The position numbers and the translations under genes were made by a program. From an uncultured archaeon (GTDB lineage: Archaea; Asgardarchaeota; Heimdallarchaeia; Heimdallarchaeales; Heimdallarchaeaceae), in the NCBI GenBank assembly GCA_964534625.1, contig CAZHRF010000027.1, forward strand, positions 1 to 43,234: a DNA stretch of 43,234 nt, written 5' to 3'. Of the stretch, positions 1 to 43,234 are shown piece after piece (the stretch's first letter is position 1; every line of letters starts with the position of its first letter). The notes beneath the pieces are model-generated. The model was not told the origin of the DNA. It saw only the letters and a list, made by a program, of their open reading frames with translations, and did not search any database.

Positions 1-1476
1 GAACGGGAGAAAATTAAGAGTCGATATGCCAATATGATTACTATAGCTGAATCTGAGGAACGGATTACCCAGATAGTCATGGACGTCCTTGATCATTATG
101 AAGAACATATTGCTCCTAATGGTTTTAAAGCTCAAGTTGTTGCTGTTAGTCGCCGTGCTGCTGCGCTCTATAAAACCAAGATTGACGAATTAAATGGTCC
201 TGAATGTACTGTTATTTACTCTGGTGATCATAATGATGAATACTTCTTGAAACAGTTTCATAAAAAAGATACCGAGATTAGTCATCTTATCGATCGTTTC
301 CAAAAACCTTTAGATGAAGACCCTTTAGCTATCCTCATTGTTTGTGATATGCTTATTACTGGTTTTGATGCTCCAATTGAACAAGTGATGTATTTAGACA
401 AGCCTTTGAAAGAACATAACCTTCTTCAAGCTATAGCTCGTGTTAACCGTCCGTCTTCTGGTAAACATTATGGTCTTATAGTTGACTATTATGGTATCTC
501 TGGCAATCTTTCTGATGCTTTAGATATGTTTAGCAAGAAAGATGTCCAAAATGCTCTTCGTCCGTTAGAAGAAGAACTCCCTCGTTTAGAAACTCGTCAT
601 CGTAAAGTTATGTCTTTCTTTGATGGAGTGGATCTTACTGATACTGAAGCTTGCTTGAACATTCTTGAGCCTGAGGATGTTCGTTTAAAATTTGATGTAG
701 CTTTTAGGAAATTTGCTATCAGTCTTGATATGCTTCTTCCTCACCCTAAAGCCAATCCCTATCTTCCTGATTTGAAATTATTAGGTAAAATCAAACAAGC
801 AGCGAGTAATATGTACAGAGATTCTGATATTGATATTAGTGGATGTGGGCAAAAAGTTCGTGAACTCATCGATAAATATATTCGAGCAGAAGGGGTAGAA
901 CATCTCCAGAAAGAACCTGTTTCTATTTTAGATGAAAATTTTGAAGAAACTGTCCAACAACGTAAATCCGCTGAGACCAAAGCCAGTGAAATGGAACACG
1001 CTATTCGCTATGAAATTACTGTTCGTCTCAAAGAAAACCCTGTTGTGTATCGTTCTCTTAAAGAACGGTTAGAAGAACTTATTGAGGCTAAACGTCAACA
1101 TCGTATTGAACTGGCTCAACTTATAGAAGAATATGGTTTACTGATCCAAAGAATTCGTTCTGTTTATAAAGGTACAGAAGCTAAGAAAATGGGTATGAAC
1201 GATACTGAATATGCCTTTTATAATATAATAGCTGAGGAAGCTTCAGAATGTTTGAAAGAGGATAAAGCACCCAACAAAGAGGCTCTTAAAAAACTCACTC
1301 AATCTCTTGTTTCCGACTTACAAGATCTTGCTGTAATTGATTTCCGTAAGAAGCGAAGTGTTCAAAAGAAGATGAAGGCAAAAATTAGACGTGTATTAAT
1401 GAGTAAAGGATGGGAGTATGAACAATTGGACTCTATTACCACTCGCATTATGGAATTAGCAGAGGTAAGATTTTAG
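1..1476 (+). CDS. hsdR: Type I restriction enzyme R subunit (HsdR), C-terminal part; 5'-truncated by the window edge
   Basis: Frame is open from base 1. Helicase-C motifs KAQVVAVSR, IVCDMLITGFDAP, MYLDKPLKEHNLLQAIARVNR and YGLIVDYYG are typical of HsdR, followed by a helical C-terminal tail. Confidence 0.93.
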   Translation, partial: EREKIKSRYANMITIAESEERITQIVMDVLDHYEEHIAPNGFKAQVVAVSRRAAALYKTKIDELNGPECTVIYSGDHNDEYFLKQFHKKDTEISHLIDRFQKPLDEDPLAILIVCDMLITGFDAPIEQVMYLDKPLKEHNLLQAIARVNRPSSGKHYGLIVDYYGISGNLSDALDMFSKKDVQNALRPLEEELPRLETRHRKVMSFFDGVDLTDTEACLNILEPEDVRLKFDVAFRKFAISLDMLLPHPKANPYLPDLKLLGKIKQAASNMYRDSDIDISGCGQKVRELIDKYIRAEGVEHLQKEPVSILDENFEETVQQRKSAETKASEMEHAIRYEITVRLKENPVVYRSLKERLEELIEAKRQHRIELAQLIEEYGLLIQRIRSVYKGTEAKKMGMNDTEYAFYNIIAEEASECLKEDKAPNKEALKKLTQSLVSDLQDLAVIDFRKKRSVQKKMKAKIRRVLMSKGWEYEQLDSITTRIMELAEVRF

Positions 1477-1477
1477 C

Positions 1478-2209
1478 ATGCCATCTATTACATTTGGTCA
1501 AACCACAATTGCTTATGAAATCCGACGAAGTAATGAAAGAGAAACTGTTACTGTGGCAGTTGATCCGAAAGAAGGTGTATTAGTTTCTGCTCCTGTTGAT
1601 GTGGATGGCAAAAAAATTTCTTCTATTGTCAAAAAGAAAGCTTCATGGATTCTTGAGAAACAACTCTTATTTGATCAAATTAAAGAACCTCCTTTAGAAA
1701 AAGAATTTCTTAGCGGCGAAAAACTCGCCTATATCGGTCGTAGATACCGTCTAAAACTTATTCCCTCTCCAGACACCAATCATGTTTATATTAAATTATT
1801 ACAAGGTAAGTTTTTAATCTATCATCCTGTTGAAATGGAAAATAAAGCGCGAAGAAATCAAATCAAGGACGCTTTCATCTCTTGGTATAGGGAAAAAGCT
1901 CTTGAAAAGTTACACGAACGTGTGGAAGAATATGCGCCTATAGTTGGTGTTACTCCTACTACTGTTAAGATTCGCAATCAGAGCAAGCGATGGGGAAGTT
2001 GTACTGAGGATGGTAACCTTATTTACAATTGGCGCATTATCATGGCTCCTATGTCTATTATTGACTATGTTGTTGTTCATGAACTCTGTCATCTTAAAGA
2101 ACCTAATCATACCGAAGATTTTTGGCGTCATTTGAGTGCCATCTTGCCTGATTATAATCAACGAAAAGAATGGTTAAGAATAAATGGATCAAACTTGATT
2201 TTAAAATAG
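1478..2209 (+). CDS. YgjP/DUF45 (M48-like) zinc metallopeptidase, the usual companion of type I R-M loci
   Basis: RWGSC motif, NWRIIMAP..IDYVVVHELCHL (HExxH) and NH..FW; starts 1 bp after the hsdR stop. Confidence 0.9.
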   Translation: MPSITFGQTTIAYEIRRSNERETVTVAVDPKEGVLVSAPVDVDGKKISSIVKKKASWILEKQLLFDQIKEPPLEKEFLSGEKLAYIGRRYRLKLIPSPDTNHVYIKLLQGKFLIYHPVEMENKARRNQIKDAFISWYREKALEKLHERVEEYAPIVGVTPTTVKIRNQSKRWGSCTEDGNLIYNWRIIMAPMSIIDYVVVHELCHLKEPNHTEDFWRHLSAILPDYNQRKEWLRINGSNLILK

Positions 2210-2351
2210 CTATTAAAATAGATCTATGGTGGATAACCAACTGTTTATTTTATTATAATTAAAACAAGAAAATTGAGGAATCGGATCATAAACGTTTAGT
2301 TTTTTACATAGGAATATTTCTTGAAATCATTGTTTTTTCGCTGGTTGTAAA

Positions 2352-2550
2352 AGTCCCCTATAGCATCGCCTCCCAGTCATCAGTCAAGTTTTTAAGAGCT
2401 CGATGAATACACTGACGAAGCGTACGTTCTAAACGGAAGTGGGATGCAAGCGTGTCAAACCGTTCTCGTTTATCAAGAAGAACTGCAGACCCATTTTCAC
2501 TCTGACAACTTCTGTTACCCACTCTTTAAGTTCAGTGAATGGTTGTTGAT
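2352..2550 (+). ncRNA. Putative orphan IS200/IS605 right-end / TnpB omegaRNA-like scaffold
   Basis: Relatively GC-rich island in an AT-rich intergenic region. Stems gcatc..gatgc, tcagt..actga and ccatt(tt)cact(c)tga..tcagtgaatgg. It ends ctgcagaccc-hairpin-ggttgttgat, resembling IS605-type ends, and an upstream tgtcaa could pair with the terminal ttga. No tnpB is attached. Confidence 0.45.
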
Positions 2551-2677
2551 GTGAGAGATCAACTATATTTTTATTTCTAGAACTAGATGGGAAAATTAGG
2601 CATTACTAATTCATTTTTTATCGTTCCACTATACTTACAATTTCTCTCCTTTAAATACGATTTAACTGATTTATGGT

Positions 2678-5600
2678 ATGAGAGCTATGTACAATAAACT
2701 AAGAAAAAAGAAGTTTAATCTAGAATTCTTCATCATTATTTTATTATTTTGTAATGCTGGACATATTTTGTCTTTTAATGAGTCAGATACTTTAATACAA
2801 ACATTGGATAATCCATTATTCAGTAATAATGTATCTTATACCTATAATAGTAGCTTATGGGAAAAAACCATTTCATTTCAGTATATCCCTAGTTCATCTG
2901 AATTTCATACTATTAGTTTAGTATTTTCCACAAAAGGAGATAAAAGTTCTAGTGACGGTATCTCTGTAAGATTATGGTTTGGTAATGATGAAATCTCTTT
3001 TTTAATTTCAAGAGTATATCAAGATGGAATAAATCATTCTCTTACCCAAGTGTTGATTCTGTCAGAAGTAAGTGCTCAAATAAATTGTACAATGGTTATC
3101 TCAGGTAAAACAGCTTATGCCTCACAGGAAGGGGCGTTAACTATCTATGCTACGTCAAATGGAAAAACAATTTCTATCCCTTCTTTCTCTGGGGAGATAA
3201 TAGAATTAAGTGGATACCCTGCTGAATTTGTGTTGGTGGGAAATATGATGACACATACGTCTGCAGAAAGCATAATTTTGGTTAATAATTCAAATAATGA
3301 GGAAAGTCTTAATTTTACTCTTTCATTTTCTTCTTCAGAATTTAGTGCATTAGTGTCAAATGTTCAAATGCTTTCTTTAGATGAAGTGATTTTTGAAAGT
3401 TCTTTCAAGAGTGGAAATAACTGTTTCTCCTTTTATTGCGATTTGCATGAAGGGATTAATATTCTTCATTTTAAATTCTTTTTAGGAAATAGTATGGATA
3501 TAGTTGAAATCAAGGATATTCTTGTTTCTATACATATAGTCCAAGAACTTCCAACAAGTATTCCTGATTCAGCTATTGATTCAGTCTATTGGAAAAATGG
3601 AATAATAGATCATGTATTTAATTTAACACATCTAAAACCTCTAAGTACGACTAGTGCTGTTAAAATCCATTTTAAAATCTCTTATTCATTTTGGGGTGAT
3701 ATATTAAATCCTCTTATTTATACAGTCAAAGCTGATGATCTCATACTTTTTACTCATTCTATTGAAACAGAGGATCAAAGTGAGAATATTCAGTTTTTGT
3801 TCTTTGACACATTCATTACTAACTATAATTCTCAGATCTATCTTTATATTAATGGAATAGGAGAAGGAACTGGGTATATTTTCTTACATAATTGTTCTCG
3901 TATTTCTATTGATCCCATTGCATCCTATGGATATAACTCATTTGAAAAACCTTTGGCAACAAACATATCATTACAAACTAGTAAATACCATAAATCTTCG
4001 ATCTCCTTTTATGATGTTATCTACTTTAATTATCAAGATAGTGCATTTTTTGACTTATCATTTTTTTTATCTTACCATCTTTTTACTGATTATTCTCTTC
4101 CTTATCTTAGCCTTAATTATTTTATTGATGGTAAAGAAGGGTATATTCGTCTTAACACGAAAAAAGAAATTATCCCACTAGAAATAAATTTTGAATTAAC
4201 CCCTGGTTATCACGAAATACGATTTGAGATTTCACTTATTGGCGGAGGGCATAATATCATTTTCGATTATGTGGGATATAAATTCGATCCTCACAAAAGC
4301 TCATTAGATATTTATAGTTTGAACGAAATGGGATTGATTCCTTTAAGACCACCTCTTTTAGTCCTCTATCTCATGCTTTTATCTTTCGAAGCATTGATTT
4401 GTTTAGAAATAATATTTTCAAGAATACGGAAAATTGTTTCATCATACAAAGACAAAATTAAGTTAGAAAAAGAAACAGTTGAACAGAGTTTAAGTACTGT
4501 AGAAACAAACACAACGTCTAACGAAATAAAATACTCTCTATTGCCTATCTTTGGGGGTATGGTTGCTTACTTTATTTTTTCTTATATATTTGACAGAATA
4601 ACTATACCATCAATACCTTTTCTTTCTCCTATGTGGATAAAACTCATCCTTAGTATTATTTTATCTTTTTTTATTTCAGAAAGGATTAGGGATGTGTGGA
4701 TGTATATACAGATTCACAAATTAAATGAAGAATCAGGTTTCCATGCTATGTTTCGTTTGTTATTCTCAAAATCATTTATACTAATTTTTAAGGAACTCTT
4801 TTCACACATAATTAAAAATCTCAAAATGTTATTACACATCATATTTTTCCCTATAATTATTATAATTCAAGAGATTACAGGTTGGATTATCCATACTAAA
4901 AGGAAAACCATTAGAATTGGAACAATTGCTATTACATTCTTGTACATGACTCTGTTACTAGCTATTTTTCAACCTATTATTAGTATATTACATATCCTTT
5001 CGCAAGAACCAAATGTTAGTTTTATTGGTATAGGTTGGCTAGGCTTCTATGGTTTTTATGTTTCGCTACTTTTCACCTTAGTCGTTTCTAGATATGTTTT
5101 TCGAATTATTGAAGGGACATATGCAGAGAAGAATAGAATGTTCTTTATTAAGTTGTTTGGACAGATTGTGTCTGTTTTTTTACTCTTTTCATGGTTAATG
5201 CTTTTATTTTACATTATCTCCAATACTGGTAACTATAATTACATTGGCACAGGAATAATCCCTTTCTTTTTCTTCTTGATAACTAAAATGAATAGTCATC
5301 TACGAATTAAGATTTTAGAGGAAAAACAAGAGTTGAAAATCGAACATCTGCAAAAAGATAATTTGTATACTAAACTCAAGGATATTCCTTATTCTCGTCA
5401 AGTACCTCTTTCTACTCTAGCAGATATAACCAAGAATAATAAAACTACAGTAGAACGTTTTCTAGAAGAACTGGTTAGAGAGTATCCCAGCATTGGAGAA
5501 TATGATTCGGATGCTGAATTGTTTATTAGATCAAATCATTCAGAGAATCCTTTGCATAAAGAGATAGAAAAATTAGAAAAAAGTTATCAAGAATGGGAGG

Positions 5601-8600
5601 TATTTACATCTACTGATAAAATGGAAGAGGAGATATTTACATCTACTGATAAAATGGAAGATTTTAAATGCATTGAAAATACATCAAGTGATCCCACAAT
5701 AACTTCAACTAGACCATCACCAGAGTCTAATCTAAACCTAAACCAAGCCAAATCTAACCATATCTTTCAAGATGAATGTGATGATTATGAAAAGTATATA
5801 ACTTCCTTACCAGATTCTTCTAACTTATCAGTAATCTCTTTAATATCTGAATCTGACGAAATGGGTATTGATAGTGATTTACTTTCAACAAAAAATTATT
5901 CTTCTGCTTTTTGGTTTAGACAAGCATACACTCTGTCTAACCAAAACTCTTTCGTTCAATTGATGAATTCTACAACTTCTCGTTTGAATTCTAATACTTT
6001 TGTAGATAGAAGATTATTGTTATCAATAATATTTAGTCAGATGACTTTTCTACAAGGATATAAACAAGCAATTTCTTATAAAAGTAATTTAGATTCTTCA
6101 CTTTCTTTTAAAGATATTATAAACACTATTGGATTACAAGATGAAATTAGAGTTATTGGTAATAATATGAAAAAAAGATGGTATGATAGTGCTTTTATTC
6201 AAATAGCAAGTATGTTTAATATTGAACTAGAAAATAATGGTAACGAGTTGGGTTTGGGGATGTTAAAGGGTGCTCTCCCCTATTTTGATATAATAGTGGG
6301 ATTAGAACGGCATGTTTGGACAATAAATAGATTACTAGAAAACTCTGATCCCTATCAGAAAGATTATGATTCTTTATGTTACGAAATATGGAATAATTGG
6401 AGAGAACAACTGAATTATTTAATGGGAACAGCTGAGCTTCCATTTTTTGGAGAAAAAAGTCAAATAGGCGCAAAAGAGTTTCGTGATGGCGTCTTCATAT
6501 TTAAAAAGAACAGTAAGAATTTTTGGGAAGTATCATTGGCTATGGACAAATTAACTTTAATGCACAATACTGTTTCCGTTAAAGTAGAAAATATCTTTGA
6601 TTATTATCGTTGGTGCTATTCTAGATTAGGAACAGATTTTATTTTTCCAAATGGTGCAGTAGAGGTTAAAAACAGGAAAGACACATCAGAAAGAAGTTTT
6701 AGGAGAGCTTTTCGAATAAGTCAATCGTTTGCTTCTGCTCTCTATCATAATAGGCTAAGGTTGCCTATATTAGACACTAAAAAAAGAAAAATACTTGATT
6801 TACCAGAAATACGTAAAAAAGTTGCATTAGAGCAATACTATACTGAAGATGACGCGATAAATAAGATTTATTATCATCTAAAAAACTTCATAACAGAACA
6901 TGGATTATCTGCACTTAGAAGAAGCATAATACATGATATGGACTATAACCCTGAATATTTTAACTCATTAACAATGGAGCGTTATATAAAAAAATTGTAT
7001 TTATCCGCGATATTCTTTGATCATATACATCAACCACTCTTAAGATTAAGTTCATTAACCGATAAACACATGATAACATTTAAGCTGGTTTCTAAAGATT
7101 TGGACAACTATTATGTAGATGAAGTTTTAGTGCCTTGTTCCTATTATCCAGAAGTCAAAATAGATGATAAAAGCGTTCTTAAAGTAGTTTTGAATGATAG
7201 TGAACATGGATTTAAACAAGTCGTAAAAGATGTAAATAATTCAGAAGAAAAAGGCAAATTACTTTTTGCTTTTTCAACTTTACGAGGTGTAAAGAATTCA
7301 TTAAAACGAGACGATATAATTTGCTTTGGCATCGAGCAAAAAAGTAAAATAGATATGTTTTACATACCTACAGACGAGTTGATACAACGGTATCATAAAA
7401 TTCAGAATACAAAAAACGAAAATCATTGTATTTATGAGGATCTAACCAATCTAGAAAAAATTGCATGGATAGGTGAAAATAGTGGTTATGGGCTATTTAA
7501 AGATGTAAGAATAAATGGAAATGATTCTGCCATTATCTCAGTTCGTAATCTCTTTCAATTCTTTTATGTAGAAAATGTTGATGATGAAGGAAAAACAGTT
7601 TGGAAAAAGAAAGATGGAATAAAGATTAATTTTGAGAGTTGTTCATCGGAAGGTATCGATATTGACAGTTCTTGGAAACCCTATAAAACTCTAGATGGAG
7701 ACTATTTATTATTATTGAGGAAACAGAACGGTAGTGTATTATTTAAACCGCTAAACATAAATGGTAGTCTTATTTATCCTGGTTCTTTTAGTTTAAGAAG
7801 AGGATTAAATAGAGTTTATATGGGAAATGAAAAAGCACCTTTGAATGTTATAACAAATGTTGCTGAAGTAATGATTAGATTTCTTACAACGGGACAATTA
7901 CCAATTTTTGTATGGAAAAAAGGAAAATTAGTCAGAATATTTTTGGATGGAAAAACAGCAGTAAAGGAATTAAGAACAATAAAGAAAAAAATCGTTAGAT
8001 ACAAAGCCAGTAACTACAAAGAATACGTGGAAGAATATAATAATTATATAGAAAAATTGTATGATGAAGGAATAATAGGGCAACTATCGTATGAAGCGTT
8101 AATAGACAAAATAGCTGATACTATCAATTATTATGTTGAATTGATGAAATATGCGCCCAGGATGGTTGATTATAGTAATGTGCAAGATGATAAACCTATC
8201 TTATGTGAGGAATATAACTCACCAAGTCCAAATCCGTTTTTTATATATCATTATCTCTCTTTTCAAACAAGTGAAGAATATTTTACTAAACATCCAAATA
8301 AACATACAAAAACCTTATACAATCATTATTCAACATTTGAAAATGAAAATAATAAAAATGTCTTTAGACACTTAGATGGGTATCTATGTGCAAAATATCA
8401 TAATCTGTGGGAAAATGGGGAAAATCTACCTGTGGAATACGAGATCAATAAAATTCCAGTAATAAAGAGCATTGACTGCGTATTGTTCAAATTCTTATCT
8501 AAATACGATTACATGGAAAATTTCTGTAAAATAAACGATTTAGTGACCATGGAAAAAGGAAAAAGCAAAGTAATCAACTTCTTTAATAGTTTTAACAGAA

Positions 8601-9802
8601 ATAAGATACTCGATACTTTCAAAGAAATAAGTGCATCATACTTGCATTACAAAGACGGAAGAGAAGAAGAGTACTCGATATTTGATGAAGAAATGGAAAA
8701 ATATATGGAAGCGAAAGTAAAAATAATAAATGAAAGGATAAATGAACAAAAAGAAACGTTTATTCAAGAGGCTGAACAAAAGGAATGGAATGTAAGAAAA
8801 ATAAAGAAAAAATGGAGAGCACGTACAAAGAAAGTGATGGAAAAAGTAATCAAAGAAGGAATTGAGAAAAGTCCAGTATTGAAAAAATTGTGGGAAGTGA
8901 ATATGGTTAAAATAAAAACACATGGATCAACTTTGCAGTTGTTCTATGCAAAATATATGTACTCAAGGTTGATGTATAATTTTGTAAAAAAAGCATATGA
9001 AATAGATGAGAGGGCGTTTGGAGTGGCTGCACCGTTTAGATTGAATGAGTTTGAATTCAAAGTAAACGTAAAATTAATTGAAAAATATAAGGAAATGTTT
9101 AAAGAAAAAAATATGTTCGCAAAAAAAGTAGAAGAACAATATGGAAAAGAATATCGGGAAATAGTAAAAAGCGCACTAGAAACGATTATAAAAGCAACTA
9201 ACAAAACTAGTGGAAAAGAATATGAAGAAAATTATGCCAGGGTATCTTTCTATGAGGAAGAAGAAGGATATTCAATAGAAGTAATTTATTCCATAATGAT
9301 AATGATAGGAATATATGCACTATATATGAGCACACATGATATGAAGCAAATAATGAAAGAATATGGAATAGAAGAAGAAAAAAAAGAAGATAGGTTTAGA
9401 ACACATTTCATAAATAATTATACAATTACACCGAAAAAGTTGGGGAAAGAAAATATAAGAAATCAGATAAAAAAGGATAAGGTGGAAGTGAAAAAGGTGG
9501 AATTGACAAAATTTACATTGAGGTCAAAAAAGAATAGAGAGTTTATGGGAAAATTAAAAATGACCATACCAGGAGCTGTAATGAATGAAGAAAAAATATG
9601 TGAAAATGTGTTCGAAAGTGAAATAGGACAATATACAAAAGAAAAATGCAAACAATTCAAAGAATTCAGGGAGTTTGTGGAATGTGCGAAAGAAAAAGGA
9701 TATAAAAAAGCAAGAAAAGAATATAACCAAAAAAGTGAAAATCCAATAAAAATAACAAGAAGAGAAAAAAAGAGAAAATGGGAAAAAACCATGAAACTAT
9801 AA
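2678..9802 (+). CDS. Giant (2374 aa) multi-pass membrane protein of unknown function: signal/anchor, beta-rich ectodomain, about 8-9 TM helices, winged-helix-like domain, large cytoplasmic region
   Basis: Uninterrupted 7.1-kb ORF. Hydrophobic N-terminus (FFIIILLFC), alternating beta-strand pattern to about aa 540, TM cluster at about aa 560-875, and an HTH-like segment VPLSTLADITKNNKTTVERFLEELV. Confidence 0.8.
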   Translation: MRAMYNKLRKKKFNLEFFIIILLFCNAGHILSFNESDTLIQTLDNPLFSNNVSYTYNSSLWEKTISFQYIPSSSEFHTISLVFSTKGDKSSSDGISVRLWFGNDEISFLISRVYQDGINHSLTQVLILSEVSAQINCTMVISGKTAYASQEGALTIYATSNGKTISIPSFSGEIIELSGYPAEFVLVGNMMTHTSAESIILVNNSNNEESLNFTLSFSSSEFSALVSNVQMLSLDEVIFESSFKSGNNCFSFYCDLHEGINILHFKFFLGNSMDIVEIKDILVSIHIVQELPTSIPDSAIDSVYWKNGIIDHVFNLTHLKPLSTTSAVKIHFKISYSFWGDILNPLIYTVKADDLILFTHSIETEDQSENIQFLFFDTFITNYNSQIYLYINGIGEGTGYIFLHNCSRISIDPIASYGYNSFEKPLATNISLQTSKYHKSSISFYDVIYFNYQDSAFFDLSFFLSYHLFTDYSLPYLSLNYFIDGKEGYIRLNTKKEIIPLEINFELTPGYHEIRFEISLIGGGHNIIFDYVGYKFDPHKSSLDIYSLNEMGLIPLRPPLLVLYLMLLSFEALICLEIIFSRIRKIVSSYKDKIKLEKETVEQSLSTVETNTTSNEIKYSLLPIFGGMVAYFIFSYIFDRITIPSIPFLSPMWIKLILSIILSFFISERIRDVWMYIQIHKLNEESGFHAMFRLLFSKSFILIFKELFSHIIKNLKMLLHIIFFPIIIIIQEITGWIIHTKRKTIRIGTIAITFLYMTLLLAIFQPIISILHILSQEPNVSFIGIGWLGFYGFYVSLLFTLVVSRYVFRIIEGTYAEKNRMFFIKLFGQIVSVFLLFSWLMLLFYIISNTGNYNYIGTGIIPFFFFLITKMNSHLRIKILEEKQELKIEHLQKDNLYTKLKDIPYSRQVPLSTLADITKNNKTTVERFLEELVREYPSIGEYDSDAELFIRSNHSENPLHKEIEKLEKSYQEWEVFTSTDKMEEEIFTSTDKMEDFKCIENTSSDPTITSTRPSPESNLNLNQAKSNHIFQDECDDYEKYITSLPDSSNLSVISLISESDEMGIDSDLLSTKNYSSAFWFRQAYTLSNQNSFVQLMNSTTSRLNSNTFVDRRLLLSIIFSQMTFLQGYKQAISYKSNLDSSLSFKDIINTIGLQDEIRVIGNNMKKRWYDSAFIQIASMFNIELENNGNELGLGMLKGALPYFDIIVGLERHVWTINRLLENSDPYQKDYDSLCYEIWNNWREQLNYLMGTAELPFFGEKSQIGAKEFRDGVFIFKKNSKNFWEVSLAMDKLTLMHNTVSVKVENIFDYYRWCYSRLGTDFIFPNGAVEVKNRKDTSERSFRRAFRISQSFASALYHNRLRLPILDTKKRKILDLPEIRKKVALEQYYTEDDAINKIYYHLKNFITEHGLSALRRSIIHDMDYNPEYFNSLTMERYIKKLYLSAIFFDHIHQPLLRLSSLTDKHMITFKLVSKDLDNYYVDEVLVPCSYYPEVKIDDKSVLKVVLNDSEHGFKQVVKDVNNSEEKGKLLFAFSTLRGVKNSLKRDDIICFGIEQKSKIDMFYIPTDELIQRYHKIQNTKNENHCIYEDLTNLEKIAWIGENSGYGLFKDVRINGNDSAIISVRNLFQFFYVENVDDEGKTVWKKKDGIKINFESCSSEGIDIDSSWKPYKTLDGDYLLLLRKQNGSVLFKPLNINGSLIYPGSFSLRRGLNRVYMGNEKAPLNVITNVAEVMIRFLTTGQLPIFVWKKGKLVRIFLDGKTAVKELRTIKKKIVRYKASNYKEYVEEYNNYIEKLYDEGIIGQLSYEALIDKIADTINYYVELMKYAPRMVDYSNVQDDKPILCEEYNSPSPNPFFIYHYLSFQTSEEYFTKHPNKHTKTLYNHYSTFENENNKNVFRHLDGYLCAKYHNLWENGENLPVEYEINKIPVIKSIDCVLFKFLSKYDYMENFCKINDLVTMEKGKSKVINFFNSFNRNKILDTFKEISASYLHYKDGREEEYSIFDEEMEKYMEAKVKIINERINEQKETFIQEAEQKEWNVRKIKKKWRARTKKVMEKVIKEGIEKSPVLKKLWEVNMVKIKTHGSTLQLFYAKYMYSRLMYNFVKKAYEIDERAFGVAAPFRLNEFEFKVNVKLIEKYKEMFKEKNMFAKKVEEQYGKEYREIVKSALETIIKATNKTSGKEYEENYARVSFYEEEEGYSIEVIYSIMIMIGIYALYMSTHDMKQIMKEYGIEEEKKEDRFRTHFINNYTITPKKLGKENIRNQIKKDKVEVKKVELTKFTLRSKKNREFMGKLKMTIPGAVMNEEKICENVFESEIGQYTKEKCKQFKEFREFVECAKEKGYKKARKEYNQKSENPIKITRREKKRKWEKTMKL
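5596..5661 (+). repeat. In-frame 33-bp tandem duplication (EVFTSTDKMEE/EIFTSTDKMED)
   Basis: tatttacatctactgataaaatggaaga occurs at 5601 and again at 5634. Confidence 0.95.
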
Positions 9803-9874
9803 ATTTTTAAAGACTTGACAAGCTGAGAAAATAGAGAAAAAGTAAATAATAGAAATAAAAAAGGATGATTGATA

Positions 9875-10072
9875 ATGGGCCATGGATCACTGCAGAAAGC
9901 TGGAAAAGTACGCAAACAGACTCCTCAAGTTCAAGCTAAGGAACGTCATTCTCCTATTCCTCGTCTTGGTAATCGTTACAATTACTTTCGTCGCGTTAAG
10001 CAGGGCAAATATGCTGGTCAACCTTCTAGTATGGGTGCTCGTCGTGCCAAGCGTTCTAAGGGTCGTTCTTAG
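9875..10072 (+). CDS. rps30e: 30S ribosomal protein S30e
   Basis: MGHGSLQKAGKVRKQTP..PRLGNRYNY.RR is the S30e signature. The ATG at 9875 is the likelier start than the ORF-track TTG at 9869. Confidence 0.95.
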   Translation: MGHGSLQKAGKVRKQTPQVQAKERHSPIPRLGNRYNYFRRVKQGKYAGQPSSMGARRAKRSKGRS

Positions 10073-10161
10073 TTTTTGGTTTTTTTTTTTGCTTTGCTTT
10101 GCTTTGCTTTGCTTTATTTTTTAGTTATTTTTCTTTTATCTTTTTTTTGAGTTGATTTTTC
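10073..10161 (+). repeat. T-rich tract with (GCTTT)5 microsatellite; probable oligo-T terminator region
   Basis: T run at 10080-10090, then gcttt x5 at 10091-10115, directly after the rps30e stop. Confidence 0.7.
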
Positions 10162-19830: not shown

Positions 19831-20148
19831 ATGTTAAGAAGAAAACGTTTTTACGTAATCTATCCAGAATATTTTGATAAACAAAAGTCACGGAGTGAAG
19901 GTAGAAAAATACCAAAGAAAAAAGCCGTGGAAGAATGTACATTATCAAAGATTGCATATGCTTGTAAGTATTTAGAACTTGATTTTACGGTTGAAAAAGA
20001 TAAAAAATATCCTAAAAATCAATGGGAGAGTGAAGGAAGGATTGTGATTAATCCTGAGGGGGTTAAAAATAAAACAGAATTATTAAGAAGAATAGCCAAT
20101 TTGGCTAACAAACTTAAGAAAAAAACACAACCATCTAAGAAAAAGTAA
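19831..20148 (+). CDS. srp19: Signal recognition particle 19 kDa protein
   Basis: IYPEYFD...SRSEGRKIPK..AV, K.YP...W...GRI, K..LLR.IA. Confidence 0.95.
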   Translation: MLRRKRFYVIYPEYFDKQKSRSEGRKIPKKKAVEECTLSKIAYACKYLELDFTVEKDKKYPKNQWESEGRIVINPEGVKNKTELLRRIANLANKLKKKTQPSKKK

Positions 20149-20162
20149 GAGAAAGATGTAAA

Positions 20163-20468
20163 ATGTCACAATCAAATATCAAAAAATTAGGAAAAATTGA
20201 GCATTTTACTGATCTAGGGAATGGAATTGTAGTAAACCCAGAAAAACTACCTAAAATTGGTTCAATAGTTATAACAGAGCAGTTGGAACATGTGGGAAGA
20301 GTAGTAGATCTTTTTGGTCCAGTTGCAGAACCATATGTGAGTATACGTTTTAAAGAAAACAAAAAAGAAGAAATGAAAGTGGGCGATGTGGTTTATTCAA
20401 TGCCAAAACGGAAAAGAGGGAGTAGAAGAAAGATGAAATATAAGAGTAGTTATAGAAAGAGAAAGTAA
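20163..20468 (+). CDS. gar1: H/ACA RNP protein Gar1/Naf1
   Basis: LG.I.H, P.IGS.V, VGRVVDLFGPVAEPYVSI; position after rps8e-srp19 fits archaeal gene order. Confidence 0.92.
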   Translation: MSQSNIKKLGKIEHFTDLGNGIVVNPEKLPKIGSIVITEQLEHVGRVVDLFGPVAEPYVSIRFKENKKEEMKVGDVVYSMPKRKRGSRRKMKYKSSYRKRK

Positions 20469-20584
20469 GATAGAAACGGTTTTTAGGTTCTAATAAGGTT
20501 TAAATATGTTTTACGACTAAAAAGTGAGTTTTCATTAGTATAGTATCAAGCTTGAGTTCTGTCTGTAGATATTGGTTGAATAAA

Positions 20585-20832
20585 ATGAGTTTTTTTAGGA
20601 AGATTTAGGAGAGTTCCTAAAAATGTAGCACTTCACCCAAGTGGCAACGTGACGAAGAGGAACACGATGTACCTGTAGCAAAGAAATATAAGATAAGACT
20701 CCGGGAACGAAAGGACATAATGATCCTGTGGCGATAGAAGCACAGATGATACGGACAAGGCTAAATAATACGCCCTTAGCGTCCGTAAGAGGGTTCATTG
20801 CACTAGTGACCTTAGGACTCATTGATTGAAAA
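20585..20832 (-). mobile_element. Dispersed non-coding repeat, short copy A (MITE-like)
   Basis: Colinear with the reverse complement of 33602-33855 and with 24051-24209; shares motifs and the terminal AACTCAT with 21603-22172. Confidence 0.85.
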
Positions 20833-21050
20833 GTTTTATAAGAATATACACTTTTTGTAATATACCATTAAATGATGGTGAAATAATAATGTGGGATCGC
20901 GAAATTTGTCTCTAAAAAAGGAAATTTAACATATTTTAGCGTAGACTCGAGATGCAACGACCACAAAAACTCTTTTACAAAAAAACAAATGCATTTTGTA
21001 CACGTTTCTTTCGTTTTTGTGAATAAACAATTTTTGGGGGATGAAGTATT

Positions 21051-21604
21051 ATGAATAGTTGCAACTCTAGTCAAGAAAAACGATATACTCTTAGATTAGA
21101 TTCTAAGTTTCTTGAGTGTTTGAAACACCCTGATTATACTAAACTAGAAAAGGAAGTACTTGATTATTGGAATTCTCATCGTATTTTTGAACTTCTTAAG
21201 AAAAAAACAAACATGGAAAACACTTTAGATTTTTCGATGGACCCATAACTGCTAATGGGTTGATGGGTGTTCATCATGTAAGAGGACGAGCTCTTAAAGA
21301 TGCTTTCCAACGCTTTAAATCTATGTGTGGATATAATACCCGTTTTCAAAATGGTTTTGATTGCCAAGGTCTATGGGTTGAAGTACAAATAGAACGAGCT
21401 CTTGGTCTTGATACCAAGAAAGCAATTCTAGACTATGGAGAAAAGAAATTTGTCCGTAAATGTTCAGAACGTGTAACTCATTTTGCTAATTTACTGACTA
21501 AACAATCCATACGCCTAGGTCAGTGGATGAATTGGAAGTCATCATATTATACTCATCACGATACAAACATAGAGCATATATGGCAATTTTTGAAAAATTG
21601 TCAT
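21051..21604 (+). pseudogene. ileS: Isoleucyl-tRNA synthetase N-terminal fragment (GVHH-type), frameshifted and truncated
   Basis: LEKEVLDYW; one base is missing in the A7 run at 21201-21207, and restoring it gives F.FFDGPITAN..MGVHH..GR..KD, then QNGFDCQGLWVEV, QSIRLGQWMNW and IWQFLKNCH. Similarity stops at the inserted element. Confidence 0.9.
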
Positions 21605-22172
21605 GGGTTTTTTTGGTCACTTTTGGGTACAAAATGTTGTGTTTATATAGGACCATTTTGTAAGAAAGAGTAGACGTGGAAGAAGAAACTCACAAAAAAA
21701 ACCAGTTGTACTGGAAACAGTGAGAAAACATAACCCACGTGAAAGTGAGGTCAAGAGAAACAATCCTGATCAGATACTACCTGCTATCCGGAACATGACG
21801 ATGTTCGAATATCGGGTAAGCAGTCAGGTATTCCATGTACTCGGGCAATGCTCGCAGTGCTAGATAGGGTGGTACGTCTCTACCTTACGTATCAGCTATC
21901 ATCCCGGAGGTGGTAGCTTTCCTCAGGAGAGCCAAGTAAGCCTAGTTGGGCCAGTAATGAGTCCCGGGAAGAATGTCGCGATGAACCCACACACTGGCGT
22001 TAATCTTGTAGATTGCTGGTGTAATCTTGACACTTATCGCTCCCAGGTGTAACAACACTGGATACCTTGGTATTCTTGTGTTGTTCTCCTTTTATCACGT
22101 GTCCAGTTGGGTGAGGTGATACACTAGCGGGTGTATTGGGTTACGTACCCAGTTGTACCCAAAAGAACTCAT
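21603..22172 (+). mobile_element. 570-bp non-autonomous element with imperfect terminal inverted repeats, AT at both junctions and a highly structured non-coding interior (IS110-like hypothesis)
   Basis: Left end atgggtttttttggtcacttttgggtacaaaa versus right-end reverse complement atgagttcttttgggtacaactgggtacgtaa (23/32 ungapped). Multiple hairpins inside. Removing it rejoins ileS as C-H-R-K. Confidence 0.7.
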
Positions 22173-22584
22173 AGAAAACGCAGAGGAATGACAACTTCTC
22201 CACAAGCGTACGTTCCCGTAGTATCTACGGTACAATGATGATGAGTAGTAAGAAGACGACAACCTTCAACAAATAAATTATGGGCAGCGTTAGTATCTCT
22301 ATCGTGGGTAGCAGAACAAGAAGGACAAACCCACGTGCGATCAGATAAACGTAAGGTTTTATTAATATAGCCACACGTTGAACACTTCTTACTGGAAGGA
22401 AAGAAACGATCAACTTTGATAAGATATTTTCCCCGTTCTTCAAGTTTATATTCAAGTAAACGGACAAACTCTCCCCACGAAAAATCTAAGGTAACGGACT
22501 TACTTATCCCACCATTAAATTGTTGTGTTTTTTCGCCATTCATCCCACCCCCAAGTGAGTGGGCATTCTGGCTAGGTTAGGTAA
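22173..22584 (-). mobile_element. tnpB: IS200/IS605-family remnant: left end fused to a 3' fragment of tnpB
   Basis: SWGEFVRLLEYK, FPSSKKCSTCG, WVCPSC...HDRDTNAAHN (Zn finger + RuvC III). Left-end hairpin cccactcacttgggggtggg is preceded by TTAC (22581-22584, minus strand). Roughly the N-terminal two-thirds is deleted and the right end is missing. Confidence 0.9.
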
Positions 22585-22855
22585 AATTTTTTTTGGAAAT
22601 CTTTTGATTTAAAGGAAACAAATAAAAATTGTATTATTAATGAACAATTAGCAATTAATCAACATTGTTGAAAAAGGAAAAACGCCGTATCTTTCTTTTC
22701 CATTGTTGAGATAATGCTGTCCTAATCTGAAGTGAGTATATGAAATTAAGTTTATTAATAGCACTTATATTGGTATCGCTTATATCTATTACTATGCTCA
22801 TATATGGTCTAGTAAATTTTTTTAACGAATTGAAAAAACTAAAAAGGGAGGAATT

Positions 22856-23659
22856 ATGACCGATAACTTTCAAGATATCACACATTTACCCACTAAAGTG
22901 CTTATCAAAAAAATGAATAAGGCAACGGGAGACAAAATGATTATTATTGCTGGTAAGTGCACAGCAAATTTTGATGGTCGAATAAAATCGTTTCTCGAAC
23001 GTGGAGATCGTTTGGTAATAATCAAGCGTGATCTTTCCATAATCATGCATGGTCCTGAGGGTGTAAAACCACTTAACTGGCAAAAACCTTATGCTGGTCC
23101 AATTGAATTCATTAATAGAGAAGAGGATCTTATGCTTTTTACAAGGAGAACAAAAACCAAAGAGGTTTTAGAAATCAATTTTTCTTCGCTCGAATCGATT
23201 TCGCTATGGCACGCGATTGATGAGAGCATGATGGTGGTCTATGGTGATGAAAGAGATATGGTGAAATATTTGGTTAGTAATCCAGCTGAAATAGAACAAG
23301 GTTTTCAAATTATAAGAACTGAGTATTCTACAAGCGTAGGGCCAGTTGACATCAAAGGAACAGACAAAGAAGGTAATTTAACCATAATTGAAGTTAAAAA
23401 ACGAAATGCGTCTCCAAAAGATGCACATCAACTAAAACGATATGTGACATATTTTAATAATGTTGAAAAAACAAATGTGAGAGGTATATTGGTAGCTCCT
23501 GATTTTCCTACTGATGTAAAAGATTATCTCAAACGACATGGACTTGAATGGCAAGTAGTGCATTGGAAGGATATTTTTCCTGTAGTCAAAAGGGCAAAAA
23601 ATAAAAAATTAACAAGCTTTTTTAATAATGCTGTTGAAAAAAAACAATGTAAGGAGTAA
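22856..23659 (+). CDS. nucS: Endonuclease NucS/EndoMS
   Basis: C.A.FDGR..S.L..GDRL.IIK.D, KPLNWQ, G.VDI.G.D, IEVK, QLKRY, VRGILVAP. Confidence 0.95.
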   Translation: MTDNFQDITHLPTKVLIKKMNKATGDKMIIIAGKCTANFDGRIKSFLERGDRLVIIKRDLSIIMHGPEGVKPLNWQKPYAGPIEFINREEDLMLFTRRTKTKEVLEINFSSLESISLWHAIDESMMVVYGDERDMVKYLVSNPAEIEQGFQIIRTEYSTSVGPVDIKGTDKEGNLTIIEVKKRNASPKDAHQLKRYVTYFNNVEKTNVRGILVAPDFPTDVKDYLKRHGLEWQVVHWKDIFPVVKRAKNKKLTSFFNNAVEKKQCKE

Positions 23660-23664
23660 GATCA

Positions 23665-24006
23665 TTAACAAGGCATTTCGTCTAAGATTACCCAAGCTAC
23701 AATATACAGTATTAATAAAGTTCCACCTGTAAGTAAAAACGCTAATACAAATAATAGGCGCATAAGCCCAACGTCCATATTTGAGTAATGAGCAAATCCC
23801 GCACATACTCCTCCTAATACTTGATCATTTGAACAGCGAACAAGCTTTTGTGAGGGTATATATTGTTGTTGTGGTTGTTGTTCATATGATTGTGGTTCGA
23901 CTTCTTGTTTAGGTGAAACCAATCTTCTCCCGCATTTTTTACAAAAAGATGCTGTTTCAAGGTTCTCTGTTCCACACTGGGGGCATATAATTGACACTTT
24001 CTTCAC
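23665..24006 (-). CDS. Zinc-ribbon + PspC domain protein
   Basis: CPQCG.EN...A.FC.KCG followed by the PspC core LGGVCAGFAHY...RLLFVL...LYIVAW. Confidence 0.9.
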   Translation of the reverse strand: MKKVSIICPQCGTENLETASFCKKCGRRLVSPKQEVEPQSYEQQPQQQYIPSQKLVRCSNDQVLGGVCAGFAHYSNMDVGLMRLLFVLAFLLTGGTLLILYIVAWVILDEMPC

Positions 24007-24050
24007 AATCTATCATTAACAGGTACAATAATATAAATGTAATTATTTCC

Positions 24051-24209
24051 ATGAGTTTTTTTAGGCAGCTTTAGAAATTTTCCTAAAAATATAGCACTTC
24101 ACCCAACTGGCAACGTGAAGAAGAGGAACACGATGTCCTGTAGTAAAAGAGTATAAGATAAGACTCCGGGAACGAAAAGACATAATAACCCTGTGGCGAT
24201 AATTGAAAA
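24051..24209 (-). mobile_element. Dispersed non-coding repeat, short copy B (internally deleted)
   Basis: Matches copy A from atgagtttt through ctgtggcgat, then jumps to the terminal attgaaa. Confidence 0.85.
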
Positions 24210-24255
24210 TATCCATTAACGAATTAGTTTTATAAACAACCTTTACAGTTATTAT

Positions 24256-25257
24256 TTGATGACAGAACCATTTTTTATTATCAATCCAAATGCAAATACT
24301 GGAAGGATAGGAAAAAACTTAGAGTACTATTTAGGTATTATAAAAAACTATTTTGGGTCATTTGATTATAGGGTGACTCAATTTCCTAGACATGAAGTAG
24401 AAATTGCAAAGAAAGCAATTGAACAAGGATATAAGTATATTGTAGCTGTTGGAGGTGATGGTACCGAAACTAATGTTGGGGACATTCTGGTTGGAACTGA
24501 TGTGCAGTTGGGTCTATTATCTGGCGGTTCAATGAATGATTGGAATCAAACTCATTCTATCCCCTATCATTTTGAAACCAGCTTACAAATTTTATCAGAT
24601 AATCACACGGAAAGATTCGCTGCATTACAATGTACTGGAGATAAAACGTATTATGCTTTTGATATGGCTGATGGGGGTTTTACTGGTGCTGCAGCTTCTG
24701 CTGCACATCATGAGGCCAAATGGCTTAAAAATGGAGAAAGAAAGTATCTATATCTCGCTTTGAAATATATTCTTAAGTTTAAAAACAGGAAATGTACTGT
24801 TACTATTGATGATAGAGATCCAATTATTGTTCCTAGACTTAGTTGTATTTTTGCGGGATTAGGCAATGAAATAGTTGGATTTCATGTTTTACCTGGTAAT
24901 GCTTATTTGAGTAGAAAAAATAAAGATTTTGGAATTATTTTGTTACATAATAGAAAATCAGTAGGAAGGATACCCTTATTGGCAAAAGCCACTAAATCAA
25001 AACATGTGGGAGAAAAAGGTGTCTGGTTATCCAGAGGAAGAAAAGTCACTATTGAAACTGATAATCCAATGCCATGGGAAGCAGAAGGTGAAATATTCAA
25101 TTATAGGAGTAATAAAACTGTAATTGAATATGTAGATGAAGCGATAACAGTTGTTGTACCAAAAGATAGATCTTATGAAAATAACATTAATGAAGAAATT
25201 TACAGGCAATCCTTTGATTCATCATTCAGAAAGAATAAGATGCATTTGAGAAATTAA
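24256..25257 (+). CDS. Diacylglycerol/lipid kinase family protein (YegS/DagK-like)
   Basis: IINPNA, VAVGGDGT, GSMND, and a C-terminal EAEGE variant of the DGE motif. Confidence 0.9.
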   Translation: MMTEPFFIINPNANTGRIGKNLEYYLGIIKNYFGSFDYRVTQFPRHEVEIAKKAIEQGYKYIVAVGGDGTETNVGDILVGTDVQLGLLSGGSMNDWNQTHSIPYHFETSLQILSDNHTERFAALQCTGDKTYYAFDMADGGFTGAAASAAHHEAKWLKNGERKYLYLALKYILKFKNRKCTVTIDDRDPIIVPRLSCIFAGLGNEIVGFHVLPGNAYLSRKNKDFGIILLHNRKSVGRIPLLAKATKSKHVGEKGVWLSRGRKVTIETDNPMPWEAEGEIFNYRSNKTVIEYVDEAITVVVPKDRSYENNINEEIYRQSFDSSFRKNKMHLRN

Positions 25258-25484
25258 AGAAAGTTGTACTGTTTTCTATATTTACTGTCTTTTATTCATA
25301 TGTTTTGTATCTCTTTTTTTATCTTCTTATAAATAAAAAAACTTACTTTTGGAGGGGCAGCTTACCACAAGCATTGTTTTTGTTGGTTCATATTTTATGA
25401 ATTAGATAATAAAGCATATGAAATAAAACTTAAAAGTATGGATAATTAATGTCAAAGTACAATACAACTAAAGAGTGAACAAAA

Positions 25485-25811
25485 ATGTCTGAAGAAAAAC
25501 CTATGAATGCCGTATATATTGGACGCAAAAGCACTATGAGTTACTGTCTTGTTGTAGTTACAATATTCAACAAGGGTGAAGATCAATGTACTATCCGCGC
25601 ACGTGGTCGGGCAATTAGCAAAGCAGTTGATGTAGCTGAGATAACCACGAGACGATTCTTGCCAGAGATCATAGAAATAAAAGATGTAACGATCGGTTCT
25701 GAAGAATTGCAAACGGATGATAACAATGCCAAAACGGTTAGTACAATTGATATTGTGCTTGTACGTATAAGTAGACACGACGAAGAAAAAGATGAAGAAG
25801 AAAAAAAATAG
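25485..25811 (+). CDS. albA: DNA/RNA-binding protein Alba
   Basis: VYIGRK..MSY, IRARGRAISKAVDVAEI, IGSE, VSTIDIVL; acidic tail. Confidence 0.97.
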   Translation: MSEEKPMNAVYIGRKSTMSYCLVVVTIFNKGEDQCTIRARGRAISKAVDVAEITTRRFLPEIIEIKDVTIGSEELQTDDNNAKTVSTIDIVLVRISRHDEEKDEEEKK

Positions 25812-26053
25812 AATAAAAAAACTATGCAAAATACTTTTATTCACTATTATTTCTTTTCCTTTATTCATTTCAAGATTATTGCATTGTTATATTAGAAGAC
25901 TATGGGTCGATTTTAGATGGATGTAATTAGCTGTTGTTATTAAGTTGTTTTTTTCACTTTTGAGATTATTTATCCGTTTTTTGAATTAGAATATACTTAT
26001 ATATGCCTTATCTATATTTTACCATATAAAAGAACATAAAAGGAGGCAGAATC

Positions 26054-26251
26054 ATGTCAAAATATCTCAAACCAAGAGTGAAAATGGAAGATCTAATTCT
26101 GGTTGAATCGCAAGAATCAGAGATTAAATGCGGTAAATGTGGGAGAAAAATGACTTTTAGAGTCTATTACAAAAAGAAAGAGCAATATGATTTTATTGCC
26201 TGCGAGAACTGTCAAATCTTTTTACAAAGAATAATGCTTGATGAAAAATGA
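26054..26251 (+). CDS. Small CxxC-CxxC zinc-finger protein
   Basis: CGKC and CENC motifs; AGGAGG Shine-Dalgarno site at 26041. Confidence 0.7.
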   Translation: MSKYLKPRVKMEDLILVESQESEIKCGKCGRKMTFRVYYKKKEQYDFIACENCQIFLQRIMLDEK

Positions 26252-26629
26252 TTAATTAGTAGTCTTTTTAGATATTCTTACCCCTGCTGAAGATGGGGGT
26301 TTTTCAAAAACTTCAATCGCTCTAGTTATATTTCCAATTTGAGCGACAGTAACATCGAATTTCTTATTTTCTAGTAATACATATAATGATTTACCTTTGG
26401 GATCATATATTATGTCGCCTCTTTTTCCTTGTTTTGTAGGCTTCTCTATTTTATATAGAATATTAACTGGAATTATGAAAATATTTTCTCTTTTAATCCC
26501 ACGTGAATCAAAAGGTAATTCCCTGATAAACAATTCGTTAAATTGGGGAGCTTTGATGCGAATTAGCTCACCTTCTGCTTCGCCATAACTTGGTAAATTA
26601 AATGTAATGAAATAAGATGAAACATTCAT
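26252..26629 (-). CDS. Cyclophilin-like fold protein (DUF369/DUF3830-like)
   Basis: EL...KAP, LPF, GDIIY.P and IG.I pattern; 125 aa. Confidence 0.65.
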   Translation of the reverse strand: MNVSSYFITFNLPSYGEAEGELIRIKAPQFNELFIRELPFDSRGIKRENIFIIPVNILYKIEKPTKQGKRGDIIYDPKGKSLYVLLENKKFDVTVAQIGNITRAIEVFEKPPSSAGVRISKKTTN

Positions 26630-27014
26630 AATGATGGACCTGTAATTCTTGTATGATTTAGTATAAATCCATTTCTTATAAATATAATTGTCAAATGGGA
26701 TATTAAAATTGAATATAAGAGAGATAAATTAAACAATAATTTGACTAGTTTGTAAGATGGTTTTTCTTTGTAAGAAAGTTAGTTGAATCAAGTCACATCC
26801 TGAAACTATTGTCAAATACATGGTTCTATAAGTTATATGCACTTTTTGTATCTAGTTTCGGTATTTATTTGAAGAATCTTCGTAGAAAACAGTAATAATT
26901 AGATTTCAATGATGTTTCTTAAGCTCCATCTGAGAAATTATCCGTTATTCACAATATTTTTATAAACGTAATTTTCACCTTTCTCGTAAGAATAAAAACC
27001 AGAGGAAATGATAG

Positions 27015-27356
27015 ATGAGTTTTCGTGACAATATGACAAAAATTTTTCAAGCAATGAAAGAGGGGTATCAAGAAGTAGATAGAACTGACAAAATTCTAGA
27101 TTTAATATCTATTGGTGGCATAGTGTTGTTTATAATTTCATTCATATTTTTATATGTTGGAGATAAAATAAATGCAATAAATATTACTATGACAATTTAT
27201 CCGTTGGCTTTGGGTGGTATAGCTGCTGGTCTGAGAATGAAAAAAAGAGATAAACCAGAGGCAGCAGACAAACTGCTTAAAGAATGGGTTATAATAACTT
27301 CTGGTATGACAGTTGTCTCAATAATTACTATAATTATTACTTTTATTATAGGTTAA
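27015..27356 (+). CDS. Small three-TM membrane protein
   Basis: Three hydrophobic segments; GAGG Shine-Dalgarno-like site upstream. Confidence 0.75.
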   Translation: MSFRDNMTKIFQAMKEGYQEVDRTDKILDLISIGGIVLFIISFIFLYVGDKINAINITMTIYPLALGGIAAGLRMKKRDKPEAADKLLKEWVIITSGMTVVSIITIIITFIIG

Positions 27357-27420
27357 ATGAAATTGAATACAATTTTTTATCAGTAATTTTTTTATATTTA
27401 CTCTCTAATTTTTTTATATT

Positions 27421-28827
27421 ATGTCCGATGATGCATATAAAGTTTACACAAAAGTGTTAAAGAAGGGAATGAATATAGGTATAAGAAGGATATTTGAAAC
27501 ATTTGTATTTGCAATATCAATCTTCGCCATATCAATGATATATTTTTATTTTCTTCTTTATGCTGATTTATCAGCAACAGCAAAAATAATCTTTTTCCCA
27601 ATTGGTATAATTTATGAAATAATACTGATTTTGAGCTATATAGAGAACCATTATCAGTTTGAAATTTTTAGCGTACAAATAACAAAATTTTTCAGTTATC
27701 TTGGTATCTTTAGTATCTTAATTTCTATACTGTTTTCTGCAATCTCTGCCTTTTATACAAATACTACGTACCGTTGGTTAAATACGTCCTTAGTGCTTCT
27801 GTTTTTCTTATTAACAACAATTGAAAGTGGATATTTCATATTTTCCGTTCCTAGAACGGAATATTCGTCTAGTTACGGGCTAGAAGACAAATTCAAAGTA
27901 CTAGATAATAGACTTAAGTCAAGAAAATTAAGTGATCTAGAGCTTGAACAAGCAATAGAAAAAGGAATAAACAACTTGAAAAGTAGAATCAGTAATGAAT
28001 TAATGTGGGGAGATTTAAACCCAGTATATGATACGGCATGTGTATTAGATCTATTCTATAGTTTGGGTATGGATTTGAATACGAAATGGACAATACAGAC
28101 AGAAGATGGGAATAAGGTGATAAAATTAAAAAATGTGTTTGATAATTTACACACTTTAGCGAATACATATGATACCTTAGAAATGACCTACGAACAATTT
28201 TTTGTTTTAAATGCATTGAGTTTATATGATCCAACAATTTTCGATGATAAAACTGCAGAAATTAATGCGTTTCTTGAAAAAATGAAAAATGAAACAGAAT
28301 GGGATTTTATTAGTAGATTGAACCAGTTTACTCCAAATGTAAGATACAGAAGTACACCAGTTGAACTTATAATGGGACCAGTAGCCGATAATACGGGAAA
28401 TATTCAATTACTTGAACAATTAGCACAATTATTTACAAGTAGTATTGATATAATAGTAAGAAGAGGATACTCCCGCTTTTCAGCATCAAAGACTGGAAAA
28501 ACGCCAGTAGAAATGTTTGCAAGGTTAATGTTAGCATTACATGAAATGAGAAGAATGCCTCCAACAAGACCAAAGTTTGTCCAATCAATAACAAATTCGC
28601 AGTATATGGAAGGTTCATGGGCGAGTAATGTTGGGACAACAGGATATGTAATACAATCTCTAATACCTTGTGAAGTAACAGAATCATTGTCTCTAAAAAA
28701 GGCAGGATTATACCTAACAGCAACTCAAGATAATAAAGGTATATGGAGAGGGAATATAGAAGAAACAACTATAGCAATTAAGGCACTGTTTAAATTAACT
28801 AAAATGGCAGAACAAGAAGAAATATAA
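27421..28827 (+). CDS. Four-TM protein with C-terminal alpha/alpha-toroid (prenyltransferase/terpene cyclase QW-like repeats)
   Basis: Four N-terminal TM helices; SQYMEGSW....TT and TQDNKGIW....ETT.AI.AL repeats. Confidence 0.65.
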   Translation: MSDDAYKVYTKVLKKGMNIGIRRIFETFVFAISIFAISMIYFYFLLYADLSATAKIIFFPIGIIYEIILILSYIENHYQFEIFSVQITKFFSYLGIFSILISILFSAISAFYTNTTYRWLNTSLVLLFFLLTTIESGYFIFSVPRTEYSSSYGLEDKFKVLDNRLKSRKLSDLELEQAIEKGINNLKSRISNELMWGDLNPVYDTACVLDLFYSLGMDLNTKWTIQTEDGNKVIKLKNVFDNLHTLANTYDTLEMTYEQFFVLNALSLYDPTIFDDKTAEINAFLEKMKNETEWDFISRLNQFTPNVRYRSTPVELIMGPVADNTGNIQLLEQLAQLFTSSIDIIVRRGYSRFSASKTGKTPVEMFARLMLALHEMRRMPPTRPKFVQSITNSQYMEGSWASNVGTTGYVIQSLIPCEVTESLSLKKAGLYLTATQDNKGIWRGNIEETTIAIKALFKLTKMAEQEEI

Positions 28828-28861
28828 CAAAAAGAGTATGTGAGTAACGGTAGGCGATAAA

Positions 28862-29659
28862 ATGGCAACAATAATTGATATATTACTATACATACAAATG
28901 GGAACGGTAATACTAGCTTTAATCTATGGGTCAATAACTGATATAGTAAGAAGAGAAGTTGAACCGTTAGTATGGATGGGTATGACAATAGAAGGACTCA
29001 TAACGACAATATTAATATTCATTTTTGAAACAAATAAGAAAGAAGCATGGGGAAAAATAGGTATAAACTTTGCAGTAGGATTACTATTGGCATTGATTAT
29101 CGGATATACTGGGGCAATGGGTGGAGGTGATGCGTTCTGTCTATTTGCATTATCATTAAATACAGCATATTATCCAATAAATTTGGGGTATACAGAAAAT
29201 CTGATGTACCAAATCTTTCCGCAAGTGTTCAATACTTTCTTTAATTGGCTTGTAGTGATGGTTGTATTATATCCGTTTCCTTTATTATTCTATAATATAT
29301 ACTTGGTAGTAAAGAAAAAATACAGACTCTTTGATAGTGTAAATGCATCAATGGTGGAAAAAGCACTAATAATGGTGTCGGGATATCTCATACCAGTTGA
29401 TAGAGCTAAGGAGAGAGTTGATTTAGTCTATTCGGAAATATATAATGAAGAGAAAGAACAATGGAAATTACAGTTGTTCATGAAGGCTATGGAAATAGAG
29501 GAAGAAGAAGAGTTCAAAAAAGAAATAGAAGAAAAAATAAAAGAGACAAATAAAGAAAAAATATGGGTAAAAGTATTACCGCCAGGAATAGTATTTCTGT
29601 TAATAGGCTATATAGTCAATATGTTAATAGGGAACATATTTTTCACTCTAGTATTCTAA
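28862..29659 (+). CDS. A24 prepilin/prearchaellin peptidase
   Basis: SITDIVRREV (first catalytic Asp), MGGGD (GxGD), and C-terminal IWV..PPGIVFLLIGY. Confidence 0.9.
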   Translation: MATIIDILLYIQMGTVILALIYGSITDIVRREVEPLVWMGMTIEGLITTILIFIFETNKKEAWGKIGINFAVGLLLALIIGYTGAMGGGDAFCLFALSLNTAYYPINLGYTENLMYQIFPQVFNTFFNWLVVMVVLYPFPLLFYNIYLVVKKKYRLFDSVNASMVEKALIMVSGYLIPVDRAKERVDLVYSEIYNEEKEQWKLQLFMKAMEIEEEEEFKKEIEEKIKETNKEKIWVKVLPPGIVFLLIGYIVNMLIGNIFFTLVF

Positions 29660-29686
29660 AAAAGAAGTAGAAGAAAGAAAAAAAAA

Positions 29687-29761
29687 TGGTAGCCCCAAGG
29701 AGACTCGAACTCCTGTCAACGGGATCAGAACCCGTCATGATTGCCGCTACACTATGGGGCT
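29687..29761 (-). tRNA. tRNA-Gln(CUG), CCA encoded, no intron
   Basis: Cloverleaf: acceptor AGCCCCA/TGGGGCT, anticodon arm ACGGG-TTCTGAT-CCCGT, T arm AGGAG-TTCGAGT-CTCCT; A1-U72 is typical of archaeal tRNA-Gln. Confidence 0.97.
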
Positions 29762-29864
29762 AGGTTTCAAAAATGAGGTTATTTGAAAACTAAAGGGACA
29801 TAATAATATTACCTTTTTAATTTTTCTTTAGGTACTAGCTTTAGAAGAAAGTAATAAGAAAAAT

Positions 29865-30203
29865 TTATGATTTTAATAAATTGGTAAAAACAGTATTTTG
29901 GTCATTTGTTGATACACTGGAGATGGTGGGGGGACGTTCATGAATATTTATTTGAGTGAAAAGAGATTCAAGGGAAATATTAGGATTATTAATAAGAATT
30001 TGTCGGGCATGTTCATGAACAATTAAACCATGATGCATAACACGATGATAAAAAATATTATTTTCAACAAAGGAAACAATAATCTCAGTGATATCTAAAC
30101 AATCCTCACTACAATGTTGAAAGTGTTGCCGAAGTTGTTCAACTGTTTGACCAGGTTCGTTAATGAGATGAAGTAAGATGTTTTTGGCCAGTTCTGTCTT
30201 CAT
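29865..30203 (-). CDS. Hypothetical protein (possible helical/HTH-like N-terminus)
   Basis: 112-aa ORF filling the gap between the two tRNAs; no recognised motif. Confidence 0.55.
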   Translation of the reverse strand: MKTELAKNILLHLINEPGQTVEQLRQHFQHCSEDCLDITEIIVSFVENNIFYHRVMHHGLIVHEHARQILINNPNISLESLFTQINIHERPPTISSVSTNDQNTVFTNLLKS

Positions 30204-30473
30204 AGTAATGTACCAACTCCAGAAAATAGATTAAAACACTTTTAAATATTTTCCTTGAAGTCTTAATTCAATTCAATTCAATTCAATAAAAATGAAGTTT
30301 TTGATGTTTAACAAGAATTATAATTATGCGGGATAAATATGTTCGATAACATTTGCACTAAAATTTGATACCCTTTAATCAAAAAAAAAGGGCTATTCTC
30401 TAATCAAAAACAGCCTATTTGATTGATCTCTTTTGCTTCTTGGAAAAATGATAATATTTAGAAGATAGAAAGA

Positions 30474-30549
30474 TGGTAGTCCCCAGGAGATTTGAACTCC
30501 TGTCGATGGGGTCAAAGCCCATTATGATTGACCGCTACACTAGGGGACT
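30474..30549 (-). tRNA. tRNA-Gln(UUG), CCA encoded, no intron
   Basis: Acceptor AGTCCCC/GGGGACT, anticodon arm ATGGG-CTTTGAC-CCCAT, T arm AGGAG-TTCAAAT-CTCCT. Confidence 0.97.
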
Positions 30550-30695
30550 ATTTATATGACCATTACCCTTCTGTAATTAGGATAAGGCTTGGTTCTTTTC
30601 TGTTTTAAATCTTTTATAGCCTCAGTTTTAAGTGTTTCTTTCTGTTCCTTTTTCCGTCTCTCTATCTTTATATACGTACTATACTTGATTTTTAG

Positions 30696-31892
30696 TTAAT
30701 CTAATAACTGATGTGGCGCTTTCGTAAGTTGTTTTACTTCTTTACTGTTTATAGCATATGTATTTTCTGATCCTATAGTCATTGTTTCACCAAATATTAA
30801 TTTTGGTTCTACAGCTAAAACATTGCCTTTTTGAAGATTGTAATCAAATCGCTTTGTTATAACTGGAAGGTCATTTAATTCTAATCCAACTCCATGAGCA
30901 AGAAATGGTATCTCGCCACCGCCCATAAGTTGTTTTTCAACTTCCAGCTCTTCCGCTTTTTGATATGTCTCGGTATAAACTTCTCTAGTGTTTTTTCCTC
31001 CCTTAAACAAGCTTACCATGAATTTTTCAAGTTCATATTGTTTTCTATATCTTTCTTTTATTTCTTCTGTAGGTTTACCTATAACATAGCATCTTGTTTC
31101 GTCTGCTATGTACCCTTTATATGTACAAGATAAATCAATCAGTATTAACTCTCCCCTCTTGATTTTTTTTGTGCTTGAGCCAAATGGGAACGATTGGTGT
31201 AACCCTTTTCCTGAATTTGCAGTAAGAGTAAAACTTCTCATACCGGTATTTGTACCAGACAAAACCAACCCATTTCCTCCCCCTTCAGTGTAGAAATCTC
31301 TAGTTCGTACTGAAGCTTCCGCTCTTCTTTTTCTCATTTCTGAATATATGATCCCACTTGCTTCAATTTCTGTCATCCCTTCTTTTATAAGTTCTGGCAC
31401 TCTCTTATGTACTTCATCAAGTATTTCTGACGCTTGTTTTATAGCTCTTATCTCTTTTTCACTCTTAATAGACCTGATAAGCCTTAATAGATACCCAATT
31501 GAGATTGGTTCCTTTTGTGAAAATATTTTTGCGAATTTTTGGTACATATCAAAAGGCAAAACATCTCCTTCCAGACCAAATTTTCCTCCATTCACTCTAA
31601 ATCCCATATCGTTTAATTTGGAATAAATTTCTTTACTCCTTGTTATGGGGATAATCTGTTCTAATACTGTTTCCTCTTTCACTCTCTTAAGGTCTCTTCT
31701 TGCAAACAAAACCGGTTCATCATCTGATGGAATTACCAAAAAACAAGATTGTCCTGTACCTGAGTAGTAATATAAATCTGATTTATACATAATTAAGGAA
31801 AAGTCTATATCCTTTTTTTGCAATTCTTTTTGATGTTTGTGTATTCTATTATAAAAATCCTTTTTGTCGAATTGATCAGGTTCTAATATCAT
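30696..31892 (-). CDS. M24 family Xaa-Pro aminopeptidase
   Basis: Creatinase-like N-domain (DLYYYSG), RSIKSEKEI, D...YKGYIADETR, HGVGLE, AVEPK, SENT. Confidence 0.93.
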   Translation of the reverse strand: MILEPDQFDKKDFYNRIHKHQKELQKKDIDFSLIMYKSDLYYYSGTGQSCFLVIPSDDEPVLFARRDLKRVKEETVLEQIIPITRSKEIYSKLNDMGFRVNGGKFGLEGDVLPFDMYQKFAKIFSQKEPISIGYLLRLIRSIKSEKEIRAIKQASEILDEVHKRVPELIKEGMTEIEASGIIYSEMRKRRAEASVRTRDFYTEGGGNGLVLSGTNTGMRSFTLTANSGKGLHQSFPFGSSTKKIKRGELILIDLSCTYKGYIADETRCYVIGKPTEEIKERYRKQYELEKFMVSLFKGGKNTREVYTETYQKAEELEVEKQLMGGGEIPFLAHGVGLELNDLPVITKRFDYNLQKGNVLAVEPKLIFGETMTIGSENTYAINSKEVKQLTKAPHQLLD

Positions 31893-31966
31893 CAGATGGA
31901 ATTTATACTTTTATTATTAAAGCCTTCTTTTTCTAAGTATTTTTGAATATGAAAAGTTTTTTTATC

Positions 31967-32010
31967 TTACCTAGCCAGAAAAGCCACTCCTTTAGGGTGG
32001 GGTAGTTCAT
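31967..32010 (+). mobile_element. Minimal IS200/IS605 scar (left-end tip fused to right-end hairpin)
   Basis: acctagccagaa is identical to the left end at about 22566-22577 (minus strand). It is followed by aagccactcctttagggtggggtagttcat, a typical right-end hairpin and terminus. Confidence 0.7.
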
Positions 32011-32089
32011 AGTTTATAATTCAAATATATACGTTTCTTAAACACGCCTACCTTTTCATGGATAAAAATTGGCAGAAGAGAGAATAAGG

Positions 32090-32752
32090 TTAAACAACCT
32101 CTACCCATCTATTTTCATGTTCATACTTCGCGAATTTAACTCTCACAAGTTGATGGGTTTTTTCTTTTGTATCATGTCTGCGGGTTTCGACCATTATGTC
32201 AACTATGCTTTGTAGTGTTCTCTCTACTTTTTTTTCTATTACTCCAGAATCTATGACTAATAAAACACTTTGGTCTCTCTGTCTTATCCTAGCAGATAGA
32301 CTTTGTACAAAATTCAACACTTGCATAGGCTCATTATATAACATCAATAATGAAAATTTATCAAACACGATTCTTAGCTTACCCCGTCTTGATGAAATCT
32401 CATTGATTTTTACTGACAATGTTAATAAATCGTTAACATTATCGATCATTTCAACTCCTTTTAATGGTTCTTTAGACGGTGATCTAAATGAGAATACATC
32501 TAAAAATTGTATTTTCTTTTCTTCTTGATATTTTTTTACCATTTTTTCTCCGCAGACTTTTTCAAGTTGAATTAAGTATTCTTTGGGCGTTTGGGCAAGT
32601 AAAACGACAAGTATGCTCCCCTCCTTATCCAATCCGTCTTTAATAAATCTATGGGCAATTGTATCCTTTGCTGTACCTGATTCTCCAATAAGTAATATAA
32701 TCGAATTCTTAACTTCTTCCATTAAAATATCAATACTAGTTGAATAGGACAT
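32090..32752 (-). CDS. KaiC/RAD55-like RecA-superfamily ATPase with degenerate Walker motifs
   Basis: LLIGESGTAKD (Walker A variant), FLDVFS, RIVFDKFS (Walker B), LQSIVD. Confidence 0.8.
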   Translation of the reverse strand: MSYSTSIDILMEEVKNSIILLIGESGTAKDTIAHRFIKDGLDKEGSILVVLLAQTPKEYLIQLEKVCGEKMVKKYQEEKKIQFLDVFSFRSPSKEPLKGVEMIDNVNDLLTLSVKINEISSRRGKLRIVFDKFSLLMLYNEPMQVLNFVQSLSARIRQRDQSVLLVIDSGVIEKKVERTLQSIVDIMVETRRHDTKEKTHQLVRVKFAKYEHENRWVEVV

Positions 32753-32767
32753 AGCTCTAACCTGTTA

Positions 32768-33514
32768 TTATGTGAATATTTGTTTCATTACCTCTCTACA
32801 AAAAGCTAAAGAGTCTTGAACGAAATTTGTAGTATCTACATTTTTAGATGCCAATCTTAATCTATGGCTTGTTAGAACGGGTTCCATGTCTATTTTATCT
32901 TTGTATTTTTCTTCCAGTTGCATATATGCTGTACTTTTATAGAATTCTCTTTCGCCTTGATAATACAGATATCCACATGCACACCCTAAAACTGCTTCAA
33001 CAATAAGATAAATGGCTTGATACGCATCCTCAGGTGGAAAAACCATAATGTCTTTCATATGTTCATATGATTCGCGAGCCATAATTTTTCCTCCTTCTTT
33101 TAATTGTTCATCACTAACGTTAATATCTAAGAAAGGATTTTCGCCAATTAAGGCTTTACCTTGTTGGGCTCTAATAATTTTTGTTCCAGGATATGCATTA
33201 TTTCCATTGGATGGAATAAAATCTTCTTCTAAAATCTCTACATCAATCAATGACGCATAGACGGGTTCCTCAAAATATTTGTTTATTATATCTCCAATTT
33301 TGCCTAAAGTTTCTTCCAATTTTTCTCCTATTGTAGCACTTTTATTTAAAACTAAAAGAAAATCACAATCAGATTCACCTGGCAAATGATCATTAGTCAC
33401 CACACTACCAATGAGGAGTAAACATTTTGTTTCGTCACTTAGTTGAGTTTTAACATCTTTAGTGAATTCTTTTATAAGGTCATCATACTCGTCCTTTACA
33501 AACATTTTAATCAC
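32768..33514 (-). CDS. Pol-beta superfamily nucleotidyltransferase with C-terminal helical (HEPN-like) domain
   Basis: LIGS..........SDCDF motif plus a third acidic residue (IDVE); helical C-terminus. Confidence 0.75.
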   Translation of the reverse strand: MIKMFVKDEYDDLIKEFTKDVKTQLSDETKCLLLIGSVVTNDHLPGESDCDFLLVLNKSATIGEKLEETLGKIGDIINKYFEEPVYASLIDVEILEEDFIPSNGNNAYPGTKIIRAQQGKALIGENPFLDINVSDEQLKEGGKIMARESYEHMKDIMVFPPEDAYQAIYLIVEAVLGCACGYLYYQGEREFYKSTAYMQLEEKYKDKIDMEPVLTSHRLRLASKNVDTTNFVQDSLAFCREVMKQIFT

Positions 33515-33601
33515 TTTGTACTTTTTGTAATTTACTTATCTTAAAGTATTCTTATTGCTAGGTATTTATCGTACCTATTAATACTTTTTTCTTATCACGG
33601 A

Positions 33602-33855
33602 GTTTCAATCAAATCCATGAGTCCTAGAGTCACTAGTCCAATGAATCCTCTTACCAGCGTTAAGATCTTATTATTTAGCCTTGCCCGTATCACCTGTGCT
33701 CCTATCGCTAAAGGGCCATTATGTCTTTTCGTTCCCCGAGTCTTCTCTTATACTCCTTGGCTACAAGTACATCGTGTTCCTCTTCTTCACGTTGTCAGTT
33801 GGGTGAAGTGCTACATTTTTAGGAAAGTTCCTAAATCTTCCTAAAAAAAATTCAT
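33602..33855 (+). mobile_element. Dispersed non-coding repeat, short copy C
   Basis: Reverse-complement colinear with 20585-20832; ends in tcctaaaaaaaattcat. Confidence 0.85.
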
Positions 33856-33909
33856 GCTAATAAATAACATTATTATATTAGGGGTCTAAAGATAACTATA
33901 GATGAAGTC

Positions 33910-36846
33910 ATGCAAAAGATTGAAGGTGAGTTTATGAGTAGTAATAAAGTCATAGAACATGACAAAGAAGACGTTAAATGGTATTCCCTAACAGTAGATG
34001 AAACTGTTGCAAAACTAAATGTAGACAAGAATTTTGGTCTAAAAAATGATGAAGCAGCTAGACGATTGCAAGAAGAAGGATTCAACATCATTCCTAAAGT
34101 GAAAGGAAGTATATGGGAAATATATCTCTCTCCTCTTTTTAATTGGTTGATAAATATTTATCTAATAATATCTGGTATCCTTATCATCACGTCTATTTGG
34201 ATTCCTACAGTATGGGGACAAGTTTCTTTTTATTTGATTATTGTTGCATTTAATATGGGTTTTACTATTTTCCAACAAATACGGGCTCAATTTAAGCTCG
34301 ATGCTTTACATAAACTCTCAGCTCCCACTTCAACAGTTATTCGTGATGGTGTTCCGATGGAATTAAAAGCATCAGAACTTGTACCTGGTGATATAATAGA
34401 ACTAGAAGAAGGAGATCGAATACCCGCTGACGCAAGGATTGTTTATGCTAGTAATTTGTTAGTGAATGAGTCAGCATTAACAGGTGAATCTGTGGCTGTA
34501 GATAAAACTACTGAACCAAGAAAAGCTTTACCTAAAAAAACTTCCATCTCAGAAAGGAACAATATGGTATTTACAGGTACATATGTCGAATATGGGAGAG
34601 TTACAGCAGTAGTGGTAGAAACAGGAAAAGGTACAGAATTAGGGAAATTATCTACCGAATTAGAAAAAATAGGAACCAATGAGATACCGCTCACAAATAA
34701 AGTTAATAAGCTGGCCAAATGGCTGGGACTTACAGTACTTGGATATATTGTTATTTCTTTTACATATATATTGATTCTCCACGCTCTAAGAAATGATTGG
34801 GAAATTGAGAGCGTGATGAAAAATTTAGTAAATTCACTCACCACAAGTATGGCAATTATGCCCATATCTATTCCTTTACTTACTACTCTCATTCTCCTTA
34901 CCGGAGTCTTAACGATGGCTAAAAATAGAGTAATTGTAAGAAATATATCTGGCGTAGAGACACTAGGACGATGTTCTGTTCTCTGCTCTGATAAAACAGG
35001 CACTATTACTTCCAATAAAATGACAATAAAGCGTATTTGGGACACAGAGCAATTATATGGGGTTTCTGGAACAGGTTTTGCTAAAGATGGAGTTATCTAT
35101 CCAATGGATGCAGGAAATGGGGTTGATCTATCATCTGAAAGACAATACCTTTTACCTAATGGCATACAAGCGTATTATAAGGGGGGTAATCTACAATATT
35201 TGCTTATAGGTGGTATGCTTAACAACAATGCTCATCTGATTATAGAAGACGTTTTTCAACCTCATCAACAAACATCATGGAAAACAACTGGTGATCCAAC
35301 AGATGGGGCGTTTCTGGCTCTGTTTAACAAATCTGCGCTTAATGAAAAAGAGATTAAAAAAAGGTTTGGCTATGTAAAAGAGTATACATTTGATTCAGAA
35401 CTGAAACGTATGAGTAAAATATATCAAAATGACGAAGGATATATACTATTTTGTAAAGGAGCGACTGAAACAGTTTTACCATTGTGTACACGAATGGGTG
35501 GGCGTAAAGATCATTTTCCTCTTACCGAAGAGAAAAAAGAGCGCATAATGAACCATGTGAACCACTATGCCTCAGAAGGATATAGGGTTATTAGTCTAGC
35601 TATGAGACCATTTGAACAAGATCCGTTGATTTATGAGGATAGAAAGGAACTTGAACAAGATTTAATATATAATGGCTTTGTATGCATGTTGGATCCCCCT
35701 AGGTACAAAGTTGATGAAGCAGTAGATGAGTGCCATAGAGCAGGTATATTACCAATAATGATAACAGGCGATTCACTTGAAACAGCTAAAGCTATAGCTC
35801 AATCTGTTAACATATTGAAAAAAGGGGGGAAAGTAGTTAGTGGGGACAAGATACCAGAAATGAACGAAAAGGAGTTCTTTGAAGTCAGGGTCTTTGCACG
35901 TGTTTCTCCGCAACATAAACAAGAGATAGTAAATAAATACAAAGAAAAAAATAAAATTGTAGCAATGACAGGGGATGGGGTAAATGACGCATTAGCTTTA
36001 ACAAATGCCGATGTGGGAATAGCTATGGGAATAGAAGGAACCGATGTGGCAAAACAAGCATCAGATGTGGTGATAGCTGATGATAGTTTTACGAGTACGG
36101 TTTTAGGTATAAGAGAAGGAAGGGGGTTGTTTGAAAAAATACGCATAATGATCTTCTTTTATATTGCAGTAAATATCGCAGAAGCGTTGGTATATTTTCC
36201 TGCGTCATTTTTAGTCTTCAGTTTAGAAAACTTTCAATTTGTTAATGATTTCCAAAGAGTGATAATATTTTCAACAGCACATACCATACCTCCTTTCGCA
36301 TTGATATTTGATACTTTTTCGTCTGATATAATGAAATATCCGCCCAGAGATAATGAAGAAATATTTAATAAAAAATATGTGGGTGCATTAACTGTACTAG
36401 CAGTATCTTTAGCAATAGTCGCGGGGGGTATATATCTTTTAACATATTTTGGAATGATACCTTATTTGGGAAATGCTGAAGGAATATCAAATATACAAGA
36501 AATTTATCACCAGAGAGCCCAAACGATGTTTGTAATGGTAATTGTTTTTTCAGAAAGTTTATTGATTCTTGTTCTAAGAAGAATGAATAAATCTGTGGCC
36601 CAGTCTATAAAAGAAGATTGGAATTGGAAGATAATGACAATGGTTGTAATTGTGCCAATAGGCCATGTAATATTAATGTATCTGAAACCATTTCAAACTT
36701 TAGTGACAAATGTGAGTGGACTAGAAGTAGGGTATGCAACCTTTGGTCTACTGGATTGGTTAATAGTATTAATAACAATGGTTCTACCTCTGATCGCGTT
36801 AGAAATATATAAAAAAGCAGTAAGAGATAAAAATGCCTACTTCTAA
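33910..36846 (+). CDS. Cation-transporting P-type ATPase (type II, Ca2+-like)
   Basis: LTGES, CSDKTGT, GDPTD, KGA, DPPR, MITGD, ARVSP, TGDGVND. The real start may be ATG 33934, after GGTGAG. Confidence 0.96.
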   Translation: MQKIEGEFMSSNKVIEHDKEDVKWYSLTVDETVAKLNVDKNFGLKNDEAARRLQEEGFNIIPKVKGSIWEIYLSPLFNWLINIYLIISGILIITSIWIPTVWGQVSFYLIIVAFNMGFTIFQQIRAQFKLDALHKLSAPTSTVIRDGVPMELKASELVPGDIIELEEGDRIPADARIVYASNLLVNESALTGESVAVDKTTEPRKALPKKTSISERNNMVFTGTYVEYGRVTAVVVETGKGTELGKLSTELEKIGTNEIPLTNKVNKLAKWLGLTVLGYIVISFTYILILHALRNDWEIESVMKNLVNSLTTSMAIMPISIPLLTTLILLTGVLTMAKNRVIVRNISGVETLGRCSVLCSDKTGTITSNKMTIKRIWDTEQLYGVSGTGFAKDGVIYPMDAGNGVDLSSERQYLLPNGIQAYYKGGNLQYLLIGGMLNNNAHLIIEDVFQPHQQTSWKTTGDPTDGAFLALFNKSALNEKEIKKRFGYVKEYTFDSELKRMSKIYQNDEGYILFCKGATETVLPLCTRMGGRKDHFPLTEEKKERIMNHVNHYASEGYRVISLAMRPFEQDPLIYEDRKELEQDLIYNGFVCMLDPPRYKVDEAVDECHRAGILPIMITGDSLETAKAIAQSVNILKKGGKVVSGDKIPEMNEKEFFEVRVFARVSPQHKQEIVNKYKEKNKIVAMTGDGVNDALALTNADVGIAMGIEGTDVAKQASDVVIADDSFTSTVLGIREGRGLFEKIRIMIFFYIAVNIAEALVYFPASFLVFSLENFQFVNDFQRVIIFSTAHTIPPFALIFDTFSSDIMKYPPRDNEEIFNKKYVGALTVLAVSLAIVAGGIYLLTYFGMIPYLGNAEGISNIQEIYHQRAQTMFVMVIVFSESLLILVLRRMNKSVAQSIKEDWNWKIMTMVVIVPIGHVILMYLKPFQTLVTNVSGLEVGYATFGLLDWLIVLITMVLPLIALEIYKKAVRDKNAYF

Positions 36847-36976
36847 TACTCGAAAGAAAGAAAGTATTCTTCGCGTGTTGTCGAAGTAGAATATCTCTTT
36901 CAAATTAAAGGGTTTAACATCCTCCCTTGTTTAAATAAAGGATTTAGTTAACTATTTATAAAGGAATTAGGAATGT

Positions 36977-37660
36977 TTATAGTTCTTTGGGTTTGATTTT
37001 TGGCAAGTCTATCTCTCTATCTGCATAATTTGATGCCATAGGATCATGGGATGCTAGGACTAATGTTGTATTATAGTGTTCACACATATCTGAAAGTATC
37101 TTATACACAGTTTCTGCTGTATCAACATCTAGGTTTCCTGTTGGTTCGTCTGCCAAAATAATTGGGGGGTTATTCCCCAAAGCAACAGCAATAGCTACAC
37201 GTTGTTGTTCACCTCCACTTAAATAACTTGGTTTTTGATCCAGATACCGCTCAATTTTAAGGTATTCAACAAGTTCCTGTGTTCGTTTTTTGATATGGCT
37301 GGAAGTTTGATTAGCTAAAACCATGGGAAATTCTATATTTTCCTCTACTGTAAGATAGGGGGCTAAATTGTAGGATTGATAGATTAATCCTACTGTTTTA
37401 CATCTGTGATTTGCCAATTGATCATCGTTGAATTCGACAATATTTCTATTTTCGATGATGATTTTTCCTGCAGTAGGTTTGATCAATCCGCCTAAACAAT
37501 GAAGTAACGTTGACTTACCTACACCTGACTTTCCTCGTATAACTACTTTTTCTCCTTTTGAAATGGACATAGTGATGCCAGGAAGAGCAACAGTTTCAAC
37601 TTTGCCTTTGTAAACGTGTAATAGACCGATTATTTGGATTATTTTTTCATTTTTATTCAT
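36977..37660 (-). CDS. ABC transporter ATP-binding protein (LolD/MacB-like)
   Basis: [35 protein letters not shown]. Confidence 0.95.

Positions 37661-43234: not shown

What the first reader, a model, noticed from the sequence alone, without database searches (positions are those of the whole stretch)
21603..22172. 570-bp ORF-less mobile element carrying a large structured RNA, with ends that rejoin into a dyad around an AT core
Seen: a relatively GC-rich insert interrupts ileS at tgtc-AT-agaaaa, with AT at both junctions. The ends are ungapped imperfect inverted repeats (23/32) with a GGGTAC-like motif repeated at 10-bp spacing. A circle junction would read cccaaaagaactc-AT-gggtttttttgg, a pseudo-palindrome. 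The interior is packed with stems: ctgct..gaacat/atgttc..agcag (21781-21823), tacgt/acgta, ccagt/actgg (21951-21997), aacaacac..atacc/ggtat..gtgttgtt (22051-22085), and ccag-ttgta-ctgg beside an A8 run (terminator-like on the minus strand). Established: IS110/IS1111 elements recombine through a short core and encode a bridge/seek RNA in a long non-coding end. Inference: this is a transposase-less derivative of an RNA-guided recombinase element with an unusually long RNA, or a new RNA-bearing element mobilised by a serine-type recombinase.
Basis: partly seen in the sequence, partly recalled or inferred. Interest (0 to 1): 0.75.

Follow-up and report, generated by a model that had tools for sequence, protein, structure and literature searches.

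The report
Gene-less transposon carrying TnpB guide-RNA scaffold
The 570-bp insert is one of about 20-35 copies of a protein-less jumping element whose folded interior is the guide-RNA scaffold (omega RNA) of a TnpB nuclease transposon that survives intact in sister Asgard archaea: a new example of a known kind of element, not an IS110/bridge-RNA relative.

Summary
Window 21603-22172 is a sharply bounded, GC-richer, ORF-less repeat with imperfect inverted ends (23/32) and a strongly folding + strand (z -4.9). It recurs across the genome, mostly at contig ends.

The interpretation needs changing. A covariance model of the 3' 216 nt (21957-22172) finds about 190-nt full-length matches in sister genera. 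There the module lies 26-27 nt after the stop of a 487-488-aa TnpB gene and ends at the transposon right end (...AACTCAT). The RNA is therefore a TnpB omega RNA (right-end RNA).

The 570-bp unit is a TnpB-less, PATE/MITE-like deletion derivative. It keeps the left end with a TATA-like box, a stretch equivalent to the tnpB 3' tail, the omega RNA and the right end. The same architecture occurs in relatives.

It does not split ileS. The left flank is an ileS-like pseudogene fragment and the right flank a remnant of a different TnpB element. Insertion follows a host (C)CAT with no other duplication.

No IS110 link was found, because flanks are diverse. The mobilising transposase is unknown: no Y1 TnpA in this 90%-complete genome. 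The ends are unusually TIR-like. Earlier agents of this scan reached the same reading on other copies in this genome.

The parts
21602..21604 (+). Host CAT, the target or transposon-adjacent motif (TAM) at the left junction.
   Evidence: The intact ileS paralogue reads TGTCATGAG at the equivalent codons. The empty site in G005 has a single CAT, while the filled site in G001 has CAT at both junctions. Ten of 11 own-genome left flanks read CC before ATG.
21605..22172 (+).
   Evidence: Multi-copy at 92-100% identity with unrelated flanks. No ORF. A 97.9% copy lies in metagenome contig L035.
21605..21632 (+). Left end. It is the inverted counterpart of the right end and carries TTTTGGGTAC-type motif copies.
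   Evidence: The left ends of the autonomous relatives are built the same way, with a lineage-specific motif.
21642..21649 (+). TTTATATA, an archaeal TATA-box-like sequence inside a 9-bp-stem hairpin (21628-21662). It is the likely promoter inherited from tnpB.
   Evidence: Read directly from the sequence. TTTTTATAG sits at the same place, about 35-45 nt before the TnpB start codon, in relatives. Promoter function is inferred.
21836..21956 (+). Stretch equivalent to the tnpB 3' tail and the 5' stems of the omega RNA.
   Evidence: It is 70% identical to family-B copies (C1, C94), whose upstream DNA still translates to TnpB aa 402-473. Relatives' gene-less derivatives keep about 97 nt upstream of the core. 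The window copy itself gives no significant protein match.
21957..22172 (+). Omega RNA core scaffold (model R1). It begins AUGAGUCC and ends AACUCAU at the transposon right end.
   Evidence: R1 scores 188.6 bits here. It matches full length next to tnpB in G001, G005, G014, G024 and in metagenome loci. Covariation is shown.
22137..22172 (+). Right end. It holds a subterminal hairpin (TGGGT/ACCCA), two GTACCCA copies 10 bp apart, and a terminal TCAT (transposon-encoded motif, TEM).
   Evidence: Helix 8 covaries across families. A 36-bp piece occurs alone at other loci.
22173..22192 (+). Predicted guide portion of a read-through omega RNA (flank DNA).
   Evidence: Inferred from the position of guides in TnpB systems (bioRxiv 10.1101/2023.03.14.532601). 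Not tested.
21105..21604 (+). Left flank: an ileS-like pseudogene fragment (aa 41-218, one frameshift).
   Evidence: Pfam tRNA-synt_1, E 2e-26. tblastn against the intact C4 ileS.
22173..22586 (-). Right flank: an internally deleted remnant of a different (type-1) TnpB element. It comprises the TNB zinc-ribbon/RuvC-III part plus that element's left end.
   Evidence: Pfam Cas12f1-like_TNB, E 7e-25. It is 91-96% identical to C30, C7 and C31.
20585..20822 (-). Complete copy of the 238-bp sister family, which consists of the omega RNA core only.
   Evidence: R1 scores 267 bits. Alignment.
24051..24252 (-). 5'-truncated sister-family copy.
33617..33855 (+). Complete sister-family copy.
   Evidence: R1 scores 245 bits.

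Best explanation
The segment is a non-autonomous (PATE/MITE-like) deletion derivative of a TnpB-only insertion sequence of the IS200/IS605-IS607 (OMEGA) superfamily.

The autonomous form is about 1.77 kb and is found in sister genera of this Heimdall-group Asgard family. It has a left end with a TATA-like box, a 487-488-aa tnpB, and a roughly 190-215-nt structured omega RNA that runs up to the right end (...AACTCAT).

The window copy lost tnpB but kept four parts:
- the left end, which is shown;
- a stretch equivalent to the tnpB 3' tail, shown only indirectly through family B;
- the omega RNA core, which is shown;
- the right end, which is shown.

Inferred mechanism:
- The left-end promoter transcribes the + strand through the scaffold into the flank.
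- This yields an omega RNA whose 3' roughly 16-20 nt guide is flank sequence.
- A cognate TnpB supplied in trans would use it to cut TAM-bearing empty sites and favour re-copying of the element.
- Movement needs a transposase supplied in trans, which inserts the element 3' of a host (C)CAT without further duplication.

Which transposase does this is not established.
For: 1. Model R1 was built only from own-genome copies. It finds full-length matches in 8 related genomes: 10 in G001, 2-3 in G005, G014 and G024, and single, partly marginal matches (E up to 0.009) in four others.
2. In L081-L084 the module starts 27 nt after a 488-aa ORF and ends at the homology boundary between copies.
3. That ORF is TnpB. 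Pfam Cas12f1-like_TNB gives 2.5e-13. NCBIfam guided_TnpB gives 1.3e-21 over profile positions 26-389 of 389.
4. The same arrangement holds in a 63%-identical TnpB family at 5 distinct insertion sites (9 metagenome contigs).
5. Own-genome family-B copies keep a tnpB 3' coding remnant (aa 402-473, E 5e-12) directly upstream of the module.
6. Relatives have gene-less derivatives with the same layout: left end of about 70 nt, tnpB tail of 97 nt, then the module.
7. Structure is supported. On 21 sequences, 88% of cells pair against 36-45% when partners are slid. Twenty-three pairs change on both sides against 9-13. The covariation score is 0.29 against 0.05-0.09 (for the own-genome set). Many G-U pairs fit only the + strand, and its fold z-score is -4.9 against -2.3.
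8. Mobility and target are supported by unrelated flanks, a nested insertion, a clean empty site with a single CAT, and ileS reading TGTCAT|G natively.
9. Protein-less PATE-like elements that encode omega RNAs are described for IS200/IS605 (bioRxiv 10.1101/2023.03.14.532601, read).
Against: - No intact cognate TnpB and no Y1 TnpA were found in this 89.8%-complete assembly. Present activity therefore cannot be shown, yet copies are 98-100% identical.
- The ends are imperfect inverted repeats with 10-bp-phased motifs. This is not the classical IS200/IS605 pattern of like-oriented left-end and right-end hairpins. A survey found inverted terminal repeats only around DDE-associated TnpBs (PMC10691335).
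- The TnpB scores below NCBIfam's curated cut-offs.
- The window copy's own tnpB remnant gives no significant protein alignment.
- No Rfam family matches.
- Expression, processing and guide use are untested.
- The structure tested on A2 comes from an alignment fitted to the model.
Confidence: 0.9

Rival explanations
1. A transposase-less derivative of an IS110/IS1111 element whose interior is a bridge or seek RNA. It would recombine through an AT core under RNA programming.
For: CAT is present at both junctions and once in the empty site, as a recombination core would be. A long structured RNA lies in a non-coding end. One IS110-type gene exists in the genome.
Against: Across 11 left and 19 right flanks, only CC(AT) is shared. 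There is no 10-14-nt programmed target. The RNA module is adjacent to tnpB, not to a DEDD recombinase, at 4 fully delimited loci in relatives (5 more share over 1.5 kb of upstream homology) and 9 metagenome contigs. The single IS110 locus (C63) shares no sequence with the element. There is no Rfam hit.
Confidence: 0.02
2. The same TnpB/omega RNA derivative, but mobilised as double-stranded DNA by a transposase other than Y1 TnpA. Candidates are an IS607-type serine TnpA crossing over in a short core within CAT, or a DDE or Cas1-like transposase recognising the inverted ends. This rivals only the mobilisation step.
For: The ends are inverted repeats with two 10-bp-phased motif copies each, and the motifs co-vary between lineages: GTACCCAA here, GTGGGGAA in G001, GTCGGAA in the P0017 family. 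IS607 TnpA binds helically phased subterminal motifs (PMC6188088). It also leaves a shared core dinucleotide at both junctions with no TSD (bioRxiv 10.1101/2023.11.20.567912). Inverted repeats were reported only for DDE-associated TnpBs, and Asgard TnpBs can associate with Cas1 variants (PMC10691335). There is no Y1 TnpA in the own genome. The Y1 genes in G001 and G005 belong to an IS605 with unrelated ends.
Against: No serine, DDE or Cas1 gene was found inside or next to any copy examined. The own genome's three resolvase-domain ORFs have the classical domain order and are unlinked. Its Cas1 sits in a cas4-cas1-cas2 operon. The CAT is always in one orientation relative to the element, and the 238-bp family has almost no inverted repeat. 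That argues against a symmetric DDE cut.
Confidence: 0.4
3. A SINE-like retroelement: the RNA is reverse-transcribed from its 3' end into new sites.
For: Nine 5'-truncated copies have intact 3' ends, against one 3'-truncated copy. There is an A-rich stretch before the 3' end.
Against: No reverse transcriptase was found in the genome. There are no variable-length target duplications. The full-length form is a TnpB DNA transposon with defined left and right ends.
Confidence: 0.03
4. A self-splicing intron (group I or II, or IStron-like) that makes its insertions harmless.
For: It is a structured RNA of intron-like size, found inside gene fragments. IStrons combine introns with TnpB elements.
Against: There are no Rfam intron hits at E up to 10 on either strand. 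The boundaries lack GUGYG/AY or a terminal G. Both interrupted genes here are already fragments.
Confidence: 0.01

Closest known systems
TnpB omega RNA / right-end RNA (reRNA) of OMEGA systems, as in ISDra2 and the ISGst elements
   Same: A structured RNA of about 200-300 nt that begins in or near the 3' end of tnpB and ends at the transposon right end. It includes the subterminal right-end hairpin. The guide is expected from the flank, and a short TAM sits at the left flank.
   Different: The sequence and fold match no Rfam family. The host TnpB is a long (487-488 aa), divergent, Asgard-restricted clade. The TAM candidate is (C)CAT rather than the AT-rich TTGAT/TTTAT types. Nothing here has been tested biochemically.
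PATE-like protein-less IS200/IS605 derivatives that encode omega RNAs (Meers et al., bioRxiv 10.1101/2023.03.14.532601)
   Same: No ORF. The left end and right end are shared with tnpB-bearing elements. The omega RNA is retained. Both TnpB and transposase are needed in trans. Multi-copy.
   Different: The ends are inverted repeats with phased motifs rather than like-oriented palindromes. Three nested size classes (about 570, 500 and 238 bp) share one 3' module. There is a strong excess of 5'-truncated copies.
IS607-family TnpB elements (serine TnpA)
   Same: No TSD. A short sequence is shared by both junctions. Helically phased subterminal motifs are present. The TAM overlaps the core. tnpB and omega RNA lie at the right end.
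   Different: No serine TnpA was found with this family. The shared sequence is CAT, not GG. IS607 ends are described as lacking inverted repeats.
IS110/IS1111 bridge RNA / seekRNA elements
   Same: A non-coding end encodes a structured RNA, and a short core is shared by the junctions.
   Different: There is no DEDD recombinase and no programmed target. The RNA belongs to TnpB.

Membership tests
TnpB omega RNA-bearing non-autonomous element (OMEGA, IS200/IS605-IS607 superfamily) | The homologous RNA module lies immediately 3' of tnpB and ends at the right end in autonomous relatives. | tested here: met
   R1 matches lie 26-27 nt after the TnpB stop and end at the copy-to-copy homology boundary.
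TnpB omega RNA-bearing non-autonomous element (OMEGA, IS200/IS605-IS607 superfamily) | The associated protein is a TnpB (RuvC plus zinc-ribbon TNB). | tested here: met
   Pfam PF07282 gives 2.5e-13. NCBIfam NF040570 gives 1.3e-21 over nearly the whole profile but below its cut-off. The GIDLGIN and NADLNGAKNIA motifs are seen in the translation.
TnpB omega RNA-bearing non-autonomous element (OMEGA, IS200/IS605-IS607 superfamily) | Conserved secondary structure with compensatory changes. | tested here: met
   88-92% of cells pair against 35-45% slid, and 23 pairs change on both sides. Caveats: the alignment is model-fitted, and lineages are few.
TnpB omega RNA-bearing non-autonomous element (OMEGA, IS200/IS605-IS607 superfamily) | No coding capacity, multi-copy, and both ends shared with the autonomous form. 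| tested here: met
   The left-end architecture (CATG, T-run, two motif copies, TTTATA) and the right end (...AACTCAT) are shared with relatives.
TnpB omega RNA-bearing non-autonomous element (OMEGA, IS200/IS605-IS607 superfamily) | Insertion next to a short TAM with no target duplication. | tested here: met
   The left flank is (C)CAT in 11/11 own copies and right flanks are variable. There is one clean empty site and the ileS paralogue. A second site was not clean.
TnpB omega RNA-bearing non-autonomous element (OMEGA, IS200/IS605-IS607 superfamily) | The RNA is expressed, carries a flank-derived guide and directs TnpB cleavage. | not testable with these tools
   No transcriptome or assay is available.
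IS200/IS605 sensu stricto (Y1 TnpA, single-strand 'peel and paste') | A Y1 TnpA in the element, or one in the genome with matching ends. | tested here: not met
   PF01797 is absent from the own genome. In G001 and G005 it belongs to an IS605 with different ends.
IS200/IS605 sensu stricto (Y1 TnpA, single-strand 'peel and paste') | Like-oriented subterminal palindromes at the left and right ends, with no inverted repeats. | tested here: not met
   A right-end hairpin is present (helix 8). The left-end hairpin is unrelated in sequence, and the ends are inverted repeats.
IS607 family (serine TnpA) | A serine TnpA with an N-terminal DNA-binding domain, associated with the element. | tested here: not met
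   Three resolvase-domain ORFs have the classical domain order and are unlinked. None lies next to any copy.
IS607 family (serine TnpA) | A shared core at both junctions, no TSD, and phased subterminal motifs. | tested here: inconclusive
   CAT at both junctions and 10-bp-phased motifs are compatible. The core is not GG, and the ends are inverted.
IS110/IS1111 bridge or seek RNA elements | A DEDD recombinase parent and an RNA-programmed target of about 10-14 nt. | tested here: not met
   The single unrelated IS110 gene and the diverse flanks.

The most novel reading that the evidence does not exclude
This Asgard TnpB clade belongs to a transposon type not yet described. It would be bounded by imperfect inverted repeats with co-evolving, helically phased motifs. 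It would insert directionally at (C)CAT. It would be moved in trans by a transposase that is neither Y1 nor classical IS607 TnpA. Its omega RNA-only derivatives (570, about 500 and 238 bp) would spread as 'guide-RNA parasites', and their excess of 5'-truncated copies would reflect an unusual copying step that starts at the right end.
Probability: 0.2. Interest if true: 0.6.

Novelty: new member of a known kind. Interest (0 to 1): 0.3.

Why it matters
It removes a candidate 'new RNA-guided recombinase element' and replaces it with a concrete, testable assignment. It gives an uncatalogued omega RNA family (model R1, about 190-215 nt core) for a long, Asgard-restricted TnpB clade, with a candidate (C)CAT TAM and defined ends. 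That helps the annotation of Asgard genomes, where these GC-rich folded repeats are repeatedly mistaken for new ncRNAs, as happened in several windows of this scan. It also helps TnpB tool mining. The TIR-like ends, the missing transposase and the 5'-truncation bias are modest open questions about how TnpB-only elements move.

Tried and rejected
- **Rfam.** Gathering thresholds on the whole window and E up to 10 on 21400-22700 gave only two tRNAs elsewhere.
- **DNA BLAST of the element against 40 relatives.** One marginal hit. The covariance model was needed.
- **Exact 18-mer scans of public collections.** All hits were at chance level except L035.
- **Search for a parent inside the own genome.** I examined solo right ends on C4, the large repeat families, the IS110 locus, the resolvase loci, and the C42, C17 and C19 TnpBs. 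None carries these ends.
- **Y2, RT and Y1 families in the own genome.** None found. The Y2 control did not ring anywhere, so that result is uninformative.
- **Serine TnpA upstream of the G001 copy.** The 234-aa ORF there is not a recombinase.
- **Direct protein match of the window copy's interior to the TnpB C-terminus.** None. tblastn gave only E 3.6.
- **A second empty site (G001:C39 against G005:C4).** The two genomes differ by an extra 39 nt there, so it is not informative.
- **The TnpB-fragment junction read as a canonical insertion site.** The paralogues' sequence lacks CAT at that point. I treat this junction as secondary: recombination, deletion or an assembly join.
- **Own-genome Cas1 as a candidate transposase.** It lies in a cas4-cas1-cas2 operon.
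- **Intron readings.** Rejected on boundaries and Rfam.
Full report
**What is at 21603-22172**

It is a GC-richer block (0.39-0.53 against about 0.30-0.35). It has no reading frame longer than 70 codons between stops. Its ends are imperfect inverted repeats. I count 23/32, and the repeat finder gives 28 nt at 75% plus a perfect 13-mer. GTACCCA occurs twice, 10 bp apart, near the right end. As RNA the + strand folds at -189.7 kcal/mol, z = -4.87, with 0 of 100 shuffles as good. The - strand gives only z = -2.29. Rfam has nothing here, even at E up to 10.

**The flanks**

The claim that the insert splits ileS is only half right.
- The left flank is an ileS-like fragment (Pfam tRNA-synt_1). It covers aa 41-218, is 59% identical to the intact 1095-aa ileS on contig C4, and carries one frameshift.
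- No continuation of this ileS copy exists anywhere in the assembly.
- The right flank (22173-22526, minus strand) is the TNB/RuvC-III part of a different, 'type-1' TnpB element, followed by that element's left end.
- Three intact paralogues read ...ggtaatag|AGAAAACG at this point.

The two flanks therefore belong to different genes. This copy is either a recombinant or deletion product between two insertions, or a chimeric join across a repeat. The data cannot tell which.

**It is a repeat that has moved**

The own genome is 120 contigs and 89.8% complete.
- It holds one complete internal copy, which is the window's, and a 99.5% copy at a contig end.
- Many partial matches stop at contig ends after 33 or about 53-55 nt. 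These look like assembly breaks.
- There are at least 11 left junctions and 19 right junctions, with unrelated flanks.
- One copy sits inside an older, 80%-identical copy.
- A 97.9% complete copy lies in an independent metagenome contig, L035.
- Left flanks read CC before ATG in 10 of 11 cases; the window has TC. Right flanks share only a purine preference.

**Family structure**

The last 216 nt (21957-22172) begin ATGAGTCC and end AACTCAT. They are homologous to a 238-bp sister family with three copies in this window: 20585-20822 on the minus strand, 24051-24252 on the minus strand (truncated), and 33617-33855 on the plus strand. They are also homologous to the 3' part of an intermediate, roughly 500-bp family on C1 and C94.

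Across the families the subterminal hairpin and a direct repeat of its 3' arm keep their geometry while changing sequence.

**Identification**

I aligned 11 copies of this module, 10 from the own genome plus the 97.9% copy in metagenome contig L035. I derived a consensus structure and built covariance model R1.

R1 finds full-length matches of about 190 nt in eight related genomes of two sister genera. There are ten in G001. Four of the eight have only a single match, some marginal (E up to 0.009).

In nine of those loci, homology continues more than 1.5 kb upstream. In L081-L084 the element is about 1.77 kb. It consists of a left end, a 488-aa ORF, a 27-nt spacer, and then the module, which ends exactly where copies stop being alike (...AAAATAACTCAT|).

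The ORF is a TnpB:
- Pfam Cas12f1-like_TNB gives 2.5e-13.
- NCBIfam guided_TnpB gives 1.3e-21 over profile positions 26-389 of 389, though below the curated cut-off.
- The RuvC-I and RuvC-III/zinc-ribbon motifs are visible.

Its homologues are named from Heimdall-, Thor- and Lokiarchaeota. A 63%-identical TnpB found at 5 distinct insertion sites (9 metagenome contigs) has the same layout, and R1 hits 26 nt after its stop.

The module is therefore the omega RNA (right-end RNA) scaffold of this TnpB clade.

**How the 570-bp unit relates to the parent**
- Own-genome family-B copies still translate to TnpB aa 402-473 (46%, E 5e-12) directly upstream of the module. Contig C17 starts inside aa 332-367 of such a gene.
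- The window element's positions about 234-401 are 70% identical to family B. Its own remnant is too decayed to score as protein.
- Relatives contain gene-less derivatives built as left end (about 70 nt) + last 97 nt before the module + module. This is the same design as the window element.
- The left ends share an architecture across lineages: CATG, a T-run, two copies of a lineage-specific motif, then a TTTATA box about 35-45 nt before the TnpB start.
- The window copy keeps TTTATATA at 21642-21649. A transcript running from there through the scaffold is plausible but inferred.

**Structure support**

On the own-genome alignment, 92% of cells pair, against 35-45% when partners are slid by 1-3 columns.

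On 21 sequences that include relatives not used to derive the structure:

| Measure | Structure as given | Partners slid |
|---|---|---|
| Cells that pair | 88% | 36-45% |
| Pairs changed on both sides | 23 | 9-13 |
| Covariation score | 0.29 | 0.05-0.09 |

Helices 3, 5, 6 and 8 carry most of the changes. Frequent G-U pairs fit only the + strand.

Caveats: alignment A2 is fitted to the model, the lineages are few and related, and the same pairs could in principle form in single-stranded DNA.

**Target and junctions**
- A clean empty site exists. G005:C195 reads ...aaaagCAT|TAATTGG where G001 has ...gaagCAT[element...AACTCAT]GAATTGG.
- The intact ileS reads TGTCATGAG where the window pseudogene reads TGTCAT|GGG.

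So one CAT is host sequence. The element proper is 21605-22172 and ends in its own TCAT. Nothing else is duplicated. This fits the TAM/TEM logic of IS200/IS605 elements. It equally fits a short recombination core, as in IS607. A second site comparison was not clean.

**What remains open: the transposase**
- No Y1 TnpA is detectable in the own genome.
- The Y1 genes of G001 and G005 belong to an IS605 with unrelated ends.
- No serine, DDE or Cas1 gene lies in or next to any copy examined.
- The ends are inverted repeats with two 10-bp-phased motif copies that co-vary between left and right ends across lineages.
- That is unlike classical IS200/IS605 ends. It is reminiscent of the phased motifs bound by IS607 TnpA (PMC6188088).
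- A survey reported inverted repeats only for DDE-associated TnpBs and noted Cas1-associated TnpBs in Asgard archaea (PMC10691335).

I cannot decide between these. I give roughly 40% to a non-Y1, double-strand pathway.

**An unexplained bias**

Nine copies are 5'-truncated with intact right ends, including 36-bp solo ends. Only one is 3'-truncated. A retroelement reading is unlikely: there is no RT, no variable duplications, and a DNA-transposon parent.

**Against the IS110 reading**
- Flanks are diverse.
- The RNA is tied to tnpB.
- The one IS110 gene (C63) shares nothing with the element.

**Verdict**

This is a real, recently mobile, protein-less TnpB/omega RNA element. It is a new member of a known kind. 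This scan already reached that conclusion for other copies in the same genome (e1-5621646, e1-5612846, e1-5612849), and my route to it was independent.

Noticed in passing
window 20585-20822 (-), 24051-24252 (-), 33617-33855 (+): Three copies of the 238-bp sister family, which consists of the omega RNA core alone (ATGAGT...AACTCAT). One of them is 5'-truncated. Complete copies follow CC or CA and have no target duplication.
   Followed up: yes
window 22173-22586 (-): Internally deleted remnant of a second, unrelated TnpB element family (type 1). Its left end reads TTTTATTTGAACG... with a CCCCGTCC/GGGCGGGG hairpin, and its right end reads ...GGTAGTTCAT. It has about 20 gene-less derivatives elsewhere in the genome.
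   Followed up: partly
window 21105-21604 (+); G000 C4:52310-55594: The ileS-like stretch is a frameshifted N-terminal pseudogene fragment, 59% identical to the intact ileS on C4. The intact gene is itself followed, about 260 nt downstream, by a 5'-truncated copy of the element (C4:55856-56006).
   Followed up: partly
own genome: C4:111330-111368, C4:125491-125526, C13:859-908, C49:16062-16093, C30:40782-40813: Solo right-end fragments of about 30-50 bp with unique DNA upstream. Overall, 9 copies are 5'-truncated and 1 is 3'-truncated. No mechanism is established.
   Followed up: partly
L035 1900-1981: The public metagenome contig carrying the 97.9% copy ends in a library-adapter sequence (...AGATGTGTATAAGAGACAG). 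That end of the contig is therefore not genomic.
   Followed up: no
G000 C63:5108-6805 (L042 1109-2806): A single IS110-type gene (DEDD_Tnp_IS110 plus Transposase_20). At 566 aa it is unusually long, with an N-terminal extension of about 110 aa. It is unrelated to the element studied.
   Followed up: no
G000 C17:2-109 (-): The contig begins inside a tnpB of the element's own clade (aa 332-367, 58% identity). An autonomous or longer copy may lie in an assembly gap.
   Followed up: partly
G001:C39 (L081/L062) against G005:C4 (L105): At this insertion site the sister genome lacks the element, the CAT, and a further 39 nt to the right of it. This is an imprecise difference that I could not explain.
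   Followed up: partly
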